From Escherichia phage KIT01, in sequence record AP019521.1: a stretch of DNA of 64,000 nt. One strand, given 5' to 3'. The notes beneath the pieces were generated by a model. It had not been told where the DNA came from. It made no database searches and was given only the letters and a program-made list of their open reading frames with translations. Made by a program: the position numbers and the translations under genes. Positions 1 to 64,000 of this stretch are shown here, one piece after another; position 1 is the stretch's first letter, and each line of letters opens with the position of its first letter.

Positions 1-2211
1 TTAAGCCGCTTCCACGGCTTTCATGAATTTAACAATTTGAGCTACAGAAGCCTCGGTAATGGATGTTCCACGACGATACATGTAGTCCGAAACTAAATGG
101 TAATCAGATTCAAACTGTACAGTCATTTTATCATTGTTGCTTGAAGCATTATTGGTTAACGTATTAAACGTATTGTTACAAATTCTCTTGGTGATATTCA
201 ATTTATCATCAGTGATATAACCATGGAAATTCGTGTAACGGAATATATCATAGAAATTACTCAGACGAGTATATGCTTCAGTCACAGGCTTATCACTGAA
301 ATACTTAGTCATGAAATTAAGCTGAGGGAACTTGGCAATGATTTCAAGGTAATACCGAGCACGGGTATTACTACCAATGTATTCATCAACATCTACCGCG
401 TCTAGGGCTTCGGCATAGGCTTCTAATGTAGTTTCCATCAAGCATTCACACTGGCCTAACTTTTTAATCTTTTTGGCAATCTGAGGGCGAATGATATGGA
501 ATTCGGTGGCACCAATCAAATTAGCCATACGACACATGGTAGTGGTGTTGATGTCAAAGATACCATAAGCTTCATCCATTCCCATGATATCAGAACGGCT
601 GCCAAACAGAACATAACCTGTAATTTCTTCTGCTTCAGCTGCGGTCAAATACATGGTCTCAGTTTGCCAGCGCCCGTCTTTAATGAACCAACGATAAGCA
701 CTTGGTGTTTTAGGACGAGGTTCTGACGAACGAACCGTAACCGGAATCCATGGCTTAACAATTTTATTCAGTTCAGAGACTTTATAAAAATGAATTGTGT
801 CACCTTTAAAAAGTTCTTTAACATTTTCAAGCTGCTGCATTTGCAGCAAAGAATTAGGGTCGACAAAAATAAGGTCAGTTCCGTATTTAGGAATATTGTT
901 CTCTTTAACAATTTTCTTAGCCGAAGCACTGTTGTCCATTGCCAGGGCCCAAAGTCCTCGAACTAATGGCACACGACCTTTTTCATCATCATAAACAACA
1001 TGGATTTCTTTCTTATTAATGCCTAATAAATTACTAAGTCCTGCTACCGAAGAAGTATTACCACCTGACTTAATTCGTTTCAAACGTGGGTCTGAAACGA
1101 CTTCGTAAACCACACCTAAATTAATAAGGCCGTTTTGAAGTGTATAGCGCTGGTATAATTTCTCATATGTCAATTTTTCTGTAGTAAACAGGCTAGTTCC
1201 ACCTTTTTTGGTAAGATAGTCACGAGCACTGTAACCAAGGTTAGAAAGGTCACGATAAACATGGCGTGGATTATCAGATTCAACCCATTCCTGTGTATCG
1301 TTTTTAAAAACCACTGCATCCAGTGCTTCGATACGGGTTGCAATATTTTCCATCGTACGTTTATCAAGAGACAACACTTCACGAGAAGGAGCAATATCCA
1401 GTGAACCCATAGGGAACTTAATATAAACTACATCATGGCGAGTACGCATCCATGTGCCTTTATTATATGCAGAATCCAATGGATAAACAATACCACCGTA
1501 AACTGCATAAAGTCCTGAACGTTCGAAGTTGCCATAATTTGTAGTGGTTACAGGATAGTAATCGTCAAATTCAGGGAAATAATCAACTTCAACACCATCT
1601 ACATCACCAAGACCAATGAAAGGCCGCATGATATAACGAACTTCAGTTTCAAACTTACGGAAATCTTCTTCATCAACAGGAACTGTGATTTCGATACCTG
1701 TTTTATCACCTGGCTGCATAGGTTCTACGAAAGTAGGTTTAATCTGCGGGCCATCACCGTCCATATATGCTACATAACCGCGAACTTCGCCATTGTGCCA
1801 TGAGGTAATATTAAACGTTTCGGTATAACTGAATGGAGATTTTGAACCAAGGCCAAAGCCACCGATGAAATCGTTAGAAGCGGTTTTGGATGATGCGAAA
1901 TAAGAGTTATACAAACCTGTTTCGTTTTCATCACCACGAATTTGGAAATCACTCATACCCGGCCCGAAGTCACGGCATACGAAACGAGGGTCTAGTTTAC
2001 CAGGGACCTGTACTTTCCAACGTTCTTTATTACCATTCAGAATATGGGCATCAATCATGTTGGTAATTAGTTCACGTACTACAGCACGTACTTTATTACT
2101 ATAAAGGTCCGATGACAAAATTTTAAAGACCTTAGGCGATGCCTGGATAGTAAAGCCTGTGGACTTAGCACCATTACCAATGATTTGTTCTTTTTCGGTT
2201 TCGATAATCAT
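1..2211 (-). CDS. rIIA: rIIA protein (complete, stop at 1-3)
   Basis: 736-aa ORF; N-terminus MIIETEKEQIIGNGAKS...SPKVFKILSSDLY and C-terminal region near-collinear with T4 rIIA as recalled; first gene of the T4 map. Confidence 0.9.
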   Translation of the reverse strand: MIIETEKEQIIGNGAKSTGFTIQASPKVFKILSSDLYSNKVRAVVRELITNMIDAHILNGNKERWKVQVPGKLDPRFVCRDFGPGMSDFQIRGDENETGLYNSYFASSKTASNDFIGGFGLGSKSPFSYTETFNITSWHNGEVRGYVAYMDGDGPQIKPTFVEPMQPGDKTGIEITVPVDEEDFRKFETEVRYIMRPFIGLGDVDGVEVDYFPEFDDYYPVTTTNYGNFERSGLYAVYGGIVYPLDSAYNKGTWMRTRHDVVYIKFPMGSLDIAPSREVLSLDKRTMENIATRIEALDAVVFKNDTQEWVESDNPRHVYRDLSNLGYSARDYLTKKGGTSLFTTEKLTYEKLYQRYTLQNGLINLGVVYEVVSDPRLKRIKSGGNTSSVAGLSNLLGINKKEIHVVYDDEKGRVPLVRGLWALAMDNSASAKKIVKENNIPKYGTDLIFVDPNSLLQMQQLENVKELFKGDTIHFYKVSELNKIVKPWIPVTVRSSEPRPKTPSAYRWFIKDGRWQTETMYLTAAEAEEITGYVLFGSRSDIMGMDEAYGIFDINTTTMCRMANLIGATEFHIIRPQIAKKIKKLGQCECLMETTLEAYAEALDAVDVDEYIGSNTRARYYLEIIAKFPQLNFMTKYFSDKPVTEAYTRLSNFYDIFRYTNFHGYITDDKLNITKRICNNTFNTLTNNASSNNDKMTVQFESDYHLVSDYMYRRGTSITEASVAQIVKFMKAVEAA

Positions 2212-2218
2212 ATTTTTC

Positions 2219-2422
2219 TCAATTCAGGTTACGTTTAAAAAGGTCTGCCACTTCAAGGAGCTCGTCCTTAGTAGCGATGTCGTTAAGTATTTTATATCTG
2301 ATTTCTTTAAAGCGTTCTTTAAAATCCTCAGCCGCATTGATATCAAAAAATCGCTGGATTAACCGGAATTCTTTATGGACAGCTTTATCGAACAAATCAA
2401 TGTTGACTTTAAAGTTTGTCAT
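2219..2422 (-). CDS. hypothetical small protein (rIIA.1 position)
   Basis: 67-aa ORF directly upstream of rIIA on same strand. Confidence 0.45.
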   Translation of the reverse strand: MTNFKVNIDLFDKAVHKEFRLIQRFFDINAAEDFKERFKEIRYKILNDIATKDELLEVADLFKRNLN

Positions 2423-2732
2423 TTTTAACTACCTCATGTTGAACATATTCTCTGGTAGAACCTAGTTCAGCCAGAATTCTTCTCATAGAACCCATTGTAC
2501 TCTTGTGCTCCCGATGGCGATACATTATCTCTAAAACCTTTTCCTGGACAACAGGAGAGAGCGCCTGGTTATCTTTAATCTTTAAGGCAATAGATTTTAC
2601 AGCCTTAAGGTATTCAAGTCCCTTACCGCTTGTAGTCACTACTCCTTCGTCCTTACAGTTACGAATGGCCGTTTCCATAAAGGATAAAGCTAGGTTGCCA
2701 GTGTTCACTATACTGTTATCTTGCATAATCAT
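2409..2732 (-). CDS. hypothetical protein
   Basis: ORF track 2409..2765; start moved to ATG at 2732 preceded by GAGGTGA and lying downstream of the -10 of an early promoter. Confidence 0.45.
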   Translation of the reverse strand: MIMQDNSIVNTGNLALSFMETAIRNCKDEGVVTTSGKGLEYLKAVKSIALKIKDNQALSPVVQEKVLEIMYRHREHKSTMGSMRRILAELGSTREYVQHEVVKNDKL

Positions 2733-2751
2733 ATTCTCACCTCTAGATAAT

Positions 2752-2780
2752 CCTATCATAACCACAGGTCTTTGTAAACC
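2752..2780 (-). promoter_or_regulatory. early sigma70-type promoter (GTTTAC -35, TATGAT -10)
   Basis: plus-strand gtaaac at 2775-2780 = minus GTTTAC; drives 2409..2732. Confidence 0.45.
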
Positions 2781-2805
2781 CCGAAAAGGGCCCGAAGGCC
2801 CTTAA
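2780..2805 (-). terminator. intrinsic terminator, UUCG tetraloop hairpin
   Basis: minus strand GGGCC-UUCG-GGCCC followed by UUUU; directly after stop of 2806..3006. Confidence 0.5.
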
Positions 2806-3006
2806 TTAGTTGCTTGAATCGACCTTATAGACTTGTCCGCGGGTTTGGTAAACTTCGCCGTCCCATGTCTCGACTGTAATAGTCACGTATTCTGCAAACT
2901 GAGGTCTAGTATCAGTCCAGATATAACCGTATTCACCGGTGACGAGCGTAACCCAGTACTTTCTCATAAAGTCTCCTTTTGTATGGCACCAATTAGTACC
3001 ATACAT
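2806..3006 (-). CDS. hypothetical protein
   Basis: 66-aa ORF between gene 39 and terminator hairpin at 2786-2803. Confidence 0.4.
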   Translation of the reverse strand: MYGTNWCHTKGDFMRKYWVTLVTGEYGYIWTDTRPQFAEYVTITVETWDGEVYQTRGQVYKVDSSN

Positions 3007-3011
3007 ATTTA

Positions 3012-4829
3012 TTACGACATCCAGGCCTTACGGAGTTGTGGGTCATTACCAAGGAGCATTTCGAACTGTTCTTTCCAATCTTCAGGTAATTGAACCACAT
3101 CAAATTTAGGGTCTTGAATCATTCGGCGGTATTCAGCTTTCTCAAGAGAACCTAGTCCTTTGATGTATCGAATAGAATGTTTTGGTAGAGAGTCCTTAGC
3201 TTTGGTATAACTAGGCACATCATAAAACCATTCCTGTTCTTTACCAACCTGAGCAATAATTACCGGAGTTTTACAGAACCGTACTCGGCCTTGTTCGAAC
3301 AATTCAGGCCATTGACTAAAGAAGGCTAGCAATGACGGATAAATCGAACCAGTACCATCCACATCAGCATCAGTCATGATAGCTATATTACGATAGTTGG
3401 TTTTCTCTGCAGGTTCACCAATAACCAATCCAGTGATTGCACAGATATCAAATAGTTCCTTGTTCTTCATGATATCTGTTGCTGTCATTCCCCAGGTATT
3501 CATGACCTTACCACGTAATGGATAACCGCCTTGAAGGTCTTTATTACGGACTTCAATGAAAGGACCCATAGCGGAATCACCTTCGGTTAGGAACAGGGTT
3601 GTATCGGCATCTTTGCCGTATAAGTTAGCTTTAATATGCTTATGGACCTTGGCTTTAGAAGCTTTCTTAGCGGCTTTAGTTTCAGCTGCCTTTTCAGCTG
3701 CTAATTTACGTGCTAAAGCAGCTTCAACGATAGGCATAATCAACCCTTCGTCTTTAAGAATATACTGTGAGATTTTCTTTGCATCAATTTGAATATGGTT
3801 ACGAATTTCACCGAATGGTGACGTCAAACGTTCTTTAGTCTGGGAATCAAAACGCATATTACTCATATCGCGAATGAACATCAGCATAGTTAAGCATTCT
3901 TTAACTCGTGCCTTACTTACTTCAATGCCTTTATATTTCTTCTTGATGCCTGGCAAGAGATGTTCGCAGATATCATCAAACACACATTCAACATGATGAC
4001 CACCATTCTTAGTATGAATATTGTTCACATAAGTTAGGTGACGGAATCCATCTGGAGATGTAGTAAATGCCATTGAGACATTATCGGTTTCTTGGATTAC
4101 TACATCTTTACCAAATTGATTAGCATACTTTTTAAAGTTACCATCTACTTTTTTACCATTAAAAGTAAATTGAATATCAGGATAAATTACGGCTAGAGTT
4201 TTAAGACGATCTAGAGTAATATCCAGATAAATTTGCGACAGAGAGTTCTCTTCGAAATGGCTAAAGTCCGGAGTGAATATAACCGAAGTACCCTTACCTT
4301 TAGATTTCTTAGTAGACCAACCTTTGTTTTCCATTCCATTGGAACAGTTAACTGTAATTTCATTCTCGCCATCAGAGGTGATGCCTGTGAACAAAACAGA
4401 GAAGATATTAGTTAAACTACTACCGACACCATTCATGCCGCCTGTCTTACGCTCAGCGTCATCTCCAAAGTTACCACCAGCCTTTGGAATAGTCCATGCA
4501 GCTACAGGACCTGGAATCTGTTCACCATTTTGGTCGGTGACCATTGCTTGTGGAATACCACGACCATTATCAGAAACCGAAACCTGGTTATTCTTAATTT
4601 GAACATCAATTTTATTTGCGAATTTAAAATTGGTACGAATAGCTTCATCGACAGAGTTATCAATGATTTCGTCAATTAATTTAACCAGTCCAGGAACATA
4701 GTTCACCTGAGTAAAATTACCAAACAGGAATCGACCGTGAGCTTCATTAGCACTGGAGCCAATATACATCCCACTACGTTTTTTGATATGTTCAATGTCG
4801 GACAGTACTTTAATTTCATTCTTAATCAT
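3012..4829 (-). CDS. 39: DNA topoisomerase II large subunit (GyrB-like ATPase + Toprim), unsplit 39/60 form
   Basis: 605 aa; GHKL ATPase N-terminus (GMYIGS, IDNSVDE), Toprim LTEGDSA, PLRGK; length matches fused gp39 of T2-type phages rather than split T4 39+60. Confidence 0.9.
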   Translation of the reverse strand: MIKNEIKVLSDIEHIKKRSGMYIGSSANEAHGRFLFGNFTQVNYVPGLVKLIDEIIDNSVDEAIRTNFKFANKIDVQIKNNQVSVSDNGRGIPQAMVTDQNGEQIPGPVAAWTIPKAGGNFGDDAERKTGGMNGVGSSLTNIFSVLFTGITSDGENEITVNCSNGMENKGWSTKKSKGKGTSVIFTPDFSHFEENSLSQIYLDITLDRLKTLAVIYPDIQFTFNGKKVDGNFKKYANQFGKDVVIQETDNVSMAFTTSPDGFRHLTYVNNIHTKNGGHHVECVFDDICEHLLPGIKKKYKGIEVSKARVKECLTMLMFIRDMSNMRFDSQTKERLTSPFGEIRNHIQIDAKKISQYILKDEGLIMPIVEAALARKLAAEKAAETKAAKKASKAKVHKHIKANLYGKDADTTLFLTEGDSAMGPFIEVRNKDLQGGYPLRGKVMNTWGMTATDIMKNKELFDICAITGLVIGEPAEKTNYRNIAIMTDADVDGTGSIYPSLLAFFSQWPELFEQGRVRFCKTPVIIAQVGKEQEWFYDVPSYTKAKDSLPKHSIRYIKGLGSLEKAEYRRMIQDPKFDVVQLPEDWKEQFEMLLGNDPQLRKAWMS

Positions 4830-4847
4830 GTTATTTCCTCATGTAGT

Positions 4848-4880
4848 AGGAGAATATTATCCCATTTCACTTAAAGCATA
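4848..4880 (-). promoter_or_regulatory. candidate MotA-dependent middle promoter for gene 39
   Basis: minus strand reads tATGCTTTAAg (MotA box) - 12 nt - TAATAT, about 20 nt before the gene 39 SD. Confidence 0.45.
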
Positions 4881-4899
4881 AAAGGGCCGAAGCCCTTAA
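4876..4899 (-). terminator. terminator-like UUCG hairpin overlapping stop codon
   Basis: minus GGGC-UUCG-GCCC then UUUAUGCUUU. Confidence 0.4.
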
Positions 4900-5156
4900 T
4901 CAAATCGAATGGTCGACTTTTTAAAGAATAATCCAGAACAAACAGTTCCTTCAACCCTTTTACCTGTCGGACCCACCGCAATAAAGCCTGTACGTTGGAA
5001 ATCATCTTCAGAACAGCCAAATAGGTTGTATCCTGTAATTTGGATTTGTTCATAGCCATTTGCATCTAATACACGGGTAGCATTATCGGCATCAGTACAA
5101 CCTACCAACGAAACTGCTAGTACAAGAGCTGCAATAGAACGATTAACATATTTCAT
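4896..5156 (-). CDS. predicted lipoprotein
   Basis: N-terminal signal peptide with lipobox LVGC; 86 aa. Confidence 0.5.
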   Translation of the reverse strand: MKYVNRSIAALVLAVSLVGCTDADNATRVLDANGYEQIQITGYNLFGCSEDDFQRTGFIAVGPTGKRVEGTVCSGLFFKKSTIRFD

Positions 5157-5162
5157 AATTTC

Positions 5163-5339
5163 TCACTTAGTCAGTAGGTCGTAAAAACCGCCATTAACGT
5201 GTTTAGGAGCCGAGACTAACCGAACAGCCAGCCGTTGGCAATCAGGACAAACATCATTATCTCTTTCAGAGATTTTCTTGATTTTTTCGTATTCTTTTGC
5301 ACAGTCTTCAGATTGGCATTTGTAATCATAAAGTGGCAT
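5163..5339 (-). CDS. zinc-ribbon protein (FmdB-like)
   Basis: start set at MPLYDYKC after GGAG SD; CxxC...CPDC pattern. Confidence 0.5.
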   Translation of the reverse strand: MPLYDYKCQSEDCAKEYEKIKKISERDNDVCPDCQRLAVRLVSAPKHVNGGFYDLLTK

Positions 5340-5550
5340 TATAAGTCTCCTTCCAGAATTCAGTGCCTTCAGCAGTGATTTCACGGAACACTGCATAGAT
5401 AGGGTTTTTATCACCTTGATTTTCGTATACGTAAACCGACGATAAATGAGAAAACGTATCAGAATGTTCCTTTTGAACCACGATTAAATCAGGGTTGAAC
5501 AGGACATCTTCAAATTCTTCACGAGTCGAGTTCACAGTAACTTTAGCCAT
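5326..5550 (-). CDS. hypothetical protein
   Basis: 74-aa ORF, 14-nt overlap with downstream gene start. Confidence 0.4.
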   Translation of the reverse strand: MAKVTVNSTREEFEDVLFNPDLIVVQKEHSDTFSHLSSVYVYENQGDKNPIYAVFREITAEGTEFWKETYNATL

Positions 5551-5621
5551 TTTATTTTCCTCATTTGTTGATAGGGTAATAATATCACTACCCTACCATA
5601 TTGTATACTATTTTTTTAACT

Positions 5622-6191
5622 TTATGCACGATGAGCCGTAGCATATTCAACTATGAAGCTTTCAGGAACTACTTTAAAGCTACCAAGGAATACGATGTTA
5701 TACAGCTTAACACCTTCTTCAACCCATTGGTCTGTGATAAAACCACCCATGATAGTAGTTTTATTAGTTCCACCAAACGGCGGTTCATATTTAAATTCAA
5801 ATGGCTTAGGAGTAACAAAACGCACACCTTTACCTAATTTCCATTTGAAATCAACGCCAACATGAGATTGATCAATAGTTTCAACGTCTTGAGCTACTAC
5901 GCCACGGATATCATTGCTTTCACATACATACCCATCGTGGGATTCAACTTCTTCAACCACTGGGGTGTGAACCGGTTCAGGAACTACCGGACGCGCTTTA
6001 CCGACCTGAGGAATCAAAGTGACATAGCGTTCTTTAACGTATCCTACAAAAGAAGAAACGAAACCATTGGAACGAAATGCCTGGACTTTAACAAGACCAC
6101 GAGAGAAATTGAATCCAATAATAATACATTTTTTACCAGCAACTTTAGATTTAGAATCTTCGGAAACTGTTACGATATCACCGATTTTCAT
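5622..6191 (-). CDS. hypothetical protein, paralog A (shared C-terminal ITDQWVEEGV domain)
   Basis: 189 aa; C-terminal GGFITDQWVEEGVKLYNIVFLGSFKVVPESF resembles neighbour 6269..6823. Confidence 0.5.
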   Translation of the reverse strand: MKIGDIVTVSEDSKSKVAGKKCIIIGFNFSRGLVKVQAFRSNGFVSSFVGYVKERYVTLIPQVGKARPVVPEPVHTPVVEEVESHDGYVCESNDIRGVVAQDVETIDQSHVGVDFKWKLGKGVRFVTPKPFEFKYEPPFGGTNKTTIMGGFITDQWVEEGVKLYNIVFLGSFKVVPESFIVEYATAHRA

Positions 6192-6230
6192 AATATTACC
6201 TTTTGTTTAGGAATTAGGTTTATTCTCCAT

Positions 6231-6266
6231 GAGAGCCATTATAACATGGCTCTCGATAAAGTAAAC
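6231..6266 (-). promoter_or_regulatory. early promoter cassette with 9-bp inverted repeat flanking -10
   Basis: gtaaac 6261-6266, -10 TATAAT; gagagccat / atggctctc arms at 6231-6239 and 6246-6254. Confidence 0.5.
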
Positions 6267-6268
6267 TA

Positions 6269-6823
6269 TTAATTCAATACATTAACCACTGCACTACGAG
6301 GTACTACACTAAAATCACCTGCATGGACAACGTTCAGAAGCTCAACACCATCTTCAACCCACTGGTCTGTTACCCAACCACAGATAGGATTATCGAAAGG
6401 ACGACGGATAGACACAGCAGCACACAGAAGGTCGGTAGGGTCTTGTTCTTCAACTTCTTGGAACAGGATTAACTCTGCTTCATAAACCAGGTTTTTCTCT
6501 ATTTTGTTATTATCTAACCGGCGACCGTGGATGACGTAAGATTCGGCAAACCAGTCACTTTTGGCAAATTCTTCAACAATAAATTCGCCTTCGCCAAAAA
6601 CATCAGTCAGGGTTTTATGGCCGGAAATCAAGGCCTTAGTTTTAATTTCAGGTTCAACCAGTTTGTAGGTTTTGCCGATTTCGATAGTCTGAGTAGTCAT
6701 AGTAGGTTCCTTAATTTCCAGTGGTTTAACAGGGCATACATAAGTGCTTAAAACATCAAAATCAAAATCAATCAGCTTAGCTGCAGGATTTGGAGTGTAT
6801 TTAGGGTTGTAATTAAATTTCAT
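6269..6823 (-). CDS. hypothetical protein, paralog B
   Basis: 184 aa; C-terminal CGWVTDQWVEDGVELLNVVHAGDFSVVPRSA parallels 5622..6191. Confidence 0.5.
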   Translation of the reverse strand: MKFNYNPKYTPNPAAKLIDFDFDVLSTYVCPVKPLEIKEPTMTTQTIEIGKTYKLVEPEIKTKALISGHKTLTDVFGEGEFIVEEFAKSDWFAESYVIHGRRLDNNKIEKNLVYEAELILFQEVEEQDPTDLLCAAVSIRRPFDNPICGWVTDQWVEDGVELLNVVHAGDFSVVPRSAVVNVLN

Positions 6824-7329
6824 ATTGTTCTCAATTCAATAAAATCTACGAGTTCGGCATGGGATTTGCGGAACATTACTTGGCGGCCACCGATGACAAC
6901 CTCATCTTCCGGTATTTCGTAAACAGCAAGATAGAATCCTTTAGAAGATAATTCAGCACGCTCTTCACGAGTGAACCAACGCATCATATCATACTCGCTG
7001 GCAAAAGCAAAATGGTAGAGGTTAACAAACCAACCTGGAATATAATCATCACAGCCTTCATAATCAGGCTGGTCCCACTTAGTTCTAATGCTTTTATTAG
7101 AATTTTCCACCAACAACTTGTCTTGACCTGGTAGTGGAATATTTTTATTATTGGTATGATGGTGTCTAAAATTAGGTCTGTCGAAACCTACTTCCAATAA
7201 CCAACCTTCACTCCATTCGTCAAATGAGCCTCTATACGGGGTTAATTGGCGGCATTGATGACGAGTGATTGCGATAACATCGCTGTTGTCTAGGATACTG
7301 AACGATGACTCCACTCGATAAATTTTCAT
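6820..7329 (-). CDS. hypothetical protein
   Basis: 169-aa ORF, GAGGAG SD, ATGA overlap with downstream gene. Confidence 0.45.
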   Translation of the reverse strand: MKIYRVESSFSILDNSDVIAITRHQCRQLTPYRGSFDEWSEGWLLEVGFDRPNFRHHHTNNKNIPLPGQDKLLVENSNKSIRTKWDQPDYEGCDDYIPGWFVNLYHFAFASEYDMMRWFTREERAELSSKGFYLAVYEIPEDEVVIGGRQVMFRKSHAELVDFIELRTI

Positions 7330-7333
7330 TTTG

Positions 7334-7385
7334 TTCTCCTCATGTTGATAGGGTAGATAATATCATGTCATGAGGAGAAGTAAAC
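7334..7385 (-). promoter_or_regulatory. early promoter/stem-loop cassette (PeSL-like)
   Basis: gtaaac 7380-7385, 17-nt spacer, -10 at 7357-7362; 11-bp perfect inverted repeat 7334-7344 / 7369-7379 pairing the SD with the promoter spacer. Confidence 0.6.
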
Positions 7386-7389
7386 ACTT

Positions 7390-8064
7390 TTATCGATTTT
7401 TTACACTTAACGGGTCAGGATTCTCAGGGACATCTTCCAGACCTAAGGCATATCGTTGGGCATATTTAAGCATCAAGATATCCTTAGCACAGTCATGGAT
7501 GGAGTCATGGGCAACAAAGCCGTTCAATGTTCCATTAGGCAGAGGACACATGCTCAATCCGCGAGTCAATGAATAGGCTTCAATAGCCGTACGGATATCA
7601 CGTTGGTTCCAGAATTTAACCGGTTCTAATTTGCTGGTATCGATTTCATTCTCAGGAACACCTTCAGAACGATAAGCATCGCGAATAAGGTCGACTAAGA
7701 TAGGAAAGTCGAATGACATTCCACGACACCACATCTGTGATTTCCATTGGTCCACTTCGTTTTTACGGCAGTATTCCAGGAAATTACCGAGACCGATAGA
7801 AGTGCTCACATCCATTTCGGATGGAGCCAGGTTTTTACGTGCTTCAGGCCCTTGCTCTTTCCACCACTGCAATGTGCTTTTAGAAAACAGTCGTCTATCA
7901 CGTTGAGAAGCGAGGTCAAATTTAATACGAAGGCCTCGTTGAGTAAGCTCTTCAAACGATTCTACTACCTCTGGATTAGGGTCATAAGCAATTACTGCAA
8001 GGTCGATAACCGCCGCATTTTGGGTTGTGGCAAAGGTTTCGAAGTCAATAATTATATCTTTCAT
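7390..8064 (-). CDS. dexA: exonuclease A (DEDDh 3'-5' exonuclease)
   Basis: 224 aa; IIDFETF...AVIDLAVIA..DPNPEVVE...CRGMSFDFPILVDLIRD...FVAHDSIHDCAKDILM matches T4 DexA as recalled. Confidence 0.85.
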   Translation of the reverse strand: MKDIIIDFETFATTQNAAVIDLAVIAYDPNPEVVESFEELTQRGLRIKFDLASQRDRRLFSKSTLQWWKEQGPEARKNLAPSEMDVSTSIGLGNFLEYCRKNEVDQWKSQMWCRGMSFDFPILVDLIRDAYRSEGVPENEIDTSKLEPVKFWNQRDIRTAIEAYSLTRGLSMCPLPNGTLNGFVAHDSIHDCAKDILMLKYAQRYALGLEDVPENPDPLSVKNR

Positions 8065-8300
8065 TTAACATACCTCATAAGGTCTCGGATTTGGCCAACG
8101 GTGTAGTCTTCAATATAAACCGAAGAGATATTGTCGTCCATCAGTTTTTGTACTGCAATAAAATCGTATTCAATCTCTTTAAGTGAGTGCAAGACCTTAT
8201 GAGCCTTGCCACGAATATTTGTATCGTCTGGGTTGACCTTAATAATATATTCTGTTTCAAATTTCAGCTTATAAAATTGGTCTTTAGTTACTTTAATCAT
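8061..8300 (-). CDS. hypothetical protein
   Basis: start set at MIKVTK after GAGGAAAA SD, 8 nt past dda stop. Confidence 0.4.
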   Translation of the reverse strand: MIKVTKDQFYKLKFETEYIIKVNPDDTNIRGKAHKVLHSLKEIEYDFIAVQKLMDDNISSVYIEDYTVGQIRDLMRYVK

Positions 8301-8307
8301 ATTTTCC

Positions 8308-9639
8308 TCAAACGTAATAGGCATCATTACGAGCACGAGTAATACTAACATAAGCCAGCTGTGAAGCTAAATTCGCATCAGCCATGTGCATACATGGAGT
8401 ATAGATGAAACTGTTCTGGACTGTGAGGCCCTGCGATTTATGAACAGTGCTCACAGGAAGAGCTCGAACCTTAGTAAACATTCTCTTAGCTTTCCAGAAA
8501 TCAGCCCACTTAGGTTTCTTACCTGTTCCACGCATAGCTTTGTATTCAGTAGCAACCTTAGCCAAGAAATAATGGAACTTCTCTACTGAAGCCTCATCGA
8601 TGACCTTTAAATGCTCTACATAGTACTCGTCGTCTTCATCGACGGATTCTACTTGCAGGTCCCAGTAATTAATCATTTGTCGAGTGCCTACATCCTTGGC
8701 AGACAAGAACAATGAGGTGTGGTTCACATCCAGAATACGAACCATTTGGCCATTGTTAAAAATGGTTTCAGAGAATTTCTTACCGTCATATTCAAGCTCC
8801 TTAATAAAAGGCTCTTGCATCACTAGGATTTCGCCCTTGATATAAGGTGCATCGGTTTCATAAAGCTTTTTACGAATAATGCTATTCAGCTTTTCAACTG
8901 ATTTATTTGTATAAGCAAACATCCTATTCTCGAACAGGGCATCTGCGTCTTTTACAATGGAAAAATAATTCATCATAAAATCTTTTAAAGCCGTTTGAGA
9001 TTTAAAACCGTGGACACCATGGTCTTCGAATATACAATCTCTAAACCATCCACCATTACGGATTTCGGTGGCAACCTCAATGATAGGAGCATTACTACGC
9101 ATTACTTCAGTCAAATGCAATTGCTTAATTTTTGGGTGTGTAAAGAACGGAGACAACTGCGGACTACCATCACTTCCAGGTTCCACTGGCTGTAGCTGAG
9201 CTCTGTCGCCAATCCCTAATACAGTACACCATGGCGGCACGGAAGATTCAATAATCTTAAACAGCTTACCGTCAATCATCGAGCCTTCATCAACAACTAG
9301 CACATTACATTTACTCAAATCAGGAGCTTCGCGTTGTTCAAAGATGTCCTGGTCTTCGTATGTAGTAGGGTTAATCTTTAGAATTCTGTGGATTGTTGAT
9401 GCTTCTTGACCTGCGAGTTTCGACAACACCTTTTTGGCCGCATGAGTAGGTGCAGTCAAAATAACTCCGAGTTCACCATTCTTGACTAAATGGTCAAGGA
9501 TAAATTTGGTAAGGGTTGTTTTACCTGTACCAGCAGGACCGTTCAATGTAATCCATTCGCCCTTACGCCGTTTAATAGCTTCAATGATTTCTTTAAAGGC
9601 CGTCCTCTGGCCGATGTTCAAGTCTTCAAATGTAATCAT
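8308..9639 (-). CDS. dda: Dda DNA helicase (SF1)
   Basis: 443 aa; Walker A GPAGTGKTT, N-terminus MITFEDLNIGQ...close to T4 Dda. Confidence 0.9.
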   Translation of the reverse strand: MITFEDLNIGQRTAFKEIIEAIKRRKGEWITLNGPAGTGKTTLTKFILDHLVKNGELGVILTAPTHAAKKVLSKLAGQEASTIHRILKINPTTYEDQDIFEQREAPDLSKCNVLVVDEGSMIDGKLFKIIESSVPPWCTVLGIGDRAQLQPVEPGSDGSPQLSPFFTHPKIKQLHLTEVMRSNAPIIEVATEIRNGGWFRDCIFEDHGVHGFKSQTALKDFMMNYFSIVKDADALFENRMFAYTNKSVEKLNSIIRKKLYETDAPYIKGEILVMQEPFIKELEYDGKKFSETIFNNGQMVRILDVNHTSLFLSAKDVGTRQMINYWDLQVESVDEDDEYYVEHLKVIDEASVEKFHYFLAKVATEYKAMRGTGKKPKWADFWKAKRMFTKVRALPVSTVHKSQGLTVQNSFIYTPCMHMADANLASQLAYVSITRARNDAYYV

Positions 9640-9935
9640 GCCAATTTTACTCGCTTAACATATAAAGTGTCTAAAACTAATTTAAGTTCTCGGGCTCGTT
9701 CTTCGGTAGGATATACTGTTTTAGTTTCCCACTTATCAAACCACCATTTTCTAGGTGTGCACACTCTTTCAATGCGTCCCTTACTTAAATATCGTTTTGT
9801 AGTGTATGAATACCCTGCGCATTCGAAATCAGCAGCGGCTTTTGTGGAATATAAGGTCACCTTTCCGTCATATTCCAATGGAATTTCATACCCATCTTTG
9901 TCTTTGTGAACTAATACGTATGCATAATACATCAC
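9636..9935 (-). CDS. hypothetical protein
   Basis: 99-aa ORF immediately after upstream stop. Confidence 0.4.
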   Translation of the reverse strand: MMYYAYVLVHKDKDGYEIPLEYDGKVTLYSTKAAADFECAGYSYTTKRYLSKGRIERVCTPRKWWFDKWETKTVYPTEERARELKLVLDTLYVKRVKLA

Positions 9936-9936
9936 G

Positions 9937-10683
9937 TTAACCTCTAATCAATGAAAAAATTGAAGCATTCAGCGGAAGACCTTTTTTCAACTTCATTTTA
10001 TCAATAAAAGAAAGGTGTTCTAAACGCTCCAGACCTTGAATAATTTTATCATACATGTCGTAACGCGTTTCTGCTTCAGACAATTTAAACTTGACACGCC
10101 AATCAGGTCCACCAATTAAAGATTTAAGACCCTTTTCCATAGTACCGATTGAAGCATTAGAACCGTGGATACGGGCCTTAACCGCGATGACAGAAGGGGT
10201 CTTATCAGTAGCTCCTGATTTAATAAGGTCCTTAAGACGTTTTTCACGCTTTTTAAGACCTCTTTGGGTATCTTTAATATTTTTAACGATTTTACGAATT
10301 TTATAATAATTATCTGGGGTAACTTTAAAACTATTAGGCATTTTAGAACTACCTGAAATACGGACCGCTAAACGGGTCTGGGCTCGTTTCAATTCATCTA
10401 GAGACAAATCGGCCCGTAAGCTGTTATACTTGATTTTAACTGGGATTACATTACCCTCAATATAACCGATATCGTTGTTAAAACGTTCAAATGAAATCTT
10501 ATCACTAACTGAATTCTCATCAAAGCGCTCGCCTGAATAAGCACACACTTTTTGTTCGAGAAGTCTACGAACATACTTACTAGACAGATTGAAGTCCTTA
10601 CCGCGTTTATAAGCAGAAGCTTTGGTGTGTTTGCGGCGGTTGTAAACCTTTAACTCAAATTCAGTAGTCATGATATTTCTCAT
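9937..10683 (-). CDS. hypothetical protein in the srd position (Srd-like is position-based only)
   Basis: 248 aa basic protein between dda and modA-like genes; no motif recognised with confidence. Confidence 0.35.
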   Translation of the reverse strand: MRNIMTTEFELKVYNRRKHTKASAYKRGKDFNLSSKYVRRLLEQKVCAYSGERFDENSVSDKISFERFNNDIGYIEGNVIPVKIKYNSLRADLSLDELKRAQTRLAVRISGSSKMPNSFKVTPDNYYKIRKIVKNIKDTQRGLKKREKRLKDLIKSGATDKTPSVIAVKARIHGSNASIGTMEKGLKSLIGGPDWRVKFKLSEAETRYDMYDKIIQGLERLEHLSFIDKMKLKKGLPLNASIFSLIRG

Positions 10684-10697
10684 CTTACGGACGATTA

Positions 10698-10738
10698 GTT
10701 GATATGTCTATAGTATCAAGTTACTCGATAAAGTAAAC
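10698..10738 (-). promoter_or_regulatory. early promoter cassette
   Basis: gttgatatgtctatagtatca core; gtaaac 10733-10738; 17-nt spacer. Confidence 0.55.
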
Positions 10739-10807
10739 ACTTTTTTGCTTTAAATTTTCGACGGTATAATGAATCAAGGACTTTGCCTTTCAATTAAACT
10801 GGGTGGT

Positions 10808-11422
10808 TCAGTAAGAAAGAACGGAAAGATTCCAAATGGTGTAATTATTCCATTTAGGATTTCTCTCAATAGAGTCTACGCGCAGCGTAGTTCCCGCAGG
10901 GAACATCATCTCATCTTCATCATTGATTAATTGTAAGTTTGCTATACGGGTAGATTCAGGAAATGCGCCTGGGAACTCTTCAGGGGGCGCAGCACATAAC
11001 ATTTTAAAGATTTCTTCCTGATAATTGTACACAAATGGTGCATCATTAATACAAAAGATATTAAATGTTCCATAGAAGTTATAAGATGCAAAATTCCTTG
11101 CCACGTTGAAGTCTTTAGAGAAGCTCATCACGCGGTCGAATTCAATTACCGCACCTACACACATTGTGGATTCTAGATACTTCATAGTCTTTTTAGATAT
11201 GCCGCGATAGAGCTTATCAGGCACTACAGAAGTCAGGTTCTTACGGATGATTTTGTTCAGAGTTTCCTGGATACAATCTGGTTTATTTTCCATGCACTGC
11301 CAGAGGGTACTCTGTTCTAAATCAGAATACACCTCATCAATTTCTATCTGAGTATTCTCACGGAAATCATCGCATTTGACATTGTTGATAAATTCTGCTA
11401 ATTTATGGCTCGGATATAACAT
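10808..11422 (-). CDS. ADP-ribosyltransferase, ModA/ModB-like
   Basis: 204 aa; R-S-E triad candidates (LYRGI, SFSKDFNVARNFA, acidic QEEIF) and T4 mod locus position. Confidence 0.6.
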   Translation of the reverse strand: MLYPSHKLAEFINNVKCDDFRENTQIEIDEVYSDLEQSTLWQCMENKPDCIQETLNKIIRKNLTSVVPDKLYRGISKKTMKYLESTMCVGAVIEFDRVMSFSKDFNVARNFASYNFYGTFNIFCINDAPFVYNYQEEIFKMLCAAPPEEFPGAFPESTRIANLQLINDEDEMMFPAGTTLRVDSIERNPKWNNYTIWNLSVLSY

Positions 11423-11445
11423 ATTATTCTCCTCAGTTGATAGAA

Positions 11446-11477
11446 AGATAGTACCACAAGCTTCCTTGCCTGTAAAC
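11446..11477 (-). promoter_or_regulatory. early promoter cassette
   Basis: gtaaac 11472-11477 with gttgatag...atagta core upstream of modA-like gene. Confidence 0.5.
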
Positions 11478-12046
11478 TAAAAATTCAACATTTTTAAATG
11501 AATTGTTTTGTACTCGATGTCATACGGGTCTCTTTTGATGGTTTCGATTGCAACAATCTCAAATCGTGATAGGCTGGAGACCATGAACTCACATTCAGTT
11601 TCGACCATATCATAGAGGTCAATACGAGTTTCATCAATTTCAAGTTCATCTACATTCCCAGCAAGAACAAGGTCGATAGCATGATTGTAGTAGTCGAAAA
11701 TGAACGGTGCATTCCTGAGACTTAAAATGGTTTTGGTTCCGTATTCCCATGACCCTGCGAACTGACGAGCCTGAGAGTATTGTGTACTAAAAGAAGTAAC
11801 TCGACCAGGAGACCATTGACACCCTACTGAAAGGAGCTCTAATTGCTCAAGTTCTCTGGTGGTAATCCCACGATACAACTCTACCGGAACCGCTGAAGTA
11901 ACATGCTTACGAACCAGTTTGTCGAGGTCGTAATGGAAGTTAGGGTCCTTTTTAGCATCCAGACATTTTTCTAAAAGATTCTGTTCATGTTTTGAGAATT
12001 TGGAATTGATTCGGTCTTGGTAAAGACATTTTTGTTCGATGTTCAT
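11477..12046 (-). CDS. ADP-ribosyltransferase, ModA/ModB-like paralog
   Basis: 189 aa; LYRGIT, SFSTQYSQARQFA; tandem with 10808..11422. Confidence 0.6.
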   Translation of the reverse strand: MNIEQKCLYQDRINSKFSKHEQNLLEKCLDAKKDPNFHYDLDKLVRKHVTSAVPVELYRGITTRELEQLELLSVGCQWSPGRVTSFSTQYSQARQFAGSWEYGTKTILSLRNAPFIFDYYNHAIDLVLAGNVDELEIDETRIDLYDMVETECEFMVSSLSRFEIVAIETIKRDPYDIEYKTIHLKMLNF

Positions 12047-12061
12047 ATGACCTCCAGTGAT

Positions 12062-12099
12062 TTAGAGGTCATTATAACATGAAGGGAGGAGGTGTAAAC
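12062..12099 (-). promoter_or_regulatory. early promoter
   Basis: gtaaac 12094-12099, 17-nt spacer, TATAAT (plus attata 12071-12076) upstream of modB-like gene. Confidence 0.55.
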
Positions 12100-12353
12100 T
12101 ACTTAAACACACCAAGTGGGACGCCAAACACTGCAATGTCAGCAGCCATGCCTAATGAGGATTGGGTATATGAAGTATAAGAGCTTTTTGATTCATAAGA
12201 GCTTTTTATTTCCGGCTCTCTGGCCGTAATCTTAGGGGCTTTCGCCTGAATATTTTTTTGCTCGATTTCCTTACGAGCCTGTTTACGGTCGATATCCAAC
12301 GCCGATGTAGGTATATTAATCAGCCAATTCATTATTTTACCCAAGGAGCCCAA
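12099..12353 (-). CDS. hypothetical protein with Ser/Tyr-rich segment
   Basis: 84-aa ORF; SSYESKSSYTSYTQSS low-complexity. Confidence 0.4.
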   Translation of the reverse strand: MGSLGKIMNWLINIPTSALDIDRKQARKEIEQKNIQAKAPKITAREPEIKSSYESKSSYTSYTQSSLGMAADIAVFGVPLGVFK

Positions 12354-12520
12354 GGTGGAGGGTCTAAGTAATAAGAAGCAAGGTCACTAAGGACCTCTTT
12401 AGGCAACTTAAACCCATGCTTCTGTATAATCATATCAAGTTCGTTGACAAGGTCAACAGGCGGCTCCTGAGTTGTTTCAGGCTCAGGGTCCGGAATGACA
12501 AACATATCAAATAAGTCCAT
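12332..12520 (-). CDS. hypothetical protein
   Basis: 62-aa acidic ORF. Confidence 0.4.
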   Translation of the reverse strand: MDLFDMFVIPDPEPETTQEPPVDLVNELDMIIQKHGFKLPKEVLSDLASYYLDPPPWAPWVK

Positions 12521-13011
12521 TAGTAGCCACCGATAGGGCCGTAACCGTACATACGAGCTCGTAACTTAGCATCACGAATAGCTTCTTCGGTCGGGGTAAA
12601 ACGCAATCCAATATCAAAGTGTTTCCAAATCTGACATTCTATTTCTATCAGGTCTTCGACGGCAGAAATCAGATAAGTACGACCTTTAAGACGTTCGTTG
12701 GACATTCTATCGGTATCTTTATAGAAAATGTCCATTGTTCCTTCAGCATACGAGTCAGCCGGATAACGATAGCCTTTGATATGTAAGGCTTGAGCCACAC
12801 TAAAAGGACAACCCTCAGCAACATCAACGTTTTGATTATGGCGTACTTTCATCATAACATTTTCTGGAAGCTTAGTATCTTTTAAGCGCGTTTCTAACTG
12901 GGTGATAGAATTCATACCGTTGTCGACAAGGATAAGACTTACCGTAGCATCATAAGGACGCGTTTGACCGGCAGAATCCCGTACATGGAATTCGAGTTCA
13001 TAGACTTTCAT
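12520..13011 (-). CDS. hypothetical protein
   Basis: 163-aa ORF. Confidence 0.45.
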
Positions 13012-13165
13012 TATGTTTTCCTCTTCTTAGTTTACCTACTAAAGGACCATCCGGAATTTTATTTTCTTGGATGTATTTCTCGTTTTCTTCCATCATTTTA
13101 CTACCAATTTCAAGAAGCAAATCCAGTGCCTCTTTAGCATGTTTTTCAGCCTCTTCAGTAGTCAT
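12998..13165 (-). CDS. small hypothetical protein (55 aa, below ORF-track cutoff)
   Basis: ATGA start/stop overlap with upstream gene at 13162-13165 and stop overlapping next start; read manually. Confidence 0.3.
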
Positions 13166-13362
13166 GATTTATCCCCATAGATGTCACGCATAATTCTAAG
13201 AGCTTCGCGTTCTAATTTCTTTTCGCGTTCTTCACGGATACCTTTAAGAATCCATTCTTCGGACTCGCGTTTCATTTCTGCATTGGCTTGGTCTAACCAC
13301 CCATCGTCAAGATAATCGCCAGGACGGTCTAGCCAATCTTTAAGCCATGATAAAGGTTTCAT
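13162..13362 (-). CDS. hypothetical protein
   Basis: 66-aa ORF. Confidence 0.4.
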
Positions 13363-13685
13363 TAATCACACGAGCCGGACGATGAGTCACAGCTTCCCGA
13401 GTCATAAGATGAATAAGAAGAATCACCAGTCCATGAACTAACAGCAGCCGCAACCATAATAGGAGTGGTATCAATATGGCTTGTGCGACGAGCTTCTAGA
13501 TGTTCTTTAAACTTTTTAGAATTCAAAGGAAGGGTGCCCAGGCCTACATTATCTGCTTTTTCAGGTTGACGGATAACTTCTTCCATCATACCATCGCCTA
13601 CATAAACATATTCCTTCGGGCCTGAGATAGGAACCACCCCTTCGCCGGGTTTGGTCTTGAAAAAATTCTTAAGCCAACGAATCAT
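13362..13685 (-). CDS. hypothetical protein with Ser/Cys/Tyr-rich C-terminal tail
   Basis: 107 aa; tail SSYSSYDSGSCDSSSGSCD. Confidence 0.4.
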   Translation of the reverse strand: MIRWLKNFFKTKPGEGVVPISGPKEYVYVGDGMMEEVIRQPEKADNVGLGTLPLNSKKFKEHLEARRTSHIDTTPIMVAAAVSSWTGDSSYSSYDSGSCDSSSGSCD

Positions 13686-13891
13686 AGGAAACCTCGTTTA
13701 AATTCAACTTTATCGATATCATCAGTCTCGTGACGGATTTCGGCATTAAATTCGATAGAACCGTCTTCATGCATCATAAATGAATGGACGATAACTTCGG
13801 TATACCAAGGAGTATAAAAGTACTTTTTCAATACATGGTTAGCGATAATTTCATCCAAAGTTTTATTAGGTTTAATCCAACGATTTAACAT
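13682..13891 (-). CDS. hypothetical protein
   Basis: start set at MLNRWIK after GAGGAG SD. Confidence 0.4.
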   Translation of the reverse strand: MLNRWIKPNKTLDEIIANHVLKKYFYTPWYTEVIVHSFMMHEDGSIEFNAEIRHETDDIDKVEFKRGFL

Positions 13892-13954
13892 AGTGTTCTC
13901 CTCTATAAGGTAAGACCATCTTAACACAACCTTCCTAGAAAGTAAACCCTTAAA

Positions 13955-13982
13955 ACGAAAAAAGGAACCCGAAGGTTCCTTA
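13955..13982 (-). terminator. intrinsic terminator after soc
   Basis: minus GGAACC-UUCG-GGUUCC followed by UUUUUU. Confidence 0.6.
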
Positions 13983-13985
13983 TAA

Positions 13986-14219
13986 TTAAACTACTGGGGT
14001 CGGCGTGAACATTGCTGCGTTCTTAGTTCGCCAATCGGCTGCATCAGTTACTACAGTAGTGTAGGCTGCAACGGCCGAAGGAAAAGTCTGATAGTGTGCA
14101 TTTGCAATACGATGCTCGTTTGAATAGATTTCAAACGGGACTGACACTTCAACACCTTTAACTTCTTTACCTTCACCTGCTGGATGCGTAAAGGTTTTGA
14201 TATTAACGAAACCACCCAT
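13986..14219 (-). CDS. soc: small outer capsid protein Soc
   Basis: 77 aa; GFVNIKTF...AHYQTFPS...AAY matches T4 Soc; late promoter TATAAATA upstream and terminator hairpin downstream. Confidence 0.85.
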   Translation of the reverse strand: MGGFVNIKTFTHPAGEGKEVKGVEVSVPFEIYSNEHRIANAHYQTFPSAVAAYTTVVTDAADWRTKNAAMFTPTPVV

Positions 14220-14248
14220 AATTAACTCCTTTGTTGTTTAATTACAGG

Positions 14249-14260
14249 TGTATTTATAAC
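14249..14260 (-). promoter_or_regulatory. late promoter TATAAATA for soc
   Basis: plus tatttata at 14251-14258 = minus TATAAATA about 30 nt upstream of soc ATG and AAGGAG SD. Confidence 0.55.
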
Positions 14261-14782
14261 TTAATATCCTCGGTCTTGACGAGCAAAGTTCTCGGCATTT
14301 TTCAGATAATACAACTTAAAGATTTCTTCAGCAGTCAGACCAAGGCCTTGGAACATATTCAGAACAAAGTGCAGAATATCAATCATCTCGAATTTAATCT
14401 CGAGCTGGTCTTCAGGAGACAAATCGTTAATCAGGGTTTCACGACGTTCAGCATGTTGAGCTTTCCAAGGCTTCCATACTGCAGATGCATCTTTTTCACC
14501 ATTGCTCATACCGCCAAGAGAAGTCAGAAGTTCACGGAATTCGTCATCAATATAATCTTTCTGATTACGCAGCCAATCAACAACTTCACCTGCAGTGGCC
14601 AAATCATCAGGATGACGGTTATATTCAGGTTTATCTTTAGCCAAACGGACCTGTAATGATTTCTGCATATCAAGCATAACCTGCAGAGGGTCTTTATCTT
14701 CGTGAATCAGAGCATTAAAATAAGCTTCCTCAGCTTTATCAACACCTGCAATCAGTTGAGAACATTCATTAAAATGAGCCAT
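14261..14782 (-). CDS. 56: dCTP/dCDP pyrophosphatase (MazG-like)
   Basis: start at MAHFNEC as in T4 gp56; DPLQVMLDMQ, EIFKLYYLKN..ENFARQDRGY C-terminus matches T4. Confidence 0.85.
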   Translation of the reverse strand: MAHFNECSQLIAGVDKAEEAYFNALIHEDKDPLQVMLDMQKSLQVRLAKDKPEYNRHPDDLATAGEVVDWLRNQKDYIDDEFRELLTSLGGMSNGEKDASAVWKPWKAQHAERRETLINDLSPEDQLEIKFEMIDILHFVLNMFQGLGLTAEEIFKLYYLKNAENFARQDRGY

Positions 14783-14872
14783 TATATTTTTCCTTTTCAA
14801 TTCATTAGTAAGTTAGATAATTATAAACTGTCAGATTAAAGCGAATAAATAATAATTTAACAGGAGGATAAC

Positions 14873-15073
14873 ATGGGCAGTATTTTTTACCAAATCTGGA
14901 AATTGGCCGAAAAGAAAGACAAGAAAATGATGTTAGGTTTTCTTGCGCTAGACGTATTCCTTTGGAATCTTCTAGTAGTCCCTGTAGCCGCTAGCCAAGG
15001 GATAATTTTACCAGCGGTTACAATGGAACACGTGTTAAGCATAATTGGATTCTTTAGCGGAATTCCTGCCTAA
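14873..15073 (+). CDS. small hydrophobic protein (opposite strand)
   Basis: 66 aa; AGGAGG SD 5 nt before ATG; hydrophobic segments; convergent with gene 61. Confidence 0.4.
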   Translation: MGSIFYQIWKLAEKKDKKMMLGFLALDVFLWNLLVVPVAASQGIILPAVTMEHVLSIIGFFSGIPA

Positions 15074-16098
15074 ATTTTGGAATATTTCGAAAGTCTCATT
15101 TTAGCCATTAGACCTTGGGCTATATTAGCTTTCATATATGCCAGTACATCATTTATATCAGCTTTATCTTTCATAATCATATCATTTATATCTTTAGAAG
15201 GCCATGGAGCCTTGTCCCAGAATAGAACCCTTTCGCCGGCATCAACTAATCGTTGCATACGCTTAATTGTGTCAGGATGGCGGGGTTCATTGTCCATTAC
15301 CCAGGCGCGAGTTTCTTTACACGGAACCATAGCCAAGTCCAATGACCCACCGGTAATTGCTATTGCATTAGGTACGAATAATGAATCAATAGGACCCTCC
15401 ATTACCCATACCAACTGACGTTCGTCGACTGCATCCATTCCATATATTTTTGTAGCTTGGTCATGAGCTTTTATTGTAATATATTTTTGTGGAGCATCTT
15501 TACGTAAGGCTCGACCCTGGAAACTTTCTATTTGTTTATCCTTATTGAAAATAGGAATAACCAAACGTGGTTCAGGCATTTCTTTAGAATAGGTGCCCGG
15601 ATTCACAGAGTTAACTAATGCTGGCCATTCTTTAGTAAACCACAGCCGATTCCATTTATTTTCAGGAATGCAACGTAACGTCACATATTTGATAATAGGG
15701 TGGTCCTTTGGCATTCTATCTAATCGTTCACAGAAATTAAGCTTTTCGATGACGGGCATCTTAGCTTTAATTTTTTCAGATATCTCCACCTTAGGTGCAG
15801 CTTGTCTCCCGAACGATTGCTCTTTATGTTTCTCAAGAATATATTCGCGATATAAATCAGGCTCATATTCGTATAGATACTTCTTAATTCCTGCTGAATA
15901 ATCACAGTTAAAACAGTGCAGCATTACAGAGCCGTCATTAGCCGGATAGGCCCAAAAACGCGCTTTGTTCTCATCTTTTAGGGAGTCGCCACATACACGG
16001 CAACGACAGTTTAATTTAAAATCACTACCAGTTACTTGTCTGAATTTAGGTTGGTAATTCAAGGCACGTACAGCAAATTCTCTATCGACATATGACAT
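15070..16098 (-). CDS. 61: DNA primase
   Basis: 342 aa; zinc ribbon CRCRVCGD..HCFNCDY, Toprim region, C-terminus GLMAKMRLSKYSKI matches T4 gp61. Confidence 0.9.
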   Translation of the reverse strand: MSYVDREFAVRALNYQPKFRQVTGSDFKLNCRCRVCGDSLKDENKARFWAYPANDGSVMLHCFNCDYSAGIKKYLYEYEPDLYREYILEKHKEQSFGRQAAPKVEISEKIKAKMPVIEKLNFCERLDRMPKDHPIIKYVTLRCIPENKWNRLWFTKEWPALVNSVNPGTYSKEMPEPRLVIPIFNKDKQIESFQGRALRKDAPQKYITIKAHDQATKIYGMDAVDERQLVWVMEGPIDSLFVPNAIAITGGSLDLAMVPCKETRAWVMDNEPRHPDTIKRMQRLVDAGERVLFWDKAPWPSKDINDMIMKDKADINDVLAYMKANIAQGLMAKMRLSKYSKI

Positions 16099-16314
16099 TA
16101 TTTTTCCTTGGGCTCTAAATTAATAGAGCCATTATATCATTCGTTTTCGGATTTTTCTTTACGCTTTTTAGATGGGATTTGTTCAGGCCCTTTGTTGACG
16201 ACTGCGCCTGAGGTAGTTCCGGAGGCAATATCAGTAGGATTTCCACCTGCATCGCCTGCGACCATATCTTCGTTCATAACTTCTTTAAAAGATTTCATAG
16301 GCTCCTGGCCTTAT

Positions 16315-16506
16315 TTATATTACGAAAATAGCTTTATCACCATTTGCATCAGTGACTTCGTACGTATCTTCGTGATAAAGTGGAATAATCCAAGTCACAC
16401 CATCACTAGCAATAATATGGATAGCTTCTTGGTCTTTTGATACGATTTCATATTCTTCGAATAATTCGAATACAGAAATCTTAGAGCCCGTACACATTGC
16501 AGTCAT
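16315..16506 (-). CDS. hypothetical protein
   Basis: 63-aa ORF. Confidence 0.4.
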   Translation of the reverse strand: MTAMCTGSKISVFELFEEYEIVSKDQEAIHIIASDGVTWIIPLYHEDTYEVTDANGDKAIFVI

Positions 16507-16702
16507 ATTGTTCCCTTCTTTTAATCAGTTGGCGGTGAGCCTTTTTAAGTTTACGAATCTGACGTTTAGTCGGCCGTGCAACATAAGCTTGAGTAGTTAC
16601 TCGTCCAAAAACGCCGTACTTTGGTGAAGGAGAATCGATAAAGACTTCCCACTGACAAGAGTAACTATACACAGCTTTAGAGAATTGAGTTAAGACAAAC
16701 AT
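16481..16702 (-). CDS. hypothetical protein
   Basis: 73-aa basic ORF. Confidence 0.4.
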   Translation of the reverse strand: MFVLTQFSKAVYSYSCQWEVFIDSPSPKYGVFGRVTTQAYVARPTKRQIRKLKKAHRQLIKRREQYDCNVYGL

Positions 16703-16703
16703 A

Positions 16704-17147
16704 TTAACCTCGATTCATAAAGGCATTAAAAATCTGGTCGTCAATTGAATGAACCGGAGCTTCCAGAATTTTCAACAGACTGTTTTTGATATACTTGCTA
16801 GGGATATCCATATTAACGCGGTCGTTCAATTCGTTGTCCGGGTGGATATCTTTAAATTCGAATCCTTCAAATTCAACCTTGTCCGGAAACCCGTCAGCGA
16901 AAAAATAAACCAATTGGTGCATTGCATTGAGCGAAAATAATTTAGACTTAACAGCAATAAGTTCTTGCCAATGGTTTAATTCTCTGTTAAGAAGTTTATG
17001 AGCGAATACAATTCTATCGTCGCTATCAACAAGAAAATAACCTAGGTATTGGTGGTCGTCGCTCCAAAACATCCTGTAGGCTTGTGCGTTTGGATTTTTA
17101 CAACGAAGCTTTTTAATAACCAAAGTTCTGTTAATCATTTTACTCAC
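16704..17147 (-). CDS. hypothetical protein
   Basis: 147-aa ORF. Confidence 0.45.
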   Translation of the reverse strand: MSKMINRTLVIKKLRCKNPNAQAYRMFWSDDHQYLGYFLVDSDDRIVFAHKLLNRELNHWQELIAVKSKLFSLNAMHQLVYFFADGFPDKVEFEGFEFKDIHPDNELNDRVNMDIPSKYIKNSLLKILEAPVHSIDDQIFNAFMNRG

Positions 17148-17433
17148 CTGTCACCTCTTTAACGATATTTTTGTTATCGAAATTGGCATCACAATACAAA
17201 ACATAGTTATATTGCATAACACCACCTGAAGCTAATTGGTCTGACACTTCTTTAGCCATATCAGGGCGGTCACGTTTAGTGATGTTCATGATATCAGCAT
17301 AAATCTGATGTTCGACTGATTCTTGGTCTGCAGTCATAGACCATTCACAAAGGTCTTTATCCAATCCGGCAGTTACCGGAGCTGTGCCACATGATGCTAC
17401 TGTAAGGATTGCTGCGATTAATAACTTTTTCAT
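17140..17433 (-). CDS. secreted/periplasmic protein, spackle-like by size and position
   Basis: 97 aa; signal peptide MKKLLIAAILTVASC; T4 sp is also a 97-aa periplasmic protein near gene 61 (memory-based). Confidence 0.45.
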   Translation of the reverse strand: MKKLLIAAILTVASCGTAPVTAGLDKDLCEWSMTADQESVEHQIYADIMNITKRDRPDMAKEVSDQLASGGVMQYNYVLYCDANFDNKNIVKEVTGE

Positions 17434-17444
17434 AATGTTCTCCT

Positions 17445-17491
17445 CGGTAGTTGATAGGGGTAATATACTACATTACCCCTTTGATGTAAAC
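17445..17491 (-). promoter_or_regulatory. early promoter cassette
   Basis: gtaaac 17486-17491; gttgatagg core; ggggtaat / attacccc inverted repeat around -10. Confidence 0.5.
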
Positions 17492-17493
17492 TG

Positions 17494-17697
17494 TTATTTT
17501 TCGTTAGAACGATAATCACACTCAAAAACTTTATTGTCATCAACAAAGGCTTTCACCAGCGCATTATTCACTTCTGCATACTGCACTGTAACCCATTCAA
17601 TCATATTTTGGTCACTAACATCTAGAACGGTTTCTTTGGTAAACATATTACCATTTTCAAACCAACCAATAAACACTACTTTCTCTAATTTAGGCAT
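17494..17697 (-). CDS. hypothetical protein, tandem paralog 1
   Basis: 67 aa; KLEKVVFIGWF...VKAFVDDNKVFECD similar to neighbour. Confidence 0.45.
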   Translation of the reverse strand: MPKLEKVVFIGWFENGNMFTKETVLDVSDQNMIEWVTVQYAEVNNALVKAFVDDNKVFECDYRSNEK

Positions 17698-17892
17698 TTA
17701 GATTTCCTTAATACGTGCATCATGTTCATAAACTTCTACGTCATCAACATAGGCCTTGACTAGAATGCCATTGATTTCAGCGAATTGAGTGGCCACCCAC
17801 ACAATATCATTTTCAGGTACTGAAGCTTCTTTGGTAGTGGTATCATCATTATTAAAACAGCATACAAATTCTACCTTAACCAATTTGGACAT
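17698..17892 (-). CDS. hypothetical protein, tandem paralog 2
   Basis: 64 aa; KLVKVEFVCCF...VKAYVDDVEVYEHD. Confidence 0.45.
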   Translation of the reverse strand: MSKLVKVEFVCCFNNDDTTTKEASVPENDIVWVATQFAEINGILVKAYVDDVEVYEHDARIKEI

Positions 17893-18222
17893 TTAGATTT
17901 CCTCACAGAAGGCCCATTCAGCATGATAAACCGTAGCGCCTTTAGTATCATTTAAACAAACCACGTCTACCGGAGCAATTACACGATAAAGACGAGGTTC
18001 TCCTCCCACTGAACGGGCTGCACGTCCAGCATAAATCTTAGCCAAACCGATATCTTCAGTAAAGAACACACGATTCAGGTTTTTCTTACGACCAGTTTCA
18101 GACAGAACTCCTGTCTCCTCAGGAGGACAAAGCATATTACCGATATTAGCAACACTACAACTTCCGTGGTAATACACTTTATATTCTGCTTTACAATCGA
18201 TGGTTTTCATTTTGTTCTCCAA
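17893..18222 (-). CDS. hypothetical protein
   Basis: 109-aa ORF behind early promoter cassette. Confidence 0.45.
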   Translation of the reverse strand: MENKMKTIDCKAEYKVYYHGSCSVANIGNMLCPPEETGVLSETGRKKNLNRVFFTEDIGLAKIYAGRAARSVGGEPRLYRVIAPVDVVCLNDTKGATVYHAEWAFCEEI

Positions 18223-18263
18223 GTTGATAAGTCTATAGTATCATGCCTATAGGGGATGTAAAC
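18223..18263 (-). promoter_or_regulatory. early promoter cassette
   Basis: gttgataagtctatagtatca core; gtaaac 18258-18263; 17-nt spacer. Confidence 0.55.
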
Positions 18264-18271
18264 CCTTAAAA

Positions 18272-18297
18272 TCAAAAAAGGAGCCGAAGCTCCTTAA
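18272..18297 (-). terminator. intrinsic terminator after gene 41
   Basis: minus GGAGC-UUCG-GCUCC followed by UUUUUU; overlaps stop codon. Confidence 0.6.
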
Positions 18298-19733
18298 AAT
18301 TTGATAGATGCTGCTAAATCGTCCAAATCACTTCTATTAACACGCGTCTGTCGATTGACCTCGGCTTGGCGATTCATCTCACCTGTAGCCTCACGAACGG
18401 TGTTCACTGGGCCAGGGTTGGAATCGTCTTCAACTTCATACCAACGTTGATTTCCTTTCTTAACGCCAATCTTAAATTTGTTGTAGTAGCTCTTATCGCC
18501 ATAACGAGATTTAAGCTGCTTAACCATCTGCATACCCATCTGAGCAAACTCTTCTGTCTCGACCACACCTAACATGAAGTCTGCAGTATGCGCAATACCA
18601 AAGGATTCAGCAATATCAGCCATATCGATTTCTGCCGCAACGTTCGCGCCACGAGTAGTCTGGGCTGCCGTCCACAACAATAATTTCTTCTCTACTGCCA
18701 GTCCACGTAGTTCTTCGGCAACCATCTTAATCAATCCGTAACTGTTTTCAGAGAAAACTTTAGTACGAGACGATGCACAGATGGCCAAGTAGTCGACGAT
18801 AACAACCTGTGGGACAAAGTTTTGTTTGAGCTTGTATTCGTTTAATAATGCTCGAAACGTATCGGCATTAGCACCACCGGTAGGATACTGTTTAATCTTT
18901 AAACGACCTAAGGTAGCAGTTGAACGCCATTTATCCATCTTAGCTTTATATTCAGGCCACGAGACATGACCATCATCGATATCATCCAGTGACACGTCCA
19001 GAAGGTTGGCATCGATACGCTTAGCACATACTTCCTCTGCCATCTCCATGGAAATATAAAGAACATCGTATCCGGATTGAAGGTAATCAGCAGCCAATGA
19101 ACACAGTCCAAGAGACTTACCTACGTTTGTTCCTGCTAACAATACGTTTTCAGTACCAAACTCGGCACCGCCCTTGGTAATCTTATTCAGAATATTAAGA
19201 CGGAATGGAACCTTACGTGCTTTATCGGAATAACTTTTGAATCGTTCTTCATAGTCATCCATCCAGTCATGACCTAATTCAGAATCGAAACAAATCGATA
19301 ATGCATCACGCATGATATCTGGAATAGCACCAATACCTGGAAGTTTTCTATTTTGTTGCTCAACCGGAAGGTCGGCATTAGTTTGGATTTCAATGATTTT
19401 TGAAGTTGCATTATACATCGCTGCTTTCTGAACGTATTTCTCCGTCTCTTTAACCAACCATTCTTGGTCTTCAGGTCCGGCATTCAGTGAACTTAAAAGC
19501 TCTTTAGCGCCTTGGTGTTCAACTTCTGAAAGCGTACTGTTATCTAATGCAATGCTTAATGCGTTCTTAGAAGGCACTGCATTATATTCATTGACGTGTT
19601 TTTTAATTTCTTTGAAAAGGGTCTTTGCAGGACCCTGGTCAAAATATGAATCATTCATATAAGGCCAGACCTTAGTGAAATAATCACTATTGCCTAGCAG
19701 TTGAGCCAAAATAGTTTCTACCACTTCCACCAC
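18294..19733 (-). CDS. 41: replicative DNA helicase (DnaB-like)
   Basis: 479 aa; Walker A GTNVGKSLG, near-collinear with T4 gp41. Confidence 0.9.
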   Translation of the reverse strand: MVEVVETILAQLLGNSDYFTKVWPYMNDSYFDQGPAKTLFKEIKKHVNEYNAVPSKNALSIALDNSTLSEVEHQGAKELLSSLNAGPEDQEWLVKETEKYVQKAAMYNATSKIIEIQTNADLPVEQQNRKLPGIGAIPDIMRDALSICFDSELGHDWMDDYEERFKSYSDKARKVPFRLNILNKITKGGAEFGTENVLLAGTNVGKSLGLCSLAADYLQSGYDVLYISMEMAEEVCAKRIDANLLDVSLDDIDDGHVSWPEYKAKMDKWRSTATLGRLKIKQYPTGGANADTFRALLNEYKLKQNFVPQVVIVDYLAICASSRTKVFSENSYGLIKMVAEELRGLAVEKKLLLWTAAQTTRGANVAAEIDMADIAESFGIAHTADFMLGVVETEEFAQMGMQMVKQLKSRYGDKSYYNKFKIGVKKGNQRWYEVEDDSNPGPVNTVREATGEMNRQAEVNRQTRVNRSDLDDLAASIKF

Positions 19734-20047
19734 CTCTTAGATTTAATTTTATCCAGTTCTTCTTGTATTTGCATTGTAACACATTTTTCTACATGAAGCG
19801 CTAGCTCTTCTTTTCGGTCTTCGGAAGGTGTTCCGAAATCAACCGACACTTTTCCATCTTTCTCAATAACAATATTCATCACATAAACGATGTGAGCAGT
19901 GCCATCGGGTAAAGTAAGCATAATTTCCTGCTTAACAGAACCCATTGACTTACGGATTATATCTAATGATTTCTCATAATAACGAGGGTCACTAGGACCC
20001 TCTTCGGTATCTTTAACAAAATTATCTAAATCAGATAAATCAGTCAT
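19718..20047 (-). CDS. hypothetical protein at gene 40 position
   Basis: 109 aa between 41 and uvsX; assignment by synteny only. Confidence 0.4.
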   Translation of the reverse strand: MTDLSDLDNFVKDTEEGPSDPRYYEKSLDIIRKSMGSVKQEIMLTLPDGTAHIVYVMNIVIEKDGKVSVDFGTPSEDRKEELALHVEKCVTMQIQEELDKIKSKRWWKW

Positions 20048-21212
20048 CTAAATCCATCTCTTCTAAATCGTTTTCGATATCAGCGGCGCTTTGGGTATTT
20101 CCACCTAATTTAACAGCAACGTTCTTAGAGACACGAGAGTTAATAAGGTCGTTCACTGCATCGTCAACTTCTTTAATAGAATTAATTGCACCGAGCTTAT
20201 ACTTATTCTCGATTGCTTCACGGAACGGAGCATGTTTAAACAGCGGTCCCCAGAACTCAACACAATCGGTAGCTTTAGCACGCCATGCTTTTTCTTCTTG
20301 AACCATTTCACCTGTGGTTTCGTCAAGGAATGCACGATTATACCAGCCAGCTTTAGGTTTCACGACAAAGCCAATATCAGTAGCCATTTCAAGCAATCCG
20401 CTGAATGGGTCGATACCACCTTCGAAGTTAACAGTGATAGGGAACGTTGATTTCTCTTTAACCGTACGAGATTTCTCAGCCTTCAGTGTGAAGTCATAAC
20501 CAGTGAGCTCAGTACCATCTTTAACCTGACGTTTAGAGATAAAGAACACGGTAGAAGCAGAGTACAGAATACCAGTACCACCACCCATAATCTCTTTAGG
20601 ATACATTCCACCAATTTCCATAGCCGTGTGGTTAATTGCTACACAAGGGATATCTTTGATGGTCAGATAAGGTGTTACGATACGGAACAGAGATTTCAGT
20701 GACTTAGCACGAGTCATATCACCTACAACTTTCTCGTTCAAAGCATCTTCGGTTTCTTTCTTAGAAGCAGTGTTACCGATGGAGTCGATAAAGATAATAA
20801 CCTTTTCGCCACGAGTAATTTCTTCTAACTGGTTGGTCATATCAACTTTAAGCTGTTCGACTGACTGGATTGGGGTATGAACCACACGTTCCAAATCAAC
20901 ACCCATCGAACGGAAATAAGATTCTGAAGCACCAAACTCAGAGTCATAGAACAAACAAATTGCGTCTGGATATTTCTTCATATATGCCGCAACCATGGTA
21001 AGTCCAAACAACGTTTTAAAGTGTTTAGATGGAGCAGCAAAGATTGTCAAACCTGATTGTAAGCCTGCATTCAACGCACCACCTAATGCAATATTCAGCA
21101 TAGGGATACGAGTAGGAACTTCGTCACGACCATTAAACAATTTAGATTTGGTCAGGTCGGCAGTCATTTTAGAAGTAGAAGCTTTAATCAAACGGGATTT
21201 TAAATCAGACAT
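20040..21212 (-). CDS. uvsX: UvsX recombinase (RecA-like)
   Basis: 390 aa; MSDLKSRLIKASTSK...FYDSEFG... very close to T4 UvsX. Confidence 0.95.
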   Translation of the reverse strand: MSDLKSRLIKASTSKMTADLTKSKLFNGRDEVPTRIPMLNIALGGALNAGLQSGLTIFAAPSKHFKTLFGLTMVAAYMKKYPDAICLFYDSEFGASESYFRSMGVDLERVVHTPIQSVEQLKVDMTNQLEEITRGEKVIIFIDSIGNTASKKETEDALNEKVVGDMTRAKSLKSLFRIVTPYLTIKDIPCVAINHTAMEIGGMYPKEIMGGGTGILYSASTVFFISKRQVKDGTELTGYDFTLKAEKSRTVKEKSTFPITVNFEGGIDPFSGLLEMATDIGFVVKPKAGWYNRAFLDETTGEMVQEEKAWRAKATDCVEFWGPLFKHAPFREAIENKYKLGAINSIKEVDDAVNDLINSRVSKNVAVKLGGNTQSAADIENDLEEMDLDD

Positions 21213-21289
21213 TATATTTTTCCATAGGCATCATTATATTTTACTCACGTTTTAAGATAGGGTAATTATATCACTTCATATTTACAGCG

Positions 21290-22183
21290 TTAAAGGACCA
21301 CGTCCTCATAACTTGGCATTTCGTGCTCAGAATGGATATGGGCACCGAAATAAATGAATTCAGCTAGACCAGGATGGAATACTAAACCAGGATTCTCATG
21401 ATAAATGATATGAGGTCTTGATTTCAGAATCTGATAATATTCAACCTTACTCGGTTTGAATTTAATAATCTCTACATCAGGACGATAGTCTTCACGCTTA
21501 AATGAATCATTCGGATCGGTGATATAAAGGCGAGAACCTCCAGCCGCAGCTTGGTCTACAACTCTTTCGAATTGATAGCATTTATCAGAGATACGGAATG
21601 GATGGAAAATACCATCAATTTTAATAGGCGCTAGACCTTCAGAGTAACGCTCAATTACTGCCGGATTAATTACCTTTTGGTCTACAAAAATCTTATCAGA
21701 GGACGCACCTCGTGACACCAGGACGTCTTTCTGGCATTGATTCAAGACTGTAGTATAAATCGAACGTTCAACTGAAGACACGTCGATATCAATGAACTCA
21801 TCGATGTAATAACGAGGAACTTCAGGGTCCATTGTAATGTTAAAGTTGAATTGTACAGTATGAGCACCATCATAACCTGTGATATCGGTTACCAATCCTG
21901 AGCAGTCATAGTATTCGATTAACGAATCAACAACGAACTCATTTTCAGACCAAAAATGTTTACGAGTTTCATAAGCATTTTCTTTATACCAAAGCGGTAC
22001 AAAATTCAGTTCAGGAAACAATTCAATACATTCTTTGATATCGCTCGAATTTCTAGGATAAGCCAGATAATCACCTGGGCAAGCACGGTTTAAATGGAGT
22101 TGAAAATTACCGTCCTTAAGGACGGCATATTCACCTGTTTCGTAACTACGCATACTGAAAATAGGAACGATAAACAAACTCAT
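21290..22183 (-). CDS. unrecognised protein at the beta-glucosyltransferase locus (candidate hmC-modifying transferase)
   Basis: 297 aa; lies between uvsX and gene 42 where T4 has beta-gt; no similarity to T4 beta-gt detected by eye. Confidence 0.55.
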   Translation of the reverse strand: MSLFIVPIFSMRSYETGEYAVLKDGNFQLHLNRACPGDYLAYPRNSSDIKECIELFPELNFVPLWYKENAYETRKHFWSENEFVVDSLIEYYDCSGLVTDITGYDGAHTVQFNFNITMDPEVPRYYIDEFIDIDVSSVERSIYTTVLNQCQKDVLVSRGASSDKIFVDQKVINPAVIERYSEGLAPIKIDGIFHPFRISDKCYQFERVVDQAAAGGSRLYITDPNDSFKREDYRPDVEIIKFKPSKVEYYQILKSRPHIIYHENPGLVFHPGLAEFIYFGAHIHSEHEMPSYEDVVL

Positions 22184-22878
22184 TTCAGGAATCCTCGAAC
22201 GTAGTCAAAATCACGTTCAAATACATGTGCACTAACCATAGTATGGGAATACGTACCCAGACCAACACCACACTGTTCAGCAATAAAGGCCATCAGTTTA
22301 CCCTGCAGATAGAAATCCAGCTGCATAACGATAGCACAGTTCTGTGAACGCATATGGGTATGTGCATAAAGACGTCCATCACGAATATAATATGTTACCG
22401 AATCGGTGCACGGATATTCTAAGGATTCGTCAGAATCAAGGAGGGCTTGGTCTTGTTCTTGGAGAATTTGGAACACAACTCGTCTCGAGTTAGGCTTTTC
22501 TTTAAGCTCTTTAAGTAAGGCTGGGAGTTGGGCCACAATTCGAGGTCCATAGAAAGTGTTGAAGTTTGCAGGCAATACGTCACTTTTCGGCTTATCAATG
22601 AACTTAGCAACATTAGGGTATTCCTTAAATGCTTCGGCGGCATCAGTACCGCCGGAAATCATAAACTTCCAGAAAGATTCGGCATAATCATAGTTGATAC
22701 GATTAATACGAGGGTCGGTGAATTTATAGGTGCTTGCATCCAGTACTTCTACCGAAGCAGAACCAATTTCATAACAACGGCCGATACGAGAATCAACTGC
22801 AAACTGTGGAGCTTCCAGGATTTCTTCGTTCATTTGCTTAAACGCGTTTTCAAAACTAACAGCGGTAATGTGTTTCAT
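22180..22878 (-). CDS. 42: dCMP hydroxymethylase (thymidylate synthase fold)
   Basis: 232 aa; PCTDSVTYYIRDGRL...MRSQN...QLDFY aligns with T4 gp42 CTNTVQYLIRD...MRSND...RNDY; synteny. Confidence 0.8.
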   Translation of the reverse strand: MKHITAVSFENAFKQMNEEILEAPQFAVDSRIGRCYEIGSASVEVLDASTYKFTDPRINRINYDYAESFWKFMISGGTDAAEAFKEYPNVAKFIDKPKSDVLPANFNTFYGPRIVAQLPALLKELKEKPNSRRVVFQILQEQDQALLDSDESLEYPCTDSVTYYIRDGRLYAHTHMRSQNCAIVMQLDFYLQGKLMAFIAEQCGVGLGTYSHTMVSAHVFERDFDYVRGFLK

Positions 22879-23411
22879 TTATTCACCTTATTTTCAATAT
22901 ATTCATTCAGACGTTTTAATTCTACCATATCGACGTTAAGCAAGTTATTATGCCCGTCATGGTTTAAAACTTTAAAAACATTTTTAAAACAGTCTTCATA
23001 TTTTTGGATAGTTAAGTTGAATTCATCTTTAGTCAGTTTAATGAGGTCATCTTCAAAGTCTTTATCCAACGGATTACGGGTTAAAATAATCTCAATGATA
23101 TTGAATTCTTTTTTGAAATCAATCCAATCTGCTAGTTCTACATAAGGGTCCATTTCACCACGAAGGAATCCCGAGTAAACAATATTACTAGGATACCCAC
23201 GGTCTAAGATGTAGACAAAATTAGGGTCTAAAAACTTATACAACGTCTCGACTAAAGCCTTGTCATTATCAGTCCCTAATGAAATGCATTTGCCATTAAT
23301 CTTTTTAGGGAAATCAATAAGACGATATTTCTTATCAGATAAAAGTGATTCAATTAAAGTAGACTTCCCGGAATTATCCGGGCCGTCGATAACAATGATT
23401 TTTGGTTTCAC
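22875..23411 (-). CDS. P-loop nucleoside/nucleotide kinase-like protein
   Basis: 178 aa; Walker A IIVIDGPDNSGKSTL at N-terminus; small kinase fold typical of dNK/TMK-like enzymes. Confidence 0.6.
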   Translation of the reverse strand: MKPKIIVIDGPDNSGKSTLIESLLSDKKYRLIDFPKKINGKCISLGTDNDKALVETLYKFLDPNFVYILDRGYPSNIVYSGFLRGEMDPYVELADWIDFKKEFNIIEIILTRNPLDKDFEDDLIKLTKDEFNLTIQKYEDCFKNVFKVLNHDGHNNLLNVDMVELKRLNEYIENKVNK

Positions 23412-23782
23412 GGATGATATGCCTTATAGGTTTCAAGAGTTCCTTCACGAACCATTTCTTTAAAGTGGTCAGGACGGATTGCTCGGTCATCGATGATAAA
23501 AGTATAACTCGGCTTATGTGTAAGCAGATTATGATATTTCAATCCGATCTTTTCAAGGTTCTTAACCAATGCAGGAACTACTTCAACCAAGATTCGACCA
23601 GGGCCGCATGAAGTCATGCCACGGGCAGTGAACAAGGTAATCTCATGACCTTCGTCATAAAGCTTATTAATCATGGACACCATTTCGGTGTCCGGTTTAA
23701 AGTTTTCGTAATCACGGTCATCTTGCCAGTGAGTAATGGTATTATCGATATCAAAACACAGATGCATTAAATTTTCTTCCAT
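23408..23782 (-). CDS. HAD-superfamily phosphatase-like protein
   Basis: 124 aa; motif I FDIDNTI (DxDxT), later TAR and IIDD motifs; alternative start at 23767. Confidence 0.55.
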   Translation of the reverse strand: MEENLMHLCFDIDNTITHWQDDRDYENFKPDTEMVSMINKLYDEGHEITLFTARGMTSCGPGRILVEVVPALVKNLEKIGLKYHNLLTHKPSYTFIIDDRAIRPDHFKEMVREGTLETYKAYHP

Positions 23783-25440
23783 TGTTTGTGGAGTTCAGTA
23801 GAACCTGTAGGTTTATATTTTACACCAGTTTCCTGGTCAAGCAAAACCCACTTATCAGGGCAACGAGTGATAATTTGAGCCGTAATAGGGTCACGAACTT
23901 CATCGACAAATTCACCTGTAATAAGCTTACGCTTACGAGGATGCCGCTTCAGCAGCACACTCAGTTGGTATAGACCGTTGTAATAAGCACCCAGAGCTTT
24001 CAGAGGATTATTCTTAAAGTAACCTGCCAGTGCCATCCAAATAACGGCAATCCAGAGCTTGTGCTTAAATGTACACATCGGAATATCATCTAAAGGCATA
24101 ACCTTTTCAATATCAACGAATACACGAGTTCCGTTACGAGTTAATCCACCCCATAGAGGGTCAGAGTTAAATTTGTCATAGCCATCGATAGAATAAAGCA
24201 CCTTAGCTTCGTCATAAATCGCAGGGCCTTTAGAACTATTACCAAAATAACCACGTGGGTCGATGATTTTAATATCACCTTCGTCCGACAGCATAATATT
24301 ACTGTAGTGCGGGTCACCATGAATAAGTTGGTATGGTTCTTTATGTTCAGACAGAATTTCTAGTGCATGACGGAGAAGTTTTTCAGGGTCGCCTACCTTG
24401 AAGTCGTTAACATGGGTAATGCCCTGTGGAGCAAAGCCTTCAATCAATCCAGCAATAGAAGCATTACGAATAAGGACCTTGTCCAATACTTCTTTCTTAA
24501 CATCAGAATACCATTGCTCATCGGATGGGTTATCGATAGTTCCGCCGAATGAACGCAATGCACTAATGACCTTATAAACCATGAGGACTTTGGTTTCTTT
24601 AGACATAAACCGGTAGGCATCTGCCATGGTACGACCAAAGATACGTTCCATTTTAATGAATTCGCCTGGAGCAAAGTCTACAATGCTAGGAACGAATTCA
24701 GAATCAATAGAATTATACCAATTGATTTCTTTAGATTGGATTTCTTTACCTAATTCGTTGGTAGGTACTTTAATAGCCAGATTCTCAGTGAATTCTAATT
24801 TATTAAATTCACGGTTAATTTCAGAATCTTCATGGGCCTTAGCCAGTTTCAATTTGTCACCGACATCAACCACAAAGTCCAGCTTACGTTCAGTCAAATG
24901 GACCATCGAATCCAGGTTGTCTGCAAGGTCTTCGCCATAATTAGAACGGTCGAAACCTGTCCAATTAGCCACCTGATACAAACCAACCACACCACCGCCA
25001 GTACCAATTTCACGCAAGTACGGTTCTTCAAATGTAAAACGACAGTCGGTCCCATAGGTATAACAGTAGTCGTTATCCCACTCAACTTTATGACCTTCAG
25101 GAATAATATCACACCAGTTAAACAAGACATTATGCCCGATGATATCTTCGGCAATGCAATCGATAGCATGAGCTGAACCATTGGCCACATCTACGTTACG
25201 GATAGTGAATTTAGGCTTATCACTGGTAATCATGTTAATGGATTTAATATAGCCTTTAACGAGGTCGTTAAATTTGCTGTGAATAACCAGAATAATTTCA
25301 TCTGATTGGTTACTATACAAATCATACAAATGTTTTAATACGGTATGTTGTTTGTAGTTAACCAATACCTTCGGGATTTCGTTAGTAATTGGATACAACC
25401 GTGAGCCAAGACCCGCGCCTAAAATAACAACCTTTTTCAT
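23767..25440 (-). CDS. bifunctional sugar-1-phosphate nucleotidyltransferase / APH-choline-kinase-like sugar kinase
   Basis: start set at MKKVV after GAGGAA SD; N-terminus VVILGAGLGSRLYPIT..IPKVLV = RmlA/GlmU signature; C-terminal HGDPHYSNIML...IIDPRGYFG = Brenner kinase motif. Confidence 0.7.
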   Translation of the reverse strand: MKKVVILGAGLGSRLYPITNEIPKVLVNYKQHTVLKHLYDLYSNQSDEIILVIHSKFNDLVKGYIKSINMITSDKPKFTIRNVDVANGSAHAIDCIAEDIIGHNVLFNWCDIIPEGHKVEWDNDYCYTYGTDCRFTFEEPYLREIGTGGGVVGLYQVANWTGFDRSNYGEDLADNLDSMVHLTERKLDFVVDVGDKLKLAKAHEDSEINREFNKLEFTENLAIKVPTNELGKEIQSKEINWYNSIDSEFVPSIVDFAPGEFIKMERIFGRTMADAYRFMSKETKVLMVYKVISALRSFGGTIDNPSDEQWYSDVKKEVLDKVLIRNASIAGLIEGFAPQGITHVNDFKVGDPEKLLRHALEILSEHKEPYQLIHGDPHYSNIMLSDEGDIKIIDPRGYFGNSSKGPAIYDEAKVLYSIDGYDKFNSDPLWGGLTRNGTRVFVDIEKVMPLDDIPMCTFKHKLWIAVIWMALAGYFKNNPLKALGAYYNGLYQLSVLLKRHPRKRKLITGEFVDEVRDPITAQIITRCPDKWVLLDQETGVKYKPTGSTELHKQWKKI

Positions 25441-25500
25441 TATCTGTTCCTCAAGTGAATGTAGGTACATTATACACTATTTTTAATAAATTGGTATTGC

Positions 25501-26001
25501 TTAAATCTTATCTTTACCGATTTCAATACACTGTTCTATTGCCGCCGGTACTTTGGTCTTGAGCTTATCGATTTGTTTCTTATAATCACGAGCTTTACCG
25601 AAGCTCTCGGTTTCGAGCATTTCGTAATAACGAGCCTCATGGATAGAAATCTGTAGATTGATATGGTTTACACACATCGCATACAGTTTCTGCTTTTTGT
25701 ACAAATCATCTTGGCGCTTCATTTCTGCCTGGTGTTTGGCTAGTACCGCTTCACGCTTGGACTCTTGTTCACGTTGGAATTCGATTTCCCTTTGAGCATA
25801 TTTTGCACAGTTATTACCGCATTGATTATTAGCTCGGGTATACACAAGTCCAGAACCAGCACGGAATTTCATTTCGCCATCGAATTGTTTCTGTTCAGCT
25901 GCGATACGAGCTTTACCAACTTCATCGGTCGAAACTGCATCACCATATTGGACCGCGCAACCTGATAGGAGCATACTCATTGCGATAATTAACTTTTTCA
26001 T
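25501..26001 (-). CDS. predicted lipoprotein
   Basis: 166 aa; signal peptide with lipobox LSGC; charged coiled region. Confidence 0.5.
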   Translation of the reverse strand: MKKLIIAMSMLLSGCAVQYGDAVSTDEVGKARIAAEQKQFDGEMKFRAGSGLVYTRANNQCGNNCAKYAQREIEFQREQESKREAVLAKHQAEMKRQDDLYKKQKLYAMCVNHINLQISIHEARYYEMLETESFGKARDYKKQIDKLKTKVPAAIEQCIEIGKDKI

Positions 26002-26008
26002 AATATCC

Positions 26009-26146
26009 TCAATTAAAACAGTTATACTTAATTTGTGCTATAAGAATAATCCATCCAATGATGAGTGTCGGAATCATTGGCGGAATTGCCACTGCCCAAT
26101 AAATGGTAAAGGCAGTCATTATAAGAAATAAAATAATTATTTTCAT
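26009..26146 (-). CDS. small hydrophobic protein (45 aa)
   Basis: read manually: MKIIILFLIMTAFTIYWAV...; ATGA overlap with stop of upstream gene. Confidence 0.3.
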   Translation of the reverse strand: MKIIILFLIMTAFTIYWAVAIPPMIPTLIIGWIILIAQIKYNCFN

Positions 26147-26379
26147 TGTTTAACAATAATGATTTGTGCGTTTGATTTACGTTCAGCGACGATAGCCCAG
26201 ATTAAAGCCACTACCCAACCAATCATCGTCCAGCCTAACAGAAGATTAAGGAAGAAAATTCCGACATTACTACGAGTGCCTCGCAGAAGAGCCAGAATCC
26301 ATGGTAAAAAGTAACCGATGAACATAATAGCCAGAGAACCAAATCCTAAAACACCAGCACTAACGATTAAAGCTTCCAT
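26143..26379 (-). CDS. imm: superinfection immunity protein Imm-like membrane protein
   Basis: 78 aa, two hydrophobic helices, LLGWTMIGWVVALIWA motif; position between 42 and 43. Confidence 0.55.
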   Translation of the reverse strand: MEALIVSAGVLGFGSLAIMFIGYFLPWILALLRGTRSNVGIFFLNLLLGWTMIGWVVALIWAIVAERKSNAQIIIVKQ

Positions 26380-26394
26380 TGTAATTTCCTCATG

Positions 26395-26439
26395 TAGTTG
26401 ATAGGAAGGATACTACCACGTTCCATGTGGTATGTAAAC
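26395..26439 (-). promoter_or_regulatory. early promoter cassette upstream of imm
   Basis: gtaaac 26434-26439; gttgatagg core. Confidence 0.5.
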
Positions 26440-26441
26440 AC

Positions 26442-29153
26442 TTAAAAGTCGAACATATCAAATAATGTTGCTTTTTTCTCGTAGTCGATTTTAGCAGATT
26501 CAGTAAAACCAGTCAGAGGTTTGATAAAGGTCTTTTGGAACAGTACGTTGTAGTCCATCCAACGGAGGACCTGGTCACGAATCTGAACCGGAAGTTCAAT
26601 ACCCGACGGCCATGCCATACAAGCTTCACCAAACGGGTTGCCTTCTTTAAGCGGCAGCACATATACCTTTTCACCATCAACGATACGAGGCATAGTCAAA
26701 TCACCTGCAGAAGCACGCATGTAAGCTAAGCAACCTTTGATGTGGTATGGACATTTAGAGCCAGGGAATCCACCTTCATTATATTTCTCGATGTTGTTAG
26801 CACTGGATACTGCTGCAATGCTTACATAGTTGAGTTCGTTAAATTCCTTATTAAACTGTTTGAAATATTCTTGCAAAGATGCCTCGCCTTCCTGAAGCAT
26901 ACGACGGATACATTCCTTCAGAGCTTTCTGAACTGCTTTAGGTGTACTTGATTTCTGAGTTTCAAGACCCATGATTTTCAAGTGTGGTTCGGCATAACGA
27001 GTACCTTCCATGTCCCAAACGTTAAGTGCATAACGTTTCTTGCCTGTCCAGAATCCACCAAGACCTTTAGAACCAAGTGGAGGACCAGCGATAGCTTCTC
27101 GGTCCATGAACATCAAGTGCTGTTTGTTGTTCATATACTCGCACATCTCACGGAAGCCTGCATCAATAGCAGGTTCCATACGTTCACGTGCAAATTTATC
27201 TAAGAAGTCGACCCAGTGGTTAGTATCACGGAATTTATCTTCGCCTACTTTATTGATGATTGCATCCGCCTTAACATAAATGGAGTCAGTATCACCATAG
27301 AGCACGAACTTCTGATTTTCAGTCTTACACACGCTATTCAGATATTCGTTAACCTTACGTTCAATCCATTGGAGGGCCATTTGACCAAACAGTGTGATTG
27401 CAGTTGCGTTCCTGAGGTCATAGTAACGGAACCATACGTTACCAAGTGCACCATAAAGGGAGTTGATAAGCAACTTACGGTTAATCTGAGCAGTGTTACC
27501 TGCAACTTCAGTGAGCTCGGCTTTCTTCAACATTTCTCTTAAAGAAGGCGCTGACAGTGCTTTAATCTGGGCTTTGATTTCGTCAGAGAAGTCAAAACGA
27601 TAATCGATATCCAGTGGACTATCAACTGAGAGATTAGGATTTTCCAATGCTTCTTTAATTAACTCACCATTACGTTGAGCTGCAAGCATGTAACCTTTAT
27701 GTTCTTTACGCTGCAAGAATACCTTGGTGATTTCTGTCGGAATCACACCTTCACGGTCTTTATAATACATCATGCCGTTAGGAGAGCAACTGTAGACGTC
27801 GCTAGGACGCGGAGCTGTTCCGGCAATATATTCATGTATCGGTGCGTTAGCGAATGTCCCTGCGATGGTCTCTGGGCTTATATTCACTTGTCGAATGATA
27901 CTCGGGTACAGAGATGTAAGGTCGAAACTCATTACATATTTGTAAGCGTTAGGAATCGGTTCCTTAACGAAAGCACCAGGATAAGGTTGGACCACGTGTG
28001 AACGAGCTTGTGGAATTACCTTGCCTTGTTCTTTAAGACTATTAAAGATAATAGCGTCCCAAGTCTTAATTGGACTGAACACCGACTGAATCTGCATCTT
28101 GGCATAATAACCCATGTCCAAACTCAGAAGAATGAACTGGCGTTTCATATCAATCTGCACTACACGATATACGTCGATAATGTTATAGGAAATATATCGT
28201 TGGTGGTTCGTCTCACGTAACTTAGAGATCGGACCATCATATTTCAACTTACCTACTTTCAATTCATATTCAGAAACATAATCCAGAGAATAAGAAGGCT
28301 GGTTGGTGAAGCTGAATTTTTTATAAAGGTCGATATAATCTAGAACAGAGATACCGAACAAAGTAATGATTTCACGAGCACCGTACATGTTCTCGATAAC
28401 TTTAACACGAGTTTTACGATGCGGGCTTAATCGCTTAGCAGTGTTCTCACCGAACAGATTTTTCAGACGGTTATAAACGTACGGCACGTCAAACGACTCA
28501 ACGTTCCATCCAGTCAAAATCACAGGGGTTTTCTGTTGCCAGAAATTCAAGTACTCAAGCATCATTTCTTCTTCGGAATTAAACGGAAGATAAACGATTT
28601 TGTCAATGATTTCCTGTGGAACTTCGTCACCACCTTCTTCTTGGAGTTTCTCAGCGATTTTAATCGACCACTCTTCAACAGTACCATAAGGCGAAACTAA
28701 AAGGTCGAATACATAGAATTTATCGTCAATCGAGTCGTAGTGGGTAATGGCATCGATAGGATGTTTGGCCTGAGCTGGTTCAGGGAATCCATCAGGAGAT
28801 GTTACCTCGATGTCGAAGTTAGCAATACGAATCTTAGAAGAATCATATTTGATTTCTTTACGATAGGTATCAGACAAATAGGCTAATTTATAGTCGTCCA
28901 TACCCAGGGCTTCGAGACCCATATCGTCCATACGTTTCATCCATTGGGATGCATCACGCATAGAATCGAATTCTTTCTTAACACAACCCTTACCATAGAT
29001 ATCAATGTATTTTACGGCTTGCTCTGGATTAGCATGCATAAACATTGTAGGCTTGTATGGAACTTCACGACTACGTTCGTTACCATTTTTATCGATGTAA
29101 CGTTCGAGAATATTATCACCGATTTGTTCGACTGTCAAATAGAATTCTTGCAT
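26442..29153 (-). CDS. 43: DNA polymerase (family B)
   Basis: start set at MQEFYLTVEQIG matching T4 MKEFYISIETVG; exonuclease motifs, YGDTDS, C-terminal clamp-binding tail. Confidence 0.95.
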   Translation of the reverse strand: MQEFYLTVEQIGDNILERYIDKNGNERSREVPYKPTMFMHANPEQAVKYIDIYGKGCVKKEFDSMRDASQWMKRMDDMGLEALGMDDYKLAYLSDTYRKEIKYDSSKIRIANFDIEVTSPDGFPEPAQAKHPIDAITHYDSIDDKFYVFDLLVSPYGTVEEWSIKIAEKLQEEGGDEVPQEIIDKIVYLPFNSEEEMMLEYLNFWQQKTPVILTGWNVESFDVPYVYNRLKNLFGENTAKRLSPHRKTRVKVIENMYGAREIITLFGISVLDYIDLYKKFSFTNQPSYSLDYVSEYELKVGKLKYDGPISKLRETNHQRYISYNIIDVYRVVQIDMKRQFILLSLDMGYYAKMQIQSVFSPIKTWDAIIFNSLKEQGKVIPQARSHVVQPYPGAFVKEPIPNAYKYVMSFDLTSLYPSIIRQVNISPETIAGTFANAPIHEYIAGTAPRPSDVYSCSPNGMMYYKDREGVIPTEITKVFLQRKEHKGYMLAAQRNGELIKEALENPNLSVDSPLDIDYRFDFSDEIKAQIKALSAPSLREMLKKAELTEVAGNTAQINRKLLINSLYGALGNVWFRYYDLRNATAITLFGQMALQWIERKVNEYLNSVCKTENQKFVLYGDTDSIYVKADAIINKVGEDKFRDTNHWVDFLDKFARERMEPAIDAGFREMCEYMNNKQHLMFMDREAIAGPPLGSKGLGGFWTGKKRYALNVWDMEGTRYAEPHLKIMGLETQKSSTPKAVQKALKECIRRMLQEGEASLQEYFKQFNKEFNELNYVSIAAVSSANNIEKYNEGGFPGSKCPYHIKGCLAYMRASAGDLTMPRIVDGEKVYVLPLKEGNPFGEACMAWPSGIELPVQIRDQVLRWMDYNVLFQKTFIKPLTGFTESAKIDYEKKATLFDMFDF

Positions 29154-29208
29154 TTCATTTCCTTTATAGACGAGTGATTGTCTTTTGTTTGTTGATGAAT
29201 CATTATAC

Positions 29209-29233
29209 TCCAAAAGGGACCGAAGTCCCTTTG
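29209..29233 (-). terminator. UUCG hairpin between regA-downstream ORF and gene 43
   Basis: minus GGGAC-UUCG-GUCCC followed by UUUU; may also act as gene 43 leader structure. Confidence 0.45.
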
Positions 29234-29234
29234 C

Positions 29235-29450
29235 TTAAATTTCTATTGTAAAACGTTTAATGGATGGATTGCCATATTCGTCTTTAGTTCTAATCATAGC
29301 CTGGAAGACTTTCTGACCTGGATGTAGCAACTTATGGAGTTCCTTTTGAAATTCTATTTGGAGCTCTTCGGAAAGGTCAAAAACAGTTTGAGTTGGGGAA
29401 AGTCCGTATACCTCTTTAAGACGTTCACACGTTTCAATTTCAAGAATCAT
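29235..29450 (-). CDS. small hypothetical protein
   Basis: start MILEIE 1 nt after regA stop; terminator hairpin just downstream. Confidence 0.35.
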   Translation of the reverse strand: MILEIETCERLKEVYGLSPTQTVFDLSEELQIEFQKELHKLLHPGQKVFQAMIRTKDEYGNPSIKRFTIEI

Positions 29451-29451
29451 A

Positions 29452-29814
29452 TTAATTACCAATGGTGTACTTAGACAACAGTTCCCAGTCATTTTTCTGC
29501 TTAAAGGAAATGACACGGAAATTATTAGTGATTTCGAACAGGTCAGAGTCGTCTACGATATCAATCAGTCCCCACTCCTTAAGAAGCTGGGCAATTGAAT
29601 CACGACGTTGGTAGTCTTCACCATCGATATCAACTTGGCGGCCATCCATACGTAACATCTCTTTAAAGTGGACGATATAGTATAGTCCTTGCTTTTGCAG
29701 AATGTGGCAGGATTGATATAGTTTCTTTTCTTTATTATTAGCGATACCCATACGAGTTAGGGTCTCTTTCACTTTCAAGAAGTCTTCAGGTTGTTTCAGA
29801 GTAATTTCAATCAT
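29452..29814 (-). CDS. regA: translational repressor RegA
   Basis: 120 aa; MIEITLKQPEDFLKVKETLTRMGIANNKEK...FRVISFKQK matches T4 RegA. Confidence 0.85.
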   Translation of the reverse strand: MIEITLKQPEDFLKVKETLTRMGIANNKEKKLYQSCHILQKQGLYYIVHFKEMLRMDGRQVDIDGEDYQRRDSIAQLLKEWGLIDIVDDSDLFEITNNFRVISFKQKNDWELLSKYTIGN

Positions 29815-29820
29815 TTTAAT

Positions 29821-30393
29821 TTACCATTCCAATGCTTTCTTTTTCAAGTCTTTTTGTTCTTTAACATTTTTAGTTACAGATTTCAGGAATTCGTCCGTAA
29901 CCAACCCTTTCATCTTCTTAAGCACAGCCGGAAGATGGCCTTTAATTTTATAAGTCTCGAGATAACGATAAGCGTCATCATTATTAATTGAATGGTATTT
30001 CATCAATAAACGAGTAATAAAAACTACACTAACTTCATCATCATGGGCCTTAGCCCATTTACCAAATCTCTTACCCTTAGGAACCGCGTGTAAAAGATAG
30101 TTAAAATGACTTTGGTCATCAAGTTTCAAACAGTTAACCATTGCAGCTTGCATAATGCAATCCACATGTTGGCTCAAACTATTATCAAGCCAAAATTGAT
30201 TGTAGTTTTCCGATTGAGCCAAGTTACGTTGGTTCTTACCATATGTGATATCGTTCATAATGGCGAACAATTCGTTTTCAGCCTTTTCTTTAAATGAATC
30301 AGCCAAGGCTTGAATAGCTGCATCGTTACGTTGTTTCCATGCAACTTCATGTTCGTTCAGTTCAACGTCATCATCAAAAAGACTTATAGCCAT
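29821..30393 (-). CDS. 62: clamp loader small subunit
   Basis: 190 aa; SFKEKAENE...GLVTDEFLK.VTKNVKEQK.LKK.ALEW matches T4 gp62. Confidence 0.85.
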   Translation of the reverse strand: MAISLFDDDVELNEHEVAWKQRNDAAIQALADSFKEKAENELFAIMNDITYGKNQRNLAQSENYNQFWLDNSLSQHVDCIMQAAMVNCLKLDDQSHFNYLLHAVPKGKRFGKWAKAHDDEVSVVFITRLLMKYHSINNDDAYRYLETYKIKGHLPAVLKKMKGLVTDEFLKSVTKNVKEQKDLKKKALEW

Positions 30394-31343
30394 TGGAGCT
30401 CCAGAGCAAGTTGGATGAACAGATAAGTCATGTGAATTTCTGGGTTAGCCGCAATACCGTGGTATTGGTTATTTTCACCGACAATTTCGTACATTCTAAC
30501 AATGCTTGGCCCAGGCAATTTACCATAGAGTTCGTTAGCCAGCGACATAATAAAGTTGGAATAATCGTTGACATGACGTGGAGCTAATGCACGGAGTTCT
30601 TTAAAGTTTTTATCTTTAAGTGCAGCCACTACTTCATCGATAGGCGAATTGGTATTCATTACAATACTCAAAATGCCTGTATCGATTTTACCACTGGATG
30701 AGTAACGGTCCAGTTGGTTAACTGTTTTACGGAAGTCAGGAAAGTTTTGCTTAACTAAGGCAGCAATAACTTTAAGGTCTTCGACTTCGATATTTTCGTT
30801 TTTACAGATTGCTACAGCACGATGAATCATTTCTTTCATCATGGATGTTTGGTCGGCTGGAGTGGCTTCACCAAATTTAATAACACGACAACGGGATTGA
30901 AGTGGACCGATAATACCATCAATATTGTTTGCTGTAATAATTACAGAACAGTTTGAGGAATAGGCTTCTAAGAACGAACGAAGGTGACGTTGAGCTTCAG
31001 CAACACCAGCACGGTCGAATTCGTCGATAACAATTACCTTACGTTTACCTTCAATAGATTTGGAAGATGCAAAACGAGTAAGTTCATTACGAACGAAATC
31101 AATACGGCAGTCGGAACCGTTAACAAACAGCATGTCTGAATTTGTATCAGCACACAATGCTTTAGCGACGGTAGTTTTGCCTGTGCCTGGTGAAGAAGAG
31201 ACTAGGATAATGTTAGGGATTAGGCCCTTATTAACAATGGCTTGGAGGGTTTCTTTATCATGCGCAGGCAGAATACACTCAGATAAAGTACCCGGACGAT
31301 ATTTCTGCTCGAACATGAATTCATTATTGTTTACTGTAAGCAT
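30384..31343 (-). CDS. 44: clamp loader ATPase subunit
   Basis: 319 aa; SPGTGKTTVAKALC, VIDEFDR, near-collinear with T4 gp44. Confidence 0.9.
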   Translation of the reverse strand: MLTVNNNEFMFEQKYRPGTLSECILPAHDKETLQAIVNKGLIPNIILVSSSPGTGKTTVAKALCADTNSDMLFVNGSDCRIDFVRNELTRFASSKSIEGKRKVIVIDEFDRAGVAEAQRHLRSFLEAYSSNCSVIITANNIDGIIGPLQSRCRVIKFGEATPADQTSMMKEMIHRAVAICKNENIEVEDLKVIAALVKQNFPDFRKTVNQLDRYSSSGKIDTGILSIVMNTNSPIDEVVAALKDKNFKELRALAPRHVNDYSNFIMSLANELYGKLPGPSIVRMYEIVGENNQYHGIAANPEIHMTYLFIQLALELQWL

Positions 31344-31404
31344 ATTAATTTCCTCAGGTTTGTTTTTACATTATACTCCAAGGGAGGAATCTCCTCCCTA
31401 TGCT

Positions 31405-32103
31405 TTAGAACGAGTGGCTTGAGCCTGCTTCCATAGCCAATACATAAGAAGCTTGTGAACCTTCAAACTTGGCTGCGAAACGAGCGTCCTGACCTTCACC
31501 ACGAGCCCATAACAATACATGGTAATCGGCAGGCATCATTTTCATATTAGTTTTGTTGATAATGAATTTGAATTCAGGGCCATCATGGTCTGCAACCACT
31601 AAGGAATACAATGGACGTGCCAGGTCCTTATCATCAACTTGTTTGTAACCGTTGATTACAATTTTACCATTGTCTACAGTAATAGCAAATGTATCAATAC
31701 TCAGTCCAGAGGACACACGCATCAACTGTTGGTAATCTTCGGCTTTAAGGTCAAAAATAACTTCAGCCACTGGGAACGGAATAGCTTTGCTTGGGAATGC
31801 AATTGTGCTTGGGTCGGCAATAGGCCACTTAATAGTTGAACGTTGGTCTTTAATAATTAGAGTGGTTTGGTCTTCACTTACCGAAACTTCAGCACTTTCA
31901 GATACCAATGACAGAATACTTAAGAAGCCGTTCAGGTCGTAGATTGCGGCTTCGATATCAAAGGTGTCATTTACAGTAGCTTCACCATAACTTGCACCAG
32001 TTACTGAACGAGTTAGAATAGTGTTACCAGGTTTAAGCATGATACCTGGGTTAATACTGGAGAAGTTTTTCAGAATGTTCAGAGTTTCTTTAGAGAATTT
32101 CAT
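31405..32103 (-). CDS. 45: sliding clamp
   Basis: 232 aa; collinear with T4 gp45 (LKNF..IN.GIML..., KFEG..A.YV.A.EA.S.H.F). Confidence 0.9.
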   Translation of the reverse strand: MKFSKETLNILKNFSSINPGIMLKPGNTILTRSVTGASYGEATVNDTFDIEAAIYDLNGFLSILSLVSESAEVSVSEDQTTLIIKDQRSTIKWPIADPSTIAFPSKAIPFPVAEVIFDLKAEDYQQLMRVSSGLSIDTFAITVDNGKIVINGYKQVDDKDLARPLYSLVVADHDGPEFKFIINKTNMKMMPADYHVLLWARGEGQDARFAAKFEGSQASYVLAMEAGSSHSF

Positions 32104-32131
32104 AATGTTTCCTTATCAAGTCAAAAATTAA

Positions 32132-32545
32132 TTAAGCAATAACGATCATTTGTTTACGAATGGATTCAGGCAGAGATTCAATATACTCTGGAATCTGGGA
32201 AGCAACAATAGCACCAGCTTCAAGCAGTTGTTCGTCAAAATCTACGCAATAATCATCTTCGAGACGTTCAGAACCATCACGGTCGATAACCAGTTTAGCA
32301 CCTGCGGCCAGTGAATCATTATAGTGGCGACGCATAATTTCTACCCACTTATCGGATACGTCGTTATCAATGATACCGTAGAGCATGAACTTAGTTTCTT
32401 GTGGAAGAGACTGCAGACGACGTGCAGAGTTGGTATCAATATTCAGTACCCATGATTTACGGATACGGTTTTGATTATGTGGGTTGGAATCAGTACGAAT
32501 GGTTTTAACTTGGATATCTTTAACAGTAATAGCGTTAGCAAACAT
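32132..32545 (-). CDS. RNA polymerase-binding protein RpbA-like (by position)
   Basis: start set at MFANAITV; MotA-box middle promoter immediately upstream; position between 45 and 46. Confidence 0.45.
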   Translation of the reverse strand: MFANAITVKDIQVKTIRTDSNPHNQNRIRKSWVLNIDTNSARRLQSLPQETKFMLYGIIDNDVSDKWVEIMRRHYNDSLAAGAKLVIDRDGSERLEDDYCVDFDEQLLEAGAIVASQIPEYIESLPESIRKQMIVIA

Positions 32546-32572
32546 AATATTTTCTCTCATTTGGTTGGTAGA

Positions 32573-32601
32573 TGTATTATAAATCAATATTTTAAAGCAC
32601 T
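32573..32601 (-). promoter_or_regulatory. candidate MotA-dependent middle promoter for rpbA-like gene
   Basis: minus strand GTGCTTTAAA - 11 nt - TATAAT. Confidence 0.45.
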
Positions 32602-32607
32602 TAACGT

Positions 32608-32802
32608 TTAATCAAAGTATTCATAAACGAACCAGGCAGGGTTCCTGTTCGACATGATTCTATCATACTCTGACTTAAAAGCATTTCGGAGATAATCTTC
32701 AGTAACAAGATGTTCGTCTCCAGAGAAGTTATTAACTAAAACATACCGCTTTAGTTCAGGAACGGCCAACAAATGCTGGCCTGTTATAAAATTGGAAGCC
32801 AT
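32608..32802 (-). CDS. hypothetical protein
   Basis: 64-aa ORF. Confidence 0.4.
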   Translation of the reverse strand: MASNFITGQHLLAVPELKRYVLVNNFSGDEHLVTEDYLRNAFKSEYDRIMSNRNPAWFVYEYFD

Positions 32803-32845
32803 ATAAATATCTTTATCAGTCGCTGTATCAAATAAGGATTTGATA

Positions 32846-33562
32846 ATGAATTATAAATCAATATACGAAAAGCTTATTCAACGAGCAGTTAATAGAAATT
32901 TAACTACCTATAAAGAACGTCATCACATTATACCACAATGCATGGGTGGGACGGATGACGCTTTAAACTTGGTAGACTTAACACCTGAAGAACATTACTT
33001 GGCTCATCAGTTGTTAGTTAAAATCCATCCAGATAACGCATCGTTAGTCTACGCAGCAAGAATGATGACAGTTAGCTCACCAAAAGCTGATAGGTCTAAA
33101 AATAAATTATTTGGATGGCTTCGTCGTAAGAATTCAGAAGCCCAAAAGGATAAAGAATTCTCTGAAGAAACCAGAAAGAAAATGTCAATTTCTGCTTTAA
33201 AAAAGCCTAGAGTTACCTGTCCACACTGCGGCAAAACTGGATTGGTAGGCAATATGAACAGATGGCATTTCGATAACTGCCCTAAAGGCCCTAATAAAGT
33301 GGACCGCTCTATATCTGAAGAGCAAAAATTAAAAATAAAGAAAGGCCTAGAAAACATGGTCTATAAAATTGTGGAATGTGAATTCTGCGGCCTTTCAGGA
33401 AAATCCTGTGTTATTGCCTCTCATAAAGTTTTTTGTAAGAAAAATCCTAACGGGCGCAAAAAAACAGAAAAGAAGGTAGAATGCCCTCATTGTGGTAAAC
33501 AAGGGAATTCCGGTAATATGAATCGTTGGCATTTCGATAACTGTAAAATGAAGCCTCAATAA
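32846..33562 (+). CDS. free-standing HNH homing endonuclease with repeated zinc-finger modules
   Basis: ATG at 32846 after AAGGA; HNH core HHIIPQCMGGTDDALNLVDLTPEEHYLAHQ; three CxxC..C modules, two near-identical (CPHCGK.G..GNMNRWHFDNC). Confidence 0.8.
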   Translation: MNYKSIYEKLIQRAVNRNLTTYKERHHIIPQCMGGTDDALNLVDLTPEEHYLAHQLLVKIHPDNASLVYAARMMTVSSPKADRSKNKLFGWLRRKNSEAQKDKEFSEETRKKMSISALKKPRVTCPHCGKTGLVGNMNRWHFDNCPKGPNKVDRSISEEQKLKIKKGLENMVYKIVECEFCGLSGKSCVIASHKVFCKKNPNGRKKTEKKVECPHCGKQGNSGNMNRWHFDNCKMKPQ

Positions 33563-33567
33563 GAGGC

Positions 33568-35262
33568 TTATTCCATAATTGTAAATCGACCAACCTTTTT
33601 CATTTGTAAATGCTGACCGTACGCTTGAGGGTCATGGTCCCTGTGGCTGATTATAAAAACATTACTGTCTTCAAGACTATTAAGAATACTTGCAATCGCC
33701 TTAACAGCCTCAGCGTCAACTGCTCCGTCAAAAACTTCATCCAACACTAATGTACTGATGTGGACTCCACTGACTTTTTCAGCAATATCACGCCATGTAA
33801 AAAGTAGTGCGATATCAATACGTGCTTTCTCACCCTGTGAAAATGAAGCATAACTAAAGTCTTCACGTCCACGTGATTTAATCGTCTCATTGAATTCTTC
33901 GTCTAGGGTAAAGACGTAGTCGGCTTCCATAATCTTCAAATAAGAATTTATCTGCTTATTAAAGATAGGAATGTATTTCTTAATAATGGAACCTTTAATA
34001 CCGGTATCCTTCAACATTTCTGTTAGAATTCCACGATGATATTTTTCCATTACCAATGTGGATTTGGTAGAGACGATTTTATCAAGTTCTGCTTGAAGCG
34101 CTGCAATCTCTTCGGCGTTACTTACGAACTCAGCAGCGGCCTGGTCAATTAATACTTTAACCTTTTTAGCTTTCTCTACGGCAGTAATGGCTTGTTGCTT
34201 ATGAGTAGCTATCTGGGATTTAATAGCCAGAGCTTTATTACGTTGTTCGGTTACTTGGTCCTTAATGAGCTTGAGTTCTTGATACTGCTCATTAATCTTA
34301 TCCAAAGATTTTTGAAGCTCAAAGTTCTTATCCTTAATTTTAGTAAGGATATTTCCGTGCTCTTCCAATCCTTGCATACACGTAGGACAGCTGCCGCCAG
34401 TTTCGTATAATTTCACGACCTTAGTAAAGGTTGCCATATCATTCTTGATTGCAAACCCTTTATTGCTCAGGTCACTCATGGAGTTGCTAGGGTCATCATC
34501 GACGATAACATTGAGTAATTCATCAGTTAGTTTTTCTATATTGCCCTTCGCAGTCCTGGCTTCTTTAACGAGCTCGTCATACATTACTTGTAGACGTGCT
34601 GCGTTCTCGCCAGATAATTTACGTTGACGTTCTTCGTTGTCATTATAAATTTTAATCTGTTGGGTAATAGAATCCTGTTTAACGTCGATTACTTGGATTT
34701 GGCTATTAGTCTCACGAATCAAAGATTTGTTCAACTTATCCATATCCGCTAATACAGAAACCTCTAAGAGGTCTTCGACGAGTTTTCTTCTTGCAGGAGT
34801 GGATAGGCCCATAAAAGGGGTATATCCAGCTGTCCCGAGTACGACAATCTGTTTGAAGCTTGTGTAGGACATTCCGATAAGCTGTTCAAATTCTGCTTGG
34901 AAGTCCTTACTGCTGGCAGATTCATCAAGACGTTCACCGCCACAAGAGATTTCAAAAACGTTGGGTTTTTGCCCACGTTTGATGTAGTATTCTTTGCCAT
35001 CATATTCCATCCACAGTTCGACCAAAAGGTCTTTCTTATTACTTGAGTTAATCAACTGCCCTTTCTTAACATCACGAAAAGGCTTACCAAACAGAGCAAA
35101 TGTAACAGCTTCAAGGAACGTAGATTTCCCAGCGCCATTTTTACCGGTGACTAAGGTCTTTTGGACCTTATCAAGTTGGATTGTAATAGGTTGCTGGCCT
35201 ACCGACATAATATTTTTATACGTTACTTTCTTTAACTTAAAAGTCTTCATCGTTATAAGCAT
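33568..35262 (-). CDS. 46: recombination endonuclease subunit (Rad50/SbcC-like)
   Basis: 564 aa; Walker A GKNGAGKST, coiled-coil middle with CPTC zinc hook, Walker B/D-loop at C-terminus. Confidence 0.9.
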   Translation of the reverse strand: MLITMKTFKLKKVTYKNIMSVGQQPITIQLDKVQKTLVTGKNGAGKSTFLEAVTFALFGKPFRDVKKGQLINSSNKKDLLVELWMEYDGKEYYIKRGQKPNVFEISCGGERLDESASSKDFQAEFEQLIGMSYTSFKQIVVLGTAGYTPFMGLSTPARRKLVEDLLEVSVLADMDKLNKSLIRETNSQIQVIDVKQDSITQQIKIYNDNEERQRKLSGENAARLQVMYDELVKEARTAKGNIEKLTDELLNVIVDDDPSNSMSDLSNKGFAIKNDMATFTKVVKLYETGGSCPTCMQGLEEHGNILTKIKDKNFELQKSLDKINEQYQELKLIKDQVTEQRNKALAIKSQIATHKQQAITAVEKAKKVKVLIDQAAAEFVSNAEEIAALQAELDKIVSTKSTLVMEKYHRGILTEMLKDTGIKGSIIKKYIPIFNKQINSYLKIMEADYVFTLDEEFNETIKSRGREDFSYASFSQGEKARIDIALLFTWRDIAEKVSGVHISTLVLDEVFDGAVDAEAVKAIASILNSLEDSNVFIISHRDHDPQAYGQHLQMKKVGRFTIME

Positions 35263-35500
35263 CCTTGATGCATGATTCAGCCATATGAATTAATGTTTCT
35301 GGAGTATCATCTACCATTACATTAAAGCTAAATTCCACAGCCCAATCGGTAGCAACATAAACTTTAATAAGCTCGTTGGTATCGCGAGTGCTCACGGCTT
35401 CAAACCAGAACTTAATTGTATTAGGTTGTCCGTCGTCATCAATAACGATACAGTCGTGTTCTAGTTCAAGGCCTGATTTTTTGAATTCATCTAAAGTCAT
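35237..35500 (-). CDS. hypothetical protein
   Basis: 87-aa acidic ORF between 46 and 47. Confidence 0.4.
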   Translation of the reverse strand: MTLDEFKKSGLELEHDCIVIDDDGQPNTIKFWFEAVSTRDTNELIKVYVATDWAVEFSFNVMVDDTPETLIHMAESCIKDAYNDEDF

Positions 35501-36519
35501 CGTGTAACCTCATTATAAAGTTGCGCGGCCATAGTCTTAAGGGCTTTAACATCATCTTCAGTGTGGCCGTCAGGAAGGGCATCGATATAATCATACATCA
35601 TATCCAAGAGGGACTTAACTTCATCTTCCTCTTCAGAATCATCGATATCAACACTGTTATCTACCTTAGACACAATACGTAAAGAATGGACAACCTTTTC
35701 AAGCTCTGATTCGAACTTAGTAAGTCCATCATCGATTTTATCGACTATAACACGAACTGCGATATTTGTAAAATCTTTGTAATCGATAGTCGCATTTGGA
35801 TAATGAATCTTACGGTGCCAACAGGTTTCATTGATGATGAAATCCATCTTATGAGTTTCTGTATCGAAAATCCAGAAGCCGCGAGGGTCATTCTCATCAC
35901 CTGCAGTTAGGGTCCAGGGCGTACCAATATACTTAACGTTTGCTGCATCAGAAATAGTGTGGAAGTGGCCTGACCAAACCTGCTTATATCTCTTAAGGAA
36001 ATCAGGTTCTAAACCATGGGATTTCATTCCTTTATAGAAATAGAAACCATTTAATTCCCAGTGACCTATACAGAAATCTGCCGTGGTATTTTTGATATGG
36101 TCCATGATATCAGTCGTGTTTTCTTCACACATCCATGGAATCAAATCAATTTCGGTGCCATCAAAATTAACAGTAGTAGGTTTCTCGTAAACAGTAAAAT
36201 TTTCATACTGAGTAAGAAGTTCAGAAACTGCATTAGGAGTTATGCTATTTTTAAACGTTGCATCATGGTTACCAATTATAACATGGACTTTAATACCTGC
36301 ATCGCTGATAATTTCCACCAGACCACGATTAAATTCCATACATTTATGGGTGATAGCCTTGCGTACATCGAACCAATCACCATATTGAATCCATGTATCA
36401 ATATTGTTTGCTTTAGAATATTCTACAGCCTGTTTAATACCGTTAAGCTGGATTTTCTGAATCCAAGGGTCATCGGCTTTTACTCCGATATGCAAATCAC
36501 CTATATTCAAAATTTTCAT
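35497..36519 (-). CDS. 47: recombination endonuclease subunit (Mre11/SbcD-like)
   Basis: 340 aa; phosphoesterase motifs GDLHIG, GNHD, GHWE matching T4 gp47. Confidence 0.9.
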   Translation of the reverse strand: MKILNIGDLHIGVKADDPWIQKIQLNGIKQAVEYSKANNIDTWIQYGDWFDVRKAITHKCMEFNRGLVEIISDAGIKVHVIIGNHDATFKNSITPNAVSELLTQYENFTVYEKPTTVNFDGTEIDLIPWMCEENTTDIMDHIKNTTADFCIGHWELNGFYFYKGMKSHGLEPDFLKRYKQVWSGHFHTISDAANVKYIGTPWTLTAGDENDPRGFWIFDTETHKMDFIINETCWHRKIHYPNATIDYKDFTNIAVRVIVDKIDDGLTKFESELEKVVHSLRIVSKVDNSVDIDDSEEEDEVKSLLDMMYDYIDALPDGHTEDDVKALKTMAAQLYNEVTR

Positions 36520-37370
36520 AATCTACCTTTATAATGTATTTCACTATTAAATTCTATCTCAGAAATCATAAAGCTTTTTATGCCGTCATTAGCCCAGATT
36601 TTCTTAGGTCTAGTAATTGTAACTGTAGGCTTAAAAATTTTATAAACCAAATTGTGATAATTACCATCCATAAAACCTTTAGCTAAAGCTATTTCTCTAA
36701 ATTTATACGGTGGCAAAAATCCAGTAGAAATCCAAAGCTCTTTTAATTCTTTTTGAATATCAGGGTCATATATCCCATCGGTCTTTTTCAAGTTTTTCTT
36801 ATGTTCATCGGTTAGAAAACTGCCAAGGACCCAAGATTCAGGTTGTTTTCCTTCTACAAATAATCCTTTATCAACGCCATTGTTATACCACTTCTTACCC
36901 TTATTATGACTAGATGCTTTATAATTAGGAGAACGACCTTCTACGTATCCTTCGGGGACTGTAGGTGCAAAGGTTTGTTCTAATGTAACAGGATTATAGG
37001 AATGAATATATCCTTTGGCATTATGAGAGCCATAAAGAGGGTGTTGCTCTTTAGGTAGCGAAAGCCCAAAGAATCCTTTAGGAGCGGCGACAGCCCTATT
37101 AAAGAATAGAGGATTTTGGGCTGCGTCAGTTCTTAACTGGTACATTCTTTCAGCTTCTAAAGCCTCTTCTCTTGTAGGGTGTTCGCTTACAATACACGAG
37201 TCGAATAATTCAGGATGCTCTAAAAGCTCATTTTTATATATTTCTTTATATGCTTTAGAAAGGACACTCCCGTGATACCCTTTCAAATGCTTCTCCAAAG
37301 TGGTAGACCCTATATAAAACGGTGGAAGCTTAGTCCCGGAATATATTGTCAGGTATGTGATGTATTTCAT
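36516..37370 (-). CDS. GIY-YIG homing endonuclease (Seg-like)
   Basis: 284 aa; N-terminal YITYLTIYSG...FYIGST, conserved R and E (EALEAER); sits where T4 has 47.1/alpha-gt. Confidence 0.7.
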   Translation of the reverse strand: MKYITYLTIYSGTKLPPFYIGSTTLEKHLKGYHGSVLSKAYKEIYKNELLEHPELFDSCIVSEHPTREEALEAERMYQLRTDAAQNPLFFNRAVAAPKGFFGLSLPKEQHPLYGSHNAKGYIHSYNPVTLEQTFAPTVPEGYVEGRSPNYKASSHNKGKKWYNNGVDKGLFVEGKQPESWVLGSFLTDEHKKNLKKTDGIYDPDIQKELKELWISTGFLPPYKFREIALAKGFMDGNYHNLVYKIFKPTVTITRPKKIWANDGIKSFMISEIEFNSEIHYKGRL

Positions 37371-37396
37371 AGATTTATTTTATCATCCATTCAGAA

Positions 37397-37422
37397 AGCA
37401 AAAAAGGAGCCTAAGCTCCTTT
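37397..37422 (-). terminator. intrinsic terminator
   Basis: minus GGAGC-UUAG-GCUCC followed by UUUUUU. Confidence 0.5.
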
Positions 37423-37642
37423 ACCAACTAATACACCATACAGAGGTTCATGAGAAGACCTGAACTTGATTTTCTTATAGGTAATAGTACCTTCGTTTTC
37501 TGCTTTAATACGAGCGGCTTCAAATTGAAGAATCATCTCGTTTTTGTCAGATTTAATCTTATCAAAATCCATCGAATTCGTCATTCATACGACCTCTTAA
37601 ACTTTTTCGTATTCGTCTTTCATTAGCCACCTGTCCACGTTA

Positions 37643-37843
37643 TCATCGTTGCCACCATTTCTTAAGTTGATGAGAATCTACCCAAACCTTGGCTACGGGC
37701 TCAATCTTAAAAATACCATCAGAATATTGGCCCATCATTTTGTATTCGGTTTCGGACTGCTTAATACAGATATTACCGTATGAGCGAAGTCTAAAGGCGG
37801 CTCCAATAAGAAGCCGTTTAAAGGGTTTATTTACTAGAGCCAT
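37643..37843 (-). CDS. hypothetical protein
   Basis: 66-aa ORF. Confidence 0.4.
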   Translation of the reverse strand: MALVNKPFKRLLIGAAFRLRSYGNICIKQSETEYKMMGQYSDGIFKIEPVAKVWVDSHQLKKWWQR

Positions 37844-38138
37844 TGACGATTTCCCAAATTTGTTTGCGGGTAGATTCCCACATCAATTGAACAAGTTCAT
37901 CAGTAACAGGTTGACGGTAAATACCACGTAATTTAATTAAAGCGTACTTATATGCTTCAAAGTTGTTTTCAAGTACAGCGCCTTGGGCATGGAGATTTAA
38001 ACGACGGATTTCACGAGCGTTCTTCTTAAGAATCTTAGCCGCTTGCGAATTAGCTTCTTTAATATTGTGCTCTTCTAAACGTTGCTGGGCTTCTTCAATT
38101 TGCTCATCAGTCAATTGAGAAATGACATGGCTTTGCAT
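37827..38138 (-). CDS. hypothetical protein
   Basis: 103-aa ORF. Confidence 0.4.
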   Translation of the reverse strand: MQSHVISQLTDEQIEEAQQRLEEHNIKEANSQAAKILKKNAREIRRLNLHAQGAVLENNFEAYKYALIKLRGIYRQPVTDELVQLMWESTRKQIWEIVNGSSK

Positions 38139-38139
38139 A

Positions 38140-38370
38140 TTAATCCTTTGGAGTCAATTCAATAGTGAAGTAGAAATTAGCGTTCTCAACATGATAACGA
38201 TAATCTACGTTATTGTCAGGAGAAGTGAATTCAATATTCCTGACGTTAAGTGGGTCAATATCAATAGGAAGGCCTTTAACATCCCGTAATATCAATTTAA
38301 TAAAATAAGGGAGTGCTTCGAAGTCTTCCATTCCATCTAAAAGTGGAGTGATATTAATCTGATGTTCCAT
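38140..38370 (-). CDS. hypothetical protein
   Basis: ORF overlapping 3' end of gene 55; start uncertain (ATG 38370 or GTG 38406). Confidence 0.35.
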
Positions 38371-38911
38371 ATAAAAAATCCAGTTCACCAACTTTAGGTT
38401 CGGCACTCTTATCAGACCCTGGTGCTTTAGTTAAAGAGGTTTCATACTGAGTCATTTTGTCGTAGATATCTTGGATAAAGGTTTCATCTGCAATACCTAC
38501 CATGTCGTCATCATTACTGTCATAGACATTATGGACGAAGTAGCTATATTTCTTTGCCATTTCTTTACGTTCTTTTTTGATACGCTGAACGAAGGCATTA
38601 AAACAAGCCATAGTGATATATGCATGTGGGTTGTCGTATTTTGTTTCGTCGAAGTTGTGAAGACCTTTAATCGAAGCTTCGATTCCATCAGCAATCATTT
38701 CTTGCTTCCAAGATTGGGTATATCCTGAGAAGTTGAAACGTTTACTTAGTCCTTCAGCAATGAGCATAATAGCCAAGCCAATAACGTCGTTCTGGCGAAC
38801 TATTTTATTAGGATCGGTATTTTCTCTGAGCTCTGTTTTCCATTGGGTGATAGCTTTCAGAAGCTCCTTATTATTTACATAGTTATTTTTAGTCAGTTTA
38901 ATTTCGGTCAT
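38354..38911 (-). CDS. 55: late transcription sigma factor
   Basis: 185 aa; [16 protein letters not shown]...[58 protein letters not shown] essentially identical to T4 gp55. Confidence 0.92.
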
Positions 38912-38977
38912 TGTTACCTCGGATAACTCAAATCATAGGTCTATTATATCATGGTATTTGAAGACCCTTTTAAAGCA

Positions 38978-39241
38978 TCAACGGAGTAAGCAATAAGCCT
39001 GAAATACTGTTTCAAGGATTTGTGTGAACTCGGAATAAGAAATTGTATCAGTACATCCATGTTCAGACATATATCCACAAAATTCTTTAAAAAGACCTGG
39101 ATATTCACGATGGTTGTATTTGGAAATATGAGACTTCCATACTAAAGAAGTCTCACCACAAACAAACTCAACATCCATACGGTTATCTATTAAGAAAAAT
39201 CCGAGACCTTCGTAGGCGAGGGTGGTGGATATGGGTTTCAT
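38978..39241 (-). CDS. hypothetical protein
   Basis: 87-aa ORF. Confidence 0.4.
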   Translation of the reverse strand: MKPISTTLAYEGLGFFLIDNRMDVEFVCGETSLVWKSHISKYNHREYPGLFKEFCGYMSEHGCTDTISYSEFTQILETVFQAYCLLR

Positions 39242-39504
39242 TGTAGGAATCGGGCTCCTTCCAAGGCATCATCTAGGTTATCGAACTCGTCGACATAATC
39301 AACACCGCCAACTTCGTCCTTCGCATAAAGCCAATACTGTTTAAATTCATATTCAATAATAAAGTGGTCGCCTTCAATTTGAAGAGCCCCATCACCATTA
39401 AATTGAACTGCATAACCTGTAAAGCGGACATCATTCAAGAGTTCTTCTTTCATAGCAATCATTTCCAAGTTTTTATCGTAATTAGAGAGTTTTATTTTAA
39501 TCAT
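39238..39504 (-). CDS. hypothetical protein
   Basis: 88-aa acidic ORF. Confidence 0.4.
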   Translation of the reverse strand: MIKIKLSNYDKNLEMIAMKEELLNDVRFTGYAVQFNGDGALQIEGDHFIIEYEFKQYWLYAKDEVGGVDYVDEFDNLDDALEGARFLQ

Positions 39505-39830
39505 TTCGCTGCCTTAACAATTTTCAGGTCAACGAATTTTTTCTTACGTTGGTTTTTCATACGACGGATAGTTTTATCCGTGATTTCACCAGGGGCCCAA
39601 GCTTTAGATTCAACACCAAATGCAGCGACATCGAATTCATCAAGGATATATTGAACCAGGATTTCACGAATACCGTTCTTACCAATTTTCTGGTCTTTAG
39701 AGTGCATGATTGGTAATAGTTCAGCAACCCATTGGTCAAGAACCTGAGGAGTTACAAAACCGGTTTTCATCAGTTCGTTTACTTTATCGAAAGCGAAAGA
39801 GTTCAGTACGTTTTTAATAGCTTGTGACAT
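39501..39830 (-). CDS. hypothetical protein
   Basis: start set at MSQAIKNV after GAGGAAA SD, downstream of early promoter cassette. Confidence 0.4.
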   Translation of the reverse strand: MSQAIKNVLNSFAFDKVNELMKTGFVTPQVLDQWVAELLPIMHSKDQKIGKNGIREILVQYILDEFDVAAFGVESKAWAPGEITDKTIRRMKNQRKKKFVDLKIVKAAK

Positions 39831-39864
39831 AATAATTTCCTCAGTTTTAAAGTTATAATCCGTA

Positions 39865-39899
39865 GGACCATTATACTCTGGTCCCAAGAGTTTGTAAAC
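39865..39899 (-). promoter_or_regulatory. early promoter cassette
   Basis: gtaaac 39894-39899; -10 TATAAT flanked by ggacca/tggtcc inverted repeat. Confidence 0.5.
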
Positions 39900-40099
39900 T
39901 ATTTTTGTGCTTTGGCGCCTTTCCAACCTTCATACATCATTCCGGCGGAAATTAACAAAGCACCCGAGCAACTTGAATACTTGTGATTCCAAAACCAGTT
40001 TAGAAAAACTTCGTCATCAATACCTTGAGCTATCATATTTTCAAAGAACTGACGACGAGCTTCAGCAATTCGCTGTGATAATTTAGATTCAGGATTCAT
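39899..40099 (-). CDS. hypothetical protein
   Basis: 66-aa ORF. Confidence 0.4.
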   Translation of the reverse strand: MNPESKLSQRIAEARRQFFENMIAQGIDDEVFLNWFWNHKYSSCSGALLISAGMMYEGWKGAKAQK

Positions 40100-40231
40100 T
40101 TAAATTTTCCAATTGCCATTTTCATCAATGAATTTAACCCAGTCATTTACTGACCACTTGGTTGTATCGCCTTTTGGACTAACATTTAAAGTGTATAGTC
40201 CTTGCTTAAAAAGCATTCGTTTGATATTCAT
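40100..40231 (-). CDS. small hypothetical protein (43 aa)
   Basis: start MNIKRML after GAGGAAAAT SD. Confidence 0.3.
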   Translation of the reverse strand: MNIKRMLFKQGLYTLNVSPKGDTTKWSVNDWVKFIDENGNWKI

Positions 40232-40238
40232 ATTTTCC

Positions 40239-40532
40239 TCAGCTGTAACGATAACACTCGTTTGATTTACGTTTTGCAACTTGATGAGAAGTATTGTAAT
40301 CAGGTTCATCGTCGTTGTAAACATCTTTTTTCAGCTTTCTCACTTCTTTACGAAGTTGGCGATTCATTTCATTCTTAACTTCAGAGTCAACGCCTCTCAT
40401 ACGTTTCCACTTGTCGGAACGGAAGATATTTTCTTCAACCAAATCCTGACTTACGCCGACCGGTGCTTTACGACGTCCGGAATAATAAAAATCTTTTACA
40501 GACAATTCTTTACGACGAATAGTTTTACCCAT
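40239..40532 (-). CDS. hypothetical basic protein
   Basis: 97 aa, Lys/Arg-rich. Confidence 0.4.
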   Translation of the reverse strand: MGKTIRRKELSVKDFYYSGRRKAPVGVSQDLVEENIFRSDKWKRMRGVDSEVKNEMNRQLRKEVRKLKKDVYNDDEPDYNTSHQVAKRKSNECYRYS

Positions 40533-40534
40533 AG

Positions 40535-40789
40535 TTACCTCAGCAGTTTGTATCCAATAAGATTTTTAATGTATTGGACATCTTTGACATCCAAATCTAA
40601 CTTAATATCTTTCAGGCGTTCAGCCAGAGTAAGAAATGTTACACGTTTCCAATTCTTAACAGGGCAGCAATAAGTTTTCGGGCCGTTAGCGATTTCAATA
40701 TTTTTATCAGTGATGGTGAGAAAAATCAGGCGCTCATCATCCAGATTAAGTGTGACGATATTTTTCATTGAATGTAATTTCAGGCTCAT
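40535..40789 (-). CDS. hypothetical protein
   Basis: 84-aa ORF. Confidence 0.4.
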   Translation of the reverse strand: MSLKLHSMKNIVTLNLDDERLIFLTITDKNIEIANGPKTYCCPVKNWKRVTFLTLAERLKDIKLDLDVKDVQYIKNLIGYKLLR

Positions 40790-40968
40790 AATTTGATTTC
40801 CTTAGCTATTGAACAAAACACGCTACGGTCACATACCATCATTGGAATATTTCTATGGTCTAGTACACGATACCATACGTCTGAATCGCTAGCAGCAATT
40901 ACACGAACCGCACGCCCATTTACCAAATAATACTGGTCGGCTTTAATTTCTTTATCTTGGATAGTCAT
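40786..40968 (-). CDS. hypothetical protein
   Basis: 60-aa ORF behind early promoter cassette. Confidence 0.4.
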   Translation of the reverse strand: MTIQDKEIKADQYYLVNGRAVRVIAASDSDVWYRVLDHRNIPMMVCDRSVFCSIAKEIKL

Positions 40969-40971
40969 AAT

Positions 40972-41026
40972 GTTCTCCTCATGTGTTGGTAGGATAGACT
41001 ATAACACGTGAGGAGAGGAAGTAAAC
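40972..41026 (-). promoter_or_regulatory. early promoter/stem-loop cassette
   Basis: gtaaac 41021-41026; arms cctcatgtgtt / aacacgtgagg (1 mismatch) pair SD with spacer. Confidence 0.55.
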
Positions 41027-41027
41027 A

Positions 41028-41345
41028 CTAATCTTCAATTAAATCTCGGTCATAACCAAGTTCAATCAAAAGTGATTTGAAGGTAGGAATATTTTCTATT
41101 TTCTTATTATCGACAAATATGACAGGATAGCGTATCGCTAAGCTCTTGAAGCCGGCACGTTTGGCCAATGATACTATAAGAGGCTTGTCATATACTGCGC
41201 CTGACGGCGTCTGGTTAATCACGGGATAGAAAGTATGTGGGATAGAAAGGGAATTTAGGAGCGATAGAACTGCAATGCACCCTGGACAGCGCATGACTGT
41301 CTCAGGGATGCCGTAGATTTCGATTTTAGTTAACTTTTGGTCCAC
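41028..41345 (-). CDS. glutaredoxin/thioredoxin-like protein (NrdH-like)
   Basis: 105 aa; CPGC active-site-like motif near N-terminus. Confidence 0.5.
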   Translation of the reverse strand: MDQKLTKIEIYGIPETVMRCPGCIAVLSLLNSLSIPHTFYPVINQTPSGAVYDKPLIVSLAKRAGFKSLAIRYPVIFVDNKKIENIPTFKSLLIELGYDRDLIED

Positions 41346-41622
41346 AGGAAATAACTCCTTGGTAGTCCCATGTTTTTAGAACTTCGTCTTCATTAGTTCC
41401 GTATGGGACGTAAACCTGTACAAGAAAACCTGTGTCATCGAAAGAGAAATAAACTGTCGGTTTGATTCCGTGAATCTCTGATAGAGCATAGATGTCTTTA
41501 AGGTCTTCTTCCTTACCGACAAAGAATTCCGGGTTCAGGTCACAGTCATGGAAGTACCAATCATCACCGAACTTGTCCCATGCGGTCCAATTCAAAGCTA
41601 CATATTCTTCAAAACGTTTCAT
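41326..41622 (-). CDS. hypothetical protein
   Basis: 98-aa ORF. Confidence 0.4.
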   Translation of the reverse strand: MKRFEEYVALNWTAWDKFGDDWYFHDCDLNPEFFVGKEEDLKDIYALSEIHGIKPTVYFSFDDTGFLVQVYVPYGTNEDEVLKTWDYQGVISCGPKVN

Positions 41623-41846
41623 TCTTTCACCTTCATCATTTTAGAAATAACACTATGAACAGACTGGATTCGTTTTTCGAACTCAGACGCTTCAAGACCT
41701 TTTTCAGTACTCAGGGCGCCAATAATCACAAACAGCAATCCAAATGGGATGACCAGGATTAAAAGGCACACGATAAACAGGACAAATGTAATATTGGCCA
41801 GGATATCAGAAACAGCATTACGAAATTTGTTCATTAAAGAACCCAC
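41619..41846 (-). CDS. small membrane protein
   Basis: 75 aa with central hydrophobic helix pair. Confidence 0.4.
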   Translation of the reverse strand: MGSLMNKFRNAVSDILANITFVLFIVCLLILVIPFGLLFVIIGALSTEKGLEASEFEKRIQSVHSVISKMMKVKE

Positions 41847-41955
41847 ATGTTAGTTACAACAAATAACCATTGAGCAGGATACTCAACACCCATAATACGT
41901 ACCACATCGTTCAGAGATTCGGCTAAAGCATAAAATGTGTAGCCATAAAAATTAA

Positions 41956-42429
41956 TCATTTAAGCGATTTCCTCAGTTGTTTTTTGAATGAATCCACCAT
42001 TTGTTTCTTAGTGGCAGATTCATTATAAGTCATTCCATGTGAAAGCATTTCAGCAATCATTTCTTCCTTACCCAACCTGCTGAACTCTTTGGTTTTATCA
42101 GGAACGAAATTAGGATGAATATTGTTTTCAGTATAATCAGCTTTCAGATAGACCAGCAAATTCTCTAACCATTCGAGGTAGTCAACGTTTTGACCTTTAA
42201 GACCAGAACGGTTGAACTTATGCTTCATTTGTCCTTCTGCAGCATTGCACAGGTTACATAGTAAACCACGAACCTTACCGGCTTTTGGCCCGTTCAATTC
42301 ATGGTCGTGGTCAAGGTGGTTACTTTGAACATCAGGGTTTAATTCACGTTTACAAATCAAACACTTACCACATTGTACATCATAAAGTTTTTGTTTTTCT
42401 TCTTTGTATAATTTGCCGGTCAACAACAT
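41956..42429 (-). CDS. 49: endonuclease VII (Holliday junction resolvase)
   Basis: 157 aa; MLLTGKLYKEEKQK.YD.Q.GKCLIC.RELNPDVQ.NHLDHDHELNGPKAGKVRGLLCNLCNAAEGQMKHKFNRSGLKGQ nearly identical to T4 gp49. Confidence 0.92.
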   Translation of the reverse strand: MLLTGKLYKEEKQKLYDVQCGKCLICKRELNPDVQSNHLDHDHELNGPKAGKVRGLLCNLCNAAEGQMKHKFNRSGLKGQNVDYLEWLENLLVYLKADYTENNIHPNFVPDKTKEFSRLGKEEMIAEMLSHGMTYNESATKKQMVDSFKKQLRKSLK

Positions 42430-42464
42430 AATAAACCCTTACCATTATTAGATAAGGGTATTTA

Positions 42465-42650
42465 TTATTTTTCAAATGTACTATAAAACGAGCGATGCAA
42501 CCGTTTAAATTGACGAATCATCTTTTTAGTAGGACGGGTGTATAATCCTACACAAGTGGCCATAAACTGGTCAGTTGGACTTCCTTTGATAAGAAGTTTC
42601 CAGACCTTGTCACCGTTTAACTTTTCGGTATAGACTAATACAGTTTTCAT
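42465..42650 (-). CDS. hypothetical protein
   Basis: 61-aa ORF. Confidence 0.4.
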   Translation of the reverse strand: MKTVLVYTEKLNGDKVWKLLIKGSPTDQFMATCVGLYTRPTKKMIRQFKRLHRSFYSTFEK

Positions 42651-42949
42651 GCGACCTCAAATTCATTATCATCGTTAGTCCAAAAACACCAGAATGCAGA
42701 TTTGGTGCCTTCATACATTTCTTTGGTGTATTCATATACCTTACCATTGAACTCAATAGCAGTCACACCAATGATTTCAGGATTACCCCAGGGAGAAATC
42801 TCCACCTTCAAGATTTTAACTTCAGCACCTTCACAGAGCTTACCGGATTCAAAGCCGCGATTGCCGTTTAATTCAGGCCAGTCAACATAATGGTCAACGG
42901 TTTCTTCAGTAATACGAACAGTTTTACCTTCAAATTCAAATAAATTCAT
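42647..42949 (-). CDS. hypothetical protein
   Basis: 100-aa ORF. Confidence 0.4.
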   Translation of the reverse strand: MNLFEFEGKTVRITEETVDHYVDWPELNGNRGFESGKLCEGAEVKILKVEISPWGNPEIIGVTAIEFNGKVYEYTKEMYEGTKSAFWCFWTNDDNEFEVA

Positions 42950-43238
42950 CAGAATACCTCATCAGAAAAGCGAAGTTGAGCTTCAAGCCAATGGATATAG
43001 TCAGCGGCAGCTTTAATCAAATCGGATTCTAGGTCAGGTAAAGAACCTGAATCCGACAACTCGTAAAGCGAATGTTCAATCAGACGGCCCTTATGACGGC
43101 CAACTTCAATTTTGGTACTCATATCCAAACTCCATATCGATTAAATCATTGTTTGAAGGTTCATTATACTCTATTTCGGAATCATTGTAAACCGGTTCCT
43201 CTGGCTCGGTAGTTTCCCACCGAGCGACATACCATGGC

Positions 43239-43547
43239 TTAACGGTCACACCACCAACTCGATACTTCAAAATCGGGTTCGCCGTGTTCCCAGTACCAAG
43301 GGCCGACTGGGTGCCAATCACCGTGTTCATCTTCTTCAAATTCTTCGGATTCAAGCCCAACGTATTGCCATTGAACTTCATAAGCGGTGCCACCTATTAC
43401 AACGGTGTTCTCGCCATATGGGTGAGCTACAGCAAAGTCTATACCTTCTGCTTTAGCCAGCCAAACCATATATTCATATAGTTTATATTCCAGGTCATCT
43501 TCGGTACCATCACCTAGAAAAATGGTTTGTTCGTTTAATTCAATCAT
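43239..43547 (-). CDS. hypothetical acidic protein
   Basis: 102-aa ORF; preferred over overlapping 43106..43393. Confidence 0.4.
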   Translation of the reverse strand: MIELNEQTIFLGDGTEDDLEYKLYEYMVWLAKAEGIDFAVAHPYGENTVVIGGTAYEVQWQYVGLESEEFEEDEHGDWHPVGPWYWEHGEPDFEVSSWWCDR

Positions 43548-43732
43548 AACTCCACCATAAATTCAAATAGCTGGTCACGTACACAGGTATCAGTCCAACC
43601 CCATTCGTTGGCTTCTTCTTTTAACCAATCAGGGAGACTTGCCAATACGGTTTCTTTACTAGGGGCAGGAGTATAAAACTCACTTGCAAAATCTCTTGCG
43701 CAGGTTTCATAAGCCGTATCAAATTCAGTCAT
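43544..43732 (-). CDS. hypothetical protein
   Basis: 62-aa ORF. Confidence 0.4.
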   Translation of the reverse strand: MTEFDTAYETCARDFASEFYTPAPSKETVLASLPDWLKEEANEWGWTDTCVRDQLFEFMVEL

Positions 43733-43892
43733 TTAAAGTTCCAGAATGAAGCACCAACCAGAAATAAAGGCCAACAAATCATAGACGTCAGCCACCAACA
43801 AAAGTCACCTATACCAGAATCATCTAATTTAGCTAGGGTCTTAGCATAACCAATACCGATGATAAGATACAAAATACCCAACAATAATTCAA

Positions 43893-44156
43893 TCATTTGA
43901 AGTATGCTCGCAGTTGGTCAAAGCCGCCAATATGACTTCCATCCGGAGCAAATACTTGAGGCATAGTCAAACCCACCTGAGATTCACGTCCAAGGGCAGC
44001 CAGGAGTTCGGCAATCTTCTCATCATCAAATACACCTTTTTCCGGCATCACGTTAATGAATTCGTAAGGTTGTTTCTTAACATCAAGCAGACGTTTGGCA
44101 TTATCACAGAAAACACAACGGTGAATATTTGAATCATAACCATAAACTTTAAACAT
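43893..44156 (-). CDS. nrdC: thioredoxin/glutaredoxin NrdC
   Basis: 87 aa; MFKVYGYDSNIH.CV.CDNAKRLL.VKKQP.EFIN.MPEKGVFDDEKIAELL nearly identical to T4 NrdC. Confidence 0.92.
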   Translation of the reverse strand: MFKVYGYDSNIHRCVFCDNAKRLLDVKKQPYEFINVMPEKGVFDDEKIAELLAALGRESQVGLTMPQVFAPDGSHIGGFDQLRAYFK

Positions 44157-44157
44157 T

Positions 44158-44394
44158 TTAAATTCCTAATATTTGTTTGAATGCTTCAGAACGGTCGAGT
44201 TCTGTTCCATATTTTTCCATGTGCTCATATTTTAAATTATACACATCAGATAGTATATTATTATACGAACGAGTTAAAGCAGATTTTAAAACTGAATAAC
44301 TGTCTGGGAATTTACCATGCTCTTTATAATAAGCTAGGGTAAGTTCGCGGACTGCCTTATCGGCAGCCTCTACATATTCTTTACGCTTTGCCAT
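44158..44394 (-). CDS. hypothetical protein
   Basis: start MAKRK overlapping upstream stop by 14 nt. Confidence 0.4.
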
Positions 44395-44689
44395 TTTCGT
44401 CTCGCTCAAATCGGTGTTTGCAATGGCGGCATTTGTAACGAAGATTACTAGTCTGCCAATGGACCAATTGGACCTGTTCTGTACCGCACTCAGGACAGTT
44501 AGGAACATTCTTAGAAGATTGTTCTCGTCGTGCGACCATAGCCATTACGGCATCCCAATTAACAGGGCTATAATCATCACAGCCATGAATCTTACCAACC
44601 AATTCAGCTTCAACATCCTCGGCTTTAATAAATTTCAATAAACCGGTATTAGATGCCGAAGCAATATCTTCAGCTAAACGTTGTTTCAT
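44381..44689 (-). CDS. zinc-ribbon protein
   Basis: 102 aa; CPECG...CRHCKH. Confidence 0.4.
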
Positions 44690-45696
44690 TTCAGCAGCTC
44701 CAGAGCCTGTTCAAGACGGTCTAAACGATTGGTAGACTCTTCCCAAAGTTTCTTGGCAGCAGTATATTGCCCGGTCAGTTTTTTGTTGATAGCAAGGGCA
44801 TCTTTATACGCTTTTTCTAAGGCAACGACTTCTGGTAACTTGGATTTAGTAATTGGTGTAGGGGCCATGATAGGGCTGTTCAAGTCGTTAATCAAGTCTT
44901 CTAATGTAGCAGGCTCTTTATCAGTGTTCACAATTTCCTCACATTTTTCTTGGTAAATTTCAGCATCAGTTTTTGGAACGGTATATTTGATTTCACGGAC
45001 TGTTACTAAAACTTCATATCCTTTCCAGCCTAAGTGGTGTTTAACTTCTTGGGTCTCATATTTCTCTACGGTATCCATCAGAGCTAAAGCTTGTTCGATA
45101 GTATTCAAGGTATCGTAAGCAATATCTTGATACTTTACAACTTCCGCATCATCTTTAGGTTTCCTATTAGGTGACCAAATAACAGAAATAATAGCTTTTC
45201 CTTTATAACTATTTGTTTTAATCATGCAATTAGCCAGCGGGTGAATAGTACGACAATCACCGGAAACTATAGTTTTAGAGGCCGCTTTGAGAATTAATGC
45301 AGAGTTAGCCTTGAATTCGCTAACCCAACGTTGCGGAAATAAACTACTAGGGTCCATACCTTTAATTTTGACATAATCTTTTATGGTATCACCAAACCAT
45401 TTGTAGCTAACAACATGGCTAGAACCCGGATATTTCTCTTTACCGAACTCAGAAAGGATGTCCTTATTGACCAGACGCGAAAGAAGTCGAGAACCTTTAA
45501 ATGTATCTACGATATCAGAAATAAACAAACGGCCTGCGATCTTTTCGATTTCAGCTTTGAAACAGCGCGATAATGCATCATCAATTTGGTCGACCCATTT
45601 ATTGATATTAGAAACTATTACCACATATGGGGTTAATGGAGGGGTGTTGGCAGTGATATACGTAGTAAAGGCATTGATGTATTCAGTACGAGTCAT
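44686..45696 (-). CDS. hypothetical protein with C-terminal coiled coil
   Basis: 336 aa; tail ...[14 protein letters not shown]. Confidence 0.45.
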   Translation of the reverse strand: MTRTEYINAFTTYITANTPPLTPYVVIVSNINKWVDQIDDALSRCFKAEIEKIAGRLFISDIVDTFKGSRLLSRLVNKDILSEFGKEKYPGSSHVVSYKWFGDTIKDYVKIKGMDPSSLFPQRWVSEFKANSALILKAASKTIVSGDCRTIHPLANCMIKTNSYKGKAIISVIWSPNRKPKDDAEVVKYQDIAYDTLNTIEQALALMDTVEKYETQEVKHHLGWKGYEVLVTVREIKYTVPKTDAEIYQEKCEEIVNTDKEPATLEDLINDLNSPIMAPTPITKSKLPEVVALEKAYKDALAINKKLTGQYTAAKKLWEESTNRLDRLEQALELLK

Positions 45697-45704
45697 GATA
45701 TTCT

Positions 45705-45752
45705 CCTCAAGTTGATAGAAAGATTATACTCCATCCATCCTTGGATGTAAAC
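45705..45752 (-). promoter_or_regulatory. early promoter cassette
   Basis: gtaaac 45747-45752; TATAAT; gttgataga core. Confidence 0.5.
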
Positions 45753-45753
45753 A

Positions 45754-46659
45754 TTATTTTAGAGCTAATACTGCCGCGCGGAGCTTGTCACGCTGGAGTT
45801 CCATGTTCTTGATGCGAATCAATACGTCTTGGATACTCTTTTTCTCATCTTCGATTTGACCGTTTAAACGGTGGATTGATTCCTGGAGGTGGTCCTCATG
45901 ATACTTCTCGATAGGTTTCATCGTAGGGTTAGTAACAACCAAAGAATTATCAGGTTTAATTTTCCAATGATACGGTTCGGAATTGAATGGGCTTGGTACA
46001 GCCGTGGTTTTGAATTTGTCATAGGCTGCATACTGGCCTACGCTATCACATGATACGGCAGAGGTAGAGATAGATATACGACGTTCCATTTGTGCGTCCT
46101 TTTGTTGGGATTGATAAGGGGCATAAGACAAAAGATATTCACTAGTTAGTTTAACGTTGATATACACTGCATCAGCCCGTCCAGAACAATCAGCGTATTC
46201 ATCGGTTGTAACTTTATATGATTCTACAGCCTTAATACGGGTCATTGCTTCCCTGAATAAGGTTTCAAATGCTTCACGAAGAGCCTTATTACCTTTTGAG
46301 GTAGGACGGAAACGAACTTGAATGCCGTCATTCAGAATATTAATGACTAGGTTACGAGCCGTAAAATTAATATTTTTGATATTGACAGGAACCGTAGAAA
46401 TACGTCCTGCGGTAGCCAAGAGGTCTTTGATATTAGCTCGCAATGTTGCACCGAACAGGTGGGCCGGGCAACGGCAATAATCGTTCAAAGAACCAATATA
46501 AGTTCCTTTACGGCCTACACCATAAGTATAATTACCATTACAAATATGGCCAAAGTCTGCCAGCCGATCGATAGCGATACGACGAGTCGTGTCATGGTCA
46601 TAGATGGAATATTCTTTACGTGTTTTAATGTTCATATCAGAGTCCAAATAATTTTTCAT
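45754..46659 (-). CDS. hypothetical protein with C-terminal coiled coil
   Basis: 301 aa; tail ...MELQRDKLRAAVLALK. Confidence 0.45.
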   Translation of the reverse strand: MKNYLDSDMNIKTRKEYSIYDHDTTRRIAIDRLADFGHICNGNYTYGVGRKGTYIGSLNDYCRCPAHLFGATLRANIKDLLATAGRISTVPVNIKNINFTARNLVINILNDGIQVRFRPTSKGNKALREAFETLFREAMTRIKAVESYKVTTDEYADCSGRADAVYINVKLTSEYLLSYAPYQSQQKDAQMERRISISTSAVSCDSVGQYAAYDKFKTTAVPSPFNSEPYHWKIKPDNSLVVTNPTMKPIEKYHEDHLQESIHRLNGQIEDEKKSIQDVLIRIKNMELQRDKLRAAVLALK

Positions 46660-46852
46660 AGAATTTAGCGATAGGCCACAGAATTAGCATACATAACCAA
46701 GCAAAGCAAAATACTGGCCATACAAATGTAATGAATACTGCATCATAGCTTGATTCAATTTTAACCGGGTTCCATGCGCCTGTTTTATGCGCAATCAAAG
46801 CAGTAATAAATCCTATCACAAGATATCCAAGAATAAAACTAATAATTTCCAT
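46637..46852 (-). CDS. small membrane protein
   Basis: 71 aa, two hydrophobic helices. Confidence 0.4.
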   Translation of the reverse strand: MEIISFILGYLVIGFITALIAHKTGAWNPVKIESSYDAVFITFVWPVFCFAWLCMLILWPIAKFYEKLFGL

Positions 46853-46854
46853 GA

Positions 46855-47697
46855 TTAATCCTTAAGAAGATTTAGGATATCGATATATTTTTGTCGTTCA
46901 GCCTTAGCTTTAGCGTTCAGACTAGAGAGTCGGAAAATCTCATCATCTTGTTGCTGAATTGTAACATTCAAGCAAGTAAGCAAATTGCTAAAATACTCGA
47001 TTTGAGATTGATGCTTCTCATTGCTGCGCACTGGTACAGGTTCCGGTTTAGGAGCTTCTGGGTGCTCTTCAGCCAGGTCTTTAATTTTATAAAGTTTAAT
47101 ACGCTGACCCGCGCCAGTTTCGGCATCACCAAAACTAAGAACACCGTGCTGTTCTAATTCAGACAAGGCCAGTCGGAGATGGAACTTCCAGTTGTCGTAT
47201 TGACAACCACTGTAATGGGAAATGGTATACTCATTTTCATTTCTGGGGTGGTTAACAATACTAAAGATAATCCAATCACCTGAACCATTGGTCTTAAAGG
47301 TCATTTGTTTATCAAGACCTTTTGCAAGGCGAGCGCCAAGAGCCAGTAGACGTCGTTGGTTGGCATGAAGGTCTTGAACAACTTCGTCAAATGACATCGC
47401 CGGGATTAAACGACCATAAAGGTCGTAGCCTTTGTTATAATTTTTAAGAATAATTTTGGCATTAGCACGAGACAACATACCTGTTTTACGAAGAGTTTTC
47501 ATGACCCGGTCTTCTAAGGTAAAAGACCCTTTGGTCTTGTCAAAGATTTTAGTGAAGTCATCTTTAACAGTACAAACATTGAACTTGTCCCACATCATAT
47601 ATAGAACCTTTTCAACCACTTCTTTAGTACTCGGAATACGACCAAATTTAATAACTTTTTTAACTTCAGAACGAATTTGATTAATTGCCTGTGACAT
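46855..47697 (-). CDS. hypothetical protein with C-terminal coiled coil
   Basis: 280 aa; tail ...AKAKAERQKYIDILNLLKD. Confidence 0.45.
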   Translation of the reverse strand: MSQAINQIRSEVKKVIKFGRIPSTKEVVEKVLYMMWDKFNVCTVKDDFTKIFDKTKGSFTLEDRVMKTLRKTGMLSRANAKIILKNYNKGYDLYGRLIPAMSFDEVVQDLHANQRRLLALGARLAKGLDKQMTFKTNGSGDWIIFSIVNHPRNENEYTISHYSGCQYDNWKFHLRLALSELEQHGVLSFGDAETGAGQRIKLYKIKDLAEEHPEAPKPEPVPVRSNEKHQSQIEYFSNLLTCLNVTIQQQDDEIFRLSSLNAKAKAERQKYIDILNLLKD

Positions 47698-47763
47698 AAT
47701 AATAATTTCCTCAGTAAGTAATTAAGAACCTAGAACCATTATACCATCCTTGGTATAAAGCGT

Positions 47764-48288
47764 TTATGCGAGAACCGTCTTTAAACGCTCTTCAAATTTC
47801 TGAAGCAGAGCTTGGCGTTCAGCTCGTTGTGATTTGTACTGCTCGATACGACCTGAAGTGAGGGCGTACTGTTCGTTTACTGATTCCCGCATGAATTCAG
47901 GAATCTCTTTACAAGCTTTGATTTCGTCAAACTTATCAATAACAGCTTGTTGTTCAGCAATCAGATTATCGAAATAAGCGATATCAGATTTAACGTTTGC
48001 CAGGTCGGATTCGGTAGGCATTAAACGTTTGTTACGTTCAGCTTGATAAGCCTGATTGGTTTCACGACTCCAGTGAAGAGTACGTTTTTTGTTAGTGTTT
48101 TTATAGAGCTCTACAATACCAACTGAATCGATGACTGCAATCCAGTTCCAACGGCTTTTGTAAATCTCTCCTCCGGATACGGTAATCTCATTACCACAAG
48201 CAACATCGTTAAAGAACTTGCTTTGTTTTTCAGATTTGAAATTACCGTTGTTGAAATTAATCAGTGAAAAAATATCTTTAGCGTTCAT
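47764..48288 (-). CDS. hypothetical protein with C-terminal coiled coil
   Basis: 174 aa; tail ...RAERQALLQKFEERLKTVLA. Confidence 0.45.
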   Translation of the reverse strand: MNAKDIFSLINFNNGNFKSEKQSKFFNDVACGNEITVSGGEIYKSRWNWIAVIDSVGIVELYKNTNKKRTLHWSRETNQAYQAERNKRLMPTESDLANVKSDIAYFDNLIAEQQAVIDKFDEIKACKEIPEFMRESVNEQYALTSGRIEQYKSQRAERQALLQKFEERLKTVLA

Positions 48289-48294
48289 GATAAC

Positions 48295-48343
48295 CTCCAG
48301 TAGTTGATAGGTCTATAGTATCATTTCTACTGGAGATGTAAAC
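48295..48343 (-). promoter_or_regulatory. early promoter/stem-loop cassette
   Basis: gttgataggtctatagtatca core; gtaaac 48338-48343; 9-bp arms ctccagtag 48295-48303 / ctactggag 48327-48335. Confidence 0.6.
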
Positions 48344-48345
48344 AA

Positions 48346-48687
48346 CTAATAGAAACTTTTTTCACCTGATTGTCCACTAAACCATGCGGATTGGGTATTC
48401 TCTTTCCGTTGGTGTTCGATACGAATGCGATATTCATTCCTGATGGCGCAGAGTTCACCTCGGAAGTCGCCTACCAACTTTACCTGCTTATGGTCTAGAT
48501 TTATTAAGGCTTGGGTCTTCGCTGCCAAGAGCAGTCTCCTGTAGTCTCCTTCTTCACAATCAGTTTTATAAACTCTATTAGTATATCCGTCGACAACTTC
48601 TTTATCATAGTCCTCGACAGACTGTTTCATGGCTTTAGAAAAAGTCTGACCTGCGTTAAAAAGATTGTAAATAAATTGTTCAAACAT
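48346..48687 (-). CDS. hypothetical protein
   Basis: 113-aa ORF. Confidence 0.4.
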   Translation of the reverse strand: MFEQFIYNLFNAGQTFSKAMKQSVEDYDKEVVDGYTNRVYKTDCEEGDYRRLLLAAKTQALINLDHKQVKLVGDFRGELCAIRNEYRIRIEHQRKENTQSAWFSGQSGEKSFY

Positions 48688-48696
48688 AATTCACCT

Positions 48697-49678
48697 TTAT
48701 TTCAGAAGGGTAACTTCAGCGATTTCGCTCCAGTCATTTTTATCGGTGGCAATGAAGTCCGCCAGATAAAGAGCTGTACGTAATGATACGTTACGAAGAC
48801 GAGATACATTAGCCTTCATCCATGCTAAAGCTTGATAAGTCTCAGCATCAGTCAGACCTCGATTTTGCATCATATCAGTGGACAGGATAACGTCTTCAAC
48901 ACGAACCATAATCTCTTCGTTAGAGTGAACTCCGAGGTCTAAGTAAACTGAACGAGATACTAAAGCCTGGAGGTGTGGAGCAAGTTTAGTTCCACGCTCT
49001 AATTCACGGTCGATATCAACGTTGGTGATGAACACGATGGTGCCTTCGTATTCAAATTCTTTATCGATATTTTTATCATCGAGGTAAGAACTTGAAGTGC
49101 TCCAGCACACCTTACGTTTTTCACCTGTATCCAATGCCGCTTTTAACAGGTTCAGGATATCCATATCAGAGAATACATCAACATCATCAATAAGAAGAAC
49201 ACTATTAGGGCCGCGGTTATTCCAAAGCTGCTCGTAAAGACCGATTCCACTAATCTTTCCGTTGATTGATTTATATTCGATAGTTTCATTTTCGTGGGCA
49301 TTTTGTAATGCTTTATCCAAAGAATACGTTTTACCAATACCTGCGGCACCAGAGATGATAAGGGAACGAATTTTACCATCGATGATTCCGTTGGTCATCA
49401 TGTTCATTACTTTAAAACGTTTGTTAATGCGATGTTTCATTTCTTCAGCGGATTCAGTAACCATTGCAGGAGCTTCAGCACCTTCCATTTCAACGTCACA
49501 TTTGAACACCCATACACCACGTTCAACACCATCAATCTGTACGAATACCTTGCCATCACCGAGGTGAGCTTCGGATTCATGAATTTTGTTAGGGAACCAG
49601 GTTTTACCTGAACTCATGAACGTACCAGAGATTTCATTACCGCGATAGATGCCTTTGTTGATTTTGATAGTTAACATT
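48697..49678 (-). CDS. AAA+/P-loop ATPase
   Basis: start set at MLTIKINKG after GGAG SD and downstream of promoter -10; Walker A GAAGIGKTY, Walker B VLLIDDVD. Confidence 0.6.
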
Positions 49679-49699
49679 ATATTCTCCATTTCACTCAGT

Positions 49700-49743
49700 A
49701 GATTTGATAGGTCCATAATAACATGCTCTACGAGAGTGTAAAC
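49700..49743 (-). promoter_or_regulatory. early promoter cassette upstream of AAA+ ATPase gene
   Basis: gtaaac 49738-49743, 17-nt spacer, TATTAT. Confidence 0.5.
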
Positions 49744-49760
49744 TCTTTTTTGCACTAAAC

Positions 49761-49784
49761 CCAAAAAGGCCCGAAGGCCTTTTA
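49761..49784 (-). terminator. intrinsic terminator after nucleotidyltransferase-fold gene
   Basis: minus GGCC-UUCG-GGCC followed by UUUUU. Confidence 0.5.
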
Positions 49785-50825
49785 TCATTTATAATACGAG
49801 TTGTGGTTGTCGAGGTATACCTCTTCAACGAACTTGTCCCAGAACTTCATGTCTACCTTCTCAGGCATACCGTTCTTAGCGGCCCAGATAGCATTAGTTT
49901 CGACTTCATCAACGATGGCTTCAAGTTCGGCCTGCACATCTTTAAAAGCATGAAGCCCTTGTTTGATTTCAAGGATAAACGGTGCCGTACGTAAAGGATA
50001 TTGGAGGTCACCTGTTTGATAGATTTCCTTCAACTGATAACCAGCACGATAAGCATGGCTCAGAGCTTTCCAGTCAATACCTTCGTTAGCTTCAGCCTTA
50101 CGAGCACGTTCACCATATTCCGCATCGAGCTTATTCAGAGATTGCTTGAGCTCGATTAATGACAGGGTGGTTTGGTATTTACGCCCGAGAACAGTATAGA
50201 ACGTTTGAGGGCCTGTTTTCTCATGGTTATGGAATACCCATTCACAGAATTCGTTTTCAGGGAGTCGATGTTTGATATCTTCTACCTTAGTACGACGTTG
50301 CTTAGTCGAACCATCTTCTTGATAATCGACCCACTGTTCAGGAATCTGGTTAACAATAGCCAGTACACCACGCAGAGCAGCCAGTCGAGAACCCTTAACA
50401 CCATATTTAGAAGCTTGCTTACGGACATACCCTAAATAGGCTTTCATGTTAGTTGTATAGAACCGAGAACGGTTATCTTGGATAAATTTCCATACATCAG
50501 GTAAATCAGATTTAACCACCAGTTCAGGTGGGGTGTGGAGCATATCCAGAGCAACGGTTTCGCCTTCAGCCGCTAGTTTAAAGAAATATTTCAGGCTGTA
50601 AAGCTCATGGTCAACATCATCTTTAGTGTTTTTGGAAGCAGTGTTATTCGTATTCAGGTTGGTATGGTTCATAGCCGTACCTAACAGAATATCACGCGGA
50701 TGTGGAACAAAGATTTCTTTAAAATCGACATCAGATTCCGGAGTACTTGTTCCATAAAGGTGGCTACCGAAGTAGCCTTTCATAACTGTTCTCATTCTTT
50801 GTTCTCGAAGTGGATTACAGGACAC
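49785..50825 (-). CDS. Pol-beta-superfamily nucleotidyltransferase-fold protein
   Basis: 346 aa; N-terminal YFGSHLYGTSTPESDVDF = G[SG]x9-13 D-x-D NTase signature. Confidence 0.5.
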   Translation of the reverse strand: MSCNPLREQRMRTVMKGYFGSHLYGTSTPESDVDFKEIFVPHPRDILLGTAMNHTNLNTNNTASKNTKDDVDHELYSLKYFFKLAAEGETVALDMLHTPPELVVKSDLPDVWKFIQDNRSRFYTTNMKAYLGYVRKQASKYGVKGSRLAALRGVLAIVNQIPEQWVDYQEDGSTKQRRTKVEDIKHRLPENEFCEWVFHNHEKTGPQTFYTVLGRKYQTTLSLIELKQSLNKLDAEYGERARKAEANEGIDWKALSHAYRAGYQLKEIYQTGDLQYPLRTAPFILEIKQGLHAFKDVQAELEAIVDEVETNAIWAAKNGMPEKVDMKFWDKFVEEVYLDNHNSYYK

Positions 50826-51244
50826 ATCTTAGATTTACGAGCTTTAATGTATTGAATAACGATATTTTCTTTAGTTTCTCGGCCTTCACGCTCAGCTTGA
50901 ATACGTTGCCATTCCTTTTCTTCTCTACGGGCATCATACCATGCGTGTAAATTCATCGCACCGAATGCCAAACCAATGGATAGCGCAATAATAAGAGCTA
51001 TTGCAACCAACCCTAAAACAAACCCAAGGCTCAACAGAACAGGAGTACTTAATACAAAGAAATGCTCTAATACGCCAGCGCCCGCGACAGTTAATCCAAA
51101 AAGCGTACTACCTGCAACAACAGCACAAGCAAAACAAGCCCAAATCATTTTCCAGAAATAAGCGCACAGAGAGTGTGGTCGAGAATGACGGTCGTAAAAA
51201 CGGTCATGTAGTTTAACGTGCCAAGAGTTCGCATTGATAATCAT
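50792..51244 (-). CDS. membrane protein
   Basis: 150 aa; three or more hydrophobic helices. Confidence 0.45.
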   Translation of the reverse strand: MIINANSWHVKLHDRFYDRHSRPHSLCAYFWKMIWACFACAVVAGSTLFGLTVAGAGVLEHFFVLSTPVLLSLGFVLGLVAIALIIALSIGLAFGAMNLHAWYDARREEKEWQRIQAEREGRETKENIVIQYIKARKSKMCPVIHFENKE

Positions 51245-51254
51245 AATATTTTCC

Positions 51255-51815
51255 TTAAGAGTTCATAGTTGGGATAACAGAGTTCAGATAAGAGACTAAA
51301 ACTTTTAGCTCGTCTTTAGTAAATACCACTTCATTTTCACCGTCGTGTCTTTGGGTCAAGGATAGTAAATCACGGCCCTGATATTGATACACGGTTAATT
51401 CGGTATCATAATCCAGTTCTTCTTCATCACCTTCAAATGTTTCACTAGAACGAATCACCGCATCTTGACCTGGGACTTTCCATTCAACTTCCGGATGGCA
51501 TTCTTCCTGGAACAGTTTAAAAATACATTTAAAGAAATTAGCAGAATCACTAATGCTTAGGCATTCTTTGTCAGTTTCGATATTAAACCCAACTTCATGT
51601 TTATAAATTTTGGCCCATACATCGCTGTTAATATCAATCGAGGCACTATGGCGTCCATCAAGATAATCCTGTTTGTCCAAAACCTTTAAATCGTAAAGTG
51701 GTTTGATATCTTGGATAGTCAGTACGATTTTATCGTCTTCTTGTGAAAGCACAATTGCATTATCAACTACTTCAGCGGTCAGTTCGCCAAACAATTCAGT
51801 TGTTTCAATAATCAT
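51255..51815 (-). CDS. hypothetical acidic protein
   Basis: 186-aa ORF. Confidence 0.45.
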   Translation of the reverse strand: MIIETTELFGELTAEVVDNAIVLSQEDDKIVLTIQDIKPLYDLKVLDKQDYLDGRHSASIDINSDVWAKIYKHEVGFNIETDKECLSISDSANFFKCIFKLFQEECHPEVEWKVPGQDAVIRSSETFEGDEEELDYDTELTVYQYQGRDLLSLTQRHDGENEVVFTKDELKVLVSYLNSVIPTMNS

Positions 51816-51825
51816 TTTCTGTTCC

Positions 51826-52098
51826 TCAACGGTTATGTTTTAAAATACTATAAAGCTCTTCAACTTGGCTTGCGTTCAGACAAATCATATCATTTTCTTG
51901 TTGGAGCGTAATTCCACCTTTTTCTTCCCAATCTTTAACAAAGACATCATCGTCAGATTCTTCAACATCTGCCAAAAGGACAATAATACCATCTTCAGAA
52001 TTACCACTCGGATCATATAACATTACAGTTTCCTCGCTAACCGTGAAAAGAATAAACCAATTAAAACAGGCCCTACAACCATTGTTAACCAAGCCCAA
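51826..52098 (-). CDS. hypothetical protein
   Basis: 90-aa ORF. Confidence 0.4.
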   Translation of the reverse strand: MGLVNNGCRACFNWFILFTVSEETVMLYDPSGNSEDGIIVLLADVEESDDDVFVKDWEEKGGITLQQENDMICLNASQVEELYSILKHNR

Positions 52099-52143
52099 GG
52101 TTCAAGATAGTAAATCATCTTCAGGCTCCTGTGCCATCAGCCA

Positions 52144-52326
52144 TTATGCTTTCAACTCATTAAGATACTCAACCAAGGCCGCTTTAGAGTTAGCCAAATC
52201 TCGTTTACACTGCTCTATTCCGGAATATGAATAACCTTCGCAATATTCAACAGCCAGGTCATTGGATGCGTTTTCAATGTGCCGGGCGAGTTTGATAATT
52301 TTCTCAATCTGTTCAGTAGTTAACAT
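52144..52326 (-). CDS. hypothetical protein
   Basis: 60-aa ORF. Confidence 0.4.
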   Translation of the reverse strand: MLTTEQIEKIIKLARHIENASNDLAVEYCEGYSYSGIEQCKRDLANSKAALVEYLNELKA

Positions 52327-52330
52327 AATA

Positions 52331-52567
52331 TCACCAGTATTTGTTGATAGTAGAAATTAATTCTTGGGCTTGGGTAGTCTTCAGTTTACATCCACAACCC
52401 TTTAATGTGTCTTTAAGGAGCCACGGTTCCTTGAGCTCGTCCTTTTCTAGACGAATTCTGTATCCTCGATAATCGGCGAAGATACTTCGGTCGTCGAATA
52501 TCTTAATCTCAAGGATACGGCCATTGATTTCGTATTCTAATGAAACCGTAGTACTCGTAAGTTTCAT
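52331..52567 (-). CDS. hypothetical protein
   Basis: 78-aa ORF behind early promoter cassette. Confidence 0.4.
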   Translation of the reverse strand: MKLTSTTVSLEYEINGRILEIKIFDDRSIFADYRGYRIRLEKDELKEPWLLKDTLKGCGCKLKTTQAQELISTINKYW

Positions 52568-52576
52568 ATTGTTCTC

Positions 52577-52624
52577 CTCATTAGTTGATAGGTCTATAGT
52601 ATCATGTTCCTAGAGGATGTAAAC
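52577..52624 (-). promoter_or_regulatory. early promoter cassette
   Basis: gttgataggtctatagtatca core identical to 48303-48323; gtaaac 52619-52624. Confidence 0.6.
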
Positions 52625-52631
52625 ACCTAAA

Positions 52632-52662
52632 CGAAAAAAGGTCCCACCGAAGTGAGACCTTT
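52632..52662 (-). terminator. intrinsic terminator
   Basis: minus GGUCUCAC-UUCG-GUGGGACC followed by UUUUUU. Confidence 0.55.
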
Positions 52663-52664
52663 GA

Positions 52665-53048
52665 TTATTCTAACGTTAGCAAATACTTAGTCTGGTAAAA
52701 GACACCAGTGATATCGTCCAAAGTCGACTGGATGGCCTTAGGAAGGGTATCATAGATTTTATCAGATGCTTTAAGAAGCTCGTCAAGAAAATCTACCGGG
52801 TCCTTAGGCAAGTCTGAAGCAGACGGTAATGATGCTTTATATTCTTTGCCACTGAATCCAAGATATTGCTCACTAAATTGGTCCAGAGGTCCTTGAACTT
52901 CTACATAATAGAAGTCATACGCTTTGTGTCTTGCATAGCTTTTGGTTTCTAAATGGGCTGACTTAAAATAGGCTAAAGAAACCAGTAGCCAACCAATATA
53001 AGAATCCACTTCAGACCCTCGACCGGGTACGAAATCATTGAACTTCAT
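52665..53048 (-). CDS. hypothetical protein
   Basis: 127-aa ORF followed by terminator hairpin. Confidence 0.45.
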   Translation of the reverse strand: MKFNDFVPGRGSEVDSYIGWLLVSLAYFKSAHLETKSYARHKAYDFYYVEVQGPLDQFSEQYLGFSGKEYKASLPSASDLPKDPVDFLDELLKASDKIYDTLPKAIQSTLDDITGVFYQTKYLLTLE

Positions 53049-53328
53049 CTTCCACCTTCATTAGTTTTACATAACGCTCTCCGATGGCACGACCTTCAAT
53101 TGAGCATGTTTCTACAGTCTGACAACTTGAAATCTTCCAGGAAGCCGTAACATAAGCCCAATAGTCTTCGGAGGCCTTTACGCTAGGTCTACTCATTTGC
53201 GCATAAACAGGCATCGCACTACTAGCAAATGCATCCATCAATTTACCATTGGTATCATTTGCTAGTGAAACTGTAGGGCTTAAACATCCCGCCATAAGGA
53301 TACAAGCCGCTGTACGGAAAATATCCAT
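53035..53328 (-). CDS. rI: lysis inhibition regulator RI-like
   Basis: 97 aa, N-terminal signal-anchor, C-terminal SC..ETCSIEGRAIGERYVKLMKVEDE pattern resembles T4 RI; adjacent to tk as in T4. Confidence 0.55.
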   Translation of the reverse strand: MDIFRTAACILMAGCLSPTVSLANDTNGKLMDAFASSAMPVYAQMSRPSVKASEDYWAYVTASWKISSCQTVETCSIEGRAIGERYVKLMKVEDEVQ

Positions 53329-53352
53329 ACAAAAGTCCTTTGTTGTTTTATA

Positions 53353-53700
53353 CTATTTGCCTTTCGGCCTTAACCGATAGCGATTACCAAAAGCTAAAGC
53401 TCTACGGTTAGTATTATTATTTATAGCTTTTTTAAGCTTACGACAATAAGAATAGAACACGTCGTTAAAATTATGCTCAACCCAATTCCTCTGTATAGGC
53501 GAGGTAATGGAAAGCATATAATGCGCTTTAATTAAATCCATCCCATTTTTATTAGGACATTCTTTATTATTAGCATTATATGTCGCTGCTACAACCTCTA
53601 TCTCTCTTTTGTAAGCCACATCATCCATGATAGGCGAAAGAACAATATAAGAAATGGCCACAGCGAACGCTAGAATTAAAATCTTTGAATTTAGGTCCAT
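53353..53700 (-). CDS. hypothetical membrane-anchored protein
   Basis: 115 aa with N-terminal hydrophobic segment. Confidence 0.4.
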   Translation of the reverse strand: MDLNSKILILAFAVAISYIVLSPIMDDVAYKREIEVVAATYNANNKECPNKNGMDLIKAHYMLSITSPIQRNWVEHNFNDVFYSYCRKLKKAINNNTNRRALAFGNRYRLRPKGK

Positions 53701-53707
53701 AGTACCC

Positions 53708-54280
53708 TCAACTCGTTATTTCTATCCAGTGCTTCCTGCACAATGACACGTAAGAATCGTTGCCACCTATAGAAACTTGGGCGCCGTCCTTAATTGCGAT
53801 ACCATCCTGGACCCTAGCAGTCATAGTAGCTTTACGGCCACAATGGCACACACCTTTGTACTCAACGAGTTTATCTGCTGTAGCGAGTAATTCAGCAGAG
53901 CCAGGAAACAGTTTACCCTGAAAATCAGTTCTTAGCCCGTAGCACATAACCGGGACATTATAATTGTCTACTATCTTTGCCAGTTGTTTTATCTGTGCAG
54001 GTTCTAAGAACTGTGCTTCATCCACAAATACACAGTGGATATCTTTTTGAGATTCAGCCCAACGATAGAACTCGTATAGGTCCATATCCGGAGTCACGGC
54101 ATTAGCCTCTTGACTAATCCCTATACGAGACGAAATGGTATGGCTTGATTCTCTATTGTCTATCGCAGGCTTTAAAAGGAGTACGCCCATACCGCGTTCT
54201 TTGTAGTTATGAGCGGCCGTTAGCAATGAAGCAGTTTTCCCGGAATTCATTGCCGCATAGTGAAAATAAAGTTGAGCCAT
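53708..54280 (-). CDS. tk: thymidine kinase
   Basis: 190 aa; YAAMNSGKTASLL, CHCGRKA zinc motif, collinear with T4 Tk. Confidence 0.9.
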   Translation of the reverse strand: MAQLYFHYAAMNSGKTASLLTAAHNYKERGMGVLLLKPAIDNRESSHTISSRIGISQEANAVTPDMDLYEFYRWAESQKDIHCVFVDEAQFLEPAQIKQLAKIVDNYNVPVMCYGLRTDFQGKLFPGSAELLATADKLVEYKGVCHCGRKATMTARVQDGIAIKDGAQVSIGGNDSYVSLCRKHWIEITS

Positions 54281-54289
54281 ATTACCTTC

Positions 54290-54496
54290 TTAAAGACTAT
54301 TTACATAAGCAATTAATTCGTTTTCTTTCTCATCAAATCGATTAGCAAATTCTTCCAAATGGTCGGCATCTATCGGGCCATATTCATCATAAAAGGCATT
54401 TGCTTCCGTATGCTCATCCAAAAGCTCATGGATAAGCTCAAACAATTTATCTTTCTGTTCTTTACTCAGACTCATAACCATTGTACCTTTAAGCAA
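54290..54496 (-). CDS. hypothetical protein
   Basis: 68-aa acidic ORF. Confidence 0.4.
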   Translation of the reverse strand: MLKGTMVMSLSKEQKDKLFELIHELLDEHTEANAFYDEYGPIDADHLEEFANRFDEKENELIAYVNSL

Positions 54497-54684
54497 TATT
54501 CTTCTACGTGCTGTTTACGTTTATTTTTATCTATAAAAGTATATTCAACATATTCGCCAATATACCATTTATCGGTGTTGTGTTGACTTTTTATAGGACA
54601 TTTAGTTACTCGAGTTTCGGTCCAGCGTCGAATAATTTCCGCTTTGTTTTTAGGGTCAAACGGATGTGGGTAATGGGCTTTCAT
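54472..54684 (-). CDS. hypothetical protein
   Basis: 70-aa ORF. Confidence 0.4.
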   Translation of the reverse strand: MKAHYPHPFDPKNKAEIIRRWTETRVTKCPIKSQHNTDKWYIGEYVEYTFIDKNKRKQHVEEYCLKVQWL

Positions 54685-55123
54685 AATCTACCACCACTAA
54701 ATTAATATCAGGAGTAAACAAATTAATCAATTGGTAAACCTTGTCCCAATCACCACCAGCAATACCACAACCAATGCGAGGGATATAAATTCTTGGTTTA
54801 AACAAAAGACCTTTTGCTTGTTGATTTAATTCTATCATACAGTTTACTAAAGCGCCGTAATCAAGATTAGGGCCTGGTTCGTATTGGGTATATAAATTAT
54901 AGCAAATTTGGCCATTATTACCTGTAGCTTGAGTAAACGTGCCAAGTTTTGCCAAATTACCTAAATAAGTAGTTTTATCGATAGCGAGAATAGGCGGATA
55001 AGCCTTAGCCAATTGCCCAGCTACACCTGAACCCATCGTGTGGAAACAGTTACACCCGTGTGCAACATTATTACCTTGAAGAAACAGGGCGACGATATCG
55101 CCCTTAATATAATCAATAATCAT
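54656..55123 (-). CDS. macrodomain (ADP-ribose binding/processing) protein
   Basis: 155 aa; N-terminal GDIVALFL..NNVAHGCNCFHTMGSGVAGQLA resembles macro domain GDIT..DAIVNAAN...GGGV signature. Confidence 0.5.
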   Translation of the reverse strand: MIIDYIKGDIVALFLQGNNVAHGCNCFHTMGSGVAGQLAKAYPPILAIDKTTYLGNLAKLGTFTQATGNNGQICYNLYTQYEPGPNLDYGALVNCMIELNQQAKGLLFKPRIYIPRIGCGIAGGDWDKVYQLINLFTPDINLVVVDYESPLPTSV

Positions 55124-55476
55124 TTAGAGTTTAATCCTCGATTGTATGAGTCAACGAGTCTGTCTACCATAGACGCGCACATTTCTTTGTACTTTTTATC
55201 AGATGGAATACATTCAGTAACGTTTAGACGTTGCTCGTATCTTTTAGAAAGGGTTTTCTCTTTCATTCGGCGATGCTCTACGTCGTTCTGGCCATCTTTA
55301 AAAGCAGCTGTGATTTTTGAACTGAATTCGATAATGCATTCAGTATTACTCGGATGACAATAATCTTTTGCTGTACGGGTAGCATACTCGACAATTGAAT
55401 TATTACTATCATCAACTTGTGACGCTAATACTCCCGGAGCAATCAACATAAGCGCTATAGTCATCTGCTTAATCAT
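55120..55476 (-). CDS. secreted protein
   Basis: 118 aa with signal peptide. Confidence 0.4.
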   Translation of the reverse strand: MIKQMTIALMLIAPGVLASQVDDSNNSIVEYATRTAKDYCHPSNTECIIEFSSKITAAFKDGQNDVEHRRMKEKTLSKRYEQRLNVTECIPSDKKYKEMCASMVDRLVDSYNRGLNSK

Positions 55477-56016
55477 TTAATACACCGCCTCAAACATCTT
55501 TTTAGATTTTAGGTAATTGGCCTTTTCTAGAACTTCAGAAGCATATTTACTGCCTGCTTTGACGTTCCAGCCTGCATTATAAGAAGCAATCGCTTTTCTC
55601 AGGTCACCTTTGTGAACATCAATCCAATAAGACAGTTCAATGTAGGCCCAAGAGGCACTGTTCTGTCGTTTTTGGACCATACGAATTATTTCTTTGTCTG
55701 ACATCTTCCAACCTACCTGTTGAACACGACTTCTTAACGTAGGCAAGTAATTTTGGAACATGCCATAAGCATGGTGCTTATCTTTATTTAAACCCTGATT
55801 AATTCCGGCGGATGATTCCTGCCATAGTAATCCGGCCATAATATATCCTAATCCTTTTTGATTAGGGTTTTCTTTGAACTTTCCCGACTTTTGGTATTGT
55901 TCACCGAAAGCATACGCATAATGTAAATTATCGAGTTGTTCATTACTGAAAGTAGGCTCTACGCTATAGGCAGACATACTAACTGTCAATAGTAAAGTGG
56001 CTAATACTTTTTTCAT
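55477..56016 (-). CDS. secreted lytic transglycosylase-like protein
   Basis: 179 aa; signal peptide; E-S (WQESS), GMFQ and SYNAG motifs typical of SLT domain. Confidence 0.5.
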   Translation of the reverse strand: MKKVLATLLLTVSMSAYSVEPTFSNEQLDNLHYAYAFGEQYQKSGKFKENPNQKGLGYIMAGLLWQESSAGINQGLNKDKHHAYGMFQNYLPTLRSRVQQVGWKMSDKEIIRMVQKRQNSASWAYIELSYWIDVHKGDLRKAIASYNAGWNVKAGSKYASEVLEKANYLKSKKMFEAVY

Positions 56017-56028
56017 GAGACCTCATTA

Positions 56029-56487
56029 TTAAAGATAGATTACTTTCGTGCTGGTTTTACCTTCTAAACGTTTAGAGTTAACAAATGCCATACGACATTT
56101 AAGGGAATATCCTTTATCAGGATGTTTACGGTCTACGGTCATACCCAACCATAAGGTTTTATCGGTAATTTCGAGACGCAACGGGCGATACACTTTACCA
56201 GGGACAATTTCGGATTCAACATCAGGCAGAGGTTCCTGGATTAAGAATTCATGAATTTCTTTAACATGGATATGGAGTTGCTTGAATAAAGCAAAAACGT
56301 ATTTTTCGTCGATTTCACGTTGGATAGCACGGTCCAACAAGTGATTAGAGTACTTAATAAAGAAGGCTGGGACTCCGCTCTTAATGGCGGCTTTTTTGAT
56401 GGACGCATTCAGTTCACGGAATTCGGTTTCGAACTGACGACGTAATTTGTTGCGGCGGATGAATACTTCTGAATTAATTTCTGACAT
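56029..56487 (-). CDS. regB: endoribonuclease RegB
   Basis: 152 aa; EVFIRRNKLRR.FE.EFR..N, HLLDRAIQREIDE.YVF, RLEITD..LWLG matches T4 RegB. Confidence 0.9.
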   Translation of the reverse strand: MSEINSEVFIRRNKLRRQFETEFRELNASIKKAAIKSGVPAFFIKYSNHLLDRAIQREIDEKYVFALFKQLHIHVKEIHEFLIQEPLPDVESEIVPGKVYRPLRLEITDKTLWLGMTVDRKHPDKGYSLKCRMAFVNSKRLEGKTSTKVIYL

Positions 56488-56493
56488 TTTGTA

Positions 56494-56544
56494 ATCTCCT
56501 GTAGATGATAGGTCTATAGTACCACGTCTACAGGAGATGTAAAC
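56494..56544 (-). promoter_or_regulatory. early promoter/stem-loop cassette upstream of regB
   Basis: gtaaac 56539-56544; 12-bp perfect inverted repeat 56494-56505 / 56527-56538 containing the regB SD. Confidence 0.6.
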
Positions 56545-56550
56545 TGCTTT

Positions 56551-56832
56551 TTAGTATTTCTCTTCAGGTCGGAAAACACCGCGACAAGCCCACATAGAAG
56601 CTTCTTTCAAACGGTCTTTGGCCTTAGACAGACAATCAGATGCAAAGAGTACCGGGTCCAACTCTTCTTCTGGGGTGGAAGAGCTGTTGGCTAGTCGATT
56701 ATATTCTTCGATAATCTCGTCTTCAAGCGCTTTAAAGATTAAACCCAATCGAACTTCAGCGTCTTTGATAGCATTCACTTTACTGATTTTATCGTCGGTA
56801 TGTGGTTTATAACCCTTGATATCTTCAATCAT
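56551..56832 (-). CDS. hypothetical protein
   Basis: 93-aa ORF. Confidence 0.4.
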   Translation of the reverse strand: MIEDIKGYKPHTDDKISKVNAIKDAEVRLGLIFKALEDEIIEEYNRLANSSSTPEEELDPVLFASDCLSKAKDRLKEASMWACRGVFRPEEKY

Positions 56833-57047
56833 TTCACTTCCTCATCAGATGCAATATCATATTCAACTAAATGAAGCCCATCATATCCACCACGAACAGA
56901 GATATATGTGTTTGGATAAACGGTTTCTTTACCATTCCATTGACCACTGTCCCAGCATTCCAGAAAGTCTTGTTCACCTTGGCCATGGAACCAATCAACA
57001 AACACCTTCAAAGCCTCATCAGAACCTTCAATAGTCAATTTAGACAT
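56829..57047 (-). CDS. hypothetical protein
   Basis: 72-aa ORF. Confidence 0.4.
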   Translation of the reverse strand: MSKLTIEGSDEALKVFVDWFHGQGEQDFLECWDSGQWNGKETVYPNTYISVRGGYDGLHLVEYDIASDEEVK

Positions 57048-57384
57048 ATTTTTTCCAGTCAGAAATCATATGAATCTCTTGGTCATAAGTCAAGAGACTG
57101 CGAGTAATAATACCCTTACAAGGCCCTGAGATGAACTCGAGGGTGAAGTAAGGAACCTGTTTCATTAATCGGATGCTTGGGGCATGGCATCTAAAACGAG
57201 AGCCCTTAAAGGGTCCTGTCATGAACACGTATTCTAGTGGATAGAAATAAGCATATTCGAAATTTTTAGTAAGGTCCTCTCTTCGAACCTTACGTGAGAA
57301 ATAACAGAACTCAAAAAGTTCTTCATCAGTCATCATTGCATTCCTATCACAAAGAACAGAGGCAAAGGCTTGTCGCCTTGGCAC
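57040..57384 (-). CDS. hypothetical protein
   Basis: 114-aa ORF. Confidence 0.4.
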   Translation of the reverse strand: MPRRQAFASVLCDRNAMMTDEELFEFCYFSRKVRREDLTKNFEYAYFYPLEYVFMTGPFKGSRFRCHAPSIRLMKQVPYFTLEFISGPCKGIITRSLLTYDQEIHMISDWKKYV

Positions 57385-57860
57385 ATAAATTTATTAATCA
57401 TTATCTGGTAAGCTTCGTAGAACTTATCCATCGCTGGAAGGCGCATCGGCTCTTCGATAATAATCAATAATCTAGTAACAGATAGTCCACGATACTTATG
57501 GAAATTGTCTTCATCAAGGAAACTGCGCACAGTATCATAGACAACAAAACCGGGACCTTCGACTTGGAGATGTGGGTGTGCCTTAGAAACCTGTTTTATT
57601 ATATTACAAATTTCTCGCGAGCGATGCGAACTACTTGACATAACAATCACATCATTACCTTTGGAAACCCAATCGGCTGCGAACTGAGCAAGGGCACTTG
57701 TTTTACCTGTTTGTCGACCACCATCAAGACGAAGAGTACCAAACTCTTGCATTCTTGAAGCAGGTTCATACCAGGTATATTGGTCTGAGTCTAAACGTTC
57801 AATGGCGCGTTCAGCGAAGGCGTGCATTAAGGTTAGATAAATAGGGGTTAAAAATTTCAT
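57333..57860 (-). CDS. P-loop NTPase-like protein
   Basis: 175 aa; GGRQTGKTSA Walker A-like, IIIEEP Walker B-like. Confidence 0.45.
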   Translation of the reverse strand: MKFLTPIYLTLMHAFAERAIERLDSDQYTWYEPASRMQEFGTLRLDGGRQTGKTSALAQFAADWVSKGNDVIVMSSSSHRSREICNIIKQVSKAHPHLQVEGPGFVVYDTVRSFLDEDNFHKYRGLSVTRLLIIIEEPMRLPAMDKFYEAYQIMINKFMCQGDKPLPLFFVIGMQ

Positions 57861-58021
57861 AGGTGTCTCTTAGTTGGTGGGGCCGTTCCTTGGCACATAA
57901 TTCATCCATGTATCCGTATGTAAACCCTTTACCGCACTTGGGCTCGACCTTATTACAGGTAGGGAAAGGTCCATCACTCAGAGGACGCGACGTTCATGAG
58001 GAGAGGGCCGGCTTGCCTTTA

Positions 58022-58321
58022 TTAGAAAGAACCAGAACCTTTAATTGTGTTCTGACGACCTTTATTTTCCAATTCGGAGTGGTCGATTTCATATGCTTGT
58101 GCTACGCCAAAGGCCTTTTTAACTTTAGCTAAAGAACCTTTAGATGTAACAATATTAAAAGTATTACCTTTGGTAAAATCAACCAAATCCACTTGTACAC
58201 CCTGCTTGCCGAGGCTTGCTACAATAGCATCAACATATTGTTGGTCTAAAGTACCTTGGACGCCAATTTGAAATGCTTTAGGAGCTTTGGCTTCTGTAAT
58301 AAATTCTTGATAAGTTTTCAT
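58022..58321 (-). CDS. internal protein (IP-like) with capsid targeting sequence
   Basis: N-terminus MKTYQEFITEA = T4 IP capsid-targeting leader MKTYQEFIAE. Confidence 0.7.
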   Translation of the reverse strand: MKTYQEFITEAKAPKAFQIGVQGTLDQQYVDAIVASLGKQGVQVDLVDFTKGNTFNIVTSKGSLAKVKKAFGVAQAYEIDHSELENKGRQNTIKGSGSF

Positions 58322-58329
58322 ATTAAGCC

Positions 58330-58689
58330 TTAAAGATGGTCTAGTGCTGGGTTATGAGGTTTTTCTGCTTTAGTAGTGTTTTTATGCCAATCTGATTTAG
58401 AAACACGGATGGCATCAGCGCCATAAGAACTCTTAAGGAGACCTTTTTTATTGTACACGCTTATTGAAGTAAGAGAATCACCATTCCATGTAGCATGAAT
58501 GAAGTTAGATTTAGATTTAAGTTCTTTAGCCAAGCTCTGGTTAGTGGCCATGGAAGCAAAGTCTTTACCTGTAACTTTAAAAACTTCAGATGGGTTCAGC
58601 CCTTCTTTAGCCTTAGCCAATTGTTCAGGAGACATAGCTTCGTTAATGCGCTGAGTAGATTCAGTAATAAATTGTTGGTAAGTTTTCAT
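58330..58689 (-). CDS. internal protein (IP-like) with capsid targeting sequence
   Basis: N-terminus MKTYQQFITES. Confidence 0.7.
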   Translation of the reverse strand: MKTYQQFITESTQRINEAMSPEQLAKAKEGLNPSEVFKVTGKDFASMATNQSLAKELKSKSNFIHATWNGDSLTSISVYNKKGLLKSSYGADAIRVSKSDWHKNTTKAEKPHNPALDHL

Positions 58690-58731
58690 ATTATTCCTTA
58701 AGTTGATAGAAGTATTCTATCACGGATTTAA

Positions 58732-59148
58732 TTAAGCGTAAATAGCCTTGCCGTAATGTTTGTACCAGGTAGGACGCTGTGCAATTTTTTCGTCCAAACG
58801 GGCTTGTGAAATGGCGATAGAAGCTTCGTGTGGAGTATAATCACCACGGAATTCCTGAGGAATATCACTAATGTCCTGGACCGTAGTATCCTTGATATTA
58901 AAACCACGTTTTAAACATTCCGCTATAAGCTCGATTTGACGTTTACGTAAAAACTCAAGCTTATCATAAAAGAAAGTAACATGGCCTGTACCAAGGATAA
59001 AAGTAGAGCTAATTTTAAAATCACGAACACGTTTACCATTAGCAACATGCTTACGAACTGCACCGAAAACACGTGGCAATTCACGATATTCAGCCATTAA
59101 GTGTTGGTCAGCCAATTCAGATACTAAGGTAAGGTTGATACGAGTCAT
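58732..59148 (-). CDS. denV: endonuclease V (pyrimidine dimer DNA glycosylase)
   Basis: start set at [34 protein letters not shown], essentially identical to T4 endo V; 138 aa. Confidence 0.92.
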
Positions 59149-59208
59149 TTTAGTGTTCTCCATGTTTGTATGAGAACACTATATCACAGCTATTGTAAAA
59201 GTAAACTG

Positions 59209-59511
59209 TTATTTAGCTTTAATTGCTTTAGCTGCTTCGGTAGCCGCTTGCTGAAGGTCATCCATAGACATACCGAACTTAGAAGCAAAGTTATCAATTT
59301 TCTTTTCGACAGAATTCAAAGGCTTGGCCTGTTTACCTTCATTAGCGCCCGGGAGAGCGAGAATACGCTCTTTGTCAATATAAAGGCTTACAAGTTTCTT
59401 ACGGTCTTTATCCGACAAATCATGAAATGAATGGGCCTTTTTATTTACAGCGGCTTCTAATTTACCTGCGGTTACGCGGGCTTCAGTGATAAATTCTTGA
59501 TAGGTTTTCAT
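59209..59511 (-). CDS. internal protein (IP-like) with capsid targeting sequence
   Basis: N-terminus MKTYQEFITEA. Confidence 0.7.
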   Translation of the reverse strand: MKTYQEFITEARVTAGKLEAAVNKKAHSFHDLSDKDRKKLVSLYIDKERILALPGANEGKQAKPLNSVEKKIDNFASKFGMSMDDLQQAATEAAKAIKAK

Positions 59512-59559
59512 ATGTTTCCTTAAAGGTAAATATTTTAATTGGTATGTTCAAGTAACTGT

Positions 59560-59592
59560 AGATATACTATCACAATTCTAGGAGATGTAAAC
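59560..59592 (-). promoter_or_regulatory. early promoter upstream of IP-like gene
   Basis: gtaaac 59587-59592, 17-nt spacer, TAGTAT. Confidence 0.5.
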
Positions 59593-59991
59593 TTATTTGT
59601 AGGTTTTCATCCAATTCTTGAACAAAGCCGCGACGTCTTTCTCTTTAACGTTCAGTTTAACGTCCAACATTTTACCACCCGCTGCTCTCGTTTGGCGAAT
59701 CTTAGCAGTACCGGTTTCACCATTCCACTCAACATAATACTGTCCAGTGTTCATTGCAATACCATCACCATAGTCTTCATTTTTAGAAGTGGTGAATGCC
59801 AGCTTCATAGTCTTAGATACACGAGCCTGCATGCCTGTCTGAAGGGCATTACGAACTCGAATAACCTGAGGAGTGGCCTGGGTCAGGTTCTCATTCAGTT
59901 CTTCAGTGAACTCTTCGGATTCGAACATCGCCAAAAGTTCTTTAGATGCAGGAATTACATTCTCTGCGATAAATTCATTATAAGTTTTCAT
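59593..59991 (-). CDS. internal protein (IP-like) with capsid targeting sequence
   Basis: N-terminus [11 protein letters not shown]. Confidence 0.7.
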
Positions 59992-60472
59992 ATGCTTTCC
60001 AAGTACCTGTTTTAAATGTAGAAATCACGCGCTTAGCACGATTAGGAGTTTGTTTATACCAACGGGATTGAGCCAGGTTAACTGCCGCATCGTTCCAACG
60101 TTTCTGTCGGAGCATACGTAAAGAGTTAGTGAACCCTGCTACACCTGCTTCACCCATTTGGAAGACCATGTTAATTAAAGCACAACGACGAACTTCGTCC
60201 AATACATCGTAAACAGGTTTCAATTTAGGATTACGCAGAATAGCTCTACGAGCATTTTCAACCGATCGGTTAAAGAGTTGTTCAGCTTCAGCCATAGTAA
60301 TACGTCCATTGCAAACTCGACCCATAAGCTTATCAAGTTCAGCCCGAGCAACATCTTTAGAAGGATTCTTAGTAATCAATTGGCCAATACCAATAGTCCA
60401 ATAACCTTCGGTGTCTTTATAAAGATTTAAATCAAGACCTTCGTCTTGACGTAACATATCAAAAATATCCAT
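59978..60472 (-). CDS. e: lysozyme (endolysin)
   Basis: 164 aa; collinear with T4 lysozyme ([23 protein letters not shown], catalytic E11/D20/T26 context, [25 protein letters not shown]). Confidence 0.95.
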
Positions 60473-60505
60473 AATACCTCCTGAGTATAGGAGGTATTTA
60501 TATCA
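60470..60505 (-). promoter_or_regulatory. late promoter TATAAATA plus SD-sequestering hairpin for lysozyme gene e
   Basis: minus strand reads TATAAATACCTCCTATACTCAGGAGGTATTATG: arms ACCTCC / GGAGGT pair across the SD. Confidence 0.6.
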
Positions 60506-60952
60506 AAAGAGCGAATCTAAAACCTTAAACATCGACGGGCCCATGACATATTCCCATTGCGGACGTTTAATCAAAGCAAAAGCATCGAATTCAGGAATCG
60601 TGCGACCATCAGGGAACGTATGGTAAGCTGTACATTTGCAATCCTTGAACTGCTCGTGTTCCACAGGCACCGTATATAAGAACAGGTGTAGATTCTTATT
60701 GCTTGAATATTTGAACTCACCTAGGTCTTTCAGGAACGCAGGATCGTATGCTGTGAATCCAATCTCTTCTTCGGTTTCACGCATTGCCGCTTGAATAGGC
60801 TCTTCGCCTGGTTCGACATGACCTTTAGGAATGTCCCATTTATGACGCATATTCTCTGGATTACGAGAGCCTGTTACACGACCCATAACTAGTTCTTTAT
60901 CAACGGTCATGAACAAAATACCTGCCGATAATTCCTTAGCTTTCTTACTCAT
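60503..60952 (-). CDS. nudE: Nudix hydrolase
   Basis: 149 aa; Nudix box GHVEPGEEPIQAAMRETEEEIG. Confidence 0.8.
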   Translation of the reverse strand: MSKKAKELSAGILFMTVDKELVMGRVTGSRNPENMRHKWDIPKGHVEPGEEPIQAAMRETEEEIGFTAYDPAFLKDLGEFKYSSNKNLHLFLYTVPVEHEQFKDCKCTAYHTFPDGRTIPEFDAFALIKRPQWEYVMGPSMFKVLDSLF

Positions 60953-60972
60953 CGTCTCGTTCCCATGATTGT

Positions 60973-61182
60973 TTAAAAAATATCTCGTATAATAATTTCA
61001 ACACATGTTTCTGTTGACGGACTTTCACTATCAGATATTTGGACCATATAATCAGAAATAGGTCGGAACATATCCAAGTCGCTTTCTAAATCTTCTTTGA
61101 TTTTCTCTTCTGATGTTCCGGTATCATAGGAATACAGGTAAGAATCACATGACTCAGATTTAATATAAATTGCAATACTCAT
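60973..61182 (-). CDS. hypothetical protein
   Basis: 69-aa acidic ORF. Confidence 0.4.
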   Translation of the reverse strand: MSIAIYIKSESCDSYLYSYDTGTSEEKIKEDLESDLDMFRPISDYMVQISDSESPSTETCVEIIIRDIF

Positions 61183-61766
61183 TTACGGCATTCCTTAATA
61201 AAAGAGTTTAATGTATTTTTCTTGGTGATATCATCATATACCTTTTTAACTTTAGAAATACGAAAAGGTACTTCAATAACGGAGGTCCATAAAAATGATG
61301 CGATAAGACCTAAGATAGCAGCAGACATCGCTGAAGCGAATACACAAATAGGCAGGTCATTATCTGTTGTCAGGAAAAACCCTAGGAGTAGGAAAAATAA
61401 TATACCCATCCAAACATAGAATCTAGAACTCACCAATTTGTCGTATTCATCACTCCAGGCACGGAAGCCGTATTTTTTGCTATAACAAATCAATGGGTCT
61501 GGAGTCTGTTCTTTATGTGGTTCTGGTTGCCAGCCGTTTACGATATAGCCCATTTTATATTCCTCAATTAAAAGCCGTTTCATTTCGGCAGTACAACCTG
61601 ACCAATCTATTGTACTGGCTGAAATTCCTTCATCACCGTCATCGATATTTCGCCAGGACTTTTTAATAATCATAGTCTCACCACTTGGGATAATAATTCC
61701 GGCATTTTCCGACCGACGGATGAAGTTTGCATCAATACCCATACACCCAGGTTCATAAAGGGCCAT
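61179..61766 (-). CDS. membrane protein
   Basis: 195 aa; two C-terminal hydrophobic helices. Confidence 0.45.
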   Translation of the reverse strand: MALYEPGCMGIDANFIRRSENAGIIIPSGETMIIKKSWRNIDDGDEGISASTIDWSGCTAEMKRLLIEEYKMGYIVNGWQPEPHKEQTPDPLICYSKKYGFRAWSDEYDKLVSSRFYVWMGILFFLLLGFFLTTDNDLPICVFASAMSAAILGLIASFLWTSVIEVPFRISKVKKVYDDITKKNTLNSFIKECRK

Positions 61767-62455
61767 TACCAGCCCTCCATAGGGAATTCCAGATATACTT
61801 GAGCATTAACACGGATTTCATTAGTAATCTTTTTAACACGGTCTGTATTACGAGACACACGACCAAACCAGCGCCAACCGTTACTTACTGCACGAGAACC
61901 TGTATGCCATGTCTGCCAATCAAACTGGAGCAACGTGCGGTCAGGAGCATCCCACTTGGTTAATTCATTGGACTCAATTTTTTCCAGAACTTCTTTATGC
62001 CACTGGCGATAGATAAGTTCGCCTTCAGGAATCTGACTGAACTGTGCAGTTCCGGTTGCAAAATGAGTAGGACACACATCAGCGTTAACAAGACCAAGAA
62101 TATGTTCAGAATGGTATCGAGGATTATCATAATCAGGTTGCCCTGCGGTAATAAAGTGTTGACCAACCGGAATATCCGGACGTGGTACATCATCATGGTG
62201 GAAGCCTGGAATTGCAGGGTACCAGCCAGGCATTAACATGTGTACACGGGAATCAAATACAATATCAGGGCCACATTGCCAATCTTCAGGCAGGTTTTCA
62301 ATAAAGCTACGAGTAATAGGACCACCGTGTTTATGAGCAAAATAAGCATCGCAATTAAAGAACATAGGCTCATTTTTAATCATACCATTACTGATATCTT
62401 GAGCAAAATTACCTACTATAGAAGCTTTAGAATTAAAAGTTTTCGGACCGTTCAT
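61766..62455 (-). CDS. hypothetical protein (possible metal-dependent enzyme; His-rich motifs)
   Basis: 229 aa; GFHHDDVP ... YHSEH ... FGRVSR could be an HxD..H..RxS 2OG-Fe(II) oxygenase-like arrangement but this is speculative. Confidence 0.4.
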   Translation of the reverse strand: MNGPKTFNSKASIVGNFAQDISNGMIKNEPMFFNCDAYFAHKHGGPITRSFIENLPEDWQCGPDIVFDSRVHMLMPGWYPAIPGFHHDDVPRPDIPVGQHFITAGQPDYDNPRYHSEHILGLVNADVCPTHFATGTAQFSQIPEGELIYRQWHKEVLEKIESNELTKWDAPDRTLLQFDWQTWHTGSRAVSNGWRWFGRVSRNTDRVKKITNEIRVNAQVYLEFPMEGW

Positions 62456-62469
62456 AATATTTTCCTCAC

Positions 62470-62682
62470 TTACTTTTTGTTGAAAAAGTACATTTTACCT
62501 TTAGGAGATAAGGATACACGAAGTGCGTTACCAATACCAACTGAACATTTAACCAGGTCAGCAGATTTCAATTCACCAAATGCTTGACGAAGGTCACCAT
62601 CACGAGTGTTAACCATCAGGCATTTAGCACCAGCTGCACGAACTTCGTTTAACATGTTGATTGCTTGGTTAGAAAGTTTCAT
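62470..62682 (-). CDS. hypothetical protein
   Basis: start set at MKLSNQ after GGAGAA, downstream of promoter cassette. Confidence 0.4.
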   Translation of the reverse strand: MKLSNQAINMLNEVRAAGAKCLMVNTRDGDLRQAFGELKSADLVKCSVGIGNALRVSLSPKGKMYFFNKK

Positions 62683-62704
62683 TTTATTCTCCATTTCACT
62701 CTGT

Positions 62705-62750
62705 TGTTTTGATAGGTCTATAGTATCACACCTATAGACCTTGTACACTG
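62705..62750 (-). promoter_or_regulatory. early promoter cassette, variant -35
   Basis: ttgataggtctatagtatca core; -35 reads GTGTAC rather than GTTTAC. Confidence 0.4.
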
Positions 62751-62760
62751 TTTTGTGCAA

Positions 62761-63720
62761 TTATTTTTCGAAAGGACGAATTAAATGATGGTTATCTTGG
62801 AAACGCTTGATGTAGTCGTTTTCACCTAAAGTCTTGTACATATTAACCACAGCTTGGTAGTTTTCCCAGGCGTACTCACGGAACCAACCTGAAGTGATTG
62901 AGGTACACACTTTCTCAAGGGCCATATAGAAACTTAATGATGGTGAAATATTGAAGTCATTAGGAACCTGTGAACGTTCTAGGGCAAGGACACAAGTTTC
63001 TTCATACACGCCAGCCAATTTAATAGCTTCAGGCAAAGCCTCGAACTTCTCACGAGAGGTCATGACTTCAGAACCTTCCTTCATATAAAAGGTATATGCA
63101 GGGCGCCCTGCCAATGCTACTGCTTCATGAATAGAGTCATGGTCCAGCGTATAAATGGTATCATTAAAGAATGATGATTTGTTTACGTCCAATTTAGGGT
63201 GGGAATAGCTCAACGTTTCTTTTTGACGCTGCAGCATAATTTCCTGGAGTTCTTCGTTCAGGGTGATACCTTTATTACGAAGGTATTTGATGTGGGACAT
63301 AGTTTTCAGGAAGAACGGAGTATTCTTCAGGAAACGATGAGAGGTTTTGATAGCCAGACAGATATCAGGCGTAGCCCAATAGAAACCTGTAAGACGGTCC
63401 TTTTTAATATGATTTTCGGCATATTTCAAAAGACGATAACTTGAGGTGAAATCTTCGTCTTGAAGCTCACCGGTGATTTCGCGTACATTAGTCAGAGCAC
63501 GAACGATATAAGCTTCAAAATAGGTTTCTTTACCATTATGCATACATTTGAAAGCCTGGACATCAGGATTGTCAACGTGTACATGGGCACCGAACATCCG
63601 AGCTTTAAAGTGATTCCATGAGCCTTGGTCGGCAATGAAATCCCAATCAGAATTTTCGATTTGCTTACTTTCAATCAGGCCAGCGTGGTGCAGTGCACGA
63701 GAACCAATAACTAACATCAT
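62761..63720 (-). CDS. hypothetical protein
   Basis: start MMLVIGSR after GAGGAAAA SD; 320 aa. Confidence 0.45.
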   Translation of the reverse strand: MMLVIGSRALHHAGLIESKQIENSDWDFIADQGSWNHFKARMFGAHVHVDNPDVQAFKCMHNGKETYFEAYIVRALTNVREITGELQDEDFTSSYRLLKYAENHIKKDRLTGFYWATPDICLAIKTSHRFLKNTPFFLKTMSHIKYLRNKGITLNEELQEIMLQRQKETLSYSHPKLDVNKSSFFNDTIYTLDHDSIHEAVALAGRPAYTFYMKEGSEVMTSREKFEALPEAIKLAGVYEETCVLALERSQVPNDFNISPSLSFYMALEKVCTSITSGWFREYAWENYQAVVNMYKTLGENDYIKRFQDNHHLIRPFEK

Positions 63721-63739
63721 AATATTTTCCTCATTAAAC

Positions 63740-63979
63740 TTAAATTTCAGCAACGTAATCGTTATGCAATTCCCACATATCATCAGAATTATTCTTAATG
63801 ATAGGAATTATCTCATTAGAGATTTCTTCTGCATAAGGGTCATTGATACAGTGAGCATCTTCAAAACGAACACCGTAATCAGACTTCTTATAGGCAAAGC
63901 CATAAATCTTTTTAAACTTGGCACGGGTAATGCGTACCGGTTCATTAGACTTATCAGACAACGGAGAGTAATACCACAT
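63740..63979 (-). CDS. hypothetical protein
   Basis: 79-aa ORF with GAGGAG SD. Confidence 0.4.
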   Translation of the reverse strand: MWYYSPLSDKSNEPVRITRAKFKKIYGFAYKKSDYGVRFEDAHCINDPYAEEISNEIIPIIKNNSDDMWELHNDYVAEI

Positions 63980-64000
63980 ATGTTCTCCTCATGTTTGTGT

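Follow-up and report, generated by a model that had tools for sequence, protein, structure and literature searches.

The internal proteins of bacteriophage T4 are the closest described counterparts of the genes analysed here. It is textbook knowledge that phages of this type inject diverse anti-restriction proteins sharing only a capsid-targeting sequence (CTS) (PMC3012670; PMC9026906), and the same idea of diverse internal proteins was put forward by Repoila in 1994, as cited in PMC12373910. The concept itself, its signal, the cleavage motif of the protease and the polymorphism of the cassettes were already known in the 1990s; that each of the three T4 internal proteins counters GmrSD has been known since 2025. 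Ip1, Ip2 and Ip3 are inhibitors with separate GmrSD targets, that of Ip2 being the enzyme of ECOR21 (PMC12373910), while IPIII is required on ECOR17 and works without its CTS when expressed in the host (PMC9391042). Residues 4 and 7 were defined as the targeting determinants by the mutagenesis of Mullaney and Black, and the processing motif of the gp21 prohead protease is L/I-x-E (PMC9026906). T4 Alt is likewise pre-loaded in the head, but this large enzyme undergoes processing at its two termini and carries a different targeting signal (PMC9026906).

The window, a 64-kb stretch of the genome of Escherichia phage KIT01, belongs to a T4-like phage of the genus Dhakavirus (JS98 group) and is 95-96% identical to complete Dhakavirus genomes. 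An earlier note on this DNA had placed four ORFs with a CTS-type leader on either side of denV. Their coordinates were confirmed, and all of them lie on the minus strand, which the earlier note had not given:

59593..59991, minus strand: IP132, 132-aa precursor, JS98 orf114, phrog_15461, annotated as hypothetical only
59209..59511, minus strand: IP100, orthologue of T4 ipII (internal protein II), leader MKTYQEFITE, phrog_7857
58732..59148, minus strand: denV (endonuclease V), 138 aa, 97% identical to T4 DenV
58330..58689, minus strand: IP119, 119-aa precursor, leader MKTYQQFITE, phrog_3966 (unknown function)
58022..58321, minus strand: IP99, 99 aa, Ip7 family, JS98 orf112, leader MKTYQEFITE, phrog_2667

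The order is e - IP132 - IP100 - denV - IP119 - IP99 - vs.8, all on the minus strand, so that denV is flanked as had been claimed, with IP132 and IP100 on one side and IP119 and IP99 on the other. This array is syntenic with T4 e-ipIII-ipII-denV-vs.8 and occupies the same position between e and vs.8. The locus is the hyperplastic ipII/ipIII-denV region, a classical one in T4, and consists of an array of ip gene cassettes interleaved with denV, of an ordinary and previously described kind. All four genes lie in the e-denV-vs.8 hot-spot (the other ip hot-spot being beside 57B), on the same strand as their neighbours, and denV is a non-ip gene embedded within the cassettes. The start of denV is at 59148 (MTRINL...), the ATG at 59163 given by the ORF finder being the wrong start. 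The ATG of IP132 sits within the final codons of gene e, with an overlap of 14 nt.

All four ORFs open with MKTY(Q/N)(E/Q)FI(T/A)E. The pattern first proposed, MKTYQ(E/Q)FI(T/A)E, holds for three of them and fails for IP132, which has N instead of Q at the variable position 5. Y4, F7, I8 and E10 are kept in all four leaders, residues 8-10 being ITE in IP99, IP119 and IP100 and IAE in IP132, with Glu and not Asp at position 10. Across 77 leader-bearing ORFs from 32 related loci, M1, K2 and F7 are invariant, while Y4 is found in 74/77, I/L8 in 75/77 and E10 in 74/77. A six-frame scan of the 64 kb found MKTY at the start of an ORF at these four sites only, and sequence comparison indicates that the shared leader is far above chance expectation. 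Second candidate gp21 sites are present in IP119 (I-N-E, residues 15-17, INE17) and in IP132 (L-N-E, residues 32-34, LNE34), the latter invariant across its family. The leader, the I-x-E motif and the T4 ipII/ipIII position together bear out the claim that these are T4-type ip genes with a capsid-targeting leader. The window holds no ipI-like gene with a 19-residue propeptide. The head-gene region, gp21 included, lies outside the 64-kb window, and the gp21 prohead protease and scaffolding core are assumed from the T4 core genome (PMC9026906) to be encoded by the phage. The scan also revealed a further in-frame MKTYK near the C-terminus of IP132. It was considered as a fossil leader and rejected as probably a coincidence, given that homologues vary there (MKTHK, MKSYK, MKIYK, LK--K) and that it falls in a predicted C-terminal helix.

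The leaders also mark the places where the array differs from those of related phages:

59962..59991, minus strand: 30-nt leader of IP132 (CTS codons 1-10)
59482..59511, minus strand: leader of IP100/ipII (30 nt), marking the junction at which ipIII is deleted by comparison with C6 and MX01
58660..58689, minus strand: leader of IP119 (30 nt), where the IP119 insertion has its upstream junction when compared with C6
58334..58659, minus strand: body segment of IP119, without counterpart in C6, MX01 or JS98, bounded on both sides by leader copies
58292..58321, minus strand: leader of IP99 (30 nt), where the IP119 insertion has its downstream junction when compared with C6

DNA identity between cassettes of different families is 0.93, 0.83 and 0.72 over nucleotides 1-30 and about 0.3 (background) outside, and the breakpoints relative to C6, MX01 and JS98 are located in the leaders. 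IP119 is absent from these three closest relatives and present in WG01 and PSD9, while ipIII, present in C6, MX01, JS98 and WG01, is missing from the 64-kb window. Cassettes would be gained, lost and moved via homologous recombination in the shared leader of about 30 nt (plus the Shine-Dalgarno sequence), which would explain the presence of IP119 and the absence of ipIII relative to the nearest relatives. The 32 denV loci from IMG/VR hold 17 body families, whose order is shuffled and whose strand is invariably that of denV.

Beyond the leader the four bodies are mutually unrelated, as had been noticed earlier: leaderless BLASTP gave no pair below E=5. IP100 is 93-94% identical to T4 IPII over the full length (both 100 aa, E=1e-59; phrog_7857, E=7e-54), and shares with it the location, flanked by denV and the next ip gene, as well as the leader save A9T. 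The denV-ipII block is 90% nucleotide-identical to T4 and was recently exchanged with T4-like phages. IP99 matches phrog_2667 'internal head protein' (E=2e-42) and is 96% identical to VR7 ip7 and 49% identical to T2 Ip7 over 97 residues. It has the length class and leader of Ip7 of T2 and VR7 (T-even series of Repoila et al. 1994), whereas the T2 gene is found at the other ip locus, beside 57B, and not at denV. IP119 has relatives of 36% identity in Tequatroviruses. For IP132, genes of more than 80% identity occur in Dhakavirus and Marfavirus only; the Erwinia phage Cronus, which is a glucosylating phage, has a relative of 40% identity. Beyond the leader, neither IP119 nor IP132 is homologous to a characterised Ip, IP99, IP119 and IP132 lack homology to a characterised inhibitor, and nothing above threshold was obtained for any of the four proteins in Pfam, NCBIfam or PADLOC. 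T4 IPI* and IPIII (Ip1, Ip3), both of which inhibit particular GmrSD enzymes, follow the same scheme of targeting and processing, are likewise small and basic when mature and occupy the same genomic hot-spots, but have no body similarity to any of the four ORFs. The mature forms (9.5-13.7 kDa, pI 8.8-9.7, net +2 to +6, lysine-rich) are comparable to T4 IPI*, IPII and IPIII (8-20 kDa, pI 9.0-9.7).

In the AF2 model of IP99 (pLDDT 74), residues 1-10 are disordered and lie outside a compact alpha/beta fold. Foldseek against the PDB returned nothing more specific than domains of the ferredoxin-like, ACT or HMA kind (TM about 0.5, best E=7e-3), and the model is a generic ferredoxin-like domain without specific match that gives no functional hint. 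A search of PDB chains with IP99 gave a weak match to a flagellin-IN protein (E=0.011). IP132 was modelled with low confidence (pLDDT 55), too poorly for a fold search. Its match to the target-recognition domain of M.HhaI among PDB chains (E=0.011) was lost with the family profile and is attributed to chance or composition, and an equally weak match of that profile to flagellin D3 (E=0.02) was rejected, as was the match of IP119 to 9hnh (E=4e-4), a short helical repeat of an apparently designed protein. The IP132 profile retrieved only 7 hits from 1.84 billion representatives; the two that are not phage-like are SBBP-type beta-propeller repeats (E=3e-5), which is suggestive of a blade-like beta-meander in IP132.

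Taken as a whole, the locus is probably explained as an ip cassette array whose products are packaged, processed by gp21 and injected, and neutralise host defences. Each gene would encode a basic precursor of small size, docked in the scaffolding core of the assembling prohead by the capsid-targeting sequence in residues 1-10; gp21 would cut after Glu10 (I-x-E), and the mature 9.5-13.7 kDa proteins would remain in the head with the DNA and be injected together with it. In the host cell they would neutralise first-line defences, the most probable targets being particular GmrSD-family variants of Type IV (modification-dependent) enzymes, with one inhibitor per enzyme subtype. The DarA and DarB proteins of phage P1 are similarly loaded in the head, delivered with the DNA and act before phage gene expression, although they are large, unrelated to internal proteins and use other targeting signals. 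Packaging, cleavage and injection of the four proteins are inferred from the experiments on T4, and a literature search found no relevant virion proteomics or genetics for KIT01 or any Dhakavirus. By orthology to T4 Ip2, IP100 would have an anti-GmrSD role, while targets for IP99, IP119 and IP132 are speculative. The members of phrog_3966 and phrog_15461, 'hypothetical' in all records examined, become candidate injected internal proteins, and relabelling them would be a routine annotation gain for phage biology.

It could be argued that the conserved 5' end is a mere DNA or mRNA module, either a recombination site or a translation-initiation region, and that the proteins are not targeted to the capsid. 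The breakpoints do fall in the leader, and a Shine-Dalgarno context (TTAAGGA...ATG) is conserved ahead of it. Nonetheless, conservation ends exactly after codon 10 and synonymous third positions vary, with all four bases used in the Thr3 codon (ACT/ACC/ACA/ACG) and ATC/ATT/TTG/TTA/CTC used for residue 8. As identity is limited to codons 1-10 and third positions are free to vary, selection acts on the peptide. The conserved residues are those that mutagenesis tied to targeting and cleavage, and the same 10 residues suffice for loading GFP or a nuclease into T4 heads (PMC3012670, PMC9026906), making a nucleic-acid module a very improbable reading. Another, unlikely proposal is that internal proteins are mainly DNA-associated structural or charge-neutralising components that aid condensation, packaging speed or ejection, and that their diversity reflects neutral drift and shuffling and not specialisation against defences. 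This agrees with the lysine-rich, basic character of all four mature proteins, and with the roughly 1000 internal protein molecules embedded in T4 DNA, whose lysines contact phosphates (PMC3012670). Against it, the T4 ip genes are non-essential and Ip1-3 each have a specific GmrSD target (PMC12373910), and IPIII without CTS, supplied by the host, rescues infection (PMC9391042). Conservation of the bodies within families (97-99% in Dhakavirus; for IP132, 85% between that genus and Marfavirus) also argues for selection on specific folds. Structural and anti-defence roles are, in any case, mutually compatible.

If the proteins are injected as proposed, at least one of IP99, IP119 and IP132 could have a target that is not a GmrSD enzyme, such as another nuclease, an abortive-infection system or an Alt-like function in host take-over. 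Their bodies resemble neither Ip1-3 nor any of the families in Pfam, NCBIfam and PADLOC, and Alt, a packaged ADP-ribosyltransferase that is processed by gp21 and injected, demonstrates that roles other than anti-restriction are possible (PMC9026906). However, three of the three T4 internal proteins tested act on one enzyme family, proteins of 9-14 kDa without catalytic motifs are too small for an Alt-like enzyme, and the domain modelled for IP99 is generic and without specific match. A target outside the GmrSD family is considered possible, if somewhat unlikely.

The anti-restriction reading had been accompanied by the premise that this phage has a different DNA modification from T4, and this is supported. 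The window lacks agt, bgt and dam, and one of its proteins is 79% identical to RB69 gp48 (5-hydroxy-dCMP synthase), with the neighbours of that gene also present (cf. PMC13326640). The phage carries an RB69-type arabosyl-5-hydroxycytosine gene cluster, and its DNA most probably contains arabinosylated 5-hydroxycytosine, in contrast to the glucosyl-hmC of T4, the phage of the IP100 orthologue. The expectation that a different modification would bring different internal proteins fails in part, given that all families are shared with glucosylating phages and that IP100 is 94% identical to T4 IPII. A Dhakavirus whose DNA is most probably arabinosylated has retained T4 Ip2 and, as far as the window shows, lost Ip3. 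Since its block was recently exchanged with T4-like phages, the IPII orthologue could be a passenger and not an adapted function, considering the different DNA modification. Both Dhakavirus and Marfavirus carry the 5hodCMP-synthase cluster, and Marfa fits the idea that the IP132 family is exclusive to arabinosylating phages; Cronus contradicts it, having a T4-type gp42 and an alpha-glucosyltransferase together with its IP132 homologue. It was also considered whether IP132 and IP119 might be new injected inhibitors of host enzymes recognising arabinosylated 5-hydroxycytosine DNA, with defences of the Type IV or glycosylase type that single out the modification of RB69, Dhakavirus and Marfavirus as targets. 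This is doubtful, and is weakened by the homologues in Cronus (40%) and Tequatrovirus (36%). BrxU, a GmrSD-family enzyme, cleaves arabinosylated DNA too (PMC13390438), which fits the main reading of GmrSD-family enzymes as targets. The repertoire of internal proteins would be useful for predicting the host range of therapeutic T4-like phages against GmrSD/BrxU-type strains.

With respect to expression, the following sites were located:

60495..60502, minus strand: exact T4 late-promoter box TATAAATA, upstream of e, the only one near the locus
59564..59591, minus strand: T4-early-type promoter-like site before IP100, TTTACA-N16-TAGTAT with upstream TG, consensus match only
59178..59205, minus strand: promoter-like site before denV, TTTACT-N16-TATAGT with TG
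58714..58742, minus strand: promoter-like site before IP119, overlapping the denV stop, TTTACG-N17-TAGAAT with TG

Loading of the proteins into proheads requires late expression. Within the array there is no exact late promoter. Late transcription must either read through from the promoter of e or start at promoters that went unrecognised; the TATAAATA box is the likely source of late transcripts into IP132 and beyond.

Just downstream of the array, at 57910-58017, lies an RNA motif of about 108 nt that is conserved, covarying and pseudoknotted, and that occurs in about a thousand phage genome records with no match in Rfam. Its single-sequence fold is no better than that of shuffled sequences, the structure being revealed by comparative analysis only. 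The GC-rich gap that contains it was considered as host-derived DNA, and this was rejected given that no match was found in 5,426 E. coli genomes. In this stretch, the RNA motif is a more promising lead than the ip cassettes.

The four leader-bearing open reading frames (ORFs) reported in the earlier note are indeed present, with coordinates exactly as given there, as seen in both the ORF table and the raw sequence, and all lie on the minus strand. They are named here by the length of their products; the leader is the first 10 residues (30 nt) of each, a capsid-targeting sequence (CTS) of the T4 type.

58022-58321, minus strand: IP99, 99 aa, leader MKTYQEFITE
58330-58689, minus strand: IP119, 119 aa, leader MKTYQQFITE
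59209-59511, minus strand: IP100, 100 aa, leader MKTYQEFITE
59593-59991, minus strand: IP132, 132 aa, 10-residue leader

When all six frames of the window were scanned, MKTY opened an ORF at these four positions and nowhere else. BLASTP without the 10 leader residues detects no relationship among the four bodies, which are therefore mutually unrelated as had been claimed, and the gene order of the window confirms that leader-bearing ORFs flank denV. The true start of denV is at 59148 (138 aa, 97% identical to T4 DenV), and the ATG at 59163 proposed by the ORF finder was rejected. The array is bordered upstream by the lysozyme gene e (59978-60472) and downstream by vs.8 (57333-57860).

The window was assigned by Megablast to the genus Dhakavirus (JS98 group), with C6, NC-G, MX01 and WG01 as best matches (95-96% identity). 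For the 2.7-kb locus, however, coverage by any one record does not exceed 88%. IP100 is IPII (93-94% identity to T4 IPII; phrog_7857, 'internal virion protein'). IP99 is an Ip7-family protein (phrog_2667, 'internal head protein'), with 96% identity to the VR7 gene annotated ip7 and 49% to T2 Ip7; in T2, ip7 is found at the other ip locus, adjoining 57B. IP119 (phrog_3966) has identical (100%) counterparts in WG01 and PSD9 and more distant relatives (approximately 36%) in many Tequatroviruses, all annotated as hypothetical or wrongly. IP132 (phrog_15461) is found in just 49 phage records, in 17 clusters among 5.8 billion proteins and in 7 matches among 1.84 billion representatives; its homologues, invariably labeled 'hypothetical', occur in Dhakavirus, in Marfavirus and other Klebsiella phages (approximately 85%) and, more distantly (approximately 40%), in Serratia 4S and Erwinia Cronus/IT22. 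No ipIII homologue is found anywhere in the window.

Gene order at the denV array in KIT01 and other phages
KIT01 (window): e - IP132 - IP100 - denV - IP119 - IP99 - vs.8
T4: e - ipIII - ipII - denV - vs.8
C6 and MX01: e - IP132 - ipIII - ipII - denV - IP99 - vs.8
JS98: e - ipIII - IP132 - denV - IP99 - vs.8
WG01: e - IP132 - ipIII - denV - IP119 - (85-aa ORF) - vs.8

Collinearity between the window and C6 is broken exactly at the leaders, as seen by BLASTN. The IP119 body (58334-58659) has no counterpart in C6, and the two window leaders that border it both align to one and the same leader in C6, while C6 ipIII is absent from the window between the IP100 leader and the equivalent of the C6 ipIII leader. 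To extend this comparison, 79 loci were fetched from IMG/VR with DenV as the anchor, giving 80 stretches with the window included. In 32 of these, one to four leader-bearing ORFs are found beside denV, in every case on the denV strand; they comprise 17 body families (18 with T4 IPI as reference) in shuffled order, and the combination of the window is not repeated among these 32. Between cassettes of different families, the mean DNA identity is 0.93 for nt 1-10, 0.83 for nt 11-20 and 0.72 for nt 21-30, and drops to background (approximately 0.3) before -10 and after +32. Third codon positions vary freely where the change is synonymous (Thr3 is encoded by ACT in 39, ACC in 16, ACA in 13 and ACG in 5), which, together with the end of the identity at +32, indicates that the leader is conserved as a peptide ending at the cleavage site. 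On these sequence comparisons, the leader, a 30-nt block of identity, doubles as a recombination substrate. Elsewhere, 70 nt in the regB/vs.4 gap (56485-56553) share 86% identity with the intergenic (promoter) region between denV and ipII of T4. This resemblance suggests that an early-promoter module has been repeated; modules of this kind have been proposed as mediators of shuffling in T4-type genomes (PMC4122927).

At 59978-59991, the ATG of IP132 lies within the final codons of e (...GCA TAT GAA AAC TTA TAA), the two genes overlapping by 14 nt. The lysozyme ends in AYENL in the window and in AYKNL in T4; a K-to-E codon change would create the IP132 ATG, so that the end of e mimics nucleotides 1-14 of the leader. 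This leader-like end may have been the recombination anchor that put IP132 there.

The prohead protease gp21 cleaves after the Glu of L/I-x-E, and residues 1-10 of IPIII are enough for head targeting; positions 4 and 7 serve targeting and 8 and 10 processing, which is stopped by Asp10 (PMC9026906). Y4, F7, I8 and E10 are retained in all four window ORFs, and these positions are 96-100% conserved across 77 leaders. The predicted mature proteins (9.5-13.7 kDa, pI 8.8-9.7) resemble T4 IPI*, IPII and IPIII. In the AF2 model of IP99 (pLDDT 74), residues 1-10 are disordered and stand apart from a compact beta-alpha-beta-beta-alpha-beta domain. In T4, approximately 1000 IP molecules are lodged in the packaged DNA and then injected (PMC3012670). 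Each of T4 Ip1, Ip2 and Ip3 inhibits a single GmrSD-type Type IV enzyme and gives no protection against the enzymes of the other two (PMC12373910), and IPIII is required on ECOR17, host-made IPIII without the CTS still being functional (PMC9391042). From these four studies and the conservation of the leader, we infer that all four products would be packaged, cleaved and injected, and that IP100, by orthology, would target a GmrSD-type enzyme. For IP99, IP119 and IP132, the anti-restriction function claimed in the earlier note translates into a putative anti-defence role, which is plausible.

Second candidate gp21 sites are present in IP119 (I15-N-E17, 58639-58647) and IP132 (L32-N-E34, 59890-59898). 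L32, E34 and N35 are invariant across the IP132 family, distant homologues lack residues 11-28 and keep ELNEN, and residues 1-36 are disordered in the AF2 model, so mature IP132 may begin at N35. Residues ~64-99 (59695-59800) form a conserved beta-rich core, multiple stretches of which weakly resemble single SBBP-type beta-propeller blades (E=3e-5), and for which the low-confidence AF2 model predicts four strands. The C-terminus of IP132, ...NWMKTYK* (59593-59610, minus strand), was considered as a leader-like start and rejected, given that homologues vary there (MKTHK/MKSYK/MKIYK/LK--K); the resemblance is probably a coincidence.

It had been expected that a phage with a different DNA modification would carry different internal proteins. 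The premise is sound, given that homologues of agt, bgt and dam are absent from the window and that a cluster for cytosine hypermodification, of the RB69 type, separates uvsX from gene 43 (21290-25470, minus strand). At the gene-42 position, the window has a thymidylate-synthase homologue (232 aa, 22180-22878) with 79% identity to RB69 gp48, 85% to Marfa gp039 and 25% to T4 gp42, adjoining homologues of RB69 ORFs 045-047 and 051-053. The cluster also holds a kinase-like ORF, a HAD-like ORF, a 297-aa ORF matching RB69 ORF046 and ORF047, and a 567-aa fusion matching ORF052 and ORF053, in which an N-terminal sugar-nucleotidyltransferase and a C-terminal kinase-like motif can be read. RB69 gp48 was shown experimentally to be a 5-hydroxy-dCMP synthase, and Dhakaviruses are among the groups listed as sharing the 'arabinosylation cluster' (PMC13326640). 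Nonetheless, the expectation itself fails: IPII has been kept with hardly any change, IPIII persists as well in the nearest relatives (86% identity to T4), and all four ip families of the window have members in glucosylating phages. This retention is understandable because the GmrSD-family enzyme BrxU cuts arabinosylated DNA as well (PMC13390438), and because of exchange of the denV-ipII block. This block (58732-59593, including the promoter-like region upstream of ipII) has 89.7% nucleotide identity to T4 (DenV 97% and IPII 94% as proteins), versus far lower protein identities for the flanking genes (38% for Vs.8, 74% for e, 60% for NudE, 58% for RegB and 61% for gp43). The difference points to a lateral exchange between Tequatrovirus and Dhakavirus lineages not long ago.

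IP100, denV and IP119 each have a T4-early-like promoter in front of them, with an extended -10, by consensus match only. The sole exact late box, TATAAATA, lies upstream of e at 60502, so late synthesis of the ip genes may rely on read-through. In 60472-60502 (minus strand) this box is followed by a CCUCC...GGAGG hairpin, which would sequester the e Shine-Dalgarno in longer (early) transcripts, an arrangement that resembles that of T4 gene e.

Everything essential about this locus was already known, from the targeting signal and the protease motif to the existence of two ip hot-spots, the exchange of ip genes for unrelated ORFs with a common leader, and the arms-race reading (Repoila et al. 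1994, as cited in PMC12373910; PMC3012670; PMC9026906). Deposited sequences match the ip genes of the window at 96-100% identity. The additions made here are modest: two families become recognizable as candidate internal proteins, and this cassette combination with loss of ipIII is absent from the phage collection searched.

The gap that separates the stop of IP99 from the start of vs.8 contains a candidate structured RNA (57876-58017, core 57910-58017, minus strand). This 161-nt gap has 52% G+C versus 39% for the window and matches 985 phage records, mostly at 80-90% nucleotide identity, from T4-like phages of Escherichia, Klebsiella, Enterobacter, Yersinia, Salmonella and Erwinia, with no match in E. 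coli genomes. Frames differ among phages, and stops and 1-nt indels are present, indicating that the conserved DNA is not coding. An alignment of 20 copies, assessed against slid-partner controls and 500 shuffles, supports a fold of several helices and a pseudoknot: paired cells make up 91% (28-39% with partners slid), 13 pairs are changed on both sides (2-7 in slid controls) and the covariation score is 0.273 (versus <=0.069), values reached by 0 of 500 shuffles. Compensatory changes occur in the closing helix, at pair 15:51, at pairs 58:98 and 59:97 of the pseudoknot, and in a hairpin downstream whose loop is AAGGAA, and the G-U pairs are consistent with the gene-sense strand. Long single-stranded blocks are invariant (CCUCUCCUCAUGAAC, UCCUCUGAGUGA, CCUGUAAUAAGGUCGAGC and GCGGUAA) and include two CCUCU motifs. 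A search of the window and six other loci against Rfam 15 gave no family match. With the covariance model built here (R1), the motif is detected once in the window (57910-58017, 125 bits) and in every enterobacterial T4-like denV locus. Two loci hold a second copy in tandem, T4 (genome 64847-64935), T2 and WG01 hold a diverged variant, and rV5-like contigs of approximately 140 kb, which have no vs.8 downstream, hold a short one. The RNA might regulate vs.8 in cis, form a 3' element of the ip/denV transcripts, or act in trans or as a decoy.

The annotated start of T4 vs.8 falls within this motif, to which the 5' end annotated as coding (MRDSRQPVIRSSPSAV...) corresponds (T4 NC_000866 64793-64912; window 57861-57977, minus strand). 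The 5' stretch has stops or another frame in the window, C6, MX01, WG01, JS98 and T2, the last with an in-frame stop inside the motif region, and the first residue of Dhakavirus Vs.8 is equivalent to Met41 of the T4 protein (MRTFLTG / MKFLTP). The first 40 codons of T4 vs.8 are thus probably non-coding, and the T4 start mis-annotated.

Follow-up and report, generated by a model that had tools for sequence, protein, structure and literature searches.

The Fe(II)/2-oxoglutarate (2OG) oxygenases form a well-known superfamily. In these enzymes, the C5 carboxylate of 2OG is bound by a basic residue of strand VIII that follows the distal His by about 10-17 residues and is often part of an RxS motif. 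In TauD, R266 binds 2OG and R270 binds the substrate sulfonate; in AlkB, the Arg spacing after the distal His is +17/+23. Enzymes of the P4H type bind 2OG by Lys rather than Arg, and in the Fe/2OG halogenases (BesD, SyrB2, WelO5, CurA) the carboxylate ligand is replaced by Gly or Ala. Phage-encoded 2OG oxygenases are also known, as T4-like cyanophages carry 2OG-Fe(II) oxygenase auxiliary genes that were reported as recognized members (PMC3037559). We analyzed a 64,000-nucleotide stretch of Escherichia phage KIT01 (AP019521.1), a JS98-like Dhakavirus, hereafter called the window. We find that one of its genes very probably encodes a soluble Fe(II)/2OG-dependent oxygenase of a phage-specific, uncurated family, for which metal binding, 2OG binding, and catalysis are all predicted. 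The closest known group is the PhyH type (the PF05721 clade of human PhyH, EctD, EasH, HygX, SptF, GriE, and the PhyH-type proline hydroxylase H11). Compared with this group, the family has only 8-14% identity to its matches, falls below the Pfam PhyH threshold, contains a long conserved loop (87-116) after the HxD pair as well as an extra invariant R199-x-S/T201 and an invariant C-terminal Gly-Trp, and is distributed almost exclusively among phages and prophages. Like the cyanophage genes (PMC3037559), its members are phage-encoded single-domain proteins of the 2OG-oxygenase fold in T4-like genomes; unlike them, they are matched by no Pfam model and have enterobacteria, Aeromonas, and actinobacteria as hosts. 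What is new here is that a distinct phage-specific family, so far uncurated, is assigned with documentation, that its predicted catalytic residues are mapped, and that its link to DNA modification gave a negative result.

The 229-aa reading frame is certainly a real gene. Its product is 100% identical to BBI57472.1 of Escherichia phage KIT01, a hypothetical protein, and 99.6% identical to ORF63 of Dhakavirus AnYang. The minus-strand order around it is DUF7277+DUF7275 protein, 96-aa ORF, oxygenase, 195-aa ORF, 69-aa ORF, Nudix, lysozyme e, internal head proteins, and denV (Table 1). The TAA stop of the oxygenase overlaps the ATG of the 195-aa ORF by 1 base (TAATG), suggesting that the two are translationally coupled; in T4-like phages, the oxygenase is probably co-translated with this small membrane protein. 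The 195-aa ORF has no Pfam match and is common only to the T4-like lineage, and its AnYang counterpart is annotated as "putative membrane protein". A scan for promoters and terminators between 60.4 and 64 kb gave nothing that exceeded shuffle expectation. Farther downstream are four small paralogous minus-strand ORFs (58022-58321, 58330-58689, 59209-59511, and 59593-59991) that share an N-terminus reading MKTYQEFITE, MKTYQQFITE, or a third ten-residue variant. Since some AnYang counterparts are annotated as internal head proteins, this shared N-terminus is probably capsid-targeting.

Table 1. Coordinates of the oxygenase gene, its predicted functional residues, and other features of the window.
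Feature	Position	Strand	Evidence or remark
DnaB-type helicase	18294-19733		Beside modification module
UvsX	20040-21212		Beside modification module
RB69-type cytosine-modification module	~21290-25470	-	
Thymidylate-synthase (ThyA) homologue, likely 5hodCMP synthase	22180-22878	-	
NTP-transferase + APH-kinase fusion, likely UDP-arabinose synthesis	23767-25470	-	
NudE-like Nudix hydrolase	60503..60952	-	Pfam NUDIX, E = 7.6e-15; three genes downstream of oxygenase
195-aa ORF with two C-terminal hydrophobic segments (two-TM)	61179..61766	-	Downstream; ATG overlaps oxygenase stop
Putative Fe(II)/2OG oxygenase CDS, 229 aa	61766..62455	-	PHROG 1843; no Pfam or NCBIfam family
Codons R195...R199-V-S201, strand VIII (model 193-202); predicted 2OG C5-carboxylate site, possibly anionic-substrate site	61853..61873	-	Conservation
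Codon H184, predicted distal His, strand VII (model 183-186)	61904..61906	-	Conservation; sub-threshold BesD alignment
Codons Y114-H118 (YHSEH), at start of strand III	62102..62116	-	H118 partly conserved
Codons H86-H87-D88 (HxD pair, predicted facial triad)	62192..62200	-	Conservation; just after beta-strand II
GAGG, Shine-Dalgarno-like	62464..62467	-	8 nt 5' of oxygenase ATG, from sequence
DUF7277 + DUF7275 protein, 340 aa	62761-63783	-	Pfam, E = 1e-27 (DUF7277) and 4e-77 (DUF7275); two genes upstream of oxygenase

At the sequence level, the protein belongs to a large group that carries almost no functional annotation. Its PHROG is 1843 ("unknown function"; E = 4e-93). Homologues are present in 471 phage records, and a library of 1.8 billion proteins contains 622 clusters of them at 50% identity. 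Single-protein searches of Pfam, NCBIfam, and PDB sequences gave no significant match. Profiles of 86 and 119 homologues likewise found nothing significant among PDB sequences; the sole 2OG-family match was BesD (E = 0.72), a sub-threshold alignment in which H184 and R195 face a His and an Arg with the same +11 spacing. A Pfam scan of the 119 members gave scattered sub-threshold matches to AraC_binding, 2OG-FeII_Oxy_5, PhyH, and HalD (E from 0.003 to 0.09). For PhyH (PF05721), the window protein had no match and the best value, in 1 of the 119 members, was E = 0.068, short of the gathering threshold. A literature search found no description of the family. Its members are listed as hypothetical protein in NCBI records, apart from a few: in Escherichia phage vB_EcoM_005 and Yersinia phage vB_YenM_P8, the orthologues carry the labels "tail sheath monomer" and "baseplate hub subunit", evident errors that our assignment corrects. 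The UniRef automatic name of several Aeromonas-phage orthologues, "Phytanoyl-CoA dioxygenase family protein", points the same way as our assignment. The family could instead have a cupin or double-stranded beta-helix fold without 2OG chemistry, either as a 2OG-independent metalloenzyme (isomerase, epimerase, or dioxygenase) or as a non-catalytic ligand binder. The lack of sequence-level membership in any 2OG family, the weak AraC_binding (cupin) matches in a few members, and the moderate similarity scores all speak for this reading, to which we nevertheless give little probability.

The original prediction had pointed to three motifs in the protein, HHDD, YHSEH, and RVS, and we find all three, at residues 86-89, 114-118, and 199-201. 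The bare motifs are not above chance. In composition-preserving shuffles of the protein, HxD occurs in 53%, a loose HxD/E...H...RxS pattern in 15.5%, and HxD followed 50 to 150 residues later by His and a further 8 to 18 residues later by Arg in 30%; it is conservation and fold that carry the weight. We therefore used alignments of 86 (A1) and 119 (A2) homologues and a third alignment (A5), reaching down to ~27% identity and covering T4-like phages of enterobacteria and Aeromonas, phages of Mycobacterium and Gordonia, and representatives from metagenomes. Within HHDD, the HxD pair stands out in A2, with H86 in 119/119 and D88 in 116/119 members, and the intervening and following positions vary (H87 in 53/119, D89 in 83/119). 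Of the RVS residues, R199 is present in 118/119 and Ser or Thr at 201 in 112/119. YHSEH had been taken to supply the distal His of an HxD...H...RxS triad. However, H115 is not conserved, and H118 is found in 102/119 (86%) and is otherwise Tyr or Phe, and a His that can be replaced in this way is no metal ligand. Its place as the predicted distal His is taken by H184, which is present in 118/119 members of A2, is invariant in A1 and A5, and lies 82-115 residues after H86. R195 follows in 119/119, at +11 from H184 in 117/119. Additional invariant or nearly invariant residues are D68, R92, Q106, T130, F132, Y149, R215, Y221, and the C-terminal G228-W229.

The predicted fold places these residues where a 2OG oxygenase would have them. 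AlphaFold2 run on A1 gave a confident model (mean pLDDT 90.9, pTM 0.88). Its strands follow one another as in a double-stranded beta-helix, the eight-strand jelly-roll core of the DSBH/cupin clan. Strand I spans 65-74, and the HxD pair comes after a short strand II and is followed by the long conserved loop 87-116, where pLDDT is lower. Strands III (117-123) and IV (130-139) lead to a helix (148-161) and to strands V (166-169) and VI (174-179). Strand VII (183-186) bears H184, and strand VIII (193-202) bears R195, R199, and S201, so that by sequence position and model the HxD pair lies after strand II, the distal His on strand VII, and a basic residue on strand VIII at +11, with R199 and S/T201 in the same strand. 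R195 and the RxS/T residues share one face of strand VIII (i, i+4, i+6). Of the checks proposed with the original prediction, structure prediction gives a double-stranded beta-helix, whose absence would have refuted the idea, and metal-site mapping puts H86, D88, H184, and R195 at canonical positions in sequence and model. The tentative reading of the protein as a 2OG-Fe(II) oxygenase stands as regards its fold, HxD pair, and RVS motif, and has to be amended as regards its distal His.

The nearest structural relatives are PhyH-type small-molecule enzymes. The top Foldseek matches in the PDB were HygX, SptF, ThoJ, ColD, GriE, and EctD (E ~1e-3, TM 0.3-0.43). In BFVD, family members came first; after them came unnamed proteins of phages and giant viruses, together with entries named "phytanoyl-CoA dioxygenase" at E ~1e-3, and cyanophage proteins were among the weak matches. 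This similarity is distant and flat across subfamilies, and the substrate is therefore not identified from the fold. The matches nonetheless bear on two other readings. One is a nucleic-acid-directed oxygenase of AlkB-like function, which would repair or erase base methylation or damage on phage or host RNA or DNA, or hydroxylate tRNA, as part of an RNA-repair toolkit. AlkB-family structures rank beneath the PhyH-type small-molecule enzymes. Additionally, PF13532 (2OG-FeII_Oxy_2) is absent among the 25 most-matched families in the Pfam scan of 119 members, hhalign of A2 against E. coli AlkB gave an insignificant probability of 0.2%, and the +11/+15 spacing of R195 and R199 differs from that of the AlkB family (E. 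coli AlkB, ALKBH2/3/5). We consider this reading unlikely. The other is a protein hydroxylase, of the prolyl (PHD) type or resembling the ribosomal oxygenases, that acts on a host or phage protein such as a translation factor. Neither Pfam 2OG-FeII_Oxy_3 nor P4Hc matched the family, its Arg is invariant where P4H-type enzymes have Lys, and we saw no co-conserved candidate substrate gene, which together make a protein substrate quite improbable.

In the mechanism that we propose for an Fe(II)/2OG oxygenase, the facial triad H86, D88, and H184 would bind Fe(II) inside the double-stranded beta-helix. 2OG would chelate the iron, with its C5 carboxylate bound by R195, and R199 and S201 would either aid 2OG binding or contact an anionic moiety of the primary substrate. 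Reaction with O2 would then decarboxylate 2OG to succinate and CO2 and leave an Fe(IV)=O species, by which the substrate would be hydroxylated. Since Asp88 is retained, we expect hydroxylation, or a hydroxylation-initiated reaction, and not halogenation. A halogenase function was excluded for all but one odd member, the one in which Gly stands in place of the Asp that 116/119 members keep. The family resembles TauD/TfdA in its W-H-x-D motif and in the +11/+15 placement of two arginines relative to the distal His, although hhalign of A2 against E. coli TauD was insignificant (probability 0.3%) and aligned only the WHxD motif, H86/D88 with WHTD. The TauD analogy suggests that R199 binds an anionic substrate; more generally, one of R195 and R199 should bind the 2OG C5 carboxylate, leaving the other for a possible contact with an anionic substrate group. 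Given that the nearest structures are PhyH-type small-molecule hydroxylases and that the family has four invariant arginines, our tentative guess for the substrate is a small anionic metabolite, possibly nucleotide-like or amino-acid-like. The assignment gives an enzyme class and testable predicted catalytic residues to a family that is "hypothetical" in hundreds of phage genomes, including those of therapeutic-candidate coliphages, Aeromonas phages, and mycobacteriophages.

The window also carries an unusual DNA-modification module, as the original prediction had stated, and the oxygenase had been suggested to be another modifying enzyme in this context. The module is of the RB69 type, and Dhakaviruses are predicted to make 5-hydroxycytosine (5hoC) (PMC13326640), so the oxygenase could in principle act in the arabinosyl-5-hydroxycytosine hypermodification pathway, for example as a cytosine hydroxylase or a sugar-modifying enzyme. 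However, in RB69 and, by synteny, in Dhakaviruses, 5-hydroxy-dCMP comes from the ThyA homologue, and all steps of arabinosyl-5hoC synthesis have been assigned without an oxygenase (PMC13326640). The gene lies ~36 kb from the module, and its homologues occur in Mycobacterium and Gordonia siphophages, in Certrevirus, and in prophages of many phyla that have no such module. By location, pathway step, and phyletic pattern, the oxygenase gene is thus not part of the RB69-type cluster. On the literature and gene position, we regard the link to DNA modification as largely refuted and a role in this pathway as highly unlikely, which removes the gene from the candidates for arabinosyl-5hoC DNA modification.

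To describe where the family occurs, we collapsed a context sample of 167 loci into 38 lineages at 60% identity. Because our simple ORF caller made errors in high-GC actinophages (the RtcB of Bachita is one case), we took the final context counts from tblastn with seed proteins; they are minimum estimates. With one genome per species across 185,579 bacterial and archaeal species, we observe only 24 loci in cellular genomes. These are flanked by genes of phage replication or packaging (DnaB, SSB, PolA, YopX, Gp157, TerL), which indicates that they are prophages. The family is essentially phage- or prophage-borne and lies in early or replication regions. No neighbor family was common to >6 lineages, and no window gene fell within the 30 most widely shared neighbor clusters. 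The commonest Pfam family within 3 genes was Nudix, with 4 of 138 neighbors in 23 lineages and 1 more in 8 further lineages. RNA-repair genes were neighbors in 5/38 lineages, RtcB in 3 and RNA ligase in 2, and an RNA-ligase association in only 5/38 lineages also counts against an AlkB-like function. Three large-contig contexts were mixed, the first with RNA ligase, RNase T, and Nudix, the second with type IV pilus genes, and the third with unannotated small ORFs. On an 828-kb JGI contig, one family member (8001-8681) sits between T2SSE, T2SSF, and prepilin peptidase genes (type IV pilus/T2SS). Its surroundings show no obvious phage genes, and this member may be one of the rare copies in a cellular genome.

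NAD-salvage genes also recur among the neighbors. In the forward test, NAMPT and/or NMNAT-Nudix lay within 5 kb of the oxygenase in 6/38 lineages. NAMPT was within ~3 kb in 5 lineages, NMNAT-Nudix was found in 4, and 3 had a Prs/Adps-type gene; NADAR, NAD kinase, and NT5C each occurred a single time. Three lineages have compact NAD-metabolism clusters that include the oxygenase: L085 (2571-6567), L055 (3039-10663), and L064 (5998-10700). NAMPT is adjacent to the oxygenase in L085, where the order is Prs, deoxyribosyltransferase-like, NADAR, NAMPT, oxygenase, and also in L055. In L064, NT5C, NMNAT-Nudix, and NAMPT are downstream of the oxygenase, and in L063 NAMPT and NAD kinase are upstream. 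The phage NAD+ pathways NARP1 and NARP2 together occur in ~5.4% of phages (10.1101/2024.02.11.579819), so that 5-6 of 38 lineages is above naive expectation.

These clusters raise the alternative that the oxygenase is an accessory enzyme of phage NAD+/ADP-ribose metabolism or counter-defense, oxidizing a molecule derived from NAD, nicotinamide, or ADP-ribose beside NAMPT, NMNAT-Nudix, Prs/Adps, NADAR, and Nudix. The forward counts, the NAMPT adjacencies, and the clusters in L064 and L063 favor it, as do the frequency of Nudix neighbors and the NudE-like Nudix gene three genes off in the window. However, the reverse test found a family member in 0 of 80 phage NAMPT loci (+/-8 kb), which led us to reject NAD salvage as an obligate partner. 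A NAD-salvage gene is absent nearby in 32/38 lineages, and two seed searches of the last 14 kb of the window found no NAMPT or Prs-family gene. Genes of the NARP modules co-localize consistently, with Adps and Namat together in 97% of cases (10.1101/2024.02.11.579819), and the oxygenase, at 6/38 forward and 0/80 reverse, does not; nor is it mentioned in the NARP study (10.1101/2024.02.11.579819). The forward signal could stem from the tendency of accessory metabolic genes to gather in the plastic parts of large phage genomes. Altogether, an NAD-related function seems unlikely. A broader version, in which the oxygenase serves in host conflict by oxidizing either a metabolite or immune signal derived from NAD or ADP-ribose or an RNA end or base that is damaged or modified, would explain why the gene recurs, facultatively, next to genes for NAMPT, NMNAT-Nudix, NADAR, Nudix, RtcB, and RNA ligase. 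We judge it to have a low probability; if true, it would be the first oxidative enzyme in phage counter-defense metabolism. Should the weak signal from NAD-salvage or RNA-repair neighbors reflect function, a so far undescribed oxidative step in the metabolic conflict of phage and host might come to light. We conclude that the gene is accessory and belongs to early/nucleotide-metabolism regions; any link to NAD/ADP-ribose or RNA-repair functions would be facultative at most.

The family also varies in gene integrity and domain number. In the Aeromonas phages 65, 44RR2.8t.2, and L9-6, the gene is split or truncated into fragments of 143, 86, and 73 aa, so it is either dispensable there or affected by sequencing frameshifts. 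Two paralogous copies (L144 and L147) lie ~10 kb apart on one actinobacterial (pro)phage contig (IMGVR_UViG_2802429060_000011). Longer members that we checked for fusions had no Pfam partner domains, and those without a duplication have N-terminal extensions. The metagenomic members P0257 (418 aa) and P0316 (444 aa) are tandem duplications of the oxygenase domain, in which the first copy is intact and the second is degenerate, having lost HxD and kept the C-terminal K-G-W. This arrangement hints at a pseudo-heterodimer, and at single-domain members that act as dimers.
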